NCBI GenBank assembly: GCA_965249725.1
Contig: OZ252251.1
Span: 448,001-512,000, forward strand
Length of the DNA: 64,000 nt
DNA from: Longimicrobiales bacterium
GTDB lineage: Bacteria > Gemmatimonadota > Gemmatimonadetes > Longimicrobiales > Gaopeijiaceae
Reading direction: 5' to 3'
The notes under the pieces were generated by a model. That model was not told the origin of the DNA. It searched no databases and saw only the letters and a program-made list of their open reading frames with translations. Below are positions 1 through 64,000 of this stretch, in pieces; position 1 is the stretch's first letter; every line of letters starts with the position of its first letter. Made by a program: the position numbers and the translations under genes.

Positions 1-607
1 AGAAGAAGCCTGCGTATCCCACGAAGACGGTCATGGGACTCCCCGTGGGGAGGCTCAGGGAGGGCGTGAGGATGACAGACATCTGGTCGTCGGCATCGGC
101 GAGCCATCCACCGAAACCGAAGTTCCCACTGAACGAGAGCGTCGATGTCAGGGGCAGGTCCGCCAAGAGGACGGCAGCGGGGACGGCCTCGTCCGCGGTG
201 AAGGATCCCGTCGGAATGGACAGGGTGGTGAGTAAGGAGAGGCCGAGCCCGCCGGGACCGGACGAGACGAGCCGGAGCTTCCCGCCGAGGCCCTGATCCT
301 GCAGTCCTATCTCCGACTCGCCGTCGCCACGGAGCGCGACGACGGAGTTGAGCAGTCCCTGTATCTCGATCCCCGCCCACACCCCCAGTCGCAGCACCAC
401 CTGGCCGACGGAGTACTGATCGAGCGGGTCGATCCGCGCGTACTCGACACCCGACTCCACCTGCAACATCCCGGCTTCGAGGAGTACTGATCCACTTCCG
501 AGACCCGGCCGGTCGGAGGCGATGGTCTGTTGGGCCGCCAGGGCATATGGCAGGCCGAGCGCCAGAAGCGACAGCCCGCCGCACATCAGTGTGAACCACC
601 GCTTCAT
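1..607 (-). CDS. Exported outer-membrane 'transporter'-family (MetA-pathway-like beta-barrel) protein, runs off window edge
   Basis: Not in ORF track. Read manually from ATG at 607 (upstream GAGGAG): MKRWFTLMCGGLSLLALGLPYALAAQQTIASDRPGLGSGSVLLEAGMLQVESG..., open to position 1. Signal peptide and DRP motif. Confidence 0.6.
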   Translation of the reverse strand, partial: MKRWFTLMCGGLSLLALGLPYALAAQQTIASDRPGLGSGSVLLEAGMLQVESGVEYARIDPLDQYSVGQVVLRLGVWAGIEIQGLLNSVVALRGDGESEIGLQDQGLGGKLRLVSSGPGGLGLSLLTTLSIPTGSFTADEAVPAAVLLADLPLTSTLSFSGNFGFGGWLADADDQMSVILTPSLSLPTGSPMTVFVGYAGFF

Positions 608-748
608 CGTGATTCGCTCCTCGTCTGTACATTGCGTTGTCCGTTCGACCGCCTTGCTGGGGCCCGCGCAGTTGCCGGTAGCGTCAAGACAATTCGGCAC
701 GTTGAGCGTCTATCCCCCGTTGTCGGGCGCGGACCGACCGACCTTCCG

Positions 749-2182
749 CTAGTCGGACACCAGCAGTCGAGCGAACGCCAGGTTGAGGTTGAATGCCCTA
801 TGCTCGTTGTGGGCCATGACGGACCGTTCCCAACGGCGCGCATCGGTCACGTTTCCCAAGGCTTCTTCGACCAGCGCCATGAAAGCCATTTCCCATGGGC
901 GCTGAAGGCCGGACTTGAGAAGCATACGTCGGGCCCCTTCCGCGTCACCTTCCACGAGCAGGGCGTATCCCATGAGTGCGAATACGAAGTCGTCGTCCGG
1001 CCCCGCGAGTGCGCCGAATGCGTCAGCGGACCTTCGCGCCGCCTCAGCGTGCCCGGCGATTCCGTGGGCGATGCTCGCTGACGCATGGTGAGCCGCTGTG
1101 GGGTCGCGATCCTTAACTACCGCTGCCAGGTGATCCTGCACCGCTGAAGCATCCCCGAAAAGGGCTTCGGCGATGGCGAGTTCCTGGTGAGCCAACGCGG
1201 CCAAATCCCGGTTGTCGTCTTCCTCGAATCTCTCGGCGGCCGCCTTGAGCGTCTCCAGGCCACGGCGAGCATCGCCTTCCATCAGATACGTGTTGGCCTT
1301 TGCCCTGAGCAGGTTGTTCACGCTTCTCGTCGACCCCACATACGGCACCCCTCGGTCCAGCGCCGCACGGGCCATGTCTCCCTCGCCCGCCAAGCTGTAG
1401 GCCTCGGCGAGCCCCGTGTACCCTCCCGGGAAGGTCGGGTCCAGCTCGAGAGCTCTCGTGTAATGGTCGATCGCGTCCTGGAACAGCCCGCTGAACTGGA
1501 ACAACTCCGCGTACGAGTCGTGTGAGTTCGGATGAAGGGGATCCAACTCCAAGTAGCGCGTCACGCTTCGCCGGGCTCCTGCGGCGTCTCCCATGCTCCA
1601 CTGGGTGTACGCGATCACGTCGGCGCTTGCGGGAAAGTCAGGATGGGCTTCGCGAACCTCGGCCAACGCCGCCAACCGCCGTGGTGACGCGGGCGTTCCC
1701 ACGCTGAGCGCGTGGTACAAAGCGACGTGCGGATCGTCCGGGACCATCGCATACGCCGCACCGTAGAGGGCGCGGGCCGCTTCGGTGTTGCCCAGGAACT
1801 CCTCTCGGATTCCGGAGGCCAGGGTCAACTCTGCTGCGGAGGCGTCCGCGAGGGTTCCCAGAGCATGGGCCATCCGGTCCAAACGTTCCGAGCGTCCAAA
1901 GCCGGGGGCATATCGGGCGTGCATGAACTCGGCCATGCCGAAGTCCGAATCCAGATCCAGCGCGGCTTCCAAGTGCCGGACCGCACGCGTCGTGAAGAAG
2001 TTCTCGATGTCGTCGAAGCCCTTCCAGAAGTGTGCTTTGGCATCGGGCGAAGCGGTGGTCACCGTAAGGACGGCTCCTTCGCCCTTCGACTGGGCGTGGG
2101 CCGCTTCGGTGGCAGGGCCTATCCAGCCCCCCACTATCATCGAGGCTACCAGGCTGGGACGGAAGGCGTGGAAACGGCTCAT
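749..2182 (-). CDS. Secreted tetratricopeptide-repeat protein
   Basis: Signal peptide (AHA-Q); repeated TPR-like segments (ALDLDSDF, YLELDPLHP, ALELDPTFP). Confidence 0.75.
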   Translation of the reverse strand: MSRFHAFRPSLVASMIVGGWIGPATEAAHAQSKGEGAVLTVTTASPDAKAHFWKGFDDIENFFTTRAVRHLEAALDLDSDFGMAEFMHARYAPGFGRSERLDRMAHALGTLADASAAELTLASGIREEFLGNTEAARALYGAAYAMVPDDPHVALYHALSVGTPASPRRLAALAEVREAHPDFPASADVIAYTQWSMGDAAGARRSVTRYLELDPLHPNSHDSYAELFQFSGLFQDAIDHYTRALELDPTFPGGYTGLAEAYSLAGEGDMARAALDRGVPYVGSTRSVNNLLRAKANTYLMEGDARRGLETLKAAAERFEEDDNRDLAALAHQELAIAEALFGDASAVQDHLAAVVKDRDPTAAHHASASIAHGIAGHAEAARRSADAFGALAGPDDDFVFALMGYALLVEGDAEGARRMLLKSGLQRPWEMAFMALVEEALGNVTDARRWERSVMAHNEHRAFNLNLAFARLLVSD

Positions 2183-2282
2183 GAATGGGTCACCTTGTGA
2201 TGGCTATCCCGATCGTCCCTCCTGGGTACTCGAGATAGGTGATCAGTTGCTCACGTTAGAGCTTCCCGCTTCCCGGCGACAG

Positions 2283-2711
2283 CTACTGCGAGGTACCTCT
2301 TGGCTGCGCTTCGGGCTCCGCCGGATCTGGAGAAGTCGGCCGCGTCACGGACCACCCGACGATGCACAGCGCAGCCCACAACAGGCATCCGATGACGAGG
2401 AGTGTCCGAGGCAAGCCTGTCGGCAGGCGGGGGAAGGTGAAGCTATAGAGAGCCACAGGTATCAAGACCGCGGCCGCGAACCAAGGACCGACCTGAATGC
2501 GTCCCTCGGAGTCCCGAGCTTGTTCTGCTAGCGGACCACCCACGACGATCCCTACCAGCGCAACCACGAAAATGCCGAGCGCCGTCCCGACGATCTCGAG
2601 GGCCGAGGTGAAGCCGGGCGGCATCATGAAGACGCCAAGCGCGGTCAGAATCAGCGCGACCCAGGCAGCCTTCCACACTGCCGCACCTAGGGTAGGGTTA
2701 TTCTCAGCCAT
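2283..2711 (-). CDS. Small integral membrane protein
   Basis: About four hydrophobic segments starting MAENNPTLGAAVW; start chosen at ATG 2711. Confidence 0.55.
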   Translation of the reverse strand: MAENNPTLGAAVWKAAWVALILTALGVFMMPPGFTSALEIVGTALGIFVVALVGIVVGGPLAEQARDSEGRIQVGPWFAAAVLIPVALYSFTFPRLPTGLPRTLLVIGCLLWAALCIVGWSVTRPTSPDPAEPEAQPRGTSQ

Positions 2712-2924
2712 CGCAAATAGGGCCCCGAGGCGGTAGCCGTCCGCCTTGTTGAGCCTCCTCCTAACTAGTGATCGAACTGTATAACTCATATCACATAGCT
2801 CTCCTTTTCGCGCCGCTCGACGTTCCACGATATTCTTGCCGATCAGGTCCCACCAGGCCAGAATCGGACTCTGTCAGGCCTTCGCGCCGCCGCGCGAGGA
2901 ACGCACAATCACGGAGTCTCGATC

Positions 2925-4538
2925 ATGAACCGCTTCTTCCGACCCGCCCTCAGCGTCTCTGCTGCGTTCGTACTTCTAGCCGGGCAGGACGCTCGCGCCC
3001 AACAAGTGACTCTAGTCCCGGGCCTCGGCAGCTTGTCGTTCCCCAACTCGGGGGCGCCCGCGGCTCAACAGGACTTCCTCCGCGGAGTCCTCCTCCTGCA
3101 CAGCTTCGAGTACGGGACGGCTGCCGAGGCCTTCCGGCGCGCGCAGCAGGCCGATCCGAGCTTCGCCATGGCCTATTGGGGCGAGGCGATGACCTACACT
3201 CACCCAGTCTGGAATCAGAAGGACGCGGCGGCTGCGCTGGGCGCGCTGGCCCGCCTCGCCCCGACCAGCGCGGAACGGCTGGCCAAGACTGGAACAGAGC
3301 GGGAGCAGGGCTTTCTCCAAGCCGTGGAGACACTCTACGGCCAAGGCCAGAAGGCCTCGCTGGACACCCTCTATTCAGCGGAGATGGGGGCCTTGGCCGC
3401 ACAGTACCCGAAGGACGTCGAGGTCCAGACCTTCTATGCGTTGTCGCTCCTGGGGCTTAGTCAGGGTGATCGCGATGTGCCAACCTACATGGAAGCCGGG
3501 ACCATTGCGCTGGCGGCGTTCCAGGCCAATCCGGATCATCCCGGCGGGGCCCACTACACGATCCACTCCTTCGATGACCCCACGCACGCGATCCTGGCCA
3601 TGCAAGCGGCGCGCACGTACGCCCAGATCGCGCCCGATGCGGCTCACGCCCAGCACATGACCACCCACATCTTTCTTGCCAGGGGAATGTGGGACGACGT
3701 GGTGGAGATCAATATTCAGGCCGACGCTGTGACGGATCGGGCCCGCGCGGCCAACAACCTGCCGCCCACAAACTGCGGCCACTACAACCAGTGGCTCATG
3801 TACGGCTACCAGCAGCAGGGGCGGTATGACGCCGCCGACGCTCTTCTCATGGGGTGTTTCCGGCAGGTGCACGACGAGCGCCTCCCGCTCGCCCAGCGCC
3901 GGACCGCGGCCCGCTCGTACGTGACGATGCGGAGTTCAAACCTTGCCGACACACGTCGCTGGGACGGGAAGCCCGCGTCGTCGGAGATGGATGCCTCGTC
4001 GTTGTCGGTCGGCAGTCAGTTGGCTCAGGCTTGGGGAACGGGACTGGCCGCCCTTCATCGGGGTGACCGGGCCACGGCTGAGCGGATGCACGAGGTGTTG
4101 GTGAAGGACGGTGGGTTGGACGGCGAAACCTACGCACCGGTCTGGGAAGGCACGTTGCACGCCCTCCTCCTCCAGGAAGGGGGTGACGCACCTGGAGCGC
4201 TTATCGCCGCGAAGGCGGCCGCCGACTACGAAGCTTCCCTGCCGGTGGATTTCGGGCCGCCCATCGCGTACAAACCGGCTCGGGAGCTCGAGGGTGAGCT
4301 GCTGCTCGCCAACGGCCGGGCCGAAGACGCCATGGCGGCATTCGAGATGGCCCTGGCTAGGACGCCCAATCGAATCCTTGCGCTCGCCGGATACGCGCGT
4401 GCGGCCAGTGCGGCAGGCCGGACCGGGGTGGCCCAGCGGAGTTATGCGACGCTGGCGGAACTACTTGCCCAAGCGGACGGCGACATGAAGGAGGCTCAGG
4501 AGGTCCGTCAGGGACTGTACCAGCAGGCGCGACGCTAA
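2925..4538 (+). CDS. Secreted TPR-containing protein
   Basis: Signal peptide; FLRGVLLLHSFEY...DPSFAMAYWGEAM, HPGGAHYTIH and HAQHMTTHIF motifs. Confidence 0.75.
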   Translation: MNRFFRPALSVSAAFVLLAGQDARAQQVTLVPGLGSLSFPNSGAPAAQQDFLRGVLLLHSFEYGTAAEAFRRAQQADPSFAMAYWGEAMTYTHPVWNQKDAAAALGALARLAPTSAERLAKTGTEREQGFLQAVETLYGQGQKASLDTLYSAEMGALAAQYPKDVEVQTFYALSLLGLSQGDRDVPTYMEAGTIALAAFQANPDHPGGAHYTIHSFDDPTHAILAMQAARTYAQIAPDAAHAQHMTTHIFLARGMWDDVVEINIQADAVTDRARAANNLPPTNCGHYNQWLMYGYQQQGRYDAADALLMGCFRQVHDERLPLAQRRTAARSYVTMRSSNLADTRRWDGKPASSEMDASSLSVGSQLAQAWGTGLAALHRGDRATAERMHEVLVKDGGLDGETYAPVWEGTLHALLLQEGGDAPGALIAAKAAADYEASLPVDFGPPIAYKPARELEGELLLANGRAEDAMAAFEMALARTPNRILALAGYARAASAAGRTGVAQRSYATLAELLAQADGDMKEAQEVRQGLYQQARR

Positions 4539-4736
4539 CAGCCGATACCGGTGGGAATCTGGAGGTCGGCGGCCTAGGTGCCAATAGTGGGGTGCTCTAC
4601 AAATTCGACTCGAGCCCCATCCTCCGAGATCGCCCAGCGTCCCATAGGCCACGCCGATTCGCGCGGGATCCTCGTAGCGTCCCTCGGCGACGATGAACTC
4701 GTCGAGGAGTTGGCGAGCCTCGGCGCTTCTTCAGCT

Positions 4737-5738
4737 CTAGGCCCCCACCTCCACCACCTCGCCGTTCCGCCGGGCCGATTCATACAGCGCAGCGATCACC
4801 CGCATGTTGCGAGCCGCTTCCTCGGCGGGGTAGCGCAGGGGCTGGTCGTTCAGCACGCACCCCGCGAAGTGCTCCACCATCAAGCGGTACTCGTCGTCGC
4901 CCGGCACGGTGTGCTGTATCGTCTCGCCCCGGCCGCGGACCTCCTCGATGATCACGTCGCCGGTCCCGGGAAGGAAGGCCGCCGGCACGGTCAGGTACGC
5001 ATCCGTACCCCCCATGACGAGGGTCTCACGTCGCTCCATGTTCAGGGAGCAATCGAACTGCGCGAACAGGCCGTCCCCGAAACGAAGCGTGCCGACCATC
5101 TGTTCATCGACGCCGCTCGAAGACGGGACGGCTACCGCCTGCACCTCCACCGGCTCGGCGCCGGCGACCGTCCGGCTCACGTTGACGCAGTAGCAGCCCA
5201 CGTCCATCAACGAGCCTCCACCCAACTCCGGGTCGAGCCTGATGTTGTCGGGGTTCCGGAGCCGGAAGGTGAACGCGCTGGTGATCATCCTCAGCTCACC
5301 TACTGTGCCGCCCCTCACCATATCCACGACCTTCTCCGTCCGCGGATGGAAGCGGTACATGAAGGCCTCCATGAGCTTCACACCGTTGGCGTCGGCCGCG
5401 GCCTGCATCTCGGCGCACTGGGCCGCATTGAGCGCCAACGGCTTCTCGCACAGGACGTGCTTTCCCGCCTCGGCGGCCCGAATGGTCCACTCGCGGTGTA
5501 TGCTGTTCGGAAGCGGAATGTAGACGGCATCCAGCGAGTCGTCGGCCAGAAGAGCCTCGTAGCTCCCATAGTGCGTCGGGATCCCCCACTTCTCGGCGAA
5601 GTCCCGGGCCCGGGCCTCGTCGCGGCTGGCCACCGCCAAGAGCTCTCCGTTATTCGACGCCTGGATCGCGGGGTTCACCGCGGCCCGCCCGATGTTCGAG
5701 GTGCTGAGGACGCCCCAGCGCAGCTTGGTCTCCGTCAC
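4737..5738 (-). CDS. Gfo/Idh/MocA-family oxidoreductase
   Basis: LRWGVLST, GKHVLCEKP, EAFMYRFHP and GGGSLMDVGCY motifs; GTG start inferred at 5738. Confidence 0.9.
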   Translation of the reverse strand: MTETKLRWGVLSTSNIGRAAVNPAIQASNNGELLAVASRDEARARDFAEKWGIPTHYGSYEALLADDSLDAVYIPLPNSIHREWTIRAAEAGKHVLCEKPLALNAAQCAEMQAAADANGVKLMEAFMYRFHPRTEKVVDMVRGGTVGELRMITSAFTFRLRNPDNIRLDPELGGGSLMDVGCYCVNVSRTVAGAEPVEVQAVAVPSSSGVDEQMVGTLRFGDGLFAQFDCSLNMERRETLVMGGTDAYLTVPAAFLPGTGDVIIEEVRGRGETIQHTVPGDDEYRLMVEHFAGCVLNDQPLRYPAEEAARNMRVIAALYESARRNGEVVEVGA

Positions 5739-5766
5739 TGCATGCTCCCGTGTCGACGATGGTTCC

Positions 5767-6627
5767 TCACTCTGTCCTCCCTGTCGGGTCCAGCGCGTCT
5801 TGGAGCCCATCCCCGATGAAATTCACAGAGAGCACGATGAGCAGGATCGCCAGCCCGGGAAAGATGGTCAGCCAGGGCTTCGTCGCCATGGTGGCCTGGG
5901 CGTCCATGAGCATGTTGCCCCACGTGGGGATGGGCGGCTGGACGCCCAGACCCAGGAAGCTCAGTGAGGACTCGAGGATGATCGCGTTCCCCACGGCGAG
6001 GGTGGCTCCCACCACGATCGGGCCGATGGCGTTGGGCAGGATGTGGCGCCAGATGATCCTCGGGTTCGCGACCCCGATGCCGCGGGCGGCCTCCACGTAG
6101 GCCATCTCTTTGATCGTGAGGACGTCTCCGCGCACGACCCGGGCCGTGGCCATCCAACTGAGCAGTCCGATCATGAGCGCCATGGAGAATGCCGCGGCCT
6201 GCGTGTAGGAACTGAGCACGATGAGCAGCGGCAATGTCGGGATCGAGTACGCCACGTCGGTCAGCCGCATGAGCACGTTGTCCGTCCGGCCCCCGTAGAA
6301 CCCCGCCAGGGCCCCCACCAACGCCCCCAAACCGGTGCCGATGATGGCGGCCAGGAGTCCGATCAGTATGGACACCCGACCTCCGTACAGGACTCTCGTG
6401 AAGAGATCGCGGCCGAGATCGTCGGTACCCATCCAGTGCGCGGCAGAGGGCGCGGCGCGGATACTTCCGAGGTCGATGCCGTCGAACTCGTATGGGACGA
6501 ACAGCGGGGCGGCCACGCATGCGGCCGCGATGACGCCCACCACACCAAAGGACGCGACCGCCAATTTGTGCCGCTTCAGTCGCTGCCAGACCAGGCCCCG
6601 GGGGACTCGAGCGCGGGTGCCCGTCAT
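5767..6627 (-). CDS. oppC: Peptide/nickel ABC transporter permease (OppC/DppC-like)
   Basis: HWMGTDDLGRDLFTR, YVEAARGIG (EAA loop), SLSFLGLG, GDGLQDALDP; ATGA overlap with upstream permease. Confidence 0.9.
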   Translation of the reverse strand: MTGTRARVPRGLVWQRLKRHKLAVASFGVVGVIAAACVAAPLFVPYEFDGIDLGSIRAAPSAAHWMGTDDLGRDLFTRVLYGGRVSILIGLLAAIIGTGLGALVGALAGFYGGRTDNVLMRLTDVAYSIPTLPLLIVLSSYTQAAAFSMALMIGLLSWMATARVVRGDVLTIKEMAYVEAARGIGVANPRIIWRHILPNAIGPIVVGATLAVGNAIILESSLSFLGLGVQPPIPTWGNMLMDAQATMATKPWLTIFPGLAILLIVLSVNFIGDGLQDALDPTGRTE

Positions 6628-7577
6628 TCGTACCGGATCCGCGGATCCAGGACCGCGTACAGGACGTCGGCCACGAGGTTGAACACGATGACCATGACCG
6701 AGCCCATCATCATGATGCCCATGAGCAACGGGTAGTCCCGGGAGAACATGGCCTGCACGAACATCCGGCCGATGCCGGGCCAAGCGAAGATCGTCTCGGT
6801 GATGACGGCACCGGAGAACATGTCCGCGAGGCCGAGGGCCATGATCGACAAGACGGGGATGAGCGCGTTGCGAACACCGTGCACGCCGACCACCGCCTGC
6901 TCCGGCAGACCCTTCGCCCGGGCGGTCCGGATGAAGTCGGCCTTGAGCACTCCCAACAGGCTGGCCCGGAGGTAGCGGGACCAGCCTGCGATATTCCGGA
7001 ACGACAGCACCACGGCAGGCAGGATCAGGTGCTTGAGGTGATCGCCTAAAGACGTAGCCCCCACCGTCTCCGTTCCGGCTACGGGCAGCCACCCCAGCTG
7101 CACGGAGAACACCAACTGCAGGATCAACGCGAACCAGAAGACGGGCATGGCGATGCCGACGAACGACACGCCTGTGCTGAAGTAGTCGAACCAGCTGTAC
7201 TGCTTCACGGCGCTGAAGATGCCCAATCCGATGGCGATGACGGCCGCCAGGAGAAAGGACGAGGCCATCAGCTCCAGGGTGGCGGGTAGCCGTTCCAGGA
7301 TCATCTCGGACACGGGCCGGGTGGTGGAGAAGCTGACCCCCAGGTCCCCGACCATCGCCGCGGAGATCCAACGCACGTACTGGATGTGGATCGGCTGGTC
7401 GACGCCTAACCGTTCACGGTAGGCCTCGATCACCTCCGGATCGATGAAGCGGCCGGTTTCCAGCAGGCTGCCCTCCGGACCTCCCGGCGCCATCTGGATG
7501 ACGGCGAACAGGATGAGCGAGATCCCGAACACCAGGGGGATCATCTGAAGAAGGCGACGGCCGATGTAAGTCAGCAT
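6624..7577 (-). CDS. oppB: Peptide/nickel ABC transporter permease (OppB/DppB-like)
   Basis: GDLGVS, RLPATLEL, FIRTARAKGL, ETIFAWPGIG, DPRIRY motifs. Confidence 0.92.
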   Translation of the reverse strand: MLTYIGRRLLQMIPLVFGISLILFAVIQMAPGGPEGSLLETGRFIDPEVIEAYRERLGVDQPIHIQYVRWISAAMVGDLGVSFSTTRPVSEMILERLPATLELMASSFLLAAVIAIGLGIFSAVKQYSWFDYFSTGVSFVGIAMPVFWFALILQLVFSVQLGWLPVAGTETVGATSLGDHLKHLILPAVVLSFRNIAGWSRYLRASLLGVLKADFIRTARAKGLPEQAVVGVHGVRNALIPVLSIMALGLADMFSGAVITETIFAWPGIGRMFVQAMFSRDYPLLMGIMMMGSVMVIVFNLVADVLYAVLDPRIRYE

Positions 7578-7625
7578 CGTCCTGGCCCGAGCCCTCGGCG
7601 CCTGCCAGACCCCGCGAGCACGCTG

Positions 7626-8021
7626 CTAGTACTTTGCTGCGGCGACATCCGTCTGGCTGAAGTCGTCGCCCTTGAACAGCAGAGACTCTCCGGCGGCCAT
7701 CGCCGCACCGTACGCCAGGCAATCGCCATAGTTGAGCACCGCGGTCGATCCCACGCCCTTTCCGAACCGGGAGTAGGCGAGACGTGCGAGCCTGGCGGCG
7801 TCCTCCGTGAACGGAATGGTCTCGATACCGAGGCGTTCTAGAAGGGCGTCCAGGGCCACCTCGCCGCCCGGTCCCTTCCTTGCCAGCATGACCGCTGCCG
7901 TCTCGACGAGAGAAGGAGCCCCCACCAGGGCCCGGTCGGCTTCGACAACCGCCTGGACGAGTCGCGTCGCATCGGGCTCGCGGAGCAAGATGGCGATCAG
8001 CGCCGACGTCTCGATGACCAC
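7626..8021 (-). CDS. vapC: PIN-domain toxin VapC
   Basis: VIETSALIAIL...LNYGDCLAY...LLFKGDDFSQTD. GTG start at 8021. The usual first catalytic Asp appears as Glu. Confidence 0.88.
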   Translation of the reverse strand: MVIETSALIAILLREPDATRLVQAVVEADRALVGAPSLVETAAVMLARKGPGGEVALDALLERLGIETIPFTEDAARLARLAYSRFGKGVGSTAVLNYGDCLAYGAAMAAGESLLFKGDDFSQTDVAAAKY

Positions 8022-8028
8022 GGCGCCG

Positions 8029-8283
8029 CTAACTCGGAAGGCCGTGCTCGTCGTAGCCGAGAATCTCGTCGGCAGAACGGCAGTCACGGTCGGGAAGGGC
8101 CTCCACGAAGTCCTGCAACTCGGAGATGGCGGCTTCGACGCCGGCCGGGAGGGTCTCCCGCTCCACGGACGCGAGACGTTCGCGGAGAGCCACGGTCACA
8201 GCCTGGGTCAGGCTCTCACCGGTTGCTTCGGCCAGCGCTTGAGCGAGGCGGTGGGCCTCGGGATTCTTGATGTTCAAGGCCAT
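8029..8283 (-). CDS. vapB: VapB-family antitoxin
   Basis: [29 protein letters not shown]...[10 protein letters not shown], directly upstream of vapC. Confidence 0.88.
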
Positions 8284-8301
8284 CTGGGTTTCCGTGGTAG
8301 C

Positions 8302-8337
8302 ATGGTAGAAGCTAATCCACCCTTCTACCATTTACAA
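8302..8337 (-). promoter_or_regulatory. vapBC sigma70-type promoter with overlapping palindromic operator
   Basis: Minus strand TTGTAA-17 nt-TAGCTT (8337-8309). Perfect inverted repeat ATGGTAGAAG (8302-8311) / CTTCTACCAT (8322-8331). Confidence 0.75.
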
Positions 8338-8386
8338 GAATACGCTTCTCCTCGAAACGAGCCTCAGGGTCCGGCCGAAGGCCTCC

Positions 8387-10024
8387 TCAGTCCCTCAACG
8401 TCCACTCGTACAGGTTCCAGAAGCTCCCGAAATTCGTGCCGCTCCCCCGGTAGTTCCCCACCTGAGTGCTCAGGACTTCCGGAGTCACGTTGTAGTAGAT
8501 GGGCACGTACCGGTCCGAAGCGGCCAGGAGGGCCTGGGCTTCGTCGAGAGCCTGCTTCCGTTCGGTGAAGTCGAGTGTCTGGTCGGACCGCTTCAGCACC
8601 TCGTCCAGCGTGGGATCACAGAACGCCGTGAAGTTGTTGGCTCCATCACAGGCGTAGAGCCCGGTCACACTGGGGTCCGCAGGGAGGAACCACGCGCTCA
8701 CGAGCCCTTCCCATCTGCTGTTGCGCCAGGCCTGGGTCCAAGCAGCAGCCTCCAGCGTCTCGAACTCGATTGCGATGCCGACGTCCTTGAGTTGGGCCTG
8801 GATGACCTGGGCGATCGCGATCCGGTCGGCGCTGCCCGCCCGGTTGATCACCGTGAACGAGAACCGGAGGCCGTCTTTGACCCGAATACCGTCGTCGCCG
8901 GGGGCCCAGCCTGCCCGATCGAGCAGTCGTACTGCCTGGGCGGGGTCGTATGCACGGCCGGTCACAGAGGAGTTGTGGAAGGGGCTGCTGGGGTTGAGAG
9001 GGGACGTCGCGAGGGTCACCGTCCCCTGCATCAGCTGCTCGGCGATGGCTCGGCGGTCGATGGCATGGCCCATGGCTCTCCGCACGTATAAGTCGCTGAA
9101 GAGCGTGCGGCTCCGCTCGGTGTTCAGGGACACGTCGAAGTGCATGAACCCGTTCGTGCTGATGAGATGGACGGCGTATCCCTCGAGGTCGGCGATCTCG
9201 GCGACCTGCACCGGGTCTACCTGACCGTAGTGGTAGAGCCCCGACTTGAGGGCGTTCAGGCGCGTGTTCGAGTCCGGAATGAACGACCACACCACCTCGT
9301 CGATGAGCGGATAGTCCCGACCCCTCCAATAGTCGTCGTTGCGCACGACCCGGATATGCTCGCCGGCCCTCCACTCCACGAACCGGAAGGGCCCGGTGCC
9401 TACCAGTTCGTCCCCGCGATTATAGGGGGTGTAGTTGATGATCTCCTCGGTGGTCATGTGACCGAGGATGTGCTCGGGAAGGACGGCCTCGAAGAGCCCG
9501 GCGTAGTAGCCTCGGACGCCGTCCCAACGGAAGACGACCGTGTGGTCATCGGGCATGAGACAATCGAGGATAGCGAGATACAGTCCGCGATTGTACACAG
9601 AGGATCCGTCGCTCGACACGAAGCGCCAGGTGAAACACACGTCCTCGCTCGTGAAGGGCTCGCCGTCGTGCCAGCGCACGCCTTCCTGCAGTTCCCACGT
9701 CATGTCGATGGTACCTGATTCGTTCCGAACGACGAGGCCGTTGTCTACGGTGGGAATCTCCTTCGCCAGGACCGGGATGTACGAGTTGTTTTCGTCCGTG
9801 GTGACGAGTCCCTCGACCATGCTGAACTGCACGTCCAAGAGCATCTGGCTGGTCAGGGCGTTTAGTACGTCGATCTCGCGGTTGTACGCGACGCGCAGGA
9901 TGGTGCGATCACCGTCGCCGATGCCACTACCCGCGTCCGACTCGCTGTCGGAGCCCCCTGTGCCGCAGGCCAACGTACCGAGGGCCATACCGAGCGCCGT
10001 GCAGAGAAGGACCGCAGGCTTCAT
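8387..10024 (-). CDS. oppA: Peptide ABC transporter substrate-binding lipoprotein (SBP family 5)
   Basis: Lipobox TLAC; VRWHDGEPFTSEDV, GTGPFRF and VRRAMGHAIDR motifs. Confidence 0.9.
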   Translation of the reverse strand: MKPAVLLCTALGMALGTLACGTGGSDSESDAGSGIGDGDRTILRVAYNREIDVLNALTSQMLLDVQFSMVEGLVTTDENNSYIPVLAKEIPTVDNGLVVRNESGTIDMTWELQEGVRWHDGEPFTSEDVCFTWRFVSSDGSSVYNRGLYLAILDCLMPDDHTVVFRWDGVRGYYAGLFEAVLPEHILGHMTTEEIINYTPYNRGDELVGTGPFRFVEWRAGEHIRVVRNDDYWRGRDYPLIDEVVWSFIPDSNTRLNALKSGLYHYGQVDPVQVAEIADLEGYAVHLISTNGFMHFDVSLNTERSRTLFSDLYVRRAMGHAIDRRAIAEQLMQGTVTLATSPLNPSSPFHNSSVTGRAYDPAQAVRLLDRAGWAPGDDGIRVKDGLRFSFTVINRAGSADRIAIAQVIQAQLKDVGIAIEFETLEAAAWTQAWRNSRWEGLVSAWFLPADPSVTGLYACDGANNFTAFCDPTLDEVLKRSDQTLDFTERKQALDEAQALLAASDRYVPIYYNVTPEVLSTQVGNYRGSGTNFGSFWNLYEWTLRD

Positions 10025-10034
10025 CGGACCAGCG

Positions 10035-12653
10035 TCATCGGACCAGCAGCCAGTAGTTGACCTTGAGCGCGAAGACGTTCCGTCCTGGCCCGGTGAACGA
10101 ATCCCGCAGCTCGACGGGTCGGACGAGCCGGCCGTCGCTCGTTCGCTCGGAACGGTCCTGCTGCCAGACGAGAAACAACGTGCTGCCACGCACCCACTCC
10201 CAGCGGAGCACGAGGTTGCTTCGAAAGGAATTCACGTTGAAGTCGGGGTTCGGCAGGCTGAAGCTGGACGCCCCGTCGGTTACACGCAGGGAGCCGTCCG
10301 CCCCGTGCTCGAGTGTGGTCCCCTGCGTGCCGTAGGTGCGTAGCGTCCCGGCGCCCGCCTCCGTGAGTTCGCCCACGTCGTAGTACCTGCCACTGGCGGC
10401 GAACGGCTCGGCGTAGAACTCCAACGTGAGATCGGGGCTGAACGAGTAGTCGAGACGGATCTGCGCCGAGAGCGTCGAACGCTCGATGAACGCGAAGACG
10501 TACCGCTGTCCGAACGTGGCCTCGTGTCCATCGGCGAGCGTCCTCAGGTACTGGCGAGGGTTGACCTCGCGGCGGTATCCCGGGTCCAGGGAGAGGGACC
10601 AGCGTCCGTTGGGGCGCATCCAGAAGCCGGCGCTGGGCGCGACGACCCAACCGCCCAGTTCGTCGTTCTGGTACTGCAGCCGCGTTCTCCAGCCCGAGGT
10701 CTGGCGCCGATCGCTTTGCACGTGGGCGTTGAGAAGCCAGTGCTGAGGCCGCTCCATGAGGGGGCCGCCCCGCGTGAGCTTGTCGTCGAGGGCTCGTGTG
10801 TCGAATTGGAGGTTCATGCCGGTGGAGAGGTAGTTCAGCCACGTCAAGTTCGCGCTGACCCCGAACGTGGTCGCCTGCCGAGTGCCGCCGTAGTTCCAGC
10901 CAGCCTTCCCATTCGTACCGATGGTGTAGTTGTAGAGCCGAGAGCCCGGCTGGTTTTCGCGGTAGAGTAGGCCCCAGTTCACGTCGATGTCGTCGCCCGC
11001 GAAGAGCCGTCCAGCTTCATTCTGTTCGAACCCGGCCGACTCGAGTTCGCCCCACAGGTTCCAAAGCCAGTGACGCCCGCCGATCTTCTCGACGCGCCAG
11101 AGCAGGTTGTAGCCGGACATCGACTCGGCTGTGGGATCCAGCTCGACGTGATCGGCATCGGGGCGGCCGAAATAGTGGGCGCTCCGATTCTGGAGCGCGG
11201 TCATGAAGGCGGGGTCGCCCCTCACGTGGCTGAATCCGACGTTGCCGCTCACTCCGTACTGGCCGCCCTTGAAGCGAAGTCCCCAGTCGACTCCACCCGT
11301 GTAGGCTTCTCTCGCGGCCTCGCCGGCCATGGGGTCGCCCGGAGCCACGTCTCGTCGCACGCCGGTCAGGGTGAAGCCGACCGTCGACTGGTCGGGCCCG
11401 AACTGCTTGAGCGCGCGCACCACCCCGTAACCGCCCAGGGGCTCCACCTCGAAGTCGTCGAAGGTCCCGGTGTCGACGTCGAAGGTCCGAGCATGTTCGC
11501 GTCCGGTGAGGGCCGCGAGGGCACCGATCGACAGGTCCCTCGTCAATCGACCCGAGAGCTTTGCAGCGCCCAGGATCGTGGTGTTGTCGGGCCGATCCAC
11601 GAAGTCGCCGGGTGCGAATCCACGGGGTGAGGCTCCGATACGGCGCGAGTAGAAGTGCTGACTACGTAGGAGGTCGGCGCCCTCGAGAAAGAAGGGGCGG
11701 CGCTCGGAGAAGAACGTCTCGAAGTCCGTCAGGTTGACCTCGGCCGGGTCCGCCTCCACCTGACCGAAGTCGGGATTGAACGTGGCGTCGAGGGTCAGGT
11801 TGGGTCCGAGGCCGATCTTGACGTCGGCTCCGACGCGACCGACCACTTCGCTTCCATCGTTGAACGGGTCCGATGCGTCAGGGTCGTTGTCACGTGTGGC
11901 CTCGGAGGCCATGTAGGGAAGAAGCTCGACACCGCGCGACGGACTCACACCCTCGATGCCGACGAGGTTGCCGAAGCGCGACGCCCATCCCTGTTCGTTC
12001 TTGGGGATCAGCACCCAGTAGATGTCTTCGTTCCGCTGCGGAATCCAGCGGTTGATGTTGAGGCCCCAAGTCAGGACGTCGCGGTCGTTGAAGCGAAGCT
12101 GCGAGAAGGGAATCCTCATCTCCGCTGTCCACCCGGCCTCGTCGACGGTCGTCGAGGTCTCCCAAACCGGGTCGTAGGCGAAGTCCCTGAAGTGCTCGTT
12201 GTCTCCGGGGTAGTAGTAGTCGATGCGCCCGCCCGCCACGGTCGTCGCGAACGCATAGCCCGTGCGGCGGTCGAGGAAGGTGTCCAGCGAAACGACCACG
12301 ACCTCGGACTGGGCGAACGCGTCGCGCCGGGTCACGAAGGGCCGGGCGTCCCAGGGGTTCGCGTTGTGCATACGAGCGCCGATGTACAGCGCGTCGGCGG
12401 TGTAGACGAACGCGAAGTCGGTGCCGGCCTGGGGAGCGGCTCCCTCGACGGGTTCCTTGGCGGTGAAGTCCGAGAAGAACTCTGCGTCCTGCCAGGCGGC
12501 CTCGTCTAGGCGACCGTCCAGAGTCGGCGCGTTCTCCTCCGCGATACGGATGGCAACAGAGACCGCTCGGTCCTCGTCTGCCGTCGTCTGGGCGTGACCT
12601 TGGGAGGGCGCTAGGAATACAGCGGCGGCGATGAGGATGTGGATTCCCCTCAT
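10035..12653 (-). CDS. DUF5916 / CBM9-like outer-membrane protein
   Basis: Signal peptide; PTLDGRLDEAAW, GWTAEMRIPFSQLRF, NPDFGQVEAD, ERRPFFLEG, FYSRRIG; terminal KVNYW strand. Confidence 0.85.
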   Translation of the reverse strand: MRGIHILIAAAVFLAPSQGHAQTTADEDRAVSVAIRIAEENAPTLDGRLDEAAWQDAEFFSDFTAKEPVEGAAPQAGTDFAFVYTADALYIGARMHNANPWDARPFVTRRDAFAQSEVVVVSLDTFLDRRTGYAFATTVAGGRIDYYYPGDNEHFRDFAYDPVWETSTTVDEAGWTAEMRIPFSQLRFNDRDVLTWGLNINRWIPQRNEDIYWVLIPKNEQGWASRFGNLVGIEGVSPSRGVELLPYMASEATRDNDPDASDPFNDGSEVVGRVGADVKIGLGPNLTLDATFNPDFGQVEADPAEVNLTDFETFFSERRPFFLEGADLLRSQHFYSRRIGASPRGFAPGDFVDRPDNTTILGAAKLSGRLTRDLSIGALAALTGREHARTFDVDTGTFDDFEVEPLGGYGVVRALKQFGPDQSTVGFTLTGVRRDVAPGDPMAGEAAREAYTGGVDWGLRFKGGQYGVSGNVGFSHVRGDPAFMTALQNRSAHYFGRPDADHVELDPTAESMSGYNLLWRVEKIGGRHWLWNLWGELESAGFEQNEAGRLFAGDDIDVNWGLLYRENQPGSRLYNYTIGTNGKAGWNYGGTRQATTFGVSANLTWLNYLSTGMNLQFDTRALDDKLTRGGPLMERPQHWLLNAHVQSDRRQTSGWRTRLQYQNDELGGWVVAPSAGFWMRPNGRWSLSLDPGYRREVNPRQYLRTLADGHEATFGQRYVFAFIERSTLSAQIRLDYSFSPDLTLEFYAEPFAASGRYYDVGELTEAGAGTLRTYGTQGTTLEHGADGSLRVTDGASSFSLPNPDFNVNSFRSNLVLRWEWVRGSTLFLVWQQDRSERTSDGRLVRPVELRDSFTGPGRNVFALKVNYWLLVR

Positions 12654-14347
12654 CGCGTCACAGCAACCTGATGCGATTCACGCCGCAGGAGCCTGCCGGG
12701 GCTCACGTCGACCATGCCCCCGTCGTCGATCACGGGCACTCCGTTCACGAACACGTAGTCCATCCCTTCCGCATACTGCATCGGATCTCCAAAGTCGGCT
12801 CGGTCGACCACGTTGTCGGGGTCGAAGATCAACAGGTCGGCGGCCATACCGGGGGCGATGAGGCCTCGGTCGTGCAGTCCGAGGCGTCGCGCGGCCAGTG
12901 AGGTCATACGCCGCACGGCATCCTCCAGGGTGATGACTCGATCCTCACGCACGTACTTGGCGATCACCCTCGGGAACGCTCCGAACGCACGCGGATGCGA
13001 ACTCGCGCTCGTGGCCGGGTTCACGGGCGAAGCGTCCGTGTCGATCATCACCCATTCGGCCCGGAGCGCTTGCCACTTCTGCTCCTCGTTCATGCTCTTG
13101 GGGTTCACGCTGACTCCGCCCGCCTTCACCAGGTCGAAGAAGGCGTTCCACTCGTCCGTGCCGAGAACCAGTGCCGCTCCCGATACGGACCGGCCGATGA
13201 CCCGCTGGTCGATCGACGAAGGCGCCGACACGATCAGGACGTTGTCCCACTCCATCCCCACGTGCCGGTACCAGTTCTCCCAGTCGGCCGTGGACTCCAC
13301 CTCGCTGCGAAGGGCCCGCCTCAGCGCGGGATCGTCGAGCGTCGCCAGGAAGGCTCCGGTGCCTTCCGCGTAGTGCCGCGGGTGCAAGAAGGAGCCAAGC
13401 CCGATGCCGTTCCGGATGTACGGGTAGATGTCGGCGGTCACGTCCATCCCTGATGTGCGCGCCGAGTCGATCAGCGCGATGGCCTGAGCCATGAGTGGCC
13501 AGTTGTCCTGACCGGCCGCCTTGAGATGATAGATGTGGACCGGCACGTCGGCGCCCGTCCCGATCTCGAGAGCCTCGCGGATGGCCTCGAGAACCGCGTG
13601 GCTCTCGTTGCGCATGTGCGTGAAGTAGACGCCCCCGTACTCCCCTGCCACGCGGGCCAGCTCGATCAGCTCGTCCGTCTTCGCGTATATCGCCGGAGGG
13701 TAGATCAAAGACGTGGAGACCCCCACGGCGCCGTCCTCCATGGCCTGCCGCACAAGGGCCTTCATCTCCTCGATCTCCGCGAGATCGGGCTGCACGTCTC
13801 CGTCGCCGAGTACCACCCGGCGCACCTGCGTAAGCCCCACGTCGTGCACCACGTTGATGGGAATGCCGAAGCGCTCGATGATCGCGAAGTACTCCGCGTA
13901 CGTTTGCCAGCGGAGCGTCTCGCCGTTCACCACGGGCGGGTTGGAGAGTGTGGCCTCGCTCTGCGGTGCGGGGGAGCCGCCTTCGCCCGAGAGATAGGTC
14001 GTGATCCCCTGGCGCAGCTTGCTTTCCGCACTGGGGGGGTTGGTCACGAGCACCTGGCTCGCCTGACCCATCACGTCGATGAAGCCCGGGCTCACCACGC
14101 GGTCTGCTGCGTCGATGGTGCGCGTTGCCTCCCGGCCGTCGAGGTGGCCCACGTCCGCGATTCGATCCCCCCGAATGCCCACGTCGCCCCGGAACCACGG
14201 GTTGCCTCCGCCGTCGACGATGCGGGCGTCCAGGATCAGGATGTCGAGGGGCTCAGCCGCGCTCGATCGCGGGTCGGCGACCTCCTCTGCGCACGTAGAG
14301 AGTGCCAATACGAGAAGGACGGCGGCGAGGATTAGACTGAGACGCAT
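12650..14347 (-). CDS. N-acyl-D-amino-acid deacylase (D-aminoacylase family amidohydrolase), exported
   Basis: DVGIRGDRI, VSPGFID, THMRNE, HPRAFGAFPRV, RGLIAPGMAADLLIFD; N-terminal signal/lipobox-like LSTC. Confidence 0.85.
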   Translation of the reverse strand: MRLSLILAAVLLVLALSTCAEEVADPRSSAAEPLDILILDARIVDGGGNPWFRGDVGIRGDRIADVGHLDGREATRTIDAADRVVSPGFIDVMGQASQVLVTNPPSAESKLRQGITTYLSGEGGSPAPQSEATLSNPPVVNGETLRWQTYAEYFAIIERFGIPINVVHDVGLTQVRRVVLGDGDVQPDLAEIEEMKALVRQAMEDGAVGVSTSLIYPPAIYAKTDELIELARVAGEYGGVYFTHMRNESHAVLEAIREALEIGTGADVPVHIYHLKAAGQDNWPLMAQAIALIDSARTSGMDVTADIYPYIRNGIGLGSFLHPRHYAEGTGAFLATLDDPALRRALRSEVESTADWENWYRHVGMEWDNVLIVSAPSSIDQRVIGRSVSGAALVLGTDEWNAFFDLVKAGGVSVNPKSMNEEQKWQALRAEWVMIDTDASPVNPATSASSHPRAFGAFPRVIAKYVREDRVITLEDAVRRMTSLAARRLGLHDRGLIAPGMAADLLIFDPDNVVDRADFGDPMQYAEGMDYVFVNGVPVIDDGGMVDVSPGRLLRRESHQVAVTR

Positions 14348-14371
14348 GGTTCCCCCGGGCAAAGGACAGAC

Positions 14372-14953
14372 CTAGCCGGTCACCTGCTTCCGCTCACGGA
14401 TGAACCGCCTGAACCGGAAGGCGTTCTCCGGCAGCTCGAGGTCCATCCCGTAGTTGTCGGGGCCGACGGCCAGGACCTTGGCCACGATCACGCTCAGGTC
14501 CTCCCGCTCGAACGATTCGAGGACGGCCTCGCCGAACTGCAGGGGCGTCTCGGCGGTGGCGACGTGCTCCACGCCCGCCCCCTTGGCGATTTGAGCCAGG
14601 TCGGTGACGCCAGCGGTCGTCTGGGAGTCGAAGCCGCCGGTCGAGAGTAGGCTTCCGTTGTCGAAGATGATGTGAATCAGGTTCGCCGGGCGGTAGCGGG
14701 CCAGAGTCGTCAGCGTGCCCAGGTTCATCAGCACCGAGCCGTCACCGTCGAGCACCACCACACGCTCCTGCGGTAGATGCATCGCGAGCCCCAGGCCGAT
14801 CGAGGACGCCAGTCCCATGGCGTGTTGTAGATAGAAGAAGTTCTCCCGGTGGCCCAGGTTGTAAAGCTCCTGCGCGCAGGCACCCATGATCGTGACGACC
14901 AGCTTGTCTTCGAGCTCCGGATAAATGACTTCGAGACACTGTGCGCGTTCCAT
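14372..14953 (-). CDS. comE: Sulfopyruvate/phosphonopyruvate decarboxylase beta subunit (TPP-binding)
   Basis: AMGLASSIGLG and TPP motif DGDGSVLMN...DN. Confidence 0.78.
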   Translation of the reverse strand: MERAQCLEVIYPELEDKLVVTIMGACAQELYNLGHRENFFYLQHAMGLASSIGLGLAMHLPQERVVVLDGDGSVLMNLGTLTTLARYRPANLIHIIFDNGSLLSTGGFDSQTTAGVTDLAQIAKGAGVEHVATAETPLQFGEAVLESFEREDLSVIVAKVLAVGPDNYGMDLELPENAFRFRRFIRERKQVTG

Positions 14954-14954
14954 G

Positions 14955-15467
14955 TCAGTCCTCCATCAGGTCGCGCGTGAGGAGCAGTGCGACCGGTGAC
15001 AGGGAACTCTGCGAGAACGTGTAGGCCTCTTGGATCTGTTGGCCCACCTTGTCCGGATCTCGGGCATATTCGAATGGAATGCTCAGCGCTCGCAGCACCT
15101 CTTCCGTGACGATTCCACCTCTAGTGTGCCACGGGTAGGGCTCCCCCCAGTGACCCCGCAGCGCGATGAGCATGCACAGGGGGATGCCGTAGAGCTGGGC
15201 CAGAGACACAACACCATTGATCGCCGCCAGGAAGCCGTGGTTCTGCATGAGCAAGATGTGGGGGTCTCCGGCGAAGTAGGCGCCGGCGGCGATGCCGATG
15301 GCCTCCTCTTCCTTCGCCACCTGGATCAGCTCGACGTCGGGGTCGTCTTCGGCGCGCTGCAGCAGGAGGCCCAACCAGGTCTCGGGTAGCGCCGACACCG
15401 ACTTGATCCCGGCATTCTTGATGCCCTCGAAGACGATCTTGGAATTTTCGTACGAGACGGGCATCAT
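14955..15467 (-). CDS. comD: Sulfopyruvate/phosphonopyruvate decarboxylase alpha subunit
   Basis: KEEEAIGIAAGAY, LMQNHG and PLCMLIALRG motifs; adjacent to beta subunit. Confidence 0.78.
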   Translation of the reverse strand: MMPVSYENSKIVFEGIKNAGIKSVSALPETWLGLLLQRAEDDPDVELIQVAKEEEAIGIAAGAYFAGDPHILLMQNHGFLAAINGVVSLAQLYGIPLCMLIALRGHWGEPYPWHTRGGIVTEEVLRALSIPFEYARDPDKVGQQIQEAYTFSQSSLSPVALLLTRDLMED

Positions 15468-15568
15468 GCCTCCGTCGGGGTCGCGCGTCGGTCGGTGTCG
15501 GAACAATCTTGGCGGGCCGTGGTCCGAGGACCAGGGGGAGTGATCTTTCAAGCCGAGGACAGAACAAC

Positions 15569-16507
15569 ATGAAGATGTCACGTCGCGAGATGCTGAAGGT
15601 GGGTGCCGGGACCGGCGCTGCTCTGCTTCTCGGCGATCTCGATGCGCTGGCCCGGTCCCTAGCCCAGTCCCCTCAGCTGATGCGGCGCACGATTCCCTCC
15701 TCGGGTGAGACGATCCCGGCCGTGGGACTCGGCAGCGCCGGCACGTTCAGCAGGAGAGCGGGCGACGCGGAACGCGCGGACATGAAGGAGGTGCTCCGGC
15801 TCTTCCGAGAGATGGGCGGCACCGTATTCGATACGGCCCCCACCTATGGCCTCTCGGAGAGCGTGGCGGGCACACTGGCCCAGGAACTGGGGATCGAGAA
15901 CGACCTCTTCTTCGCCACCAAGATCTCGACGGGCGGTGGACGCGAGGCCGGCGTGCGGCAGCAGGAGCAGTCCATGAGGTATTGGGGCCGCGACACCATC
16001 GACCTCAACCAGGTCCACAACCTGCGTGGCGTCGAGACGCATCTGCCCACGATTCGTGAGGCGAAGGAAGAGGGCCGGACGCGATATGTGGGCATCACCA
16101 TCTCCCGACTCCGTCAGTTCGGGGACATGGAGGAGGTGATGCGGAGGGAGGCCCTCGACTTCATCCAGATCAATTACTCCCTCGGGGAGAGGGAGGCCGC
16201 CGACCGGATCCTGCCGTTGGCGCAGGACCGAGGCTTCGGCGTGGTCGTCAACGAGCCCTACAACCGTGGCAGCCTCTTCCGGACCGTGCGGGGGAGGGAG
16301 CTGCCCGAATGGGCATCTGAGTTCGACTGCGAGAGCTGGGGACAGTTCTTCTTGAAGTACATCCTGTCGCACCCGGCGATTACGGTCGTGATACCGGGCA
16401 CGGGTGACCCGGGACACTTGGTGGACAACATGGGGGCCGGGTTAGGGCGGCTACCCGACGAGGCGACCCGCCGGCGCATGGAGGCGTTCTTCGACGGGGT
16501 GAGCTGA
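15569..16507 (+). CDS. Aldo/keto reductase with twin-arginine signal
   Basis: SRREMLK Tat motif; DTAPTYG, ATK, DLNQVHNL, VIPGT motifs. Confidence 0.88.
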   Translation: MKMSRREMLKVGAGTGAALLLGDLDALARSLAQSPQLMRRTIPSSGETIPAVGLGSAGTFSRRAGDAERADMKEVLRLFREMGGTVFDTAPTYGLSESVAGTLAQELGIENDLFFATKISTGGGREAGVRQQEQSMRYWGRDTIDLNQVHNLRGVETHLPTIREAKEEGRTRYVGITISRLRQFGDMEEVMRREALDFIQINYSLGEREAADRILPLAQDRGFGVVVNEPYNRGSLFRTVRGRELPEWASEFDCESWGQFFLKYILSHPAITVVIPGTGDPGHLVDNMGAGLGRLPDEATRRRMEAFFDGVS

Positions 16508-16550
16508 ACTCCTCGCTGAGTTCCTCGCTGAGTGCCTCGCTGAGCTCCTC
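16503..16550 (+). repeat. 12-bp tandem repeat x4 spanning the AKR stop codon
   Basis: GCTGAACTCCTC GCTGAGTTCCTC GCTGAGTGCCTC GCTGAGCTCCTC. Confidence 0.9.
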
Positions 16551-16599
16551 ACGAGTCTCCTGAGCATAGAGTCATCCCAACACAGCTGGAGCCGAACAC

Positions 16600-17361
16600 A
16601 TGATCCGCGTCGCCATCTCTGGAATCCCCGGTCGCCTCGCGACCGCGACCGCGGCAGCAATAGCCGCCGCTGACGATCTCGACCTCGTTGCGCTCTACAA
16701 CCCGAATCGCGGCGGTGAGGCGTTCAACGGAATCCCGATCTCTACGAATCACGATGAGATCGACTGTGACGTCGTATTCGAATCGACAGAACCGACTGTT
16801 GTGATGAGCAACCTCCGGGCATGGCGCGAGGCGGGACTTCACGCTGTCGTCGGCACGTCCGGCTTTACGCGGGAGCGCCTCGACGAAGTCCGTTCGTTTT
16901 GGGGTGAGGATGGCCCCGGGTGCCTGATTGGGCCCAATTTCTCGATCGGAGCCGTGCTGATGATGCGGTTCGCCGAACTGGCCGCGCCCCACTTCTCGGG
17001 CATCGAGGTGGTGGAACGACACCACCACGACAAGCCCGATGCCCCCTCCGGGACCGCCATCGCGACCGCAGCCAGGATCGCTGCGGCTGGCGGTTCGTCC
17101 CATGAAGAGTCGTCAGAACTCGTGGCCGGCTCACGTGGAGCGACGGTGGAGGGCGTTCGTGTCCATTCACTTCGGCTCGAGGCGACCCTCTCGAACCAAG
17201 AGGTGGCAATGAGCAAGAGTGGCGAACTGCTGTCGATTCACCATGTCGGCACCGAGTACGCTTCGTTCGCTGACGGTGCTCTTCTTGCCATCCGGCATGT
17301 CGCGGACACCAAAGGTGTGACGGTGGGTCTCGACGCCGCCATCGAGTCCGCGGCGCCGTAG
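16600..17361 (+). CDS. dapB: 4-hydroxy-tetrahydrodipicolinate reductase
   Basis: VVGTSG, PNFSIG and ERHHHDKPDAPSGTA signature. Confidence 0.92.
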   Translation: MIRVAISGIPGRLATATAAAIAAADDLDLVALYNPNRGGEAFNGIPISTNHDEIDCDVVFESTEPTVVMSNLRAWREAGLHAVVGTSGFTRERLDEVRSFWGEDGPGCLIGPNFSIGAVLMMRFAELAAPHFSGIEVVERHHHDKPDAPSGTAIATAARIAAAGGSSHEESSELVAGSRGATVEGVRVHSLRLEATLSNQEVAMSKSGELLSIHHVGTEYASFADGALLAIRHVADTKGVTVGLDAAIESAAP

Positions 17362-17442
17362 CCGAGTGGGTTGCAGAGGGGAGAATCACGCGGATCAGGA
17401 ACCCGACCAACTACGCGAAACGCGTATACCCATAACGGCGGC

Positions 17443-17479
17443 GCCCGCGCCGTCCCTTGCGAGAAGGGGTGGTGCGGGC
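17443..17479 (+). other. Intergenic 16-bp stem-loop
   Basis: GCCCGCGCCGTCCCTT-GCGAG-AAGGGGTGGTGCGGGC, fully paired with three G-U pairs; no U-tract. Confidence 0.55.
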
Positions 17480-17550
17480 CCAACCTGTCCGTCCCAACGA
17501 GTTGGGTGAAGTGTTCGTGTCGGAGTCGTTTCCGCTAGCCGGTTGATCCA

Positions 17551-18432
17551 ATGGCCGCTCTCGAAAAGACCGCCGAAGCCCAGGGCCTCGGCCGCAAGCC
17601 CGTCGACGATCAGGTCGACTTCTACGGGCTGACCCACCAGGGATTGGTCCGTAAGGAAAACCAGGACCACTTCCTCGTCTCATCGCTTCACAAGCGTATG
17701 GAAGTGCACCTGACCAGCCTGCCCAATGCGAGCCGGCTGTATGTGCAGGCCGAACGTCTCGCGTTTCTGGCCATGGTCGCCGACGGGGTCGGTGGGGGAC
17801 CTGGCGGTGAGGCCGCGAGCCGGAGGGCGCTGGAGGCCGTGAGCCAATACGCGGCCCAGAGCATGGACTGCTACTACACGGCCGACCCCACGGACGATCA
17901 GGCGTTCACCCAGGCTCTGGCCGACGCGGCGCTGCACTGCCACGCCGACGTGCGTGAACGCTCGGACGCCGAGCCGGGCGAGGGAATGGCGACGACGCTC
18001 ACGCTCATGCTCTTCGTGTGGCCCCGTGCCTACCTGCTTCAGGTGGGGGACAGCCGCTACTACCTACTCCGCGACGACGAGCTGACTCAGATCTCCCGAG
18101 ATCAGACGCTGGCCCAAGTGCTCGTGGACGACGGCGTGTTCTCGAGAAGTGAGGCATCCAAGTCTCCGCTCGCGCACGTCCTGTCGAGCGCCATTGGCGG
18201 TTCCGAGACCTCACCCGTAGTGACCGGCATCGATCAGGGTTGGGGTCACGTCCATATGCTTTGCAGCGATGGTCTGACCAAGCACGTTTCGGACGAGCGG
18301 ATTGCGGAACGGCTCCGGTCCATGACGTCGGCCCAACAGGTGTGTGAGGATCTCCTACAGGACGCGCTCGACGATGGAGGTAGTGACAACATCACGCTCA
18401 TCGTGTGCCGGGCGGTGCGCGACGGCGGGTAA
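17551..18432 (+). CDS. PP2C-family Ser/Thr protein phosphatase
   Basis: GLVRKENQD, VADGVGG, VGDSRYY, LCSDGL and GGSDNIT motifs. Confidence 0.92.
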   Translation: MAALEKTAEAQGLGRKPVDDQVDFYGLTHQGLVRKENQDHFLVSSLHKRMEVHLTSLPNASRLYVQAERLAFLAMVADGVGGGPGGEAASRRALEAVSQYAAQSMDCYYTADPTDDQAFTQALADAALHCHADVRERSDAEPGEGMATTLTLMLFVWPRAYLLQVGDSRYYLLRDDELTQISRDQTLAQVLVDDGVFSRSEASKSPLAHVLSSAIGGSETSPVVTGIDQGWGHVHMLCSDGLTKHVSDERIAERLRSMTSAQQVCEDLLQDALDDGGSDNITLIVCRAVRDGG

Positions 18433-18486
18433 GGGTGGGGTCTTCAAGCTGCCACGGCCCGTAGCCGGGGCGACCGCGCTTCACGC

Positions 18487-19731
18487 TCAGCGCGACGGCG
18501 CACCGCCATCCCAGGTACCTGACGATAGCGGTCGTGGAGCGGGTACACTCTCGTTTTCGCGGTCGGGGACGTTCTTGCCCGCGTTGTTGCCCTCGTTGAT
18601 CCGCGAATCGGGTTCCACGAGGAACGAATCTGGCACGAAGGTCGCCCAGGCGAACCAAAAGGACACATAGGCCTCGGCGACCTGCCGCAGCCTCATGCCT
18701 TCCAACGGTCCCGCGATGGCGGCACCCTCGAACGACCACTCGCTGCCCGTGTCCTCGTCGAAGAAGCGCCCATCCACGAAGCGGTTCAGACGGAAGAAGC
18801 TGAGAGGTTGACCGTTCACCGTCGACTCGTAGACCACCGCGGCCTTCAGCTCCGCATCCCAAAAGAGGACGACGGGTCGACCCTCGGCCTCCCACTGGAA
18901 GATCTCTCGTGTCCCGAGGCCCTGAAGGCTCTTGAACGGAAAAGCGATTCCTCCCCCTCCCGGGTAGGGAAGACCGATCACGCGGTCCTTCGGGGGACGT
19001 CTCGCGTCGAATTCCCCTTGGGGGAAGTAGGTGAGAAAGTTGTGGACACCCGCATAGTCTCCGTATGGATACGTGGTGTAGTCGTACGACCGGCCCGTCT
19101 GACTCGAAACCACGCGGGTGTCCGGATGCAGGGCCAACCATCCCGCCCACTCGATGTCGATCGCGGGGTAGGGGGCGAGCGTCGGAGCACTGCCGGGGGT
19201 TCCACAAAGGGCTGCGGGGGCCATCTGTGGCCAAAGTGAGCCTGCCTGCCCATTCCGGTTGGTGTCGACCATGACGAGGCTGTTTTGGAGCACATTGTCG
19301 GAGACTCCGATCTCCGCCCCACCGACGGATCGCCGGTCGAAGACCATGCTGGAGCCACTCAAAGGTGAGTAGGTCACGGCCAGGGGTACGCCGGCGACCT
19401 CCAGGTTCACGATCTCGTGCCACCAGAGGATGTTGTACGGAACGGCCACGAACTCTCCGTTCGTCTCGAAGCCGATCACCCTGTCCGTAGCCTCGAGATA
19501 TTGTGCCGCGGGATCGAGGCCTCCGATCAACTGCGGATTGACGAGGGCCGCGATGTCCGCCCTCGCCTCGCCGCCGGGTACCAACATGTCGTCGAGGCAC
19601 TGCTGGCCTGCGTTACCCGCGGATTGGAACGGATCGGAGGGCCCTCCGTCGCCCGAGCATGCGGTGAGCGCGACCAGGAAGGCGACAAGCCCGACGCGGA
19701 GCGGCTTTTCGAGGATCATGTATCGCGTCAT
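18487..19731 (-). CDS. DUF3179-family lipoprotein
   Basis: Lipobox LTAC; DRVIG, HEIVN, TYSPLSGS, SLWPQ, TGSEWSFEG, FWFAWATF motifs. Confidence 0.78.
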   Translation of the reverse strand: MTRYMILEKPLRVGLVAFLVALTACSGDGGPSDPFQSAGNAGQQCLDDMLVPGGEARADIAALVNPQLIGGLDPAAQYLEATDRVIGFETNGEFVAVPYNILWWHEIVNLEVAGVPLAVTYSPLSGSSMVFDRRSVGGAEIGVSDNVLQNSLVMVDTNRNGQAGSLWPQMAPAALCGTPGSAPTLAPYPAIDIEWAGWLALHPDTRVVSSQTGRSYDYTTYPYGDYAGVHNFLTYFPQGEFDARRPPKDRVIGLPYPGGGGIAFPFKSLQGLGTREIFQWEAEGRPVVLFWDAELKAAVVYESTVNGQPLSFFRLNRFVDGRFFDEDTGSEWSFEGAAIAGPLEGMRLRQVAEAYVSFWFAWATFVPDSFLVEPDSRINEGNNAGKNVPDRENESVPAPRPLSSGTWDGGAPSR

Positions 19732-19826
19732 AAATAGGCCAATCACGAGTCGTCACCTGGGCTGTGAGGCGCGGCAACTACGAAACGCTCGGCCCTTCCC
19801 GGAAGTTCCACGCACGGGTACCGCGA

Positions 19827-19854
19827 TGGTATCGTGGTATCGTGGTATCGTGGT
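19827..19854. repeat. 8-bp tandem repeat (TGGTATCG x3.5), intergenic
   Basis: Read directly; lies upstream of the DUF3179 gene. Confidence 0.85.
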
Positions 19855-19879
19855 GGCGGCTCCGAGCGGCCCGGACCCC

Positions 19880-21907
19880 TCAAACCGGCGGGAGTCGGAG
19901 CGGGCCCTTGGCCGCCCCGGCCGGATGCTCCTTCGTGTAGAGGCTCAGGTAAAGTCGGCCTTCCCAAAGCGCGTCGAGTTCCGGCCCGCGCAAAGTAACG
20001 CTCCCGGTGGCAGAGGCTGCTCCGGCACCTGACAGCATATGGATCACGGGTCCGACGGGTGTGTCCGCAGCGCGATGAAGATCGACCGCGTGAATCTCGC
20101 CCGCCGGCAAGCCGGTGACGTCGAGATCGTACGACAAGACCCCGGTGGGCAGGTCGAGCACGAACCGTGCCCTGAGTCGAGCCACCGGCCCGTCCGCGAT
20201 GAGGGCGAAGCTTACGGGGGCGGGAGCCAAACCGTCCTCTAGGGGCGGGGTGCTGAACGGTGCTCGGCGAGGTGATGTTGCCTGCTCGTACGCGAATCCG
20301 AGCGCGAGCAGCTGTGCATCGGCGAAGGGCCGGCCCAGCAGTTCGAGCCCCGCCGGGAGACCACTGAGGGTGAACCCCGCCGGGATGCTGAAGGCCGGAA
20401 GCCCCGCCGACGCGCTCAACTGGCAGTTGCTGCCCATTTGGAGATCGCCGATCTGTGCGGGTGGCCGGCGCATGGTCGGATAGATCAGGGCGTCGAGTCG
20501 CTCGTCGTCCATCGCGGTCACCACGGCGTCTCTGACCATCTCCCGCTTGGCCAAGGCCTCACGGTACTCTTCGCTGTCCCGGGACTCCGGGGCATTACGT
20601 AGACTGAACCTGCTCTCCAGGGCGGCGTGATAGAGACCTTGGTCGAGGATGTCCTGCAACGACCCCACCGCCGCACCAGGCGTCGCCGCCAGGTAGTCGA
20701 TCAGGTCCCACTTGAACTCGTGCGCGATGACGCTCGAGTTGGCGAGAAGGTCTTCTAGGTCAGGGATGATTACGTCGATGACGTCGGCGCCCGCGTCGAA
20801 CATCTGCGCGATGGCGGTTCGGATCACGCCGCCCATCTCCTGATCCTCGGGGGCGTCTCCGAACATGTTCGTCAGCACGCCCAGCCGCACTCCCTCGAAG
20901 GTGGCCGTCCCCAGCGAGTCGGCGAACCGGGGAAGCCGGCGACCGCGGAGCGACGCGGTGGCCGGGTCCGCGAGATCCATGCCGATGGTTGCGTCGAGAG
21001 CGATGGCCAGGTCCGTCACGGTCCGGGCCAGCGGCCCCGCCACGTCCTGCGTGTGCGAAAGTGGGATGATGCCGTCGATGCTGGACAACCCCTTCGTGGG
21101 CCTGAGACCGAACAAGTTGTTCTGCGACGCCGGGATGCGAATGGATCCACAGGTGTCCGTGCCCCATCCGATCGCCGCGAAGCTCGCCGCTACGGCCGCT
21201 CCGGTGCCCCCGCTGGAGCCGCCCGGATAACGCGACAGGTCGTACGGATTGAGCGTCTGTCCTCCCAGTGAGCTGATGGTCGTGATCCCGGCCGCCAACT
21301 CGTGGAGGTTGGACTTGCCCACGATGATCGCGCCTGATTCACGCAGCTTGCGGACCTGGAAGGCATCGTCGGGGGGAACGAGTCCGGCGAGAGCCACCGA
21401 TCCCCCGGTGGTCGGCATATCGGCCGTGTCGTAGTTGTCCTTCAAGATGATGGGGATGCCGTGGAGCGGGCCACGCACCGCTCCCGACGCCCGCTCTCGG
21501 TCTCGAGCCCGAGCATCGGAGTGGGCGTTGGGGTTCAGGCGGATCATCGCGTTGAGGCGGGGTCCCTGCTGGTCGTATGCGGCGATCCTGGCCAGGTAGG
21601 CATCCAGGAGGTCCACCGCCGTCGCACGTCCGGAGGCCATCGCCTCCTGCAGCTCCGGAATCGTCGCCTCCACCACGTTGAACTGACCGGTCCCGGCCAT
21701 GCGGCCGGCCAGGAATCCGTTTTGGCCCGACGCGCACAACGGTGACAGCGCCAACAAGAGGAGCGGCATCGTGAGCCACAGGAGACTGGTGGAGAAGCTC
21801 GTCGAGGAGCCCGGCGAGGGGCCCGGCGAGGAGCCCGGCGAGGAGCCCGGCGAGGGGTCCAGGGAGCGACCCTTGGGGCACCCTGCTGAGCAGCTAGAAA
21901 AATCCAT
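19880..21907 (-). CDS. Amidase-signature-family protein with C-terminal CHRD-like domain
   Basis: GPLHGIPIILKDN, GGSSGG, GTDTCGSIRIPA. C-terminus has CHRD pattern (LSYDLDVTGL...LH...GPVI...GRLYLSLYTKEHPAG). Start uncertain (21907 or 21769). Confidence 0.85.
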   Translation of the reverse strand: MDFSSCSAGCPKGRSLDPSPGSSPGSSPGPSPGSSTSFSTSLLWLTMPLLLLALSPLCASGQNGFLAGRMAGTGQFNVVEATIPELQEAMASGRATAVDLLDAYLARIAAYDQQGPRLNAMIRLNPNAHSDARARDRERASGAVRGPLHGIPIILKDNYDTADMPTTGGSVALAGLVPPDDAFQVRKLRESGAIIVGKSNLHELAAGITTISSLGGQTLNPYDLSRYPGGSSGGTGAAVAASFAAIGWGTDTCGSIRIPASQNNLFGLRPTKGLSSIDGIIPLSHTQDVAGPLARTVTDLAIALDATIGMDLADPATASLRGRRLPRFADSLGTATFEGVRLGVLTNMFGDAPEDQEMGGVIRTAIAQMFDAGADVIDVIIPDLEDLLANSSVIAHEFKWDLIDYLAATPGAAVGSLQDILDQGLYHAALESRFSLRNAPESRDSEEYREALAKREMVRDAVVTAMDDERLDALIYPTMRRPPAQIGDLQMGSNCQLSASAGLPAFSIPAGFTLSGLPAGLELLGRPFADAQLLALGFAYEQATSPRRAPFSTPPLEDGLAPAPVSFALIADGPVARLRARFVLDLPTGVLSYDLDVTGLPAGEIHAVDLHRAADTPVGPVIHMLSGAGAASATGSVTLRGPELDALWEGRLYLSLYTKEHPAGAAKGPLRLPPV
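21803..21862 (-). repeat. 12-bp tandem repeat x~5 at the amidase 5' end
   Basis: Plus-strand unit CGAGG(A/G)GCCCGG; encodes PGSS/PGPS repeats if translated. Confidence 0.88.
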
Positions 21908-22069
21908 CCGTGAAGATCCCCTGAGTGACGTGTACCCACAAGAGAAGGCGCTCCCACGACTTGGCACGTGTCCTGCATCCCTTGGACTTCGGCAGCGACC
22001 GGGTCCTGTGATCGCAGATCGTGTTACGCCGCCCTTTTCACGCTGGATTACACAGCGGAGCGGGCCGTT

Positions 22070-22696
22070 ATGCGATTGGCACATTTTTCCGGATCCCGTA
22101 CAGAAGTAACGATTCTAGTCATTGCGGGGTTCCTCGGCCTCGGCACTGGTGCGTGCAGCGACGAACCCACGGGTGTCCACCTGTCCAGCGTTCGGGTCCT
22201 TCTCACAGGCACTCCGTCCGACGTCATCGCAAGCGCGGACGTTTGGATCTCGAGGGTCTACCTGGAGAGCGACGATGACCTGCCTGGCGGTGGGGTCGTC
22301 GATCTCTTCAACGATCCCGACAGCCCCCAACGGTACGATCTCCTCACCCTTCGCGATGGCGTCACTGCCGACCTCACCGATGTGGTCGATGTAGACGTGG
22401 GGCTCTATGGCACGCTGCGGTTGGTCGTGGACAGCGCACGGGTGACTCTGGTGGAGGGCTTGTCGTTCGAGGACGGCACCGAAGCCTCCACGCTCCGCGC
22501 GCCCGGCGGGAGCACGAGTGGCATCAAGGTGCTCCTGGACTACGACCTCGAGACGGTGGAGGGTGAGATCACCACCGTGACGGTCGACTTCGACGTGGAC
22601 GAGAACTTCGTCATCCAAGGGAACCACGCTCCGAGGGGAGTGCGACGGGTCCTGTTCACGCCGCTCTTGAGGGAGTTCGCCCGTTACAGGACCTGA
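22070..22696 (+). CDS. DUF4382-like lipoprotein
   Basis: Lipobox TGAC; VLLTGTP, DLLTL, SGIKV and VDFDVDENF motifs. Confidence 0.7.
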   Translation: MRLAHFSGSRTEVTILVIAGFLGLGTGACSDEPTGVHLSSVRVLLTGTPSDVIASADVWISRVYLESDDDLPGGGVVDLFNDPDSPQRYDLLTLRDGVTADLTDVVDVDVGLYGTLRLVVDSARVTLVEGLSFEDGTEASTLRAPGGSTSGIKVLLDYDLETVEGEITTVTVDFDVDENFVIQGNHAPRGVRRVLFTPLLREFARYRT

Positions 22697-22810
22697 ACGC
22701 GGGCCCCTGAACCGGTTGCGTGGATCCCTTATGGGGGGGCGAGGCGTTTAACGAGAGGATGCGAACCGGCATCCATTCGCTAAGTACGTGTCGATTCCAG
22801 AAGGACTGCC

Positions 22811-24922
22811 GTGATCCGCTTCACTCCGCCGCTCCCGATTCCGAGATCTTCGACTCAGCCGCAAGCACATACGGCTCTTTCGATCGCGTACCAGCGATCG
22901 CGGCTTCTTGTATGGCTCACCCTGACGGGTGCGCTTGCCCCATTCACCCGACCGCTGGCGGGGCAGTACGCGCCGCCCAGCGTCGCCGATTCCATGGAGC
23001 TTCTGGAGGACGCGAAGGACGTCCAGGCTCGTTACGAGCGCTATCGAGAGCAGCGCACCCCCCCTGCTCTCGCCGACCTGAGTCGCCGGTGCGACGACAT
23101 CGTCGGGCGCTTCTGTTCCCGGTTTCCGGACCACATGGACGCGGACGAATGGCGGGCCCCGGAGGAGTTGCCGGAGCTCGAGCTGGCTCGGACCCGGGTG
23201 CTCAAGGATCTCGGTGAAATCGCCCAGGAGATTCCGGGTGATCTTTGGATTCTGGGCCAGCGGGTCTACTACCTGATCGACAAGGGCGCCCTCGCGAGCG
23301 CCGCCGGTCTGGCCAGGAGGTGCGGGGGTCGTGCCCACTGGTGGTGCACGGCGCTGGCGGCCTATGTCCACCATGCCCGGGGGGCGTGGACCACGGCCGA
23401 CGAGGTGTTCGCACAGGCCCTGGCCGAGATGCCAGCCGACACCGCCGCCCGCTGGCGCGCTCCAGGGCATCTTCTCGAGGAGTCGGCGCTTGATATGTAC
23501 GAGAAGGCGGTGGACAAGGAGAGTGTAGAGCGGAACCTCTGGCTGCTTGCCGATCCCCTTTATCTGGTCGAGGGCAACGATCGTAAGACGGAGCAGTACG
23601 CTCGGCAGGTGCTCGTCCGGATGAGAGCCGAGGCCATCAACGGCACGGGCCTGGACTGGGATGAGGATCTGGAGGAGGTCACGCTCCGCTGGGGTCCGCC
23701 AGAGGCGTGGTCCCGCGAGCGTGAGTTGCCCACAGGGGACTCCCTGGTGGACAGCCGACGCATGGTGAGTCACCGGAGGGGACAGGCTTTCCTGCCGCCG
23801 GCGAAAGTCCTCGAAGATCCCTCGGAGGTGGCGCCGGCGGAATGGGTCTTGGGGGAGCGGGCGCGGATGGAACTTCGGCAGAAATCAGCGCTCGTGGATC
23901 CCATCAACAGCGGCAGCATGCTGGAGCGGGCTACCCAGAACAGTGACCTGTTCGGTGATTCCGCTGATCTGACCGCCATCTTCCGCGACGGCATCATCAG
24001 GTCCGGACCGCGCACCGGGTACACGGCGCCGTACGCGAAGGATTTCGGTCTTCTCGAAACCCAGGTCGCCCGCTTCAGGCGGGGCGACTCGCTCCTGGTG
24101 GCGGCGGCGTTCGCCCGCAAGGCTGCGGAGAAGCTGGATCCCGGCGCTCCACCGCCGGTCGCTCCGCGAAAGGAAGACGGTGTGGACCTGAGAGCGGCGC
24201 GCAACGAGAGCCGTTCGGACAAGCAGAAGAGAACGAACCCGTTCGGTGAAGTGCGTGAGGTACCCGTTCCGTTCATTGCCAAGGCGTCCGAGGAGCGCAT
24301 CCAGTCGGGGCTGTTCCTGATCGACTCCGAGAGCGGACAGCCGTTCGAGGTTCGGGGTGAGGGTGCCGGGGGCACCTTCCAGCTCAGGGCGCCCAACCGG
24401 CATTATGTCGTCGGATTAGAGGCGTTCAGCCCCGACGAACAGAAGGCCTGGCGAGATCGCCACGGTTTGTGGCAGGACCCGCTCGTGCCGGGGCTGGCGG
24501 CCATCTCGGACCTGCTGATCCTGGAGGGAGGTGGCGGACTCCCGACTTCGTTGGATGAGGCACTCCCAACGGCGCTACCCGCTGTAAGGATCGAGTCGGG
24601 CGATGGATTCAAGGTCGCGTGGGAGCTCTACGGGCTCAGGGTTGGCGAGTCGGCGAGCGTCCGGATCGGAGTGAACCGCGGTCGAAGCAGCATCGTGACC
24701 CGCCTGGGTGAGTTCTTACGTGTCGTCGAGCCGAACGAGCCCGTGGTCATGACCTGGGAGGAGGCCGGCCCCGACGTGCTCGGAACGGTGTTCCGCGCGG
24801 TGGAGCTGAATCTGCCCGACCTGGAGCCGGGCGACTACACGCTAACGGTGGAAATAGAACTCTCCGGTCGCGAGCCCATGATGGTCGCACGGCCCATCAG
24901 TATCGTGCCGGGGTCCGAGTAG
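22811..24922 (+). CDS. Large exported hypothetical protein (GWxTD-like segment, C-terminal Ig-like region)
   Basis: 703-aa ORF with signal-like N-terminus, DPLYL...ND...LRWGPP segment and C-terminal LEPGDYTLTVEI. Confidence 0.6.
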   Translation: MIRFTPPLPIPRSSTQPQAHTALSIAYQRSRLLVWLTLTGALAPFTRPLAGQYAPPSVADSMELLEDAKDVQARYERYREQRTPPALADLSRRCDDIVGRFCSRFPDHMDADEWRAPEELPELELARTRVLKDLGEIAQEIPGDLWILGQRVYYLIDKGALASAAGLARRCGGRAHWWCTALAAYVHHARGAWTTADEVFAQALAEMPADTAARWRAPGHLLEESALDMYEKAVDKESVERNLWLLADPLYLVEGNDRKTEQYARQVLVRMRAEAINGTGLDWDEDLEEVTLRWGPPEAWSRERELPTGDSLVDSRRMVSHRRGQAFLPPAKVLEDPSEVAPAEWVLGERARMELRQKSALVDPINSGSMLERATQNSDLFGDSADLTAIFRDGIIRSGPRTGYTAPYAKDFGLLETQVARFRRGDSLLVAAAFARKAAEKLDPGAPPPVAPRKEDGVDLRAARNESRSDKQKRTNPFGEVREVPVPFIAKASEERIQSGLFLIDSESGQPFEVRGEGAGGTFQLRAPNRHYVVGLEAFSPDEQKAWRDRHGLWQDPLVPGLAAISDLLILEGGGGLPTSLDEALPTALPAVRIESGDGFKVAWELYGLRVGESASVRIGVNRGRSSIVTRLGEFLRVVEPNEPVVMTWEEAGPDVLGTVFRAVELNLPDLEPGDYTLTVEIELSGREPMMVARPISIVPGSE

Positions 24923-25057
24923 GTTCACCGGGCGACGGGGTTGCAGGTGAGACGATGAATGGGCACCCGTACGGGCCTGGATGATGATGGCGCCTGTCTC
25001 TCTTTGACGGTAAGTATCGGGGTTTGCTGCCTCGTACATCGCCATTGGGAGACCGCC

Positions 25058-25909
25058 ATGACACCGACGCTGCCGGGGTACGCCGCGATTGCGGGCGTGA
25101 TCCTGACCCTCGCCTTGGTCACCACCCGAATGCCGCGGCCCGCGATGTCGGGGCTCGACCCGAGGTCAGGGACCGCGTCGATCATTGAAACGAGAGACCA
25201 GGTGAAACCGAACAACATCGTCGAGCTCCTGAAGGACGGCCAAGCCGTGTTCGGCGTCTTCTCGGGCGACAAGACGGCGGAGCAGGGGGCCAAGATCGTA
25301 GAGAACCGGGAGACCGACTTCGTCTTCTACTCCCTCGAGACGGGCCCCTTCGACATTCCCGCCATGGAGGTCTACATGCGAGCCATGGTGGACGCTGGGG
25401 GTGACGATGCGCACCCCATCGTGCTCCGTATTCCACCCATCCGCGACGGCCGCGAGGTAGCGGGGCAACGGGTGGGGCGAGGTCTCGATGCGTGGGTCGA
25501 CGGGATCGTCTTTCCGCATGTGGAGACGGCGGCCGAAGCCGCCTTCGCGGTGAGTTCCATGGGCGACGAGCTGTGGCCGTCGAATCCCGAGGGGCGGTTG
25601 CTCAACATCCTGCTCATCGAGGACCAGATAGGGGTCGCGAACGCCCGTGAGATCGTGAGCACACCGGGTGTGGGTGTGGTGATTCCCGGACCTGGCGATC
25701 TTCGGCGGGCCTACGAGGGGGACGCCGGGGCCATCGAGGGCGCCATTCAGACCGTGCTGTCCGCCTGCAAGGAGTTCGACGTCCCGTGCGGCATCACGGC
25801 AGGGGCCGACGACATTGCGGAACGCCTCGATCAGGGCTTCCGGCTCATCATCGTCAACGGTGATGACGCTTTGGCCGTGGGAAGGCTCGCCGCGGGACGC
25901 GACGACTAG
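25058..25909 (+). CDS. HpcH/HpaI aldolase/citrate-lyase-family protein with hydrophobic leader
   Basis: LRIP, GIVFPHVE, LIED and GPGDL motifs; hydrophobic N-terminus. Confidence 0.75.
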   Translation: MTPTLPGYAAIAGVILTLALVTTRMPRPAMSGLDPRSGTASIIETRDQVKPNNIVELLKDGQAVFGVFSGDKTAEQGAKIVENRETDFVFYSLETGPFDIPAMEVYMRAMVDAGGDDAHPIVLRIPPIRDGREVAGQRVGRGLDAWVDGIVFPHVETAAEAAFAVSSMGDELWPSNPEGRLLNILLIEDQIGVANAREIVSTPGVGVVIPGPGDLRRAYEGDAGAIEGAIQTVLSACKEFDVPCGITAGADDIAERLDQGFRLIIVNGDDALAVGRLAAGRDD

Positions 25910-26811
25910 TGCGACCTCTCTCGGTCGTCTGGAGGACGCTCGCCGTGGGGTTGCTGATCCTCGGCGGCACCGCCTGTCAGCCGGACGCAGCCGGTGAGGA
26001 AGGGGAGGGCGCACAGACCGCGGAGGTCGCCGGTGAGCACGAAAACGTCATCATCGACCTTTGGGCCGCCGGTACCGCGACGTTTGGCGTTTTCGTTCCC
26101 AATGAGCGCCCTCCCACCGAGGAGCAGAGGCGGGGCGGAGAGCGACCCGCCCCGGTCTACACTCGCGAGGGTGGCGAGAGGCTGGCTCAGAATCCGCTCT
26201 ACGACTTCCTCTTTCTGAATCTGGAAGGCCGATACGACGTCGCAGCGGTCGGGGCCATCGCCGAGGGACTCCGCAGCTCCAGTGCCGTCGGGCGAAAGAC
26301 GCTCCTGGTGCGCATCCCGCCCCTCGAGAGGGATGGAGAGGGGGTCACCCGGGCCCGCGTGAGAGAGATCCTGGAGCTCGGGGCCGACGGGATCGTGTTT
26401 CCCCACGTCAGAAGTCCGGAGGAGGCTCGGACCATCGTGAGTTTCTTCGATGATACCGGGGCAGACGTGTGGTCCCCCGCGAATCCGACCGGTGAAGTAC
26501 TCGCCATGATCATGGTCGAGGATCCCGCGGCCGTGGCCGCTGTGGAGGAGATCGCCGATACTCCCGGCTACAGCCTATTGGCCTGTGGCATCGGGAGCCT
26601 GAGGGGGGCGCTCGACGGAGATCGAGATGCCGCAGAGGCGGGGAACCAGGAGGTGCTCCGGCACGCCAGGCGCGTGGGGCTGCCCGACATGATCACGGCC
26701 AACGCCGGGGACATCGAGGCGCGGATTCAGCAGGGCTTCCTGGGCCTGCTCATGCAGGGCCCCGAGGCCGACGAGGTGATTCGGATCGGGCGGGCGGCGG
26801 CAGGCCGGTAG
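25909..26811 (+). CDS. HpcH/HpaI-family lipoprotein (paralogue of upstream gene)
   Basis: Lipobox GTAC; VRIP, GADGIVFPHV, MVED, GIGSL; shares WxPxNPxG with neighbour. Confidence 0.72.
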   Translation: MRPLSVVWRTLAVGLLILGGTACQPDAAGEEGEGAQTAEVAGEHENVIIDLWAAGTATFGVFVPNERPPTEEQRRGGERPAPVYTREGGERLAQNPLYDFLFLNLEGRYDVAAVGAIAEGLRSSSAVGRKTLLVRIPPLERDGEGVTRARVREILELGADGIVFPHVRSPEEARTIVSFFDDTGADVWSPANPTGEVLAMIMVEDPAAVAAVEEIADTPGYSLLACGIGSLRGALDGDRDAAEAGNQEVLRHARRVGLPDMITANAGDIEARIQQGFLGLLMQGPEADEVIRIGRAAAGR

Positions 26812-26849
26812 CCGGCCGCAAAGATGGGCCGGCCCAGCGGGTGGAACGC

Positions 26850-27380
26850 CTAGCGGCTTCCCGTCGTGTCGGGTGGCTCGGTGTTCGCCGCGACGTAGGC
26901 GGTCGCGAACTCCTCGACCTTGCCCTCTAGAGCTTCCTGAAGAGCCGCTTGGGCCGTGGTCGCATCTCCTACACCCACCTCGGTCGACCACCAGGTGACG
27001 GCCTCCGGCAGGGAAATCTGGGAGTCGCGCGTCATCTGGGCCGACTGTTGCACGCGGACCGCAACGGAGTAGGCGACGGCGCCCGAGCCCTCTCCCGCGG
27101 CACACTCCAGTGTGATCCGCAGCTCCGGCAACGCCGGATTCCGGAGCATCTCTCCCTCGGTGAGCAGGTCGACCTCCGATTCGACCAGAATCGATTCCGC
27201 GTCGGCCTGAACTACCTGGCGTGTCATCCCGACGCTCTGGCACGTGGCTGCTTCGGTTCGTACGAATACGCCGCCGAGGTCCTCGAGCGTGTAGCGATTC
27301 CATACCGTGTCTTGCGCTACCACGTCCGTGGGAATCGACATCACCGTCAGCGCGACGAGCGCGCACACTATCCGTCTCAT
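26850..27380 (-). CDS. Exported hypothetical protein
   Basis: Signal peptide (VVA-Q); co-directional with ankyrin cluster. Confidence 0.6.
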   Translation of the reverse strand: MRRIVCALVALTVMSIPTDVVAQDTVWNRYTLEDLGGVFVRTEAATCQSVGMTRQVVQADAESILVESEVDLLTEGEMLRNPALPELRITLECAAGEGSGAVAYSVAVRVQQSAQMTRDSQISLPEAVTWWSTEVGVGDATTAQAALQEALEGKVEEFATAYVAANTEPPDTTGSR

Positions 27381-27419
27381 TCTTCTACTCCGTAACGTCT
27401 ATTCCGTAATCGGCCGGCT

Positions 27420-29243
27420 CTATCTCGACGCGCCGCCGCAGGATCTGCACTGATGGTTGTTCTCTGAGCCCAGCTTCTCGAGCAGGGCGATCGTGACGGG
27501 GTGCGGCTGAGCTCTCTGCTCGGGGCTGTTCGCCAGGTCGGCGGTGGTCTGGCCGCGCCGGCTGATCAACATGACGTCCGCTCCCTGACTGACCAGGTAG
27601 AGGATCGTCTCGTTGTCCCCTCGCGCGGCGGAATGATGAAGGGCGGTGTAGCCGTCCTTGTCCCGCAGGTTCGGGTCGACTCCCAGCTCTTCGATCAGGT
27701 ACACCACGGCGGGAAGCCATCCCTCAGGCACGTGCCGGTGCGTCTGCGCGACACGAGACGTACCGAAGCCCACGCCGGACGCGGCGTGGATGGCATGTGT
27801 GCCGGGCCCACCGTGGGGCACTACGGGCAACCCGGAGGGATCCTGCGGTTCCGGCTCATTGTTGGCCGGGTTGTTCGGTACGTCCGGGTCCACGCGACGG
27901 GGGCGAGGAAGGTTGTACGTCCAGATGTTCGGGTCGGCGCCGTTCGCCACGAGCAGCTGCATGGCCCTCACGTCCGCGGCGTAGGCGGCGCGCCAGAAGG
28001 GCGTCGCGCCCGCGAAGTCCACGCCCATCCGCCCCGCGTTGTATGCGGCGTACCAGATGTGGGTGGTGACCCTCTCATTCGGGTCCGCGCCGGCCCGGAG
28101 GAGCAGCTCCATGAGGTCGAGATAGGAGGTTTCCTGCTGGCGGAACGCCTGGGGCTGAGGGTACCAGGTCCTGAGCGACCACTCGATGTTGAGCGTCGCG
28201 AACAAGGGCCCGGCCCCGTCGTCACTGAGCAGGTTGGGGTCCGCCCCGGCCTCGAGGAGATCTCTGCCCAGGTCGTAGTTGCCGTTGATCACGGCGACCA
28301 GAAGGGCGCTCGACTGGTCCCCGGCCGTCACTTGATCGACGTCGGCCCCGGCGTGCACCAGAAGACGCGCCGCATCGATGTGCCCTTCGCGCGCCGCGAA
28401 GTGGAGTGCCGTGAACCCGCCCTGTAGCCCGATCTGCTCATTGGAGGAGAGGAGTTTCGGGAGCTTGGGGACTCTCGGCTCCTCTGCGGGCGTCGCGGAA
28501 TTCTGCTGCCCACCGCTGGGTTCCTCGGCCTCAGCATCCGGGTCCGGATCTTCGGCGGCTTTGCGCACTCGCGCGCGTCGCTCGCGTTCGGCCGTCGCCG
28601 CGTCCGCGATCTCGACGTAGTTCTTCACGGCGGTCGTCGCGGAAAGGTCGGCCCCGGCGTCCAGGATCGCCTGCATGGCCTCGAGTGCGTTTCGGACCGA
28701 GGCGAACATGATGGGTGTGCGGTTCGAGAACGAGTCCTCGGCGTTCACATCAGCGCCGTACTCGGCCAACGCGGCGACGGCATCCGCGTCGTCGGCCTCG
28801 GCCGCAAAATGAAGAGCCATGACTCCGGTGGTCGTGTACTCGTTCGGGTCGGCTTCGGCCTCGAGCAGCGCCCGCACGATGGCCGAGTGACCTGCCCGAC
28901 TGGCAAGGTGCAGGGGCGTGTACCCACCTACCCGCGTGACCGGTTTCACCGTAGCACCGGCGTAGAGCAGGACCCGTGCGATCTCGACTTGGTCGTTGAG
29001 GGCCGCCCAGTGAAGCGCGGTGAGCCCGTCCGCCTGGGCCGCGTTGGGATCGGCTCCCTGCTGCAGCAGCGTGCGCACCGCTTCTGCATCGCCCCGCTGT
29101 GCCGCGTCGGCCACCGGCGCCTCCACCGGCGCTTCCACCGGCGCTTCCACGGGGGCCTCGGCGGGCGTGGCGCCCGCCAGCACGGTGAGCGTCAGCGCCA
29201 GGAGTGACGCCGTCCGGAGCCTCGCCTTCTGTTTTCCTACCAT
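27420..29243 (-). CDS. Exported ankyrin-repeat protein
   Basis: Multiple GADPN...TALHWAA/TPLHLA ankyrin repeats; signal peptide followed by EAPV x4 (12-bp DNA repeat 29111-29158). Confidence 0.9.
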   Translation of the reverse strand: MVGKQKARLRTASLLALTLTVLAGATPAEAPVEAPVEAPVEAPVADAAQRGDAEAVRTLLQQGADPNAAQADGLTALHWAALNDQVEIARVLLYAGATVKPVTRVGGYTPLHLASRAGHSAIVRALLEAEADPNEYTTTGVMALHFAAEADDADAVAALAEYGADVNAEDSFSNRTPIMFASVRNALEAMQAILDAGADLSATTAVKNYVEIADAATAERERRARVRKAAEDPDPDAEAEEPSGGQQNSATPAEEPRVPKLPKLLSSNEQIGLQGGFTALHFAAREGHIDAARLLVHAGADVDQVTAGDQSSALLVAVINGNYDLGRDLLEAGADPNLLSDDGAGPLFATLNIEWSLRTWYPQPQAFRQQETSYLDLMELLLRAGADPNERVTTHIWYAAYNAGRMGVDFAGATPFWRAAYAADVRAMQLLVANGADPNIWTYNLPRPRRVDPDVPNNPANNEPEPQDPSGLPVVPHGGPGTHAIHAASGVGFGTSRVAQTHRHVPEGWLPAVVYLIEELGVDPNLRDKDGYTALHHSAARGDNETILYLVSQGADVMLISRRGQTTADLANSPEQRAQPHPVTIALLEKLGSENNHQCRSCGGASR

Positions 29244-29287
29244 GTCTCGTTCCCTCTGCCCATATGAGGCCCCTTCAGCGCCCCCTC

Positions 29288-30676
29288 CTAGATGGAGAAG
29301 GTGCCCGTGCTGTTACCGAACTTCTCGATGTCGTTCACCCCCAATTTGTGCAGCATGTCGAGCATGACGTTCGCCATGGGGGTGCCGATCGGCGCCTGGA
29401 TGTGCTGTCCGCCCTCCAGCTGACCGTTGGCGCCGCCCACCACGAACAGGGGACACCGGATGTGGTTGTGGAGGTTGCTGTCCGCCATGGCCGATCCGTA
29501 GACGATCATCGTCTTGTCCAGGAGATTGGCGTCTCCCTCGACGGTGTTCTTGAGCTTGTCCAGGAAGTACGGCAGCATGGACACGTGGTACGCATTGATG
29601 GCAGCAAAGTCCTTTACGCGATCCTCACGACCACCGTGGTGGGAAGCCGAGTGGAATGGAGTGCTGACGCCGCTCTCGGGGTAGACGCGGGGTGATGCGT
29701 CGCGCCCCATCTTCAGCGTGAATACACGGGTTGTGTTCGACAGGAACGCCAGCACCTGCAGGTCGAACATCAACTCCATGTGCTCGGCGAAGTCGTCCGG
29801 AACGCCGACCGGTGCTTCGGGAATCTCCCTGACCTCACCGCTCGCGTTCTGCGCTTCGATGCGTTGAATGCGCTGCTCCAGCTCACGGATGTTCTCCGTG
29901 TACTGGTCGAGACGGTGCTGGTCTGCGGGGCCCAACTCCCGGCGCAGCGCCGAGATCTCCTCGAGCATCCAGTCGAGGATGCTGCGATCGGCTTGGCGAC
30001 GCTGAGCGCGCTGCTCGGGCGTGCCCCCCGCGCCGAACAGCATCTCGAACACGGCCCGCGGATCGCGGACCATGGGGAGCGGCTCGCCCGGCGCAGCCCA
30101 ACTGATGGTGTCGGTGTACGCGCACGCGTAGCCATACGCGCATCCGCCCGCCTGGTCCACGTTCTCGATGGACAGCTGCATCGACGGGATGGGCGTGTCC
30201 TGTCCGAGGCTCTTGACGTAGAGCTGGTCCAGGGACGTCCCGATGTGAACGTCGGAGCCTTCGGTCTGCTTCGGGTGTGCCTGCGTGAGGAACACCGCCG
30301 CGGTCCGGAAGTGGTCTCCGCCGATCTCTTGGGGGGAGAACGCGTCGGCCATCCTCGAATCCGTGTCGCTGACAATGGTCAGGTAGTCGCGGAAGGGCTC
30401 GAGTGAACGCAGGCTCGTCGGCGAGAGGTCGAAGTCACGGCCCGTGGCCTTGGGCGACCAGAGGTTGAGGGACTCTCCAAGCTCGTTACAGCCGGCGGCA
30501 CCGTGCACCTGCTCGATGCACACCAAGCGCGTGCGCTCGGCCGCCACCACAGCGGGCGACGATGCCCACAACCGCCTCGCCGGGATCATCGCATCGAGAA
30601 GCGGAAGGCTGAACGACGCACCCACGCCGCGCAGGAGTTGCCGTCGTGAAATGTGCTTGCCGGTAATGAACTCCAT
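29288..30676 (-). CDS. DUF1552 family protein
   Basis: ISRRQLLRG...LPLLDAM Tat-like leader; SLDQ, YTDTISW, FHSASHH and LLDKTMIVYGS motifs. Confidence 0.85.
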   Translation of the reverse strand: MEFITGKHISRRQLLRGVGASFSLPLLDAMIPARRLWASSPAVVAAERTRLVCIEQVHGAAGCNELGESLNLWSPKATGRDFDLSPTSLRSLEPFRDYLTIVSDTDSRMADAFSPQEIGGDHFRTAAVFLTQAHPKQTEGSDVHIGTSLDQLYVKSLGQDTPIPSMQLSIENVDQAGGCAYGYACAYTDTISWAAPGEPLPMVRDPRAVFEMLFGAGGTPEQRAQRRQADRSILDWMLEEISALRRELGPADQHRLDQYTENIRELEQRIQRIEAQNASGEVREIPEAPVGVPDDFAEHMELMFDLQVLAFLSNTTRVFTLKMGRDASPRVYPESGVSTPFHSASHHGGREDRVKDFAAINAYHVSMLPYFLDKLKNTVEGDANLLDKTMIVYGSAMADSNLHNHIRCPLFVVGGANGQLEGGQHIQAPIGTPMANVMLDMLHKLGVNDIEKFGNSTGTFSI

Positions 30677-30715
30677 CGGTTCCGACCTCGTCGAGGTTGC
30701 TTGTACAGGAAGGCC

Positions 30716-33250
30716 CTACAGGCCCGCCGACGTCTCCTCATCTTCGATCCGCGTCATCTGGAAGGCCGGGCTGTTCACGACCCCCATCACGAATGAAGAG
30801 AAGCGGTAATCGTTTTCGGCGGCGGCGCGCGTGATCGCACGAACCGTCGGTAGATCGAAGTACTCGACGCGCCTGCCCAGCCCGTAGGCCATCAGGTTCT
30901 CCGTGAAGATGCGGTAGAAGACCTCGGGACGGCTCAGCAGTGCCGCTCTCAGGTCTGCGGGCCCCTGCAGGGGCGTTCCGTCATAGAGCTCGCCGATCGG
31001 GTCAATGGGGTTTCCTTCGTCCCGAATTCGCCAGGCTCCCGTTACGTCGAAGTTCTCGAGCGAGAGCCCGATGGGGTCGATGACCCTGTGACACGCCATG
31101 CAGACCGGGTTGGCGCGGTGCTGCTCCATGCGCTCGCGCACGGTCAGGAAGCGCCCGTCGATGTCCTCGTCGGTCTCTTCGAATGCGGGTACGTCGGGTG
31201 GCGGCGGTGGCGGCGGCGTCCCGAGCAGAACCTCCAACACCCACTTGCCCCGGAGGACCGGTGAGGTGCGGTTCGCGTGAGACGTCATGGCGAGAATGCT
31301 GCCGTGTCCCAGGATTCCCCGACGGCGGTCGTCGGGATAGGTGACTCTCTGGAACTCGGGTCCGGTGATGCCCGCGATGCCGTAGTGCCGGGCCAGACGC
31401 TCGTTGATGAACGTGTAGTCCGCGGTCATCAACTCGAGGACGCTTCCGTCCTCGTGGATGAGATGCGAGAAGAGCAGCTCGGTCTCACGCCGCATGGAGT
31501 GGGCGAGAGTCTCGTCGAAGTAGGGGTACGAGAGAGCGTCCGGATCGATCTTGTCGAGATCCTGGAGCCGGAGCCACTGGCCCCCGAAACGGGATGCAAG
31601 AGCGTCCTCGGCCCGTGGATCAGCGAGCATCCGGCGCGCCTGGCGCTCCACCTCACCGGGACTCGAGAGCCGGCCGCCTTCAGTCAGGTCGATGAGCTCC
31701 TGGTCGGGTGGGGCGCCCCAGAGGAAGAACGAGAGGCGCGACGCCAGGTCCACATCGCCGATGCGGTGTACCTCTCCCGGACTGGCTCCGGCGGGCCGCT
31801 CTTCCATCCGGAACAGGAAGTGCGGGCTGGCCAGCATCGCCTGAAGCGCCATGCGGATGCCGCCCTCAAATCCGCCGTCCTCGGCGCCTCTGTCATAGAA
31901 GGCCAGCAGCCCCCGGGCGTCGGTGTCGTTGAGTGGCCTTCGATAGGCCTGGGCGCCCAGGTCGGAGACGATCTGCTCGGCGCATGGCCGCGCTTCCTCG
32001 GGCGACGTCGGACGACACGTGAAGACCCGCTGACGGGTCGGCGTGTCCGACACTCCTGTAACCTCGTAGGGCCCCAGGATCGTGAGCCGCTGCAAATGCG
32101 GGATGGTCGTGACCCCGTAGCCGATCCCGATCTGTCCGTCGGCCAATGTATGCTCGATCGGCCGGATCAGGTCGTCCACTTCACCTTCGAACGTGCGCAG
32201 GAAGGCCGCGGTGACGCGCTTGGGGCCCGCCGTCACGTAGATCGAGTCCGACCGCATGTTCAAGCCGCTCGGCTCCGATTCGTGCATCCAGCGATCCACG
32301 GTCATCAACGCGACCCGTGCACCGTCGAGGGAAACCTCGATCTGGACGTTGCCGAACGTGCGCCCGAAAACCTCACCCTCCACCGCTGGATAGGGCTGAA
32401 TGTGGAAGACGTACTTTCCGTCGGCGGGGAAGTTGTGGAGCGTGGAGACGCCTCCGCGGGTGCCGAACGGGGCACCCTCTGCTCGGTCCTTCTGCGACGC
32501 GGTGCGCGGGAGCCGATAGCGGGTCGAGTTCGGCTCTGCGTCCGGATCTCCCAGAGCGATCCGGCTGATGTGATTGGCTGCCCGCAGGTACCCATCCATG
32601 ACCGTCGCGGAGGGCATCTGAACGTCCGCGATGTTGTCGAAGTTGGCACTCTTGGTATCGAGCGGCAGGAACGTGCCGACGTCGATCTCGAGTCCTAGGA
32701 GATCTCGAACCGCGGTGGAGTACTCCGCACGATTCAGACGCTGGAAGGTTCTCCACCCGGGATTGGGGTTCTCGGCCGCGGCCTCGTCGATGCGGGTCTC
32801 GAGCTCCCGGACCAGCATCATCAGGGTGTCGCCACCCGGTCTCGGCATGCCTGCCGGGGGCATCATGCCGGCGCGGAGCTTCCGAATCATGCGCTCGGCC
32901 GTCTCGGCCATCTGAGGGGCCTTCTCCACCTCGAAGCCGATCAACGACAGGTTGCCGGTGAGCATGGCGTCGTTGTGACAAGCCATGCAGTACCGTTGGA
33001 CCATCACCGTGAGTTCTTCGGGTGTGGCGTCGGGCGCGGCTTTGCCGTGCAGCGTGACGGGGAGGATCTCACCGGCGCGGACGTCCGGGAGGATGGCGGG
33101 CAGCACCTTGGCCGCGGGCACGGCGGGGCCGGACTGGGTCGCCAAAGGCCGTAGCACGGTCTCGTCACGGGAAGTCCCGGCGTCCGCTGTCTGCCCTACG
33201 AGCACCAGCAGAATTCCCAACGTTGCCAGTGCGGCACTCAATGCTCTCAT
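30716..33250 (-). CDS. DUF1587/1592/1588/1585 multi-domain protein with c-type heme motifs
   Basis: Two CMACH motifs; RLNRAEY, LASRLSFFLW, TSPVLRGKWV, DPIGLSLENFD, YGLGR. Confidence 0.88.
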   Translation of the reverse strand: MRALSAALATLGILLVLVGQTADAGTSRDETVLRPLATQSGPAVPAAKVLPAILPDVRAGEILPVTLHGKAAPDATPEELTVMVQRYCMACHNDAMLTGNLSLIGFEVEKAPQMAETAERMIRKLRAGMMPPAGMPRPGGDTLMMLVRELETRIDEAAAENPNPGWRTFQRLNRAEYSTAVRDLLGLEIDVGTFLPLDTKSANFDNIADVQMPSATVMDGYLRAANHISRIALGDPDAEPNSTRYRLPRTASQKDRAEGAPFGTRGGVSTLHNFPADGKYVFHIQPYPAVEGEVFGRTFGNVQIEVSLDGARVALMTVDRWMHESEPSGLNMRSDSIYVTAGPKRVTAAFLRTFEGEVDDLIRPIEHTLADGQIGIGYGVTTIPHLQRLTILGPYEVTGVSDTPTRQRVFTCRPTSPEEARPCAEQIVSDLGAQAYRRPLNDTDARGLLAFYDRGAEDGGFEGGIRMALQAMLASPHFLFRMEERPAGASPGEVHRIGDVDLASRLSFFLWGAPPDQELIDLTEGGRLSSPGEVERQARRMLADPRAEDALASRFGGQWLRLQDLDKIDPDALSYPYFDETLAHSMRRETELLFSHLIHEDGSVLELMTADYTFINERLARHYGIAGITGPEFQRVTYPDDRRRGILGHGSILAMTSHANRTSPVLRGKWVLEVLLGTPPPPPPPDVPAFEETDEDIDGRFLTVRERMEQHRANPVCMACHRVIDPIGLSLENFDVTGAWRIRDEGNPIDPIGELYDGTPLQGPADLRAALLSRPEVFYRIFTENLMAYGLGRRVEYFDLPTVRAITRAAAENDYRFSSFVMGVVNSPAFQMTRIEDEETSAGL

Positions 33251-33584
33251 TCTCGCCTCACGCTCTACGACTGGAGTCCCGGAAAGGACCTGCGTTCTCT
33301 AAGGTTGCCCTAAGCCGGAATTTGCTGGAAGAATAGCGCCGATTTTAGCCTTTTGGCCAGCCTGCCGTTGAGTCCTATACCTGCCCGACGTGGGATTCTA
33401 CGTGTTCTGTACCGGACTCATGTGGTGGCACTACGTGAGGGAGAACGCGCCGATCAAGGTCTAGGGGGCCGTCGACGGTCGGCAGTTGAAGGACCCCGCG
33501 ATGGCTCGTGCCACCGCGGGGTCTCCAAGCCACTTCGCCCGAACCGGTGCGGTGGCCCGCCGCACCTCGTACCGAGAGGTCCTG

Positions 33585-34010
33585 CTACATCCCGCCCCCG
33601 GAATCCGCAGGGCCGGAATACCCGCCGCCGCCGCCGTCGGCCGCAGCGGGGGCGGCACCACCCGACATCTTCCCGTAGACCACGCCCACCACCACCCATC
33701 CGACGAGGAGGAGCACTGCGCTCGCTCCGGCGGCGGCGATTCCCCGCGTGCCGTTCATCACATAGAAGACGTCCACGAGGAGAATCTGTGACAGGGCGAC
33801 GATCAGACCCGACTTGACGGGATTTTGGACGGACACGTTCACCCAGTCGTAGAAGAGGACAAGAACCACGGACAACACCGCCAACGAAGCCCAGGCCGGC
33901 ATCATGGCGTCGCCGGGCATGTCGTTGGCACTGATCGGGCCGAAGAAGTACGTGAGCCCGAGGAAGAAGATGACGTACGCTGTAACCAGCGCACCTAGGA
34001 TCGGCTTCAT
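33585..34010 (-). CDS. Small membrane protein
   Basis: Four hydrophobic segments from MKPILGALV. Confidence 0.6.
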   Translation of the reverse strand: MKPILGALVTAYVIFFLGLTYFFGPISANDMPGDAMMPAWASLAVLSVVLVLFYDWVNVSVQNPVKSGLIVALSQILLVDVFYVMNGTRGIAAAGASAVLLLVGWVVVGVVYGKMSGGAAPAAADGGGGGYSGPADSGGGM

Positions 34011-34214
34011 TCTTGCACCCATAACCATTGGCTCCCTTGTGGGGGAAGGAGGGATGGGCCATAGAAGTGAGCGGGCGAAGCTCGATTGTTAGGTACGCAT
34101 CAGGACTCGCCTGTGCAACGGTTTTCGTCGGGGCGTTAGATTCTCCATCCGATTCGGGCCACCGTCGGTTGGTCGATGTATGGACGGATCGGTTCACGAC
34201 AACGAAGGGTCGAA

Positions 34215-35823
34215 ATGGGATTGGCGAGTCGGACGTTGGTTATCGCGCTACTGTCGGTCCTCGTGTCGGGGTGTCGGACCGCAGACGAGGCAGCCGCGCG
34301 CGCGAGCGCTGTCGACGGGCCCGAGCTGGTTGTCCTTGTCGTGATCGACCAGCTCCGGACCGACATGCTGGACCACTACGAGACCCACTTCACCGGTGGT
34401 CTCAGGCGGTTGATAGACCGGGGGTATCGCTTCCCCAACGGGACCCACGACCACGCGGGTACGTATACGGCTCCGGGCCACACCTCGTTGGCCACCGGCG
34501 TGTACCCGACTCGGCACGGTATCGTCGGAAACGAGTGGTGGGAGTTGCGCTCGGGCGAGTGGCAGGAAGTCTACTTCCATGGAGGACCCCGAGGCCGCCA
34601 TCCTCGGCTACCCTGCCATGGCCGGTCGCTCTTCTGCGAACATGTACCGCGGAGGGCTCCCGGACTGGATTGCGGAGGCGAGCCCCGACGCCCGCGTGGT
34701 GTCCATCTCGCGGAAGGACCGCTCCGCCATTGGCATGGCCGGCCAGGTTGCGGGCGAGGTGTACTGGATGGACGACCCGGTGGCGGGGTTCATCACATCG
34801 ACCCACTACAAGTCCGAGTACCCTGGTTGGATAGAGCGCTTCAATGACGAGGTGATGCCGGAGATCTTCTCCGATACGGTTTGGGAGAGCCGTGTGCCTG
34901 AAGAGGCCGCGCAGCTGTCTCGTCCCGACACCTCCAACCATGAACGAGGCGGCCGACGTGGGGTCTTTCCCTATCGCCCCTCCCAGGCCGCGGTACGGGT
35001 GAACCCGGCAGCCCTGACGGTATGGCGCTCCGGCACTCCCGCGCCTGATGCGGCGGTGCTCGGTCTCGCGGAGGCAGCGATCGCTGAGTTCGACCTGGGC
35101 CAGCGGGATGTTGTGGATTACCTGGCTGTGTCGTTCTCGCAAGTCGACCGCATCGGCCATCGCTACGGTCCCTGGAGCCGCGAACAGCTGGACAACCTGC
35201 TGCACCTCGACGCCGTGCTCGCAGAGCTCTTCGAGTTGCTGGACGACGCCGTGGGCTCCGAAGGCTGGGTGGCAGGATTCTCGTCCGATCACGGCATTCT
35301 CGAAGTCCCCGAACACCTCGCTGAGACGGGCGTCGACGCTAAGCGGTTGGGGCGGGAAGAGATCACTGCCTATCAACGAGCTGTGCTCGGCGTCGTGAAT
35401 GGTGGTGCGCGGGGTGAAGCTCTCGCCCGGGCAGTCAAGGCGGCTATCGAGGAACTCCCCTTCGTCGGGGCGGCCTACACCTTAGCGGAGGTCGAGGACG
35501 CCCAGGCTCGGCCCGATTCATTCGCCGTCCTCTTCGCGCGCTCATTGTCTACGAAACGCGCCGTCAGCCTGTCTGCCCGATACGGGGTCTACCATCGTTG
35601 GAGACCCAATTACTTCGCGAGTAGCGACGTCACGACCCACGGAACGCCGTACTACTACGATCGCAGCGTCCCCATCATCTTCCTCGGAGCGGGGGTCGAA
35701 CCGGGCGTCTCGCAAGAGGCTGCGGCCACCGTGGATGTGGCGCCGACGCTCGCGCGTCTCGCCGAGATCGCTGCTCCGACCGACCTGGACGGCCGCGTGC
35801 TTCTGGAGCCGTCCACCCGCTGA
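34215..35823 (+). pseudogene. PafA-like alkaline phosphatase/nucleotide pyrophosphatase lipoprotein, split by a +1 frameshift near 34575
   Basis: N-part has lipobox VSGC, VVIDQLR and TAPGH. C-part has SRKDRSAI, DRIGHRYGP, SSDHG, THGTPYYYD. Removing one T in TACTTCCATG joins the frames; may be a sequencing error. Confidence 0.8.
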
Positions 35824-35853
35824 TCTTCCCGCTGATCTTCACGCTGATCTTCT
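35818..35853 (+). repeat. 12-bp tandem repeat x3 spanning the phosphatase stop codon
   Basis: CGCTGATCTTCC CGCTGATCTTCA CGCTGATCTTCT. Confidence 0.9.
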
Positions 35854-35898
35854 CGCGTCTGGCCTAGCACGGCGATCGACCCGTACTCTCGGGGGAAG

Positions 35899-37029
35899 AT
35901 GCCAGACCACACCCTGCTAACCGGCGCGACCGGCCTTCTGGGCCGCTACCTGCTACGGAATCTCCTGAGTCAGGGGACCCCGGTCGCCGTCGTGGTGCGC
36001 CCCGCGGCGAAGCTCTCTGCGGTCGAGCGGATCGAAGAGATCCTCGCCCTTTGGGAGTCGCAGTCGAATGCCGAGCTGCCCCGCCCGCGATGCCTTTCGG
36101 GAGACATAAGGTCGGAAGGCTTGGGACTCGATGCCGAAGACCGATCCTGGATCGCGAACAACTGCGATCGGGTGATCCACTCCGCGGCCGTGTTGAGTCT
36201 GTCAGCCTCCACGAGGGACGGTGAACCCTGGGCGACCAACCTAGACGGGACCCGTCGAGTACTCGACCTGTGCAGTAGCGCCGGTATCGGCGATCTCCAC
36301 TACGTCTCGACCGCGTATGTCAGCGGGCGCCGAGAGGGCCGCGTTCTGGAGTCCCAACTCGACGAGGGGCAGGAGTTTCGAAACGACTATGAGGCCAGCA
36401 AGCTCGAGGCGGAGCAGTTGGTCCGAGCGGCCGACCACCTCGAGAGTCCCACGGTCTATCGCCCGGCGGTCATCTCGGGCGACTCGAACACCGGGTACAC
36501 CAGCACATACCACGGACTCTACTTGTATCTGCGCCTGATGGCCCTGGTCGTACCCAGGCAGCCGATCGGTGAGGACGGCCTGAGACACACGCCGATCAGA
36601 CTGCCGATGTCGGGAGACGAGCCTCGCAACGTGGTGCCGGTGGATTGGGTAGCGGAAGTCATGACCCACCTGCTCAACACCCCTGAGGCACGCGGCGGGA
36701 CGTATCATCTCGCTCCTGAGGTTCCGTTGACACCTCGAGCGATCATCGACGCGTGCTACAAGTACTTCCACTCGACCGGTGTCCAGTACGTAGGCCAGGA
36801 CTACCGACACGACCCGTCCGACATGTCCGAATTCGAGCGCCTGCTCCTCGAGAACATCACGGTGTATGATGCCTATACCGCTACGGATCCCGTGTTCGAC
36901 AGGACGAATCTGAAGCGATTCGCGAGTCATCTGCCCTGCCCTACCATCGACGAAGCCACGCTCCATCGATACCTGACATTCGCGGAGGAAGATCGGTGGG
37001 GGCGAAAGCATCAGACGGACCCGCAGTGA
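35899..37029 (+). CDS. Extended SDR, fatty-acyl/thioester reductase-like (NAD_binding_4)
   Basis: LLTGATGLLG, HSAA, YVSTAYV, YEASK, YRPAVISG and NVVPVDWVA motifs. Confidence 0.82.
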   Translation: MPDHTLLTGATGLLGRYLLRNLLSQGTPVAVVVRPAAKLSAVERIEEILALWESQSNAELPRPRCLSGDIRSEGLGLDAEDRSWIANNCDRVIHSAAVLSLSASTRDGEPWATNLDGTRRVLDLCSSAGIGDLHYVSTAYVSGRREGRVLESQLDEGQEFRNDYEASKLEAEQLVRAADHLESPTVYRPAVISGDSNTGYTSTYHGLYLYLRLMALVVPRQPIGEDGLRHTPIRLPMSGDEPRNVVPVDWVAEVMTHLLNTPEARGGTYHLAPEVPLTPRAIIDACYKYFHSTGVQYVGQDYRHDPSDMSEFERLLLENITVYDAYTATDPVFDRTNLKRFASHLPCPTIDEATLHRYLTFAEEDRWGRKHQTDPQ

Positions 37030-37142
37030 AGAAACCGTTTGTCTACGCCTGAGTCTCCGGTCTATATTCGATTCATGCCCGTCCATTCCCACACCTAATC
37101 GGCACCAGCGATCCACTAGCTGGCCAGCACCCCGGAGACAAG

Positions 37143-38873
37143 ATGAAGAAGCGGTTGATGCTCGTAATGCGGCTTTCCATGGTACTCCTCCTTGTAGGCG
37201 GGGTCGCCTATTGTGGTGGGGGAGATGACGGCGGCCCCACGGTCGTCCAACCACCGCCACCGCCACCTCCGCCACCGCCTCCGCCTCCGCCACCCCCGCC
37301 GCCGCCGGACGTAGCTACGCCGGCCGGAGGCACGGTGACGCTCGACGATGGCGCCGTCACGGTGGAAGTGCCTGCGGGTGCAGTGACTGCCGACATCACG
37401 CTGACCGCCGCGGCGGCTACGACGGCACCGGCCAGTGACCTTGCGGTCACCGGCGGAGCGGTCGATCTGGGCCCTGAAGGGACCACCTTCGCGGCTCCGG
37501 TTACGATCAACCTCACTTATGCCGAAGCCGACCTCCCGGCTGGGGTCGACGAGAGTGAGCTCCGGATGTTCAAGTCGGTGGACGACGCGTGGGAGCTCCT
37601 CGAGACCACCTCGGTTGACGCGGCGACCAACACGGTCTCCGGGAAGACCTCGAGCTTCTCCATCTATGGAATGCTCGGCCTCGAGGTGGACGGGGTTACG
37701 GTAACGCCGGCCACAGCTGGCGTTACGGTCGGCTCGACCGTGGCGCTGACAGGGACGGCCGTAAGTGGCAGCACGGAGCTGCCGCACAGGTCGCTCACCT
37801 GGAGCACGGATGACGCGGCTGTCGCGACGGTTGACGACATGGGCGTGGTCACCGGCGTCATGGGTGGGACGGCCACGATCACCGCGACCCACACATCAGG
37901 AGAGAGCACCTTCAGCGCGACGGCCACCGTCACGGTGACCGTCCCGGTCACGACCGTAACCGTAGCGCCGGCCACGTCGGACCTCCTGGTCGACGAGACC
38001 GTGCAGCTCACGGGCACCACTCTCGGACCCGGCAACGAGGATCTGGGAAGGACCATCATGTGGTCTTCGTCCGGCGAAGCGGTGGCCACGGTGGATGCGA
38101 ACGGCCTGGTGACTGCCGTTGGCATCGGCACTGCCACGATCACCGCCACCAGCGACGGCGTGTCGGGGACGGCCACCGTCAACGTGACCGATCCGGTGAC
38201 GACGGTGACGGTCGTCGCACAGGGAGCCGCTCCTGAAGACGATTCACCTATCCTCACCGTGGCCGGGACCGTCCAGCTCGAGGCTACGGCCACCAGGGCA
38301 TCCGGCGCAGACGCCAGCGGAGACCCCACGACTTGGATGTCGAGCGACGAGGCGGTCGCCACGGTCGACGATATGGGTCTGGTGACGGCTGTAGCATCCG
38401 GTATGGCGACCATTACAGCGACCGTCGACGGTGTAGAGGGATCTGAGATGGTGACGGTGAACACCGGCATCGCCTCACTGGTCGGCAGGTATGAGGGTGC
38501 CTGGGTCGACAACACGTTCGCCACCACGGGAACGGCCTCGTTCGTCATTGCGTTGGACGCGGGTGTGCTGACGGTGATGTCGGACCTGAATGGCTTCGTC
38601 TACGGCATTCAGGACTACCCCGAGGAGACATGGACGGCGGACTTCGATCCCTCGTCGGTCACATTCAACGAAGCCTCGGCCACGTTCGGTACCCTGACCC
38701 TAACGGTCAACGCGGACGGAAGCGTCACAGCCGAGGGTCTCGGCGCGGGCGGGTTCACGAAGGTCACGTGGACCGGGACGATCGACCAAGACACGATCAA
38801 CCTGACCTGGATGCTCTATACCGGAGCTACCGCTACGGTCTTCGGGACACACATCCTCAACAAGGTACCGTGA
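37143..38873 (+). CDS. Surface lipoprotein with poly-proline linker, ZU5-like region and bacterial Ig-like (Big_2) repeats
   Basis: Lipobox-like VAYC; 19 consecutive Pro; GPEGTTFAAPV; three WxSSDxAVATVDxxGLVT repeats. Confidence 0.85.
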   Translation: MKKRLMLVMRLSMVLLLVGGVAYCGGGDDGGPTVVQPPPPPPPPPPPPPPPPPPPDVATPAGGTVTLDDGAVTVEVPAGAVTADITLTAAAATTAPASDLAVTGGAVDLGPEGTTFAAPVTINLTYAEADLPAGVDESELRMFKSVDDAWELLETTSVDAATNTVSGKTSSFSIYGMLGLEVDGVTVTPATAGVTVGSTVALTGTAVSGSTELPHRSLTWSTDDAAVATVDDMGVVTGVMGGTATITATHTSGESTFSATATVTVTVPVTTVTVAPATSDLLVDETVQLTGTTLGPGNEDLGRTIMWSSSGEAVATVDANGLVTAVGIGTATITATSDGVSGTATVNVTDPVTTVTVVAQGAAPEDDSPILTVAGTVQLEATATRASGADASGDPTTWMSSDEAVATVDDMGLVTAVASGMATITATVDGVEGSEMVTVNTGIASLVGRYEGAWVDNTFATTGTASFVIALDAGVLTVMSDLNGFVYGIQDYPEETWTADFDPSSVTFNEASATFGTLTLTVNADGSVTAEGLGAGGFTKVTWTGTIDQDTINLTWMLYTGATATVFGTHILNKVP

Positions 38874-38902
38874 TACTCTGAGGATCCTCGGAGGGAAGAA
38901 CG

Positions 38903-38940
38903 GCCCCGTTCGGCATTGCCGGACGGGGCTTCTTCTTGTT
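38903..38940 (+). terminator. Intrinsic terminator between convergent genes
   Basis: GCCCCGTTCGGCA/TGCCGGACGGGGC hairpin followed by TTCTTCTTGTT. Confidence 0.65.
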
Positions 38941-38941
38941 G

Positions 38942-40213
38942 CTATCCGTCGTGGGCCGCGAGCACCACGCACGAGTTGAGTCCGGCGAATCCACGTGTGA
39001 CAACCACAGCCGCGCGGCCCCGGGGAGACCGCGCTCCGCGCGAGACGTCGGCCGCCCGACAGTCGTAGGCCTTGTCTTGTAGGGTCGGGATTCCCGGGAC
39101 CACGCCGTCGCGAAGTGACAGCAACGAGAGGATGCTCTCGATGACCCCGCTGGCCGCGATGGTGTGCCCCAACGACCACTTGAACCCCGTAGCCGGTGCC
39201 GTATCGGTCCCGAAGACACCTCCGAGGGCCTTGGCTTCACTGGCGTCGGAAGCGGGGGTGCCGTTCCCGTGGGTCGTCACCATGCCGATCGCCTCCGCGT
39301 CGATTTCGGCGTCGCCGAGGGCGCTCCGAATCGCGCTGGTAAGGCCGTCTCCGTCCTCACGAATCCCGAGGACGCCCAGAGCGTCAGAGCTGATCCCACT
39401 GCCTAGGATCTCACCGTGGACGACGGCCCCACGCGCCCGCGCCCCTTCCAGGGTTTCGAGGATGAGAGCACCGGCCCCTTCTCCTAGGACGGTGCCGTCG
39501 TGGGCCGTATCGAACGGCCGGAGGCCGGTCCGGCTCAATAGCCCAGAGGAGCCGTAGTAGGTCACGGCCTCGGGCTCGGCGGGACAGTCGAACGCTACGA
39601 CCACGGCCCGGGCGATGGACCCTTCGCGCAGATGGTAGTGCGCCTCCGCTATGGCCTGAGAGCCGCCCACGCCGTGACCCGTGAAGTTGTGATTGGCACC
39701 CTTGAATCCGTAGTGGATCCCCGTGTAGGCCAGGACGTTGTTGGGCAGCGTACGGAGGAGCCAGAGCGGGTGGACCCGGTCCATGGCGTCGGAGGCGAAC
39801 CGTGCGATGTCGTCGTCTCCCACCGACAGCGACGGCAGGAAGTCGTAACGCTGCAGGTACTCGCTCGCCGGGGCCCCTACGAACACGCCTGTCCGATCAT
39901 TGAAGGTGGCTGCGTCGGAGACGGTGTCCCGATGGGTCAGCAGCGCGCTGTGCTCCAACGCTTGAGAAACCGCGTTGAGACCCAGCACATCGGGGCGGGT
40001 GATCACCTTGAGTAGCTTGCGATCGGGCACAAGCTGGCGGGGATCGTACCTCGCTATCTCGGCGGCCAGGGGATAGAGCCAGTCCTCGGTGGCAGGGTCG
40101 GCCATTCGGCCGATCGCGGATCGGCCGCTCGTCACCGCGCTCCATGTGCTCTCAGCGTCCATACCGGCTGCCGTCAAGCACCCGAAGCCGGTCACGACCA
40201 CGCGCCTATCCAC
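38942..40213 (-). CDS. FabF-like ketosynthase homologue lacking the catalytic Cys
   Basis: RVVVTG, RPFD...GTVLGEGA, THGNGT and SLGHT retained; GHGVGG where TACASG is expected. Confidence 0.82.
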   Translation of the reverse strand: MDRRVVVTGFGCLTAAGMDAESTWSAVTSGRSAIGRMADPATEDWLYPLAAEIARYDPRQLVPDRKLLKVITRPDVLGLNAVSQALEHSALLTHRDTVSDAATFNDRTGVFVGAPASEYLQRYDFLPSLSVGDDDIARFASDAMDRVHPLWLLRTLPNNVLAYTGIHYGFKGANHNFTGHGVGGSQAIAEAHYHLREGSIARAVVVAFDCPAEPEAVTYYGSSGLLSRTGLRPFDTAHDGTVLGEGAGALILETLEGARARGAVVHGEILGSGISSDALGVLGIREDGDGLTSAIRSALGDAEIDAEAIGMVTTHGNGTPASDASEAKALGGVFGTDTAPATGFKWSLGHTIAASGVIESILSLLSLRDGVVPGIPTLQDKAYDCRAADVSRGARSPRGRAAVVVTRGFAGLNSCVVLAAHDG

Positions 40214-41501
40214 CTGCCGTGCTCCTGAACACCAGGCAGCTGTTGGTGCCCCCGAATCCGAAGGAGTTCGATAGGGCCACGTCGACTCGGGTTTGGCGCG
40301 GAGCGTCCGTGACGTAGTCCAGATCGCACTCCGGGTCGGGATTGTCCCTGTTCCGGGTCATGGGGATGACGGAATCCCGGATCGCCAGCACACAGAGTGC
40401 CCCCTCCACGGCGCCCGCCGCCGCGATCAAATGACCGATCTGGCTCTTCGTCGAGCTCACGGGCAGGCCATCGGCCCGGCTCCCGAAGACGGCCTTGATG
40501 GCGTTCGTCTCCGTGAGGTCGTTCATCTGTGTGGACGTGCCATGAGCGTTCACATAGTCGACGCGATCCGGCGACTCCCCCGCGTCTAGCAGCGCGGCAC
40601 GCATGGCCTGGATCGGCCCGTCTCCGCTGGGATGAGAATCCGTGATCCGATAGGCGCTCAGCGACGATCCCTCGCCGGCGAGCTCCGCGTAGATACGGGC
40701 GTCACGCGCTCGCGCATGCTCCCACTCTTCCAGGACGAGGAAGGCGGCGCCTTCCCCCAGGACGAACCCATTCCGGGTACGGTCGAAGGGGCGACTGGCC
40801 CTTTCCGGCTCGTCGTTGTCGTTCGAGACCGCACCGAGAAGGCAGAAGCCCGCGAGCCCGAGAGGGTTGATCATCGAGTCGTACCCGCCCGCCAACACGC
40901 AGTCGGCGGTCCCCCTGCGAATCGCCCGGGCCCCTAATCCCAGCGCCTGGCCGCCCGAGGCACACGCCGTGTGCACGTTGTTCGAGTATCCTCGGATCTC
41001 GAACCTCTTCTGCAAGAGACCCAAAACGCAGACCGACTGATGCCGCGCGAACTCCACGGGAGAGATCAGGCGGTCGCCTTCGGTGCCGAGGCGGTGGAGG
41101 TCGAGCGTGCCGTCCGGGGCGAACTCCTTCTGAAGGCGGTCCAGCGATCCAAAGCTCGTGGTCATCATGCCGCTGCCGCCCACCACCCCCCAGCGGTCCG
41201 CCGTCGCCGAGCTGGGGCGGGCACCCGCGTCGGCCATGGCCTCCTCCGCGGCCACAAGGGCGAACGCGGCGAACGACTCGGCGTACCTCAAGAGCTTGCG
41301 ATCCTCCACACGGTGCTCAGGCACCAGCCCTTTCACCTCGGCGGCGATCCGGGTCGGGAAGCCCGACGGGTCGAAGCTCCCGATGCGGGCGACGCCCGAG
41401 GCTCCCTCGAGAATCCGGGCCCAGCTCGAAGGAGCATCGTTCCCGACGGGCGTTACCATCCCCACGCCGGTAATGGCGACCCTACGCGCCGGGATCGTCA
41501 T
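40206..41501 (-). CDS. fabF: Beta-ketoacyl-ACP synthase II
   Basis: TACASG, NAHGTST, KSQIGH, SNSFGFGG. Confidence 0.9.
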   Translation of the reverse strand: MTIPARRVAITGVGMVTPVGNDAPSSWARILEGASGVARIGSFDPSGFPTRIAAEVKGLVPEHRVEDRKLLRYAESFAAFALVAAEEAMADAGARPSSATADRWGVVGGSGMMTTSFGSLDRLQKEFAPDGTLDLHRLGTEGDRLISPVEFARHQSVCVLGLLQKRFEIRGYSNNVHTACASGGQALGLGARAIRRGTADCVLAGGYDSMINPLGLAGFCLLGAVSNDNDEPERASRPFDRTRNGFVLGEGAAFLVLEEWEHARARDARIYAELAGEGSSLSAYRITDSHPSGDGPIQAMRAALLDAGESPDRVDYVNAHGTSTQMNDLTETNAIKAVFGSRADGLPVSSTKSQIGHLIAAAGAVEGALCVLAIRDSVIPMTRNRDNPDPECDLDYVTDAPRQTRVDVALSNSFGFGGTNSCLVFRSTAGG

Positions 41502-42391
41502 CGTTGCGGGGTGGAGAATTCGACTTTGGCCTGGCAGATACGCCGGCCGTCCAGATCGCAACGGACCCGGAATCGTGCGGTGTGATCTCCCCGCTCCAGC
41601 AAGCGTACGGTGACCGTGATCGAATCCGCCGGCTCGATGAACCGGTTGATCTTTGCGTTCCGAACCGTGATGTGACTCAACGTATCCGCGTCGTCCGAAC
41701 CGTCACCCGAGCCCTCATCCAGCAGCCGACGAGCCAGCCGCAGGAGACACTCCATGAGCACCGTCATGGGTACCACGGGCTTCCACGGGAAGTGATCTGC
41801 GAAGAACGACTCCCCTGTGTCGAACCGCTTCTCGGCGACGATATGCTCGCCCGGCGTGTGGGCGAGGATGCGATCGCAGCCGTAGTCGATCGGCCGAGCA
41901 GCGTCGTAGGAGGTGAGCGGTGAGGGGGGTGGGTCACCCGGTTGATGAATGAGACGAAAGTGCTGGCTGAGGTCGCCCGATGCGTCGAACTCCTCAACGG
42001 GGAGAAGGGGGCTGTAGGCCTTCTCGAAGGTGAACACGTCCACCCCTTCGATCCGAGCTGCGCCTCCGTAGACCACGGCTTCGTCGTCGTGATTGGCGAT
42101 GTTCACTTCGAGACGCACCGGATCGTTGGCGCGCACCTGCCCGAGGATGTCCACCCTCTCGATCAGCGCCCCCACCGGGCGTAGCGTGAAGTCGTTCGCG
42201 GCCATGACGGTCCAGGCGGCCAGTTGCCCCACGGCCTCACCCAGGATACAGGGAGGCACCGAGAGCTCGTCGGTGTCGCGGAAGCCCGGGTGTCCCGTCC
42301 CCAGGAAAGCCTCGCAGGTACTCAACCGGGTAAGCCCGACGGCGCGCTCTCCAGGTACGAGCTCCAGAATGCGGTCGACGAAGAGGAACAC
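41498..42391 (-). CDS. Double hot-dog 3-hydroxyacyl-ACP dehydratase (FabA/FabZ-like fusion)
   Basis: FLFVDRI...EAVGQL and DRI...FFADHFPWKPVVP...E repeats. Confidence 0.8.
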   Translation of the reverse strand: MFLFVDRILELVPGERAVGLTRLSTCEAFLGTGHPGFRDTDELSVPPCILGEAVGQLAAWTVMAANDFTLRPVGALIERVDILGQVRANDPVRLEVNIANHDDEAVVYGGAARIEGVDVFTFEKAYSPLLPVEEFDASGDLSQHFRLIHQPGDPPPSPLTSYDAARPIDYGCDRILAHTPGEHIVAEKRFDTGESFFADHFPWKPVVPMTVLMECLLRLARRLLDEGSGDGSDDADTLSHITVRNAKINRFIEPADSITVTVRLLERGDHTARFRVRCDLDGRRICQAKVEFSTPQR

Positions 42392-42400
42392 GCTGAGGCG

Positions 42401-42781
42401 CTAGGACCGAAGCACGACCCGACAGAAGGTTTCCACCGTAAACAAGGTGGGAATCTCGGAGACTCTCAAGCCTGATGTGAAGCGGTCTTCGGGGACCTCC
42501 TCGAGGTACGCCTTGAGATGCTCCAGCCCTTTGTCGGTGAGTCTGCCCTGCTGCTCGAATTCCGGTTCCGATAATTCGCCGCGAGCCTCTCGCTCGATTC
42601 GCCCCCGCGGGATCTTGATATCGAACTCGTGCTCCAACTGAAAGACGAGATCGGCGAGGTCGATCGACTCCGCACCGAGGTCGTGGATGAGGCTGGCGTC
42701 CCGCCGAATCTCGTCCTCTTCGATCGCGAGCACGTCGGCCAGGATCGTACGTATTTTGGGGTAGACGCTACTGATGTCCAC
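42401..42781 (-). CDS. Extended acyl carrier protein (126 aa)
   Basis: DLGAESIDLADLVFQLE phosphopantetheine site plus ~45-aa insertion before LFTVETF. Confidence 0.85.
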   Translation of the reverse strand: MDISSVYPKIRTILADVLAIEEDEIRRDASLIHDLGAESIDLADLVFQLEHEFDIKIPRGRIEREARGELSEPEFEQQGRLTDKGLEHLKAYLEEVPEDRFTSGLRVSEIPTLFTVETFCRVVLRS

Positions 42782-42939
42782 GTGGCTCCTATGGCAACAG
42801 GGCCGGCCTCCTCAGGCCGACCCGGGGCATCGCTGAATCCGTCATCCACTTCGATGAGCGGTTCATAACGTAGTCTGCACAGCCGGGTGTGGGGAAGCAA
42901 TCAGGGACAGACGTCCCGGCCCAGATCGAGCAACCCCAG

Positions 42940-43695
42940 TCAGCCGAGGATCGAGAAACCCGAGTCGACGACGATCGTCTGTCCGCGGATGGGGGCGGCC
43001 TCGGGGAGGCAGAGAAGGTACACGGCGTCGGCAACGTCTTCCGGAGACAACGTCTGGCCGGTCAGGGATCGTTTGGCGAATCCCGCGAGTATCGCCTCCC
43101 GGTTCGGGAAGTTCTTGAGGGCGTCGGTGTCCACTGCTCCCGCGGAGATCGTGTTGACCGAGATGCCCAGCGGCGCCAACTCGAGACTCAAGGACCGGAC
43201 GAGCGCCTCAAGTGCGGCCTTAGACGCGCCGATAAAGGCGTAGTTGGCGATCGCCCGATGGGCGCCGAGGCTCGACAAGGCCAAGACTCGCGACCCCGGC
43301 TCCATCAACTCCTTGGCGTGCTTCACGAGATGGTTGAGGGCGAGTGCGTTGGTCTCCATGCACCACCGCCAGTGCTTCGTCGTCATCTCGGTGGCGGGCT
43401 TCAGCACGCCGCTCGCTGCGTTGCTGACCAGAATGTCCAGACGGCCGAATTCGGTGCCAACCGCACCCAGTAGGTCTTGGACCGACGCCTCGTCGCTCAC
43501 GTCGGCTTGGTATGTGAACGCTCGCAGACCGAGAGCCTCGATCTCCTCCCGCAGCTCGGCGGCGCGATCGGAGCTGTTGTAGTAGTTGATACCGACGTGG
43601 CATCCCGCCCGCGCGAGCCGCATGCAGGTCGCGCGCCCGATCCCTCTTGCCCCCCCAGTGACCAGGGCAAACTGTCCGTCCAGTGGTTGGCTCAT
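42940..43695 (-). CDS. fabL: Enoyl-ACP reductase, FabL-like SDR
   Basis: TGGARGIG, NAASG and Y-x6-K (YAFIGASK) motif. Confidence 0.75.
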   Translation of the reverse strand: MSQPLDGQFALVTGGARGIGRATCMRLARAGCHVGINYYNSSDRAAELREEIEALGLRAFTYQADVSDEASVQDLLGAVGTEFGRLDILVSNAASGVLKPATEMTTKHWRWCMETNALALNHLVKHAKELMEPGSRVLALSSLGAHRAIANYAFIGASKAALEALVRSLSLELAPLGISVNTISAGAVDTDALKNFPNREAILAGFAKRSLTGQTLSPEDVADAVYLLCLPEAAPIRGQTIVVDSGFSILG

Positions 43696-43814
43696 GGCTC
43701 CAAGTATAGTGGCTCCTTGTCAGGCCGGAAGCGTCGGGGCACCGCCGGCTCATCGCCACCTCGACCCTACTCTGCTATTCTCTTCGCCGTGCATCGACTC
43801 GACCAAGCTACGCC

Positions 43815-44222
43815 GTGATTCTACGCGTCTTCATCATACAAATCCTGTTATTCGGTGCCGGAGCCGCGCTGCAACTCCGTACCGGTTTACTATCGGTCCG
43901 TGGGGTGCCGGGGGAGGGTCTCGGATATGCTCAGGTGGGCATCCTTGCGGCGGCGGTCCTGGTGTACTTGCTGTCTCTCCTGTTCATGGGATGGAAGTTC
44001 GATCTGCAGCCTCGTCTGAACGGCTTCCGTTTCAATCGTTCCCAACGTCGGGAGAAGGTTCAGGAGCAACTCGTAGGATTCCCGACTTTCTACGACACCA
44101 CGGAACAAGGCTTCGCGTGGGTTGCCGAGCTAGAGGGGCGGGCATCGCAGATCGTAGAGGAGATCCGGGCCTTCCTCCTCAGAAACCCCACAGAACCCGT
44201 TAAACCGCACAGATACGCCTAA
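43815..44222 (+). pseudogene. Truncated membrane-anchored aspartyl/asparaginyl beta-hydroxylase-like (LpxO-like) gene
   Basis: Two TM segments, then FYD...FAWVAELE...I.EE, which resembles the start of that domain. ORF ends before any HxD...H iron motif, at the phage junction. Confidence 0.45.
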
Positions 44223-44405
44223 TACGCACGGTAGCGGGGGTAGCGGATCGCGTCGTTCCAGGCCCGAAGCGCGCCCGAAGGCCGGTACCTTTGTCAACGG
44301 TTTTCACAACGCCCCATTTTCGCGCAGGTCCGGCCCGGACCCCTTCCGCGAGCTCATAGACCGGATCTTCGACGACGCGGGTGCCTGGTGGCTCAGGGGG
44401 CCCGG

Positions 44406-45518
44406 ATGAGCGTCCGGATTCACGTGGGCGACTGCCTAGAGCGGCTGCGCACCCTCCCGGAAGAGTCCGTCCACTGCGTCGTGACGAGCCCGCCGTACTG
44501 GGGGCTGCGGGACTACGGGGTCGCGGGCGCTATCGGGCTGGAGCCGACGTTGCAGGAACACCTAGAAACGATCGTCACCGTGTTCCGCGAGGTGCGGCGA
44601 GTGCTGCGCAAGGACGGCACGCTCTGGCTGAACTACGGGGACTCGTACTCTAGCGGAGATCGTTCGACGCACAGAGCTGGAGCCTCGGACAATAAGGGTC
44701 GTCTCGTACAAAACGGCTTGGCACGCCCCAAGACACCGTCTGGCCTCAAGCCGAAGGACCTCGTGATGATGCCCGCCCGCGTCGCCTTGGCGCTCCAGGC
44801 GGACGGCTGGTGGCTGAGAAGCGAAATCGTGTGGCACAAACCGAACCCGATGCCGGAGAGCGTGAGGGACCGGCCCACCTCGGCGCACGAGAAGCTGTAC
44901 CTGCTCACGAAGGCCGCCCGGTACTTCTACGACGCGGATGCGGTGCGGGTGACATGCAGCCCGAACACACATGCCCGGCGAAAAGGTCGCGAGAGAGTAC
45001 CGCGCAAGGGTTCTGATACGTATGACCGCCGTGCAGGCACATGGAAGGAAAAGAGAACGGTCGCCGAACAGGCAGAAATAGGCGCGAACCTGCGCAACGC
45101 CTGGACGATCCCGACCCACGCATATCCCGGCGCCCATTTCGCCACGTTCCCACCCAAGCTGGTCGAGCCGTGCACCAAGGCGGGCACGAGCGAGAAGGGG
45201 TGTTGCCCGGAATGCGGGACGACCATTGGCTTAAGAACTCGTGTCGCTCCGGTCAAAGCTGCCAGTGGAGCGACCGGCATGAGCGACCCTTCCCCTGACA
45301 ACGCAGTTCCGTTTCTGGCCCATCTGACGCCGCCGAGCGTGCGGGAGATCCTGGCGACCCAAGACTTCGACCCCGGCGAACTCGTCGAGACGGCGCTGGA
45401 ACTCGTGTCCGGCATCGACGTGCGCCACGGCGGCGACGTCCTGCTTTTGGCGCTTGCCATTGGCTGTCTGTGCCAGGGAATCACCACACTCAAGAATGGG
45501 CAGGCCGTTGATGACTGA
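44406..45518 (+). pseudogene. N4/N6 DNA methyltransferase (beta class) lacking SAM-binding motif I, fused in frame to a small phage ORF (45279-45518)
   Basis: GDC, VTSPPY, WHKPNPMPESV and HFATFP present; no DPFxGxGT in any frame. Internal GGAG + ATG at 45279. Confidence 0.7.
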
Positions 45519-46526
45519 GCGGGGCGACTATCGGGCGATCCATACAGTGCTCCTGGAGAGCCCCGAGTTCGTGGACATGAGCGCGCACGCGCAATTGATC
45601 TGGTTCCACCTGAAGCTGCGCCTTGGGGCCACGGGGATCGACGTCATTCCGGCTGCGGAGGCGGTCCTATCCGAGGCGACGAACCTGCCACCCGAAGACG
45701 TCCGAAACGCTCTCTTCGAGCTTCAAGGCGAATCCCCTTCGGAGGGGATACCCAATCCCATACCGGAGGGGATACCCAATCCCCCTCGAATGGGATGGCT
45801 GATGCGTGAACGCAACGTTTTCTGGCTGCGCAACGCTCTGAAGTTCGAGCCGAGCCGGACGCTCACGAACGACAACCACCGCAAGAATGTAATGAAGCAC
45901 CTTTGCGGCTTGCCTAAACTCAAGGTTGTCAACGACTTCGCGGATTACTACGAGCTCGTCAGGCCTTTCCCGGACCTATCCCCTCCCCCATCCCCTCAGG
46001 TATCCCCTCCCCCATCCCCTCCGAAGGGGATACCCGATCCCCTACCCGATCGGAAGAACGGGAACCGGATACGGAAGAACGGAATACGGAAGAACGGAAT
46101 ACGGAAGAACGGAATACGGAAGAACGGAATACGGAAGAACGGAATACGGAAAAAGAAAAACCCCCCTATCGGGGGGCCAAAAGAAAAGGGCCGTTGCCGG
46201 GTGATTGGGAACCGAACGCCACCCATTCGGAGATCGCCGGGGCGGCGGGCCGGGATCTCGCGTTGGAGGCCGCGCGGTTCCGCGACCATGCGCTGTCGAA
46301 CGGCCGGGTGCAGATCGACTGGGACGCGGCGTTCCGCAATTGGCTACGCAGCGGGTACGGGCGTCCGGTAGGCAACGGCACGGGACCGCCCGACCCGCTC
46401 GACATCGTCAACGACCGGGCGAACCGCGAGCGCTGGTACGAGATCCGCGACGAGCTGGAAGCCAAGGGCGTGGATGCTGAGGCGGCCGCCAAACAAGGCC
46501 TCGAAATGCTGAGGGCCGAGCTGTGA
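45511..46526 (+). CDS. Phage replication initiator (N-terminal DNA-binding region, C-terminal DnaT-like domain), apparent -1 frameshift near 46050
   Basis: MTERGDYRAIH... frame switches to TEERN-repeat linker then LPGDWEPN...FRDH...DWDAAFRNWLR. Confidence 0.7.
45740..46041. repeat. Iteron-like direct and inverted repeats (putative replication origin)
   Basis: CGGAGGGGATACCCAATCCC at 45740 and 45764; TATCCCCTCCCCCATCCCCTC at 45977 and 46001; GAAGGGGATACCCGATCCC at 46023. Confidence 0.7.
46071..46151 (+). repeat. Perfect 15-bp tandem repeat x5.4
   Basis: ACGGAAGAACGGAAT at 46071, 46086, 46101, 46116, 46131 plus partial copy. Confidence 0.95.
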
Positions 46527-47050
46527 GGTGCGTCAAGTTCATCGACGCACAGGCAGCGATCAACCGGCTGCGCTTCGTCTATCCGCTGCCGAGGGACGTG
46601 AGCGCGAACGAAGCCGCCAAGCTATGGGCCGAGGTGCTCGATGATCTGCCGGTGGATGATCTGGAGGCTGCGGTCACGGCCTACCTGCGCGACGGCGGGC
46701 GGTACTTCCCGAAGCCGGCGGAGATCAGGAAGCTGGCGAAGGCGCATCGGGCGAGCCGCAGCAACGGACAGCGGCCCTCGGATCTGCGCTCGCGTTACCT
46801 GCGCTGGGAGAGCGAGGGGGGCAGCGAGGGGCCGTGCCCCGTCTGCGGGGCCGAGCTACGCGATCTCACACCTGCGGAGCGGGGAGTCGAGCCGATCGTC
46901 TGGGACGCGGAGACGGGGCGGATGGTTCGTCGCACCACCCCCGGTCCGGTCCGGTTGGGCGTGCTCCACGACGGTCCGAGACACGACGCAGCGAGCATTC
47001 CCGCTATCGGATACTGGACCGAGGCCCGGACCGGTCGAGTGAATGGATGA
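46523..47050 (+). CDS. Replication accessory protein (helicase loader/inhibitor G39P-like N-terminus)
   Basis: WAEVLDDLP...AAV...YFPKPAEIR pattern; CPVC; GTGA overlap with initiator. Confidence 0.55.
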   Translation: MRCVKFIDAQAAINRLRFVYPLPRDVSANEAAKLWAEVLDDLPVDDLEAAVTAYLRDGGRYFPKPAEIRKLAKAHRASRSNGQRPSDLRSRYLRWESEGGSEGPCPVCGAELRDLTPAERGVEPIVWDAETGRMVRRTTPGPVRLGVLHDGPRHDAASIPAIGYWTEARTGRVNG

Positions 47051-47056
47051 GACGAC

Positions 47057-48103
47057 GTGAGAGCCTACTACAACGAGATCGAGCCGTATGCCGCCGAGTG
47101 GCTGCGCAACCTGATCGCCGAGGGGCTGATCGCGCCTGGCGACGTGGACGAGCGGAGCATCGACGAGGTCGCGCCGGATGAGCTCGAGGGCTACACCCAG
47201 TGTCACTTCTTCGCCGGGATCGGCGGCTGGGGCCACGCGCTCCGGCTCGCCGGATGGCCCGACGAGCGGCCCGTCTGGACCGGCTCCGTTCCGTGTCAGC
47301 CGCTTTCGAGCGCTGGACAGCGACGTGGCCATGCCGATCGAAGACACCTGTGGCCCGCTTTTTTCCGGCTCATCGCCGAGCGCCGGCCTGCAACGCTCTT
47401 TGGAGAGCAGGTTGCGAGCAACCTTGGACGTGAATGGCTCGCCGGAGTACGCGCTGATCTGGAGCACGTGGGATATGCCTGCGGGGCCGCCGATCTGCCG
47501 GCTGCGAGCGTCGGCGCACCGCACATCCGTCAGCGGCTTTGGTGGGTGGCCGACGCCGATGGCCGGGACGCCAGCGCAGAAGGGATACAACGCAGCGGGC
47601 AACACGGATTCCAGCCGGAAGACGACGGACCTGCTGGCGGGCTGGCCGACGCCGAACGCCAGCGACGACAACCAGGACCGGCGAACGATGGCCGGGACCG
47701 TGAGGGAGTGGAATCGAGAGGGGGCGAGCCAATCCAGCCTCCCCTTGGTGGCGAAGATGCTCGCGGGCTGGCCGAGCCCGACGGGAAGCACGGGCGGCCC
47801 GGAGCCGGACGGGCAGACGGGCCGCAAGCTAGCAACCCTCGCGGGCTGGAATACCCCGGTGGCATCGGATCACAATGGCGCGGCGGAGAACAGGAAGGAT
47901 CCATGTGCCACTTTTCAGTTGAGGGATCGAGTTTTTTGGACTGTGCGGACGGAAAAGCGCGGCGCGTTGAATCCGGCACATTCCCGCTGGCCCATGGGGT
48001 TCCCAACCGCGTGGGACGCCTGCGCGCCTACGGCAACGCGATCGTCCCGCAACTCGCCGCGGCGTTCATCCGGGCCTACCGGAACGTGAGCGAGGTGGCG
48101 TGA
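47057..48103 (+). CDS. C5 cytosine DNA methyltransferase, large (alpha) polypeptide, permuted motif order
   Basis: YNEIE, FFAGIGG (I), GSVPCQP (IV), GEQV (VI), PHIRQRLWWVA (VIII), RLRAYGNAIVP (X); motif IX absent. Confidence 0.88.
   Translation: MRAYYNEIEPYAAEWLRNLIAEGLIAPGDVDERSIDEVAPDELEGYTQCHFFAGIGGWGHALRLAGWPDERPVWTGSVPCQPLSSAGQRRGHADRRHLWPAFFRLIAERRPATLFGEQVASNLGREWLAGVRADLEHVGYACGAADLPAASVGAPHIRQRLWWVADADGRDASAEGIQRSGQHGFQPEDDGPAGGLADAERQRRQPGPANDGRDREGVESRGGEPIQPPLGGEDARGLAEPDGKHGRPGAGRADGPQASNPRGLEYPGGIGSQWRGGEQEGSMCHFSVEGSSFLDCADGKARRVESGTFPLAHGVPNRVGRLRAYGNAIVPQLAAAFIRAYRNVSEVA
47178..48089 (+). CDS. Overlapping +1-frame methyltransferase small (beta) polypeptide carrying motif IX
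   Basis: 303 open codons nested in the MTase; GW(P/N)(T/S)P x4 and LNPAHSRWPMGFPTAW (motif IX-like). Start may be ATG 47331. Confidence 0.7.
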   Translation: MSSRATPSVTSSPGSAAGATRSGSPDGPTSGPSGPAPFRVSRFRALDSDVAMPIEDTCGPLFSGSSPSAGLQRSLESRLRATLDVNGSPEYALIWSTWDMPAGPPICRLRASAHRTSVSGFGGWPTPMAGTPAQKGYNAAGNTDSSRKTTDLLAGWPTPNASDDNQDRRTMAGTVREWNREGASQSSLPLVAKMLAGWPSPTGSTGGPEPDGQTGRKLATLAGWNTPVASDHNGAAENRKDPCATFQLRDRVFWTVRTEKRGALNPAHSRWPMGFPTAWDACAPTATRSSRNSPRRSSGPTGT

Positions 48104-48159
48104 GGATGGCGGGGGAGAATCGAGAAGGGTTGACTCACAGTCAAGAGAGGAGAACTGAT

Positions 48160-48405
48160 ATGCATCGAGGCATCGGACGCCGAGTGAAGGACCGTATCAC
48201 GGGCTTTGAGGGCGTGGTGACGGGATACTGCGAGTACATCACCGGCTGCAATCAGGCGTTGATTGCCCCGCCGACCAAGGACGATGGTGAGTTTGTGGGG
48301 TCACGATGGTTCGACGAACAGCGCCTCGTCCAGCTGGGCGACGAAGCGATCACCCTCGACAATGGCTCGCACCCCGGTCCAGACAAACCGGCACCGATCC
48401 GGTGA
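48160..48405 (+). CDS. Small phage protein
   Basis: GAGGAG RBS; VKDRITGFEGVVTGYCEYITGCNQ...WFDEQRL. Confidence 0.7.
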   Translation: MHRGIGRRVKDRITGFEGVVTGYCEYITGCNQALIAPPTKDDGEFVGSRWFDEQRLVQLGDEAITLDNGSHPGPDKPAPIR

Positions 48406-48569
48406 CCACTATCAGGCCGAGGCTGCCCCTGGGCACCCGCATCCGGAAGACGTTCTACGGCCTTCTGACGGTGCTCATCCTGGGGGGCCTGTTGAGCGGG
48501 CTGTTGCTATCGGTGATCGCGCTGAACGTCTGGGCTTGGCGCTGGATCCTGGAGGGCCTGGGCTGGTGA
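48402..48569 (+). CDS. Small single-TM phage protein
   Basis: GTGA overlaps at both ends; one long hydrophobic segment. Confidence 0.55.
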   Translation: MTTIRPRLPLGTRIRKTFYGLLTVLILGGLLSGLLLSVIALNVWAWRWILEGLGW

Positions 48570-48766
48570 GCAGTGACGCCGGGGCCCAAACAGTTGCCGA
48601 ACTGGCACGCGCTCTCAGAGAAGCAGTCGGTTGCGGGCCTGGTTTCAGGGGCTCGATCATGCTCCACTTCGACGACGGAGAGGCAACCCGCTACGAGTGC
48701 AAGACATTCGGTAGAGTCGGGGAAGGAGTTGACCACCGAGAGGCGGGATCTGTAGCTTTGCAGTAG
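48566..48766 (+). CDS. Small phage protein, DUF2292-like
   Basis: GTGA overlap; FRGSIMLHFDDG pattern. Confidence 0.45.
   Translation: MSSDAGAQTVAELARALREAVGCGPGFRGSIMLHFDDGEATRYECKTFGRVGEGVDHREAGSVALQ
48729..48758 (+). promoter_or_regulatory. Putative late promoter
   Basis: TTGACC-18 nt-TAGCTT just upstream of the packaging module leader. Confidence 0.5.
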
Positions 48767-48799
48767 GAAAAGCTAGTCCGGGCACCAGACTTAACTGAC

Positions 48800-48851
48800 C
48801 CCGGCACCACGAGCCCCAGAGAGCGCGAGGGGATGAGGTGTCGGGTTTTTT
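48800..48851 (+). terminator. Leader terminator before HNH/terminase
   Basis: CCCGGCACC (48800-48808) pairs with GGTGTCGGG (48837-48845), followed by six T. Confidence 0.65.
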
Positions 48852-48878
48852 CGTTTGAGGCGAGGAGGGCGTGACACA

Positions 48879-49235
48879 GTGCCAGTAGCACCAAAGCGTC
48901 CGTGCATGCAGCCAGGCTGCAACGTACTGGTGGAGCGCGGCAGGTGCGGTGAGCACACGCGGGCGCACCACCGGCTGGACACGAAGACGCGTGGCAGTGC
49001 GAAGGCGCGCGGTTACGGCGGGCCGTGGCGCAGGATCAGGTCACGTCAGCTGAAGGCCGAGCCGCTGTGCCGCCACTGCGCCGAGGACGGCCGCGCGACA
49101 GCTGCAACTCTGGTAGATCACGTCGTTCCGCTGGACGCGGGCGGCACGCACGAGACGTCGAACCTGCAGAGCCTGTGCCGGTCGTGCCATGCACAGAAGA
49201 CGCTCGCTGAGCATCCGAGGACGGTGCGGGCATGA
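48879..49235 (+). CDS. Terminase-associated HNH endonuclease
   Basis: PCMQPGC, RGYG..W, PLCRHC, VDHVVP, NLQSLCRSCHAQKT. Confidence 0.92.
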   Translation: MPVAPKRPCMQPGCNVLVERGRCGEHTRAHHRLDTKTRGSAKARGYGGPWRRIRSRQLKAEPLCRHCAEDGRATAATLVDHVVPLDAGGTHETSNLQSLCRSCHAQKTLAEHPRTVRA

Positions 49236-49249
49236 GCGGGCGAGAGACG

Positions 49250-49345
49250 ATGGAGGGGAGGGGGGCTCGCAGCTCTGTGGCCCTCAGCCGCCGAAACCGG
49301 TCGGGTGCTTTGTCTTCACGACCGCAGGTTTTGGAGGGGGGGGTT
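49250..49345. other. Probable cos/packaging site region
   Basis: Non-coding G-run-flanked segment between HNH and terS, the usual cos position in HK97-like phages; exact overhang not determined. Confidence 0.5.
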
Positions 49346-49418
49346 GAGGTGAGCGAAGCGGTGGCCAGCCCCCTGATCTTGAACGGGCTGGACCTAGCGC
49401 CGCGGTTGGAGCCGGCGG

Positions 49419-49883
49419 ATGGGTAAGCGTGGCCCGTCACCGAAGCCCACGCGGCTGCGGGTGCTGGAAGGCAACCCCGGCAAACGGGCGTTGAACGACC
49501 GCGAGCCGGAGCCACCGGCGGGGCTTCCGCGCTGCCCGAAGGAACTCGACAGGGCTGCGCGGGCGGAGTGGCGCCGCGTGGGCAGCGTATTGGAGGAAAT
49601 GGGCGTAGTAACGCAGGTGGACGGAGCGGCGCTGGCGGCCTACTGCGCGCTGTACTCGCGGTGGCTCGAGGCGGAGTCACAGATCAAGAAAGACGGCATG
49701 CTGATCAGCTCACCGAACGGCCATCTGATGCAGTCACCCTACCTGAACATCGCGAACAAGTGCCTGGAGAAGATGCGCGGGTTCCTTCAGGAGCTTGGCC
49801 TGACACCCTCATCGCGGAGCCAGGTCACGGTGCTGCCGAATCGCAAGAGAGGCCGCAACCCATTCCTCGAGGACGTGGGATGA
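49419..49883 (+). CDS. terS: Terminase small subunit (P27 family)
   Basis: GPSPKPT.LRVLEGNPGKR, LAAYC, QSP and ELGLTPSSR motifs. Confidence 0.93.
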   Translation: MGKRGPSPKPTRLRVLEGNPGKRALNDREPEPPAGLPRCPKELDRAARAEWRRVGSVLEEMGVVTQVDGAALAAYCALYSRWLEAESQIKKDGMLISSPNGHLMQSPYLNIANKCLEKMRGFLQELGLTPSSRSQVTVLPNRKRGRNPFLEDVG

Positions 49884-51631
49884 GCCACGCCGGCCGGGCT
49901 GAGCAGTACGCGAGGAACGTGGTATCGGGCGGCGTTGCTGCGTGCCGCTACGTCGCGCTCGCTTGCCAGCGCCATCTAGGCGATCTCAAGGCGCAGGAGC
50001 AACAGGACTTTCCGTTTGAGTTCAACACGTCGGCGGCCAACAGGATCTGCCGATTCATCGAGCTGCTACCGCATGTGAAGGGCCAGTGGGCAGAGCGCGG
50101 CGAGCAGCTGCGCCTGGAGCCTTGGCAGTGCTTCATGGTTGCCGTGCCGTTCGGCTGGCGGTGGAAAGCTACGGGGCTGCGCCGCTACCGGATCGCGTAT
50201 ATCGAAGTCCCCAGGAAGAACGCGAAATCGACGATCAGCGCTGCGGTCGGGCTCTACATGTTCGCCAGGGACGGCGAGCACGGTGCCGAGGTGTATTCCG
50301 GTGCGGGCACCGAGAAGCAGGCGAACGAAGTGTTCGGGCCCGCGCGGCTGATGGCGAAGAGCACGCCCGAGCTCTTGGAAGCGTTCGGGATCGGGGTGGG
50401 CGCCAAGAACCTGAGCATCCTGTCGAACAACTCGAAATTCGAGCCCATCATCGGCAAGCCGGGTGACGGGGCTTCACCGTCGTGCTCGATCACCGACGAG
50501 TATCACGAACATGCGACGTCCGAGCAGCTAGACACGATGCTCACGGGCATGGGCGCGCGTGAGCAGCCATTGGCGTGGGTGATCACGACTGCGGGGAACT
50601 CGATCGAGGGGCCGTGCTACGATCTCCGCTCGGACGTGGTGAAGATGCTGGAAGGCTCGGTCGATAACCCGGAGCTATTTGGGCTGATCTATACGATCGA
50701 CGAGGGCGATGCGTGGGACTCGGTCGAAGCGCTACGCAAGGCCAATCCAAACGCCGGGGTGTCTACGCGTGAGCAGTACCTGCTGTCCCAGCTTCGGGAT
50801 GCGATCCACAACCCGAGGAAGCAGTCCACGTACAAGACGAAGCACCTGAACGTCTGGGTGACGGCGTCGTCACCGTACTTCAACCTGGAGAAGTGGAAGC
50901 GTCTCGCGGATCCGGGGCTTTGTGTCGAGCAATTCGCGGGTGAGCCCTGTTGGGTCGGGCTCGACCTCGCGTCGAAACTAGACCTTACGGCGTACGTGCG
51001 GCTCTTCGTTCGCGAGCAACCGGGCAGCTGCAGCAGGTGCCGTGGCACGGGCCGACTCGCCGACGAACCGTGTCCCCGTTGCGATGGAGCGGGAGAGGCC
51101 GCCGAGGAGCACTACTACCCGTTCCTGAAGAGCTACCTGCCGGAGGAGCGCTTGGGGCCAGCGGAGAGTGCGCACTACCGCGGCTGGGCGGCTGGCGGCT
51201 GGCTGAGCGCGACAGCGGGCAACATGACCGACTACGACGAGGTCGAAGAGGACATTGTCGCGGACGCGGAGCGCTGCCCGGTCGCGGAGCTGGGCTTCGA
51301 TCCCTACAACGCCGCGCAGCTAATCACGCATCTGGTGAACCACGGGATCGAGTGCGTCGAGGTCCCGCAGACGGTGCCGCACCTGTCCGAGCCGATGAAG
51401 TGGGTGCAGGCGCTGATCGAGGATGGCCGGTTCCACCACGACGGCAACCCTGTTCTCACATGGGGGATCTCGAACGTGACCGCAAAGGAGGACCGGAACC
51501 AGAATGTGTTTCCACGCAAAGAAAAACCGGAGAACAAGATCGATCCGTGCGTGGCGCTCATCATAGCGGTAGGCCGGGCGATGTCATGCACAGCGAAGCC
51601 CGAGCCCAGCATCTTTGCGATCGGATCATGA
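49880..51631 (+). CDS. terL: Terminase large subunit
   Basis: LEPWQ, PRKNAKS (Walker A), ITDEYH (Walker B), ITTAG, GLDLAS, FDPYNA, KIDP. Confidence 0.96.
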   Translation: MSHAGRAEQYARNVVSGGVAACRYVALACQRHLGDLKAQEQQDFPFEFNTSAANRICRFIELLPHVKGQWAERGEQLRLEPWQCFMVAVPFGWRWKATGLRRYRIAYIEVPRKNAKSTISAAVGLYMFARDGEHGAEVYSGAGTEKQANEVFGPARLMAKSTPELLEAFGIGVGAKNLSILSNNSKFEPIIGKPGDGASPSCSITDEYHEHATSEQLDTMLTGMGAREQPLAWVITTAGNSIEGPCYDLRSDVVKMLEGSVDNPELFGLIYTIDEGDAWDSVEALRKANPNAGVSTREQYLLSQLRDAIHNPRKQSTYKTKHLNVWVTASSPYFNLEKWKRLADPGLCVEQFAGEPCWVGLDLASKLDLTAYVRLFVREQPGSCSRCRGTGRLADEPCPRCDGAGEAAEEHYYPFLKSYLPEERLGPAESAHYRGWAAGGWLSATAGNMTDYDEVEEDIVADAERCPVAELGFDPYNAAQLITHLVNHGIECVEVPQTVPHLSEPMKWVQALIEDGRFHHDGNPVLTWGISNVTAKEDRNQNVFPRKEKPENKIDPCVALIIAVGRAMSCTAKPEPSIFAIGS

Positions 51632-51801
51632 GACAGCTGACGAGAGGCGAGAGAGCGGAGCTGGTCGGTGACTTGCACACCTACGGGGGAGCGGTGCTCG
51701 TTGCGGGCGGAGCGGGCTGGGCCTATCCACCGGCGGGGTTGATCGTGTTCGGAGCGGTGCTCATGTGGCTCGGACTCTTCTGGCGCAGAGGCTCCGGATG
51801 A
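51628..51801 (+). CDS. Small membrane protein between terL and portal
   Basis: ATGA overlaps both sides; two hydrophobic segments. Confidence 0.65.
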   Translation: MRQLTRGERAELVGDLHTYGGAVLVAGGAGWAYPPAGLIVFGAVLMWLGLFWRRGSG

Positions 51802-53837
51802 TCGCGGAACTGCTGCGCGCCGTGCTGCCGAGCCTCGGGCAGCTCGAAGAGCGCCAGTCCGAAGGCGCCCTGGACGACTTCTGGTACACACCGGCGTGGA
51901 TGCACGGGCGCGGCGGCAAGGTCCAGAGTCCGGAGGACGCACTAGGCCTATCGGCATGGTGGAACGCGATCGCGATCATCGCGGGCACCATGGGCTCACT
52001 GCCTCTGAAGCTGTACAGGAAGGAGGGCGAGCGGCGGGTCGCGGTGCGCGACGATCCACGCTACCGGCTGATGTTCCGGCGTCCGAACGGCTGGCAGACG
52101 GCATTCGAGTGGCGCGAGATGGCGCAGGGCCACCTGCTCGTGCGCGGCAACCACTACTCGCGGATCATACGAGATCAGCTTGGCCGTCCGGTTGCGATCG
52201 TTCCGCTGCATCCCGATCGGGTGCAGCCGGAGGTCCGGGGCGGCGAGATCGCCTACCGGTTCCGTGCACCGAACGGTGGCGACGAGCTCATCCGAATGCG
52301 GGACATGCTCCACCTGCGGGGTCTCGGATCGAACGGGGTCACGGGCTACTCCGTGGTGGCGGTCGCGCGCGAGTCGCTCGGCTACTCGCTACAGCTTGAG
52401 CGGTTCGGCTCGCAGTTCATCGAGAACAAGGGCCGGCCGGGCGGGATCCTGCAATCGGACGAGGTGCTACAGAAGGAGCAGAGGCGCGAGCTCGGCGAGC
52501 AGTGGGACCGGATGTTCCAGGGCGGCGGCCTAGGCAAGACGGCGGTGATCGACTCGGGTCTCAAGTGGCAGCAGGTCGGGTTCTCGAACGAGGACGCGCA
52601 GTGGCTCGGCAGCCGCAGTCACCAGGTGACCGAGATCGCGCGCTGGACGAACCTGCCGCCGCACTTCCTGAAGGATCTCACGCGGGCAACGTTCTCGAAC
52701 ATCGAGGAACAGGCGATCGAGTTCGTCGTCCACACGATACGTCCGTGGGCAGAGCGCTGGGAACAGCGGCTCGACTGCATGCTCCTGAGCGAGGCGGAGC
52801 AGGGCGAGTTCGGGTTCAAGTTCTCGCTCGAAGCGCTGCTTCGCGGCGACGCCGCGAGCCGCGGCGCGTTCTACCAGCTGCTGTTCAACATGGGCGCGAT
52901 CACCCCGAACGAGATCCGTGCGAAGGAAGAGATGAACCCGCACCGGGCGGGTGGCGATCAGGCGTTCGTACAGGTGAACCTGATGCCGCTGGATCAGGCG
53001 GCCGAGCCGTTCGCTGCGGTGGACAGTAGCCTCGATCGAGCGTTGGGTGGGACCGAAGAGGCACGGGTCCTAGCGGCTCCCGCTGCAGAGAGCTTCGAGG
53101 AACGCTCGGTGCGTTCGGTCGCATCCAGACGCCGGATCATGAACACGTACCAGCGGCTCATGGAGGATGCGGCGGGCCGCATCGTCCACCGTGAAGTGCA
53201 GGATCTGCGGCGGATCCTGGACGCGGTGGACGATGGCGATGTGGATGAGTTCCTGCGGCGTCTGGACATCTTCGCGGAGGGCCTGCCGCCGGCGGTTCGC
53301 ACCATCATGGGTCCGGTACTGGCCACCTACATCGACCTGGTCGCCGCCGACGCATCGGATGAGGTCGAGCTCGAAGAGGTCCCCCAGGAGTCCGTTGACA
53401 GATTCCGCTCATCCTACGTCGAGAGATTGGCGGCCGGCCACACGTCGGAGACGGTTGGCAGGCTGCGGAACACGGCACTCGAGACGCAGGGCGACGCGTT
53501 CGCCAACGTGCACCGGATGCTGGACCGTTGGGAGGAGAACCGGGCCGCCGAGATAGGGCTGCGCCATGTGGTGGCGGCCGGGGCGGGTGCGGCGCGCATG
53601 ATCTACACCATGGGCAGGTTCGACACGGTGTGGGTCACGGTCGGCGACAGCTGCCCGTACTGCCGCAAGCTCGCAGGCCGGGCCGTAGGTCCCGGCGAGC
53701 GGTTCCTGAACGCGGGCGACTCGATCGACCCGGAGGACGGCGAGAGCGAGCCGCTCACGGTACGGCGCGCGATCGGCCATCCACCGGCACACAGTGGCTG
53801 CGACTGCACCGTGGCTTCACGGAGGAGGATCATCTGA
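51798..53837 (+). CDS. HK97-family portal protein fused to a C-terminal MuF-like head morphogenesis domain
   Basis: RRPN, GNHY, LHPDRV, LHLRG, FSNIEEQ, TPNEIR; C-terminal WVTVGDSCPYC...HPPAHSGCDC. Confidence 0.9.
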   Translation: MIAELLRAVLPSLGQLEERQSEGALDDFWYTPAWMHGRGGKVQSPEDALGLSAWWNAIAIIAGTMGSLPLKLYRKEGERRVAVRDDPRYRLMFRRPNGWQTAFEWREMAQGHLLVRGNHYSRIIRDQLGRPVAIVPLHPDRVQPEVRGGEIAYRFRAPNGGDELIRMRDMLHLRGLGSNGVTGYSVVAVARESLGYSLQLERFGSQFIENKGRPGGILQSDEVLQKEQRRELGEQWDRMFQGGGLGKTAVIDSGLKWQQVGFSNEDAQWLGSRSHQVTEIARWTNLPPHFLKDLTRATFSNIEEQAIEFVVHTIRPWAERWEQRLDCMLLSEAEQGEFGFKFSLEALLRGDAASRGAFYQLLFNMGAITPNEIRAKEEMNPHRAGGDQAFVQVNLMPLDQAAEPFAAVDSSLDRALGGTEEARVLAAPAAESFEERSVRSVASRRRIMNTYQRLMEDAAGRIVHREVQDLRRILDAVDDGDVDEFLRRLDIFAEGLPPAVRTIMGPVLATYIDLVAADASDEVELEEVPQESVDRFRSSYVERLAAGHTSETVGRLRNTALETQGDAFANVHRMLDRWEENRAAEIGLRHVVAAGAGAARMIYTMGRFDTVWVTVGDSCPYCRKLAGRAVGPGERFLNAGDSIDPEDGESEPLTVRRAIGHPPAHSGCDCTVASRRRII

Positions 53838-54487
53838 TGGAGATGGAAATCAGGCGTCTCGAACACTATCCCGGCGCGCTGTGCGAGATCAGGGCCGGCG
53901 ATGAGGGTGACTCGCCGAAGCTCGCCGGGCTCGGCGCGCCCTACGGGGTCTGGTCGGAGGACTTGGGCGGCGGGTTCGGGAAGTTCCGTGAGCGTTTCGA
54001 GGTCGGCGCATTCCGTTCATCGGTCGCGGCCGACGACATCCGGGCGCTTTATAACCACGAGTCGGGCCAGGTGCTCGGCCGCGTGAGCGCCGGAACGCTG
54101 CGGCTGAACGAGACGGAGAGGGGCATCGAATACGAGATCGACCTGCCGGATACGAGCTTTGCGCGTGACCTGGCGGTCTCCGTCGAGCGGAAGGACGTGA
54201 CGGGCAACTCGTTCGGGTTCACGGTCCCGGATCCGGATACGGACCAGCACTGGGAGGAACGCGACGGCACGGTATGGCGGACGATCACACGGGCCAAGAT
54301 GCTCGAGCTCGGGCCCCAGCCGTTCCCTGCTTATCCGCAGACCGACGTCGAGAATCGATCGCTACGCTCCGTGCTCGAGCAGGCGAGGCGGGCGCTCGGG
54401 CCGCAGGGAACGTCAGCTGAGTTGGCGCTTCGGTTGCTCGAGCTCGATGAGGAGGACGCGGCGCTATATCTTGCGGAAGGGATCTGA
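53837..54487 (+). CDS. HK97-type prohead maturation protease
   Basis: FRE.F..GAF, ALYNH, LGR...GTLRL, SFGF, FPAYPQT. Confidence 0.92.
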   Translation: MEMEIRRLEHYPGALCEIRAGDEGDSPKLAGLGAPYGVWSEDLGGGFGKFRERFEVGAFRSSVAADDIRALYNHESGQVLGRVSAGTLRLNETERGIEYEIDLPDTSFARDLAVSVERKDVTGNSFGFTVPDPDTDQHWEERDGTVWRTITRAKMLELGPQPFPAYPQTDVENRSLRSVLEQARRALGPQGTSAELALRLLELDEEDAALYLAEGI

Positions 54488-54574
54488 ATGCACCACGACA
54501 TCCGGTGTCCAGTAGCCCAGGGGGGTTGACCTTTTCTTGAGAGCAGGTTAGAGGTTAGAGGACAATCGAAGGTA

Positions 54575-54830
54575 GGTGTCCGAGCTACGGCCCAAGGGCC
54601 TGGGCTCGAGGGACATCCGGTAGGACAGGCAGAACGCAGCGAGAGACGTTCGGGCGGGCCCGGCGGTGAGCTGCAGCGGTAAGTGGTAAGAACGGTGCCT
54701 GATCTACGGCCAGCGGGCCTGGGTCCCACGAAGCATCCGGTAGCGCGGACATGACGCAGCGAGAGACGCTCGGGCGGGCCCGGCGGTGAGTTGCCGACAC
54801 GACCACGGAATAGGCCGTGGTGTCGGTGGC
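54575..54830 (+). ncRNA. Candidate tandem structured RNA (two ~100-nt units) in capsid gene leader
   Basis: Units at 54575-54674 and 54694-54794. 41-nt core is 39/41 identical and the differences preserve base pairing. Followed by a hairpin at 54790-54830. Confidence 0.6.
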
Positions 54831-54901
54831 TTCTATGCCAGGCTGGCCCGGTTTTCGTTTGAGGCCCCATCCGGCACCACACAGCCGGAGGGGCTTTTCA
54901 A

Positions 54902-56272
54902 ATGAATCGGGAACAACTGCTAAGGCGCTACGAGGAGCTCGGCGCCGAGATCCGGGCGCTCATTACCGAGGCCCCCGAGGGGGTGATCGACGAGGAGCGC
55001 CAGTCCCAGATCGAGGAGCTGAAGGCAACCCGCAAGGGTGTGTTCGCATCGATCCAGGAGCTGGACGCACTCGAGACGGAAGCGCGGGAGCTGGGCACGC
55101 CCCGGAGCTCTGCAGGCCCGGGAGACGGTCTAGCGCCGGGCGACGAGCAGGCGGACACACGCGCGGTCCGGGTCGGGCAACCCCGTGAGGGCGAGGCGCC
55201 GTTCGGGTCGTTCGGCGAGCAGCTGCGAGCTGTAGCGGCGGCGTTCTCGCCGGGCGGCAGTGAATCGATCGATCCGCGGCTACTCCGGGTCCATGAGGAA
55301 GAGAGCGAACGGCGGGCTGCGACGGGGATGTCGCAGACCGATCCGTCGTCGGCGGGCTACCTGGTGGCGCCCGAGTTCTCGCAGCTGATCTTCGACGGTC
55401 TGAAGGAGGACTCCGAGGCGCTGATCGGGCTGACCGACCAGCAGCGGGTGACCGGCGAGTCGCTGACGTTCAACGCGAACGCCGAGACGTCGCGCGCTAC
55501 GGGCTCGAGGTGGGGCGGCGTCCAGGGCTACTGGATCGCGGAAGCGGACGAGATCGCGTCGAGCCGTCCGAAGTTCCGGCAGGTGAAGATCGAGCCGCAC
55601 GAGCTCGCGGTACTGGTCTACACGACGGACAAGCTGCTCCGCAACTCGCCCGCCTCACTCGGCCAGCACGTCGAGCGTGCGGCCCGCGACGAGATCAACT
55701 TCATGACCGGTGACGCGATCGTGAACGGCTCGGGTGCGGGCAAGCCGCTCGGGATCCTGCAGTCAGGCTCACTGATCACGATCTCGAAGGAGACCTCGCA
55801 GGAGACAGCCACGATCGTCCACGCGAACATCTCGAAGATGTGGGCGCGGCTCCATCCGCGCTCGCGTGCGAGGGCCGTGTGGCTGCACAACGTGGACATC
55901 GAGCCTGAGCTCGACAACCTGTTCATGCCCGTGACGAACGTGGCGGGCGCAGAGAACGTGGGCGGGCTCACGAACCTGCTGTTCAACCAGGGGCAGCGCA
56001 CGCTGAAGGGCCGTCCGCTGATCGCGTCCGAGTACTGCGCGACGCTCGGCGCCATGGGCGACCTCATCCTCTGGGATCCGACGGCCTACCTGACCGGGAT
56101 CCGCGAAGGGATCCGGACCGCGATGTCCATGCACGTCCGGTTCGTCTACGCGGAGACCGCTTTCCGCTTCATGTACGAGATCGACGGCCAGCCGTGGCTC
56201 AACGCGGCGCTCACACCGTTCAACGGCTCGAACACGCTGAGCACGCACGTCGCACTCGCAGCGCGCTCCTAA
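54902..56272 (+). CDS. Major capsid protein, HK97 fold with N-terminal delta-like coiled coil
   Basis: AGYLVAPEF, WIAEA, GSGAGKPLGI, TLKGRP, ETAFRF; GGAGG RBS. Confidence 0.93.
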   Translation: MNREQLLRRYEELGAEIRALITEAPEGVIDEERQSQIEELKATRKGVFASIQELDALETEARELGTPRSSAGPGDGLAPGDEQADTRAVRVGQPREGEAPFGSFGEQLRAVAAAFSPGGSESIDPRLLRVHEEESERRAATGMSQTDPSSAGYLVAPEFSQLIFDGLKEDSEALIGLTDQQRVTGESLTFNANAETSRATGSRWGGVQGYWIAEADEIASSRPKFRQVKIEPHELAVLVYTTDKLLRNSPASLGQHVERAARDEINFMTGDAIVNGSGAGKPLGILQSGSLITISKETSQETATIVHANISKMWARLHPRSRARAVWLHNVDIEPELDNLFMPVTNVAGAENVGGLTNLLFNQGQRTLKGRPLIASEYCATLGAMGDLILWDPTAYLTGIREGIRTAMSMHVRFVYAETAFRFMYEIDGQPWLNAALTPFNGSNTLSTHVALAARS

Positions 56273-56289
56273 AGGGGAGGACTGGAACC

Positions 56290-56787
56290 ATGGCTGAGAA
56301 GTTTCTGCAACACGCGACGATCGAGTCCGCGTTCGTGCCTGTGGACATGTCCACGGCGGCGAACACGGGGGACTGGGTCGGGCTGGAGAACTACGAACGT
56401 GTGGTCGCTGTGCTCTTCGGTGCCGTCGGCACCGCAGGCGACGATCCTGCGTTCAAGCTGCAGCAGGCGACGGACGCCTCGGGCACGGGCGCGAAGGATC
56501 TGGAGTTCACGACGATCCACGAGAAGGTCGGCACGCTGACGGATGTGACGGCCTGGACCCGTACGTCACAGGCTGCGGGCACGAGCTACACGAACGCGGC
56601 CAGCGCCGAGAGCCAGAAGCTCATCGCCGTCGAGGTGCAGGCGGACGAGCTCGACGTCGATGGCGGGTTCACGCACATCCAACTGAGCGTGGCGGAGGTG
56701 GGCGACAATGGCCAGATCGGCTGCGGGTTCTACATCCTGCTCGAGCCGCGCTATCCGCAGGCGAGCGTCGAGAGCGCACTGGCCTAA
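56290..56787 (+). CDS. Putative head decoration/cement protein
   Basis: Beta-rich 165-aa protein immediately after capsid with strong RBS. Confidence 0.55.
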   Translation: MAEKFLQHATIESAFVPVDMSTAANTGDWVGLENYERVVAVLFGAVGTAGDDPAFKLQQATDASGTGAKDLEFTTIHEKVGTLTDVTAWTRTSQAAGTSYTNAASAESQKLIAVEVQADELDVDGGFTHIQLSVAEVGDNGQIGCGFYILLEPRYPQASVESALA

Positions 56788-57086
56788 TGCGAGTGCTCAT
56801 GAGACACGGCTCGAAGCGGGGCCAGGTCCACGAGGTGCCGCTGCATGTGGCGCGCCGGATGCTGGATGCCGGTGTCGCGGAGCGGGTCCGCGACGATCTG
56901 CGGATCACCGACATCGAGCGGGCCGTGCACACGGTGCCCGAGACGGCCGAGACGCCGGATCTGGCGGGTCTCACGATCCGGCAGCTGGCCGAGATCGCTG
57001 CGGCCCGTGGGATCGTGGTGAGCCGGGGCGACGGCAAGGCGGGTCGACCGACGCGGGCGGACTATGTGCGTCACCTGGGAGCGTGA
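56787..57086 (+). CDS. Small phage protein with HeH/Rho-N-like C-terminus
   Basis: TAATG coupling; LTIRQLAEIAAARGI...TRADYV pattern. Confidence 0.55.
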   Translation: MRVLMRHGSKRGQVHEVPLHVARRMLDAGVAERVRDDLRITDIERAVHTVPETAETPDLAGLTIRQLAEIAAARGIVVSRGDGKAGRPTRADYVRHLGA

Positions 57087-57668
57087 ATGGACTACGCGAT
57101 CTCGGGAGTGACCCGAGTGGGAGCGAAGGAACCGCTGGAGCCCGAGGAAGCGAAGGCGCACCTGAAGCTCGACGGGACGGACGACGACGACCTGATCAAG
57201 GCCATGATCCCAGCGGTCGCCGGGTCCGTCGAAGACGTGCAGGCGCGGGTGTTCAGGAAGGGCACGATCGAGCTCTGGCTGCCGGGCTGGCCCGAGAGCG
57301 GCGTCATCCGGATACCGCGCTTTCCGCTCGTGAGCGTGGACGCGGTCGAGTACCTGAAGGCGGGCGAAGTCGGCTGGACCACGTATCCGGCGTCGAACTA
57401 CCGGGTGCTCACGGACCGGACGCCGCCGCGGATCGTGCTGAAGAAGGACGCGCGCTGGCCCACGGCCAGCCTCGAGGCCGGCGACGCGGTCAGGGTGAGC
57501 TTCACGGCCGGATACGAGGACGGGAAAGTCCCCGAGAAGGCGAAGCAGACGATCAGGCTCCTGCTCGGGCATTGGTACGAGAACCGTGGCGCGGTCGAGG
57601 TCGGCACGGCCGCCACCACGATCCCCGACAGCTACCGGGCGCTCGTGCTGAGTGACCGGCTGTGGTGA
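57087..57668 (+). CDS. Head-tail connector (gp6-like adaptor)
   Basis: EPL...EAKAHLKLD...FTAGY...LLGHWYENR. Confidence 0.9.
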   Translation: MDYAISGVTRVGAKEPLEPEEAKAHLKLDGTDDDDLIKAMIPAVAGSVEDVQARVFRKGTIELWLPGWPESGVIRIPRFPLVSVDAVEYLKAGEVGWTTYPASNYRVLTDRTPPRIVLKKDARWPTASLEAGDAVRVSFTAGYEDGKVPEKAKQTIRLLLGHWYENRGAVEVGTAATTIPDSYRALVLSDRLW

Positions 57669-57991
57669 GGATTGGGGCGCTGGATCGCCGGATCGAGCTG
57701 CAGCGCTTCACGCTGACGATGGACGGCGATCCGACGAGCGGCGCCTGGGTGACGGTCCACACGGTGTGGGCCGAGAAGATGGACAAGGGCGGTGCGGAGA
57801 AGTTCGTGAGCGCGGCGGAGATCGCGGAGGCAACTGCGGTCTACCGGATCCGCTACCTGGCGGACGTGGATCCGAGCTGGCGGCTGAAGCATGGAGGCGA
57901 CCTGTGGGACATCGAGGGGACGGTCGAGGGGGCGGGCCGCAAACGTGAGACGCTGCTCCTTGTGAGCCGTCACGATCCGGGAGATCGCTAG
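57662..57991 (+). CDS. Head closure protein (SPP1 gp16-like)
   Basis: IGALDRRIELQ, TVWA and YRIRY motifs; position. Confidence 0.88.
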   Translation: MVRIGALDRRIELQRFTLTMDGDPTSGAWVTVHTVWAEKMDKGGAEKFVSAAEIAEATAVYRIRYLADVDPSWRLKHGGDLWDIEGTVEGAGRKRETLLLVSRHDPGDR

Positions 57992-58428
57992 TGGCCGAGG
58001 TGAGCGTACGCATCAGGGGCGAGAAGGACGTGATACGCCAGCTCAAGCGGGTCGAGGGCTCCGTGCGTGCCGAGCTGATCAAGGCGGAGTTGGAGGACGC
58101 GGCTGAGTTGGTTGTCGCGGATGCGAAGCGCCGGGCACCCTCATCCACGATCGCCGACGGGATCCAGGTCCTGAACACCGAGGTCGAGAGCAGCGGCAAG
58201 GTGACGACCGAGGTGGGCCTGGTTGGCGGCCGGAGGCCCTGGTTCTATGGGCTCTTCATCGAGTTCGGCACGGGACCACGCGTGCAGAAGACGACAGGCC
58301 GCCGGACGGGCTCGATGCCCGCGACGCCGTTCCTCAGGCCCGCGTTCGATGCCCAGAAATCCAACGTCGCCGCGCGCTTCAGTGCTGGTATCAAACGACG
58401 GCTCGCCGGGATCGCGAGTCGTGGCTGA
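57991..58428 (+). CDS. HK97 gp10-like neck/tail completion protein
   Basis: AKRRAP, FIEFGT and MPATPFLRPAFD motifs. Confidence 0.9.
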   Translation: MAEVSVRIRGEKDVIRQLKRVEGSVRAELIKAELEDAAELVVADAKRRAPSSTIADGIQVLNTEVESSGKVTTEVGLVGGRRPWFYGLFIEFGTGPRVQKTTGRRTGSMPATPFLRPAFDAQKSNVAARFSAGIKRRLAGIASRG

Positions 58429-58825
58429 CCATGTGGCGGCGGTGCGTTCGCAGCTGCTCGCGCATGCCGGTACGGCGGCGCTCGTAGGGGACAGGGTATG
58501 GCACTCCGCGCTACCGCAGGAGGAGAAGGGCAAGCCCTACATGCCGGCCATCGTCGTCCAGCAGATCAGCGGCGTGGCCGAGCATGTGATGGGCGGCACG
58601 GCCGGGATCGTGAGCCTGCGCATCCAGGTCGATGTGTGGGCCAAGAACCGCCCTGACTGTCAGGCGCTCACCGAGCAGGTGAGGGCTGCGCTGCAGAGCT
58701 ACAGCGGCACGCACGGCGGCGTGACGCTGACGTTCGTGGGCACCTTCGAGGGTGCGCCCGCGTTGGATCCGGAAGCGAAGCTGTGGCGTGCGATACAGGA
58801 CTTCGAGCTATGGGGGAGCGAGTGA
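58421..58825 (+). CDS. Tail terminator (DUF3168-like)
   Basis: LVGDRV, P.IV.QQIS and RIQVDVWA motifs; position. Confidence 0.8.
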   Translation: MADHVAAVRSQLLAHAGTAALVGDRVWHSALPQEEKGKPYMPAIVVQQISGVAEHVMGGTAGIVSLRIQVDVWAKNRPDCQALTEQVRAALQSYSGTHGGVTLTFVGTFEGAPALDPEAKLWRAIQDFELWGSE

Positions 58826-58826
58826 T

Positions 58827-59540
58827 ATGGCCCAAGTGAAGCTAGACCAGAAGGTCTTTCTCGGTGGCTATGAACTGAGCACGCGGCATACTCAGGTCGC
58901 CGAGTCCGCCGAGATCGAGGAGCTCGACGCCACGACCTTCGGGTCGGACACGAAGATCGCCGAGCCGGGGCTCAAGGGTTACGGGCTGTCCGGTGAAGGG
59001 CTCTGGGCTGGCGGCGACCATGAGATCGACGACGTGCTCTTCGATCAGCAGCGCGCGCGCGACCTACCCGTCACGATCGCCGGGCTCGACGGCGAGGTGG
59101 GGAGCCCCGTCCGTTCCATGCTTGCCATGATCGGTAGCTACGAGTTCAGCGGCGGGCACGGCGAACTCATGACCGTCAGCTACGCACTCGGTGCGATGGA
59201 CGCGCCAGTTCACGGCCGCATCCTCCATAACGCCGAGGCCACGGGCGTTGTCACCGGAGAACCCGTCGAGCTCGGGGCCGTGGGCACCGGCCAGAAGATC
59301 CACGGCGTGCTCCACGTGTTCGCCGGTGACAGCGCGCTCACCGTCAAGATCCAGAGCGCGACCGACGAGGCGTTCACCACGCCCGTGAGCCGGATCGCCT
59401 TCGCCGCCGTCGCCACCGGCATCTCGCGTGCCTACCAGTGGGCCACGCCCGTCGTCGCGCCCGCTTCGCACACCTGGTGGCGGGCCACATCCGCCAACCG
59501 CAAAACCCGCCGTTTCGCGGTGATCGCAGCCATCCGATGA
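58827..59540 (+). CDS. Tail-tube-like protein 1 with extra C-terminal domain
   Basis: EELDATTFGSDTKIAEPGLK and GGHGEL shared with next gene. Confidence 0.65.
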   Translation: MAQVKLDQKVFLGGYELSTRHTQVAESAEIEELDATTFGSDTKIAEPGLKGYGLSGEGLWAGGDHEIDDVLFDQQRARDLPVTIAGLDGEVGSPVRSMLAMIGSYEFSGGHGELMTVSYALGAMDAPVHGRILHNAEATGVVTGEPVELGAVGTGQKIHGVLHVFAGDSALTVKIQSATDEAFTTPVSRIAFAAVATGISRAYQWATPVVAPASHTWWRATSANRKTRRFAVIAAIR

Positions 59541-59562
59541 GGAAGAACTAGGAGAGAGATCC

Positions 59563-59973
59563 ATGCCACACGTGCTCACCAAAGCCTACCTGTCCGTCAA
59601 CTCGGTCGATTACTCGAGTTCCATCAAGTCGCTCAGCATGTCGATGTCCGTCGAGGAGCTCGACGCTTCGGTCATGGGCAGCGACACGAAGATCTCTGAA
59701 CCCGGCCTCAAGGAGTTCAGCCTACAGGCCGAGTTCCTCACCGACTTCGCAGCTTCCGGGCTCGACAAGAAGCTCTGGGACCTATGGGACGCACGCTCGA
59801 AGGTCCCCATCGAGGTCAGGCCCGATTCCGGAGCCGTCAGCACCTCCAACCCCAAGTACACGTTCAAAGGGTTCACCAGCAGCTTCGACGGGCTCGGCGG
59901 CGGCCACGGCGAGCTCGCCATGGCGAGCGTCACCATCAAGAACACCACCAAGCTCACTCGCGCCACTTCGTAA
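59563..59973 (+). CDS. Major tail tube protein
   Basis: EELDASVMGSDTKISEPGLK, STSNPKY, GGHGEL; directly before chaperone. Confidence 0.78.
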   Translation: MPHVLTKAYLSVNSVDYSSSIKSLSMSMSVEELDASVMGSDTKISEPGLKEFSLQAEFLTDFAASGLDKKLWDLWDARSKVPIEVRPDSGAVSTSNPKYTFKGFTSSFDGLGGGHGELAMASVTIKNTTKLTRATS

Positions 59974-59987
59974 GAGGGAGAGGTCCA

Positions 59988-60329
59988 ATGCCTGCAAAGA
60001 AGAAGCCACCGCTCGATAAGGCCGGCATCCTCGCGTTCGACGACCGGCCGATCGAGAAGTTCAAGGTGCCTGAGTGGGGCGGGCGCGAGGTGCGGCTCAG
60101 GGCGCCCAGCATGGGCGACATACTGCGCATCCAGAGCCTGGCCGAAGCGGAAGGCGGCCCCGAGCTCATACGGCTCGGCATGGTCGGTGAGGACGGCCTG
60201 CCGATCTTCGATGCCGCCGAAGTCGACCAGCTGATGAGCCGCAACGTCGGGGCGCTGAACCGGATCGCCACTCGGCTGGCCGAGATGGTCGGCGTCACCA
60301 CGACCGTGAGCGATGAAGCGGGAAACTGA
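59988..60329 (+). CDS. Tail assembly chaperone (gpG-like)
   Basis: VPEWGG.EV.LR motif; ends G GGA AAC TGA slippery site. Confidence 0.85.
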   Translation: MPAKKKPPLDKAGILAFDDRPIEKFKVPEWGGREVRLRAPSMGDILRIQSLAEAEGGPELIRLGMVGEDGLPIFDAAEVDQLMSRNVGALNRIATRLAEMVGVTTTVSDEAGN

Positions 60330-60544
60330 CGGCTCATCCCGCGCTCTACTTCGCGCACTTCCTCGCGCGGGAGCTCGGGATGAGCGTCAGCCAGCTGGGC
60401 CACTCGATGGGTTGGCCTGAGTTCATACGCTGGGCTGCGTTCTATGAACTCGAGGAGCGCGGCGACAGCGGCGGCGGGCACCGCGGACGAGCGCGCGGCA
60501 TGGCCCGTGAAGCGATCCGCCATACGCGGGGAGGTAGCGGCTAG
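60320..60544 (+). CDS. -1 frameshift extension of tail chaperone (gpT-like)
   Basis: Not in ORF track; -1 frame reads KLTAHPALYFAHFLARELGMSVSQL...EFIRWAAFYELE, stop at 60544. Confidence 0.8.
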   Translation, partial: GKLTAHPALYFAHFLARELGMSVSQLGHSMGWPEFIRWAAFYELEERGDSGGGHRGRARGMAREAIRHTRGGSG

Positions 60545-60547
60545 ACC

Positions 60548-63209
60548 ATGGCTACGCTAGGCCGTCTGCACGTCGACCTGATCGCCAACACCCAGGCGTT
60601 CCAGAAGGGCCTCGCAGGCGCACAGAAATCGTTCCAGTCCGTCGGGCGATCGATGGCCAATGTCGGCAAGTCGCTGTCGGCGGGAGTGACGCTCCCGATC
60701 GTCGGCGTCGGTGTCGCAGCATTCAAGATGGCGGCCGACTCGGCGGAAGCGGCCTCGAAGATGCAGGCCGTGTTCGGTGGCGCCACACAGGACCTGAACG
60801 CCTGGATCGCCGATCTGCGGGATACTATCCCGGAGACCACAGCGAGCCTTCAGGGCATGACTTCCGGGATTGGGGACCTCCTGGTCCCGCTCGGGATCGC
60901 GCCCGACAAGGCGCAGGACATGACCAAGAGTGTGGTCAAGCTCGCAGGCGATCTCGCGTCGTTCAACAACATCCCTATGGCCGAAGCGCTCGAGCGCATC
61001 CGCTCCGGGCTCGTCGGCCAGAACGAGCCCCTGTTGAACTTCGGCGTGGCCATCGACGCGGCGGGAGTGAAAGCCCGGGCCCTGTCGATGGGCCTCATCC
61101 AACAGGGCGAGGATCTCGACGCAGCCAGCCGAGCCCAAGCCGCTTTCGTGCTCATTGTCGAGGGCACTACGGCGGCCCAAGGGGACGCCGCCAAGACCGC
61201 CGCGTCTGCTGCGAATCAGCTGAAGTTCCTCTGGTCCGAGACGAAGGAGGCCGCTGCCGTGCTCGGCACCGAGCTCCTGCCGGTCATTACCCCACTCATC
61301 ACGAAGGCGGCTGACTTCGCGGAGAACGTCTCCAAGCTAACGGACAGCCAGAAGAAGATGGTCGTCGTGACCGCCGCGGCCGTCGCGGCGCTCGGTCCGT
61401 TCCTCATCGTGCTCGGGTCGATGACGGGCGGGTTCGGTTCGCTCCTGGTCGTCGCCGACGAAGATCCCGGCCGCCATAACAGCTATCAAGGTTGCGGTCC
61501 TGGCGGCGAACCCGGTCACGCTCGCGATCGTCGCGGCCATCGGCGTGCTCACTGCGGCGTTCGTCCTCCTGGATTCGGAGGGACGAGCCAAGGTGCTCGG
61601 CGCGCTCAAGAAGATGGCCGATAAGTTCAAGGCCTTCACCGCACCGATAGCGAACATGGTCAAGGCCGTCGGCCGCATGACCCTGCAGTTCATCGGCCTC
61701 TGGCTGGAGGTACAGGCGACTGTTCTCGCGATCGTCGAGGCCATCGCGACGGGTATTTGGGATTGGTTCGTCGAGTGGCTCGCCCCGCTCGGCCAATGGC
61801 TGTGGGACAAGGTGCTCGAGCCCTTCATCGGAGTGCTCGCGATGGTGGCCAACAAGATCTCCGGGTGGGCCGGCAAGGTCACGGGCTTATTCCGCAGGTT
61901 CCGGAGCAAGGTGACGGGCGAAGAGGTCGAGCCGATGGCCGAGCAGGTGCAGAATCTCTTCAGCGGCATGAAGGACACCGTGACGAACACGGTGACGGGC
62001 ATGAAGGACACCGTGACGAACACGGTGACGGGCATGGCGAGGGCCGTCGTGGGCGCGGTCAAGGGCATGGGAACGGATGTGGTCCCGCCAGTTCAGCAAA
62101 TGCGCCTCGCTGTGGTCGGAGAAGTGATCCAAATGGGTGTCGCCGTTCAGCCGCTGATGGAGAAGATGAAGGCGAACGTCACGGTGCCGTTGATCGACGC
62201 CGGCACCCAAGCGCAGATGTCGATGACGGCGATGAAGGACGCCATCGCCGGGCCTGGCGGGATCCTTAGTGAATTCGGTGGCGATACGGGCAAGAGGGTC
62301 CAGGCCATCGTCAGCAACGTCACGGGCAAGTGGGGCGCGCTACGTGGCGTGCTGGAGCGGGGCGATTTCGATGTCTCTGGGTTCACAGCCCTCAAGGAAT
62401 CGGGCCTGAAAATCCTAGGCGGTCTGCTGAGCAAGGCCGGCGGGATCGCCAAGAAGCTGTTCGGGCTGTTTAAGGGCGGTGGTGGCTTGTTCGGCAAGAT
62501 CGGCGGCCTGTTTAAGGGCGGCCTCGGCAAGATCGGCGGCGCGGTGCTGTCGGGGCTCGGTTCCGTCGGCAGTGCAGCGGCCGGCGTACTCTCGGCGGTC
62601 GCACCTGTACTCTCGGCGGCCGTGCCCGTGCTTGCAATCGCCGGGGCTGGCTATTTGGGCTTCAAAGGCATCAAGGCGCTAACGGGAGCCGGGGCCAGCC
62701 AACGCTTCACCGAAGAGGAGAAGCGCCAGCTCGGCGAATCGAATGCTGCGATTGCTGGTCGTCGCGGAGAGGCAGAGGGGCTCGGCCTTATACGGCCCCT
62801 CTGGACCGCAGCCGACGCCAAAGACCTGGGCGGTGTCGGTGGCGAAGTGGGGCGTCTCGGCCTTGGGCTAACGCCGGCCTTCGAGGCCACCAATCAAGCG
62901 GTATCTCGGATCATTGACGGCCAGGCCAGGACCGATAGCCGACTCGACGACGTGAGTGTCCACATCGCCCACGCCGTTTCAGTGCTGGAGCGGATCGCGG
63001 GCCACACGGAGCGTTTCACGTCCCAGATCAGGCGGGTGCGCGAGCGAATTGATCCCGGGTACTACGACGGCCGGATCCATGGCGGAAGCGAGCAACCGCT
63101 GGACGTCATAGTCAACATCAACGTGGACAGTCTGGACAGCGAGTTCGGGCTGGCCCAGCGGCGGACGGAGCGTGTCGTCGGGGGCCGCGGCGGCGACTAC
63201 GGCAAATGA
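60548..63209 (+). CDS. Tail tape measure protein, apparent +1 frameshift near 61455
   Basis: MATLGRLHVDL, AGDLASFNN, ANPV and 11-aa periodicity (33-bp duplication at 61965/61998); two ORFs joined by removing one base. Confidence 0.88.
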
Positions 63210-64000
63210 GGATTACGCTGAGATCGGCCCCGGAGTTCGTCTCAAGCTCCAGGGTGCTGACGGTTGCGGACGTCGAGGTCGGCTCCCTGGCCGAACAGGT
63301 TGGCCAGATCCCCGGCGCTCTGACCTTCCGTGCGCTGCGCTCGGAGCACTGGATCGACGACGCGATGCCCGGCCGCGTCGTGTCGCTCGAGGCGCGGGGC
63401 CGGGTGCACGAGTTCTGGGTCTCGCAGCGTCGCGATACGCTGAGGTCCGAGCTGGCCGTATTCCAGTGCGACCCCATCCACACGGTGCTCCGCGACGCCG
63501 GTGTGCTGGACTGGCTGTCTTCGGACGGCATGTCGCACGTCAACCTCGGCGGCCCGGACGGCGGCATGAGCTTCCGCAATTTCTGGTGGACGTTCGTGCG
63601 ACCGTTCCTGCGGCGGCGTGACGTGACCTGGATCGAGCTCGGAACGGTCGAGAGCGACACGCGGCTCCGCCACTCGTGGGAGGGCGTCACCCCCCAGGCC
63701 GTCATCGTCGCACTAGCCGTGCAGCTGCGCCACGAATGGCGGTTGCGCCGTGACTCGGCGAACAGCGTCTACCGCCTCGACGTGGGCGCCGAGCTCGGGG
63801 CGGACGCGGACGTTGCTGGCGTCGGCGAGGGGCTCAACCTTCTGACGCTCAGGCGCCAGATGGACCGCGAGGATATGGCGACGGTCCTACGACCGATCGG
63901 CGTCTTGGAGTCCGGCGCGCCAGCCGACATAAGTCAGGCGCTTTGGGTCGTGACGGCCGTCAGCGGAAACACGATCACTCTGGCACCCCATTCGATGATC
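63206..64000 (+). CDS. Tail tip/hub (Tal-like) minor tail protein, partial
   Basis: Not in ORF track; ATGA overlap at 63206, MRITLRSAPEF...GLNLLTLRRQMDREDMATVLRPIG..., open to window end. Confidence 0.6.
   Translation, partial: MRITLRSAPEFVSSSRVLTVADVEVGSLAEQVGQIPGALTFRALRSEHWIDDAMPGRVVSLEARGRVHEFWVSQRRDTLRSELAVFQCDPIHTVLRDAGVLDWLSSDGMSHVNLGGPDGGMSFRNFWWTFVRPFLRRRDVTWIELGTVESDTRLRHSWEGVTPQAVIVALAVQLRHEWRLRRDSANSVYRLDVGAELGADADVAGVGEGLNLLTLRRQMDREDMATVLRPIGVLESGAPADISQALWVVTAVSGNTITLAPHSMI

Follow-up and report, generated by a model that had tools for sequence, protein, structure and literature searches.

The leader of the major capsid gene in a prophage of a Longimicrobiales bacterium probably belongs to a real and undescribed RNA switch family, which precedes phage major capsid genes and is duplicated in this prophage. 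A cis-acting structured RNA with switch architecture had been proposed for this place in a first-pass annotation of the window (the whole stretch of 64,000 nucleotides analysed here, G000:C1:448001-512000; the protease gene, the leader and the capsid gene lie on its plus strand), and the proposal is supported by homologues in the same genomic position and by covariation among them. Alignment and computed folding point to a conserved fold 5´ of mutually exclusive helices over a terminator or ribosome site, which is one general hallmark of a riboswitch, another being direct, protein-free binding of a small molecule. We consider it highly likely that the leader is a real switch and that its default state is OFF.

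From about position 43,800 onward, the window is a portion of a temperate siphovirus-like prophage. Inside the window it carries genes for an HNH protein, the small and the large terminase subunit, a portal protein fused to an additional C-terminal domain, the S78 prohead protease and the HK97-type capsid; tail, lysis, repressor and integrase genes, read by eye, follow past the window end. The prophage spans about 491,800-533,400 of G000:C1, that is, window position 43,800 to beyond its end. Its early region appears by eye to be split by integration, methylase, replication and late genes lying on one side and repressor, recombination, excisionase and integrase genes on the other, and an IS element and a HicAB-like pair are located behind the lysis genes (by eye). 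Two DNA-methyltransferase-like ORFs (44388-45518 and 47057-48103, by eye) belong to the early region, the latter being overlapped in a different frame by another long ORF (47178-48089). The fused C-terminal domain of the portal gene product (51765-53837) contains Cys/His motifs and gives weak matches to PHROG head morphogenesis and Pfam VG15. Elsewhere on the host chromosome, 19 tRNA genes are clustered on one strand (G000:C3 1,903,222-1,906,030), and the 16S gene of the host appears Gemmatimonadota-like. The HK97-type prohead protease gene (Peptidase_S78; 53837-54487, start codon placed by reading frame) matches Pfam PF04586 with E 2e-35 over 53840-54487, and the HK97-type major capsid gene, the predicted target of control (54902-56272), matches PF05065 with E 3e-36.

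Between the protease stop codon (54487) and the capsid ATG (54902) lies a gap of 414 nt, as originally described. The surrounding operon had been called overlap-packed, which is roughly right: seven of nine other late-gene gaps measure 29 nt or less, with starts chosen by the analyst. The gap contains two repeat units spaced by 119-120 nt (repeat families of 87% identity over 61 nt and 80% over 30 nt) with a core identical in 39 of 41 positions. CATCCGGTAG is unchanged in both units, and its partial copy at 54497 is present as well; all these earlier readings were reproduced. Compared by blastn, the units are 80% identical over about 100 nt (E 3e-19). Unit 1 (54575-54674), an extra copy of the sensing domain, is composed of domain 1 (54575-54632) and domain 2 with P4 (54636-54674), has no helix-A partner of its own, and reaches a covariance-model score of 84 bits by construction. 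In unit 2, domain 1 (54694-54752) has a 13-bp P1 closing a three-way junction, a 4-bp tetraloop hairpin and a UGGG...CAUCCG stem with an AU bulge; domain 2 (54756-54794) consists of P4 (GCAGC/GUUGC), an internal loop and an apical hairpin, and would be the element to be held for ON. No further copies of the unit were found elsewhere in the host genome.

The element had been described as a tandem RNA, and the tandem as its essential feature is not borne out. All four homologous loci that we identified contain a single unit, and the tandem copy is particular to the lineage of the window. Folded singly, the two window units are no better than shuffled sequences (z -0.16 and +1.47), and the folding signal of the gap (z -3.39) comes from the platform downstream of them (z -4.93). 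This lack of unusual folding energy, together with the single units of relatives, would agree with a neutrally duplicated stretch of ordinary intergenic DNA that precedes a plain terminator or Shine-Dalgarno hairpin. That reading is nevertheless hardly credible: homologues with covariation exist in five diverged phages, which already largely refutes it for the motif, and it sits badly with strain variation. When strain contigs (four runs, one sample) were compared over 54200-55200, none of the 40 listed substitutions fell in 54541-54833, where about 12 would be expected if they were uniformly distributed; 88 further differences exist beyond the listed substitutions, and reads fitting both unit copies may bias the count. 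Two of the listed changes are in the outer stem of hairpin B and both keep its pairing, most of the listed indels are in loops, spacers or the bulge, and among the listed joints from the four runs of this sample none skips one unit. Strain variation in this one sample gives weak support. One low-depth strain contig skips 96 nt at 54465-54562, which would remove most of the promoter region.

Homologues exist in related phages. At four further loci (L154, L281, L092 and L405), the motif lies downstream of a protease gene and directly before an HK97-type capsid gene. L154 was the one true hit among 19 matches of a DNA pattern search, and L405 came from a relaxed pattern scan of metagenome contigs, with at least two true hits among the 120 matches listed. 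Conservation of these two is partly built in, because both were found by patterns drawn from the motif. L281 and L092 were found through similarity of their capsid and protease proteins and not through the motif, which was then recognised in L281 by a profile of the window and L154 copies (E 1.3e-9) and in L092 by eye. With the window protease, those of L154, L281 and L092 share 47-53% identity, and the protein database holds capsid proteins 91-92% identical to the window capsid. L405 carries an extra ORF of 162 amino acids between protease and leader (168-656; no PHROG match, weak Pfam hit), and we conclude from this that the leader stays with the capsid gene. In L281, the AUG behind hairpin B (2811 onward; G733 2093-3739) yields a capsid protein extended by about 85 residues at its N-terminus; translation may begin further downstream, or the extension may be real.

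The leader follows one branch of the protease tree. This tree was built by a quick method from 54 rows, namely selected loci with a fused portal tail and 16 database proteins. The window protease belongs to a clade of 18 rows (SH-aLRT 99) that tracks with the leader, which is found in all five clade members with locus DNA and in none of the 34 loci outside the clade. Four rows of the clade come with locus DNA; P0157 contains the L405 protease tail letter for letter, and the other 13 rows are protein only. Among related capsid genes outside the clade, those of L021, L027, L029, L031 and L066 are preceded by long non-coding leaders of other kinds. Several of these end in terminator-like stems, and L021 and L027 have one leader in common. 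These are possibly further leader families.

Wider searches gave few true copies. There were no matches to the exact core pattern in viral contigs nor to a longer pattern in metagenome contigs, and other relaxed patterns returned no true hit among 120 matches listed, two among eight and three among twelve, the rest being chance matches. Nothing real was found by blastn in named phages and plasmids, and among the named phages listed protease identity was 42% or less. A DNA search of 150 related genomes was without a real match. Searching three overlapping samples of 150 related genomes with an RNA model, in which the best 25 candidates per genome were scored, we found no host-chromosome copy; two weak hits of 27-28 bits each lay within a long ORF. 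The motif is absent from 36 capsid loci of named genomes and from four protease loci of the phylum sample. Among the sequencing runs searched, no RNA run was listed as carrying the element.

Next, we examined how the sensing domain is folded. The family fold was taken from single-sequence folds of the relatives and then counted on an alignment of six units from five loci. It comprises the 13-bp P1, the 4-bp tetraloop hairpin, the UGGG/CAUCCG stem with its AU bulge, a three-base linker and the 5-bp P4. Covariation is present: over the six units, 92.7% of 165 cells are paired, 16 of 29 pairs show two-sided changes, and none of 500 shuffles scored as high, in a control that ignores kinship and for a structure derived from the same sequences. 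When the partners are slid, only 30-44% of cells are paired. Two-sided changes affect ten of the 13 pairs in P1; P4 is paired throughout (100%), with two-sided changes in two of its five pairs. L154 is devoid of the UGGG/CAUCCG stem and has a four-base bulge instead.

The 5´ helix that had been read from the window units (GGTGT/ACATC versus GGTGC/GCATC) is not kept in the relatives, with 70.4% of cells paired and 207 of 500 shuffles as high, although it is energetically favoured in unit 1. The family fold is less stable than the local minimum by 10.9 kcal/mol in unit 1 and by 7.4 kcal/mol in unit 2, and for this reason the window lineage may have a second fold of domain 1 or need help in folding. 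Invariant bases are the 5´ GG, the AC linker, the G-C base of P4 and a G two bases later; few unpaired bases are invariant.

Downstream of the sensing domain, the alternative pairing of 54790-54799 with 54821-54830 that had been noticed in the first pass does exist, and in this part the claim of a switch architecture stands; what had been missed is the second half of the switch, namely anti-B and, beyond the stretch then described, the Shine-Dalgarno hairpin (54861-54897). Aligned, all five leaders share three competing pairings. Helix A, assigned to the OFF state (54790-54830), joins the 3´ strand of P4 and its tail (54790-54799) to a downstream strand (54821-54830) with an inner hairpin between them, and invades P4; 96% of its cells are paired over the five loci, and in computed folds it reaches further into domain 2. 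Anti-B, assigned to the ON state (54819-54878), pairs 54819-54826 with 54871-54878 (97.5% of cells paired, five loci) and shows a C-G to U-A change in L092. Hairpin B (54861-54898; -17.5 to -30.3 kcal/mol, five loci) covers the Shine-Dalgarno sequence GGAGG (54887-54891) and is followed by four U in the window; in the five loci, 3-5 U and the AUG follow it. In L092, a single hairpin-B base has changed along with its partners in both alternative pairings, anti-B and hairpin B. Taken alone, helix A and inner B do not stand out clearly from the shuffle control (81 of 500, three measures).

The minimum-energy state is helix A with hairpin B, that is OFF, in all five leaders, the ON state being 8-30 kcal/mol higher. 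Since OFF is the minimum in every case and yet the gene encodes the major capsid protein, the other state must be reached in vivo. According to the computed folds, the probability that the Shine-Dalgarno sequence is unpaired is 0-0.17 without constraint and 0.41-1.0 with P4 and anti-B forced. In folds of the growing transcript, P4 forms first (probability 0.94-1.0) in four of five loci and persists until the invading strand appears. When P4 is held in these nascent folds, the anti-B probability of L281, L092 and L405 climbs to at least 0.82, having been at most 0.06; L154 attains 0.27-0.93 without any clamp. In the window copy, anti-B stays at 0.04-0.16 when P4 alone is held and reaches 0.83-0.89 once two more bases are shielded. 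The complete hairpin B wins in four of five leaders even with P4 held, L405 being mixed. Because hairpin B wins at equilibrium in spite of a held P4, the control would be kinetic.

One rival reading needs no ligand. P4 and anti-B might form briefly, ribosomes load, and the RNA then collapse to OFF, capsid being dosed per transcript; metastable states of mRNA are described in the accessible part of PMC6733600. The early appearance of P4 in four loci, the unaided anti-B of L154 and the victory of hairpin B at equilibrium all agree with such a folding timer. We still regard it as distinctly unlikely. In four of the five loci, helix A is already the favoured pairing 21-41 nt before transcription reaches the anti-B partner; domain 1, which is outside the cascade and yet keeps its length and junction sequence, is left unexplained, and so is a second sensing unit devoid of a platform.

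Transcription of the leader may start close to it. Two promoter-like sites precede the motif (54526-54566): TTGACC (54526)-17-TAGAGG (54549), seen by eye, and TTGAGA (54537)-18-GACAAT (54561). The latter, already pointed out in the first pass, is confirmed as the one promoter-like site in 53500-56500, against 0.2 +/- 0.5 in shuffled sequences. A pattern noticed after the fact, TTGANN-18-TAGNNT, stands 17-21 nt before the motif in L154, L281 and L092, with weaker matches in the window and L405; of all these, the -10 site of the window fits least well. Sites of the form TTGAC-N-TAGNNT in the host genome peak at spacings of 17-18 nt (19 and 10 sites, versus 0-9 at other spacings), and this peak indicates that they represent a real promoter type in this host.

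With a promoter at one end and a possible terminator, hairpin B, at the other, the leader may also be viewed as a constitutive short RNA of about 200 nt, the terminator being passed once polymerase has been modified by a Q-like phage antiterminator or, in put-like fashion, by the RNA itself, and the structures serving as polymerase contact or pause elements. HK022 put-type RNA binds RNA polymerase and suppresses distant terminators, and we take the two helical domains with their short linker to recall it. Runs of 3-5 U after hairpin B would also suit termination, although they are short and lie in the spacer between Shine-Dalgarno and AUG, and the terminator scan did not call hairpin B in the window. 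The order of promoter, leader, terminator and capsid matches that of the Bartonella GTA capsid operon opened by a Q-like antiterminator, as far as the available part of bioRxiv 2024.11.20.624540 describes it. A mechanism at the polymerase level, however, does not need a conserved anti-B with compensatory change, and no early gene is common to the window prophage and G733 (about 55% complete). We judge this reading unlikely.

We return to the default-OFF switch and to what may open it. Our preferred reading, held with slightly less than even confidence and resting on the modelled cascade, is a leader whose fate is decided kinetically and which a factor acting in trans opens, a late or head protein of the phage being the most likely candidate; to a phage protein as trigger we give a little over half of the weight granted to the default-OFF switch as such. 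A phage late or head protein is favoured because the leader tracks the head-module clade, because packaging and head genes are all that the window prophage and G733 have in common, because no host copy was found in the related genomes searched, and because few unpaired bases are invariant. Restriction to the clade fits simple co-inheritance equally well. Among candidate partners, the fused portal tail was rejected, since 42 of 115 protease loci (counting duplicates) have it and almost none of these carries the leader. A 99-amino-acid ORF two genes past the capsid (56787-57086) is covered by a weak tblastn match from G733. As an RNA binder it has no Pfam match, and an Atlas lead only, Rho_N occurring in 20% of the members of a 0.85 cluster. 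With these two examined, no candidate RNA-binding protein for the leader was found.

The main rival to a protein is a small molecule, since the invariant bases are located precisely at the entry point of helix A. Bound at the junction of domains 1 and 2, a host metabolite or nucleotide signal would block invasion and turn capsid on, the leader being a new riboswitch that reads host state. Shielding two bases past P4 suffices to flip the window copy in computation, one leader serves phages that have no early genes in common, and riboswitches are known in which two sensing domains in tandem act on a single platform. What makes this rather unlikely is that the leader was found only before capsid genes and never before host genes in the genomes searched, and that it has few invariant unpaired bases and no conserved loop-loop contact.

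Within this small-molecule reading, we compared the leader with the c-di-GMP-I (GEMM) riboswitch, of which it might be a distant derivative with another ligand. Both consist of two side-by-side helical domains with blocks in the same order (5´ GG, ACGYA linker, 3´ YURCYG), the 3´ block being invaded, and this order follows the c-di-GMP-I core G20; C44-G45-A47; C92 (numbering of PMC3764141, in its accessible part). In c-di-GMP-I, according to the same part of that source, a GNRA tetraloop docks in a receptor on the second helix, and the A47-A48-A49 linker and unpaired C92 form the pocket. The leader, in contrast, has neither GNRA loop nor receptor block (hairpin loops GGCG, GGCG, AACG, AGCG, CAAG and AGCG). 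Its linker has one A instead of three, paired in P4 in all six units, the matching C is inside P4 in an invariant G-C pair, and there is no consistent closing P1. The models match in neither direction: a search with RF01051 (gathering cut-off 35 bits) matched neither the window region nor L154, L281, L092 or L405 up to E 10, and the leader model gives at most 9.3 bits on 15 loci with real c-di-GMP-I RNAs. Tested for kinship of the 3´ domain to c-di-GMP-I, one of six units is above dinucleotide shuffles (p 0.01, uncorrected), and a domain 2 profile ranks a real GEMM site only 14th in 15 loci. Membership of the c-di-GMP-I family was rejected, and a distant derivation with another ligand we hold to be very unlikely. 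RF01051 passes its cut-off in 95 of 151 genomes of the phylum sample and has no match in the host genome G000; in the phylum sample these riboswitches often occur several close together, and they are present in none of 16 sampled genomes of the host family.

Other known kinds of leader were considered as well. Novelty had been suspected from the outset, and Rfam scans of the window region and the four homologues indeed gave chance hits only. A leader-peptide attenuator was rejected: a 12-codon ORF at 54751 exists in unit 2 only, and by eye the frame stops right after the linker in L281, L092 and L405. An antisense-controlled leader of the C4/P4 type was rejected as well, since exact complementarity within the window prophage and within G733 was limited to scattered matches of 11-14 nt without a common place. 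Hammerhead, HDV-like, twister, twister-sister, pistol, hatchet and hairpin ribozymes were dismissed, there being no Rfam match on either strand, and after comparison by eye with their consensus.

ON-type riboswitches and attenuators are built as cascades of aptamer, anti-antiterminator, antiterminator and terminator or Shine-Dalgarno helix. The leader resembles them in its folded 5´ domain, the final helix of which is in competition with a strand further downstream, in its exclusive helices, and in the predicted OFF default and kinetic decision; it differs in having no Rfam family, in standing before a phage major capsid gene, and in that its candidate ligand may be a protein. In phage Mu, the Com protein binds the leader RNA of mom and opens a structure hiding the translation start. 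That gene is a different one, and here the RNA domain is much larger, a three-step cascade is predicted, and no Com-like partner was found. At pR´ of lambda, a comparable promoter and attenuating leader are opened by the phage factor Q. The closest regulatory parallel in the literature covered is the Bartonella GTA, where a constitutive promoter and attenuating leader ahead of capsid genes are likewise opened by a phage-derived factor: in the accessible part of bioRxiv 2024.11.20.624540, the bgtA-K leader is opened by the BrrG antiterminator, acting on polymerase. Both this system and lambda pR´/Q act on polymerase at the promoter, whereas here a conserved alternative pairing is built into the RNA itself, and the leader is found within the head module. 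PMC10690425 gives six candidate structured RNAs (DNAVirus_1143, 1925, 6842, 6891, 8491 and 933) at no more than 25 nt from an HK97 capsid or protease gene; they measure 61-104 nt, and no switch is described for them in the part of the source available. The word 'capsid' does not occur in the main text of PMC5737381, and no description of the motif was found in a literature search that largely lacked subscription papers.

Conservation, position, the pairings and their computed energies are observed; building on them, we propose the following course of events, in which the transcription start, switching in vivo, output level and identity of the factor are all inferred. The capsid transcript would start with the leader, from a host sigma-70-type promoter between the protease and capsid genes, and domains 1 and 2 would fold first on the nascent RNA. 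With nothing bound, the downstream strand would use the 5-nt tail after P4 as a toehold and unzip domain 2, forming helix A. Hairpin B would then bury the capsid Shine-Dalgarno sequence and may also stop transcription at the short U run; this OFF state would be suited to the lysogen. A factor clamping the junction of domains 1 and 2 and the base of P4 would keep the downstream strand free during transcription. The freed strand could pair with the emerging 5´ side of hairpin B, and either the ribosome site would open or polymerase would read through, giving ON. If the clamp is a protein of the phage late or head module, bulk capsid synthesis would follow only after expression of the upstream packaging genes. 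The extra unit of the window may add binding strength, or it may be a recent, still-selected duplicate.

Activation of phage late genes is generally ascribed to promoters or to antitermination at the level of polymerase. A conserved RNA switch dedicated to the major capsid gene would, if true, be an added control point inside the head module. The leader, about 200 nt long and available in five natural versions with exact ON and OFF mutations predicted, can be put to experiment at once. Depending on the trigger, a phage late protein would gain a new role in RNA binding, or riboswitches a new ligand. At the far end of what may be expected, and with low probability, stands a new riboswitch class, here in tandem form, by which temperate phages would couple capsid synthesis to a small molecule or signalling nucleotide of the host, or else an assembly checkpoint at the RNA level, with capsid translation licensed by a head protein. 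For the prophage itself, the switch would mean that a strong capsid promoter is kept silent in the lysogen and that the supply of capsid is timed.
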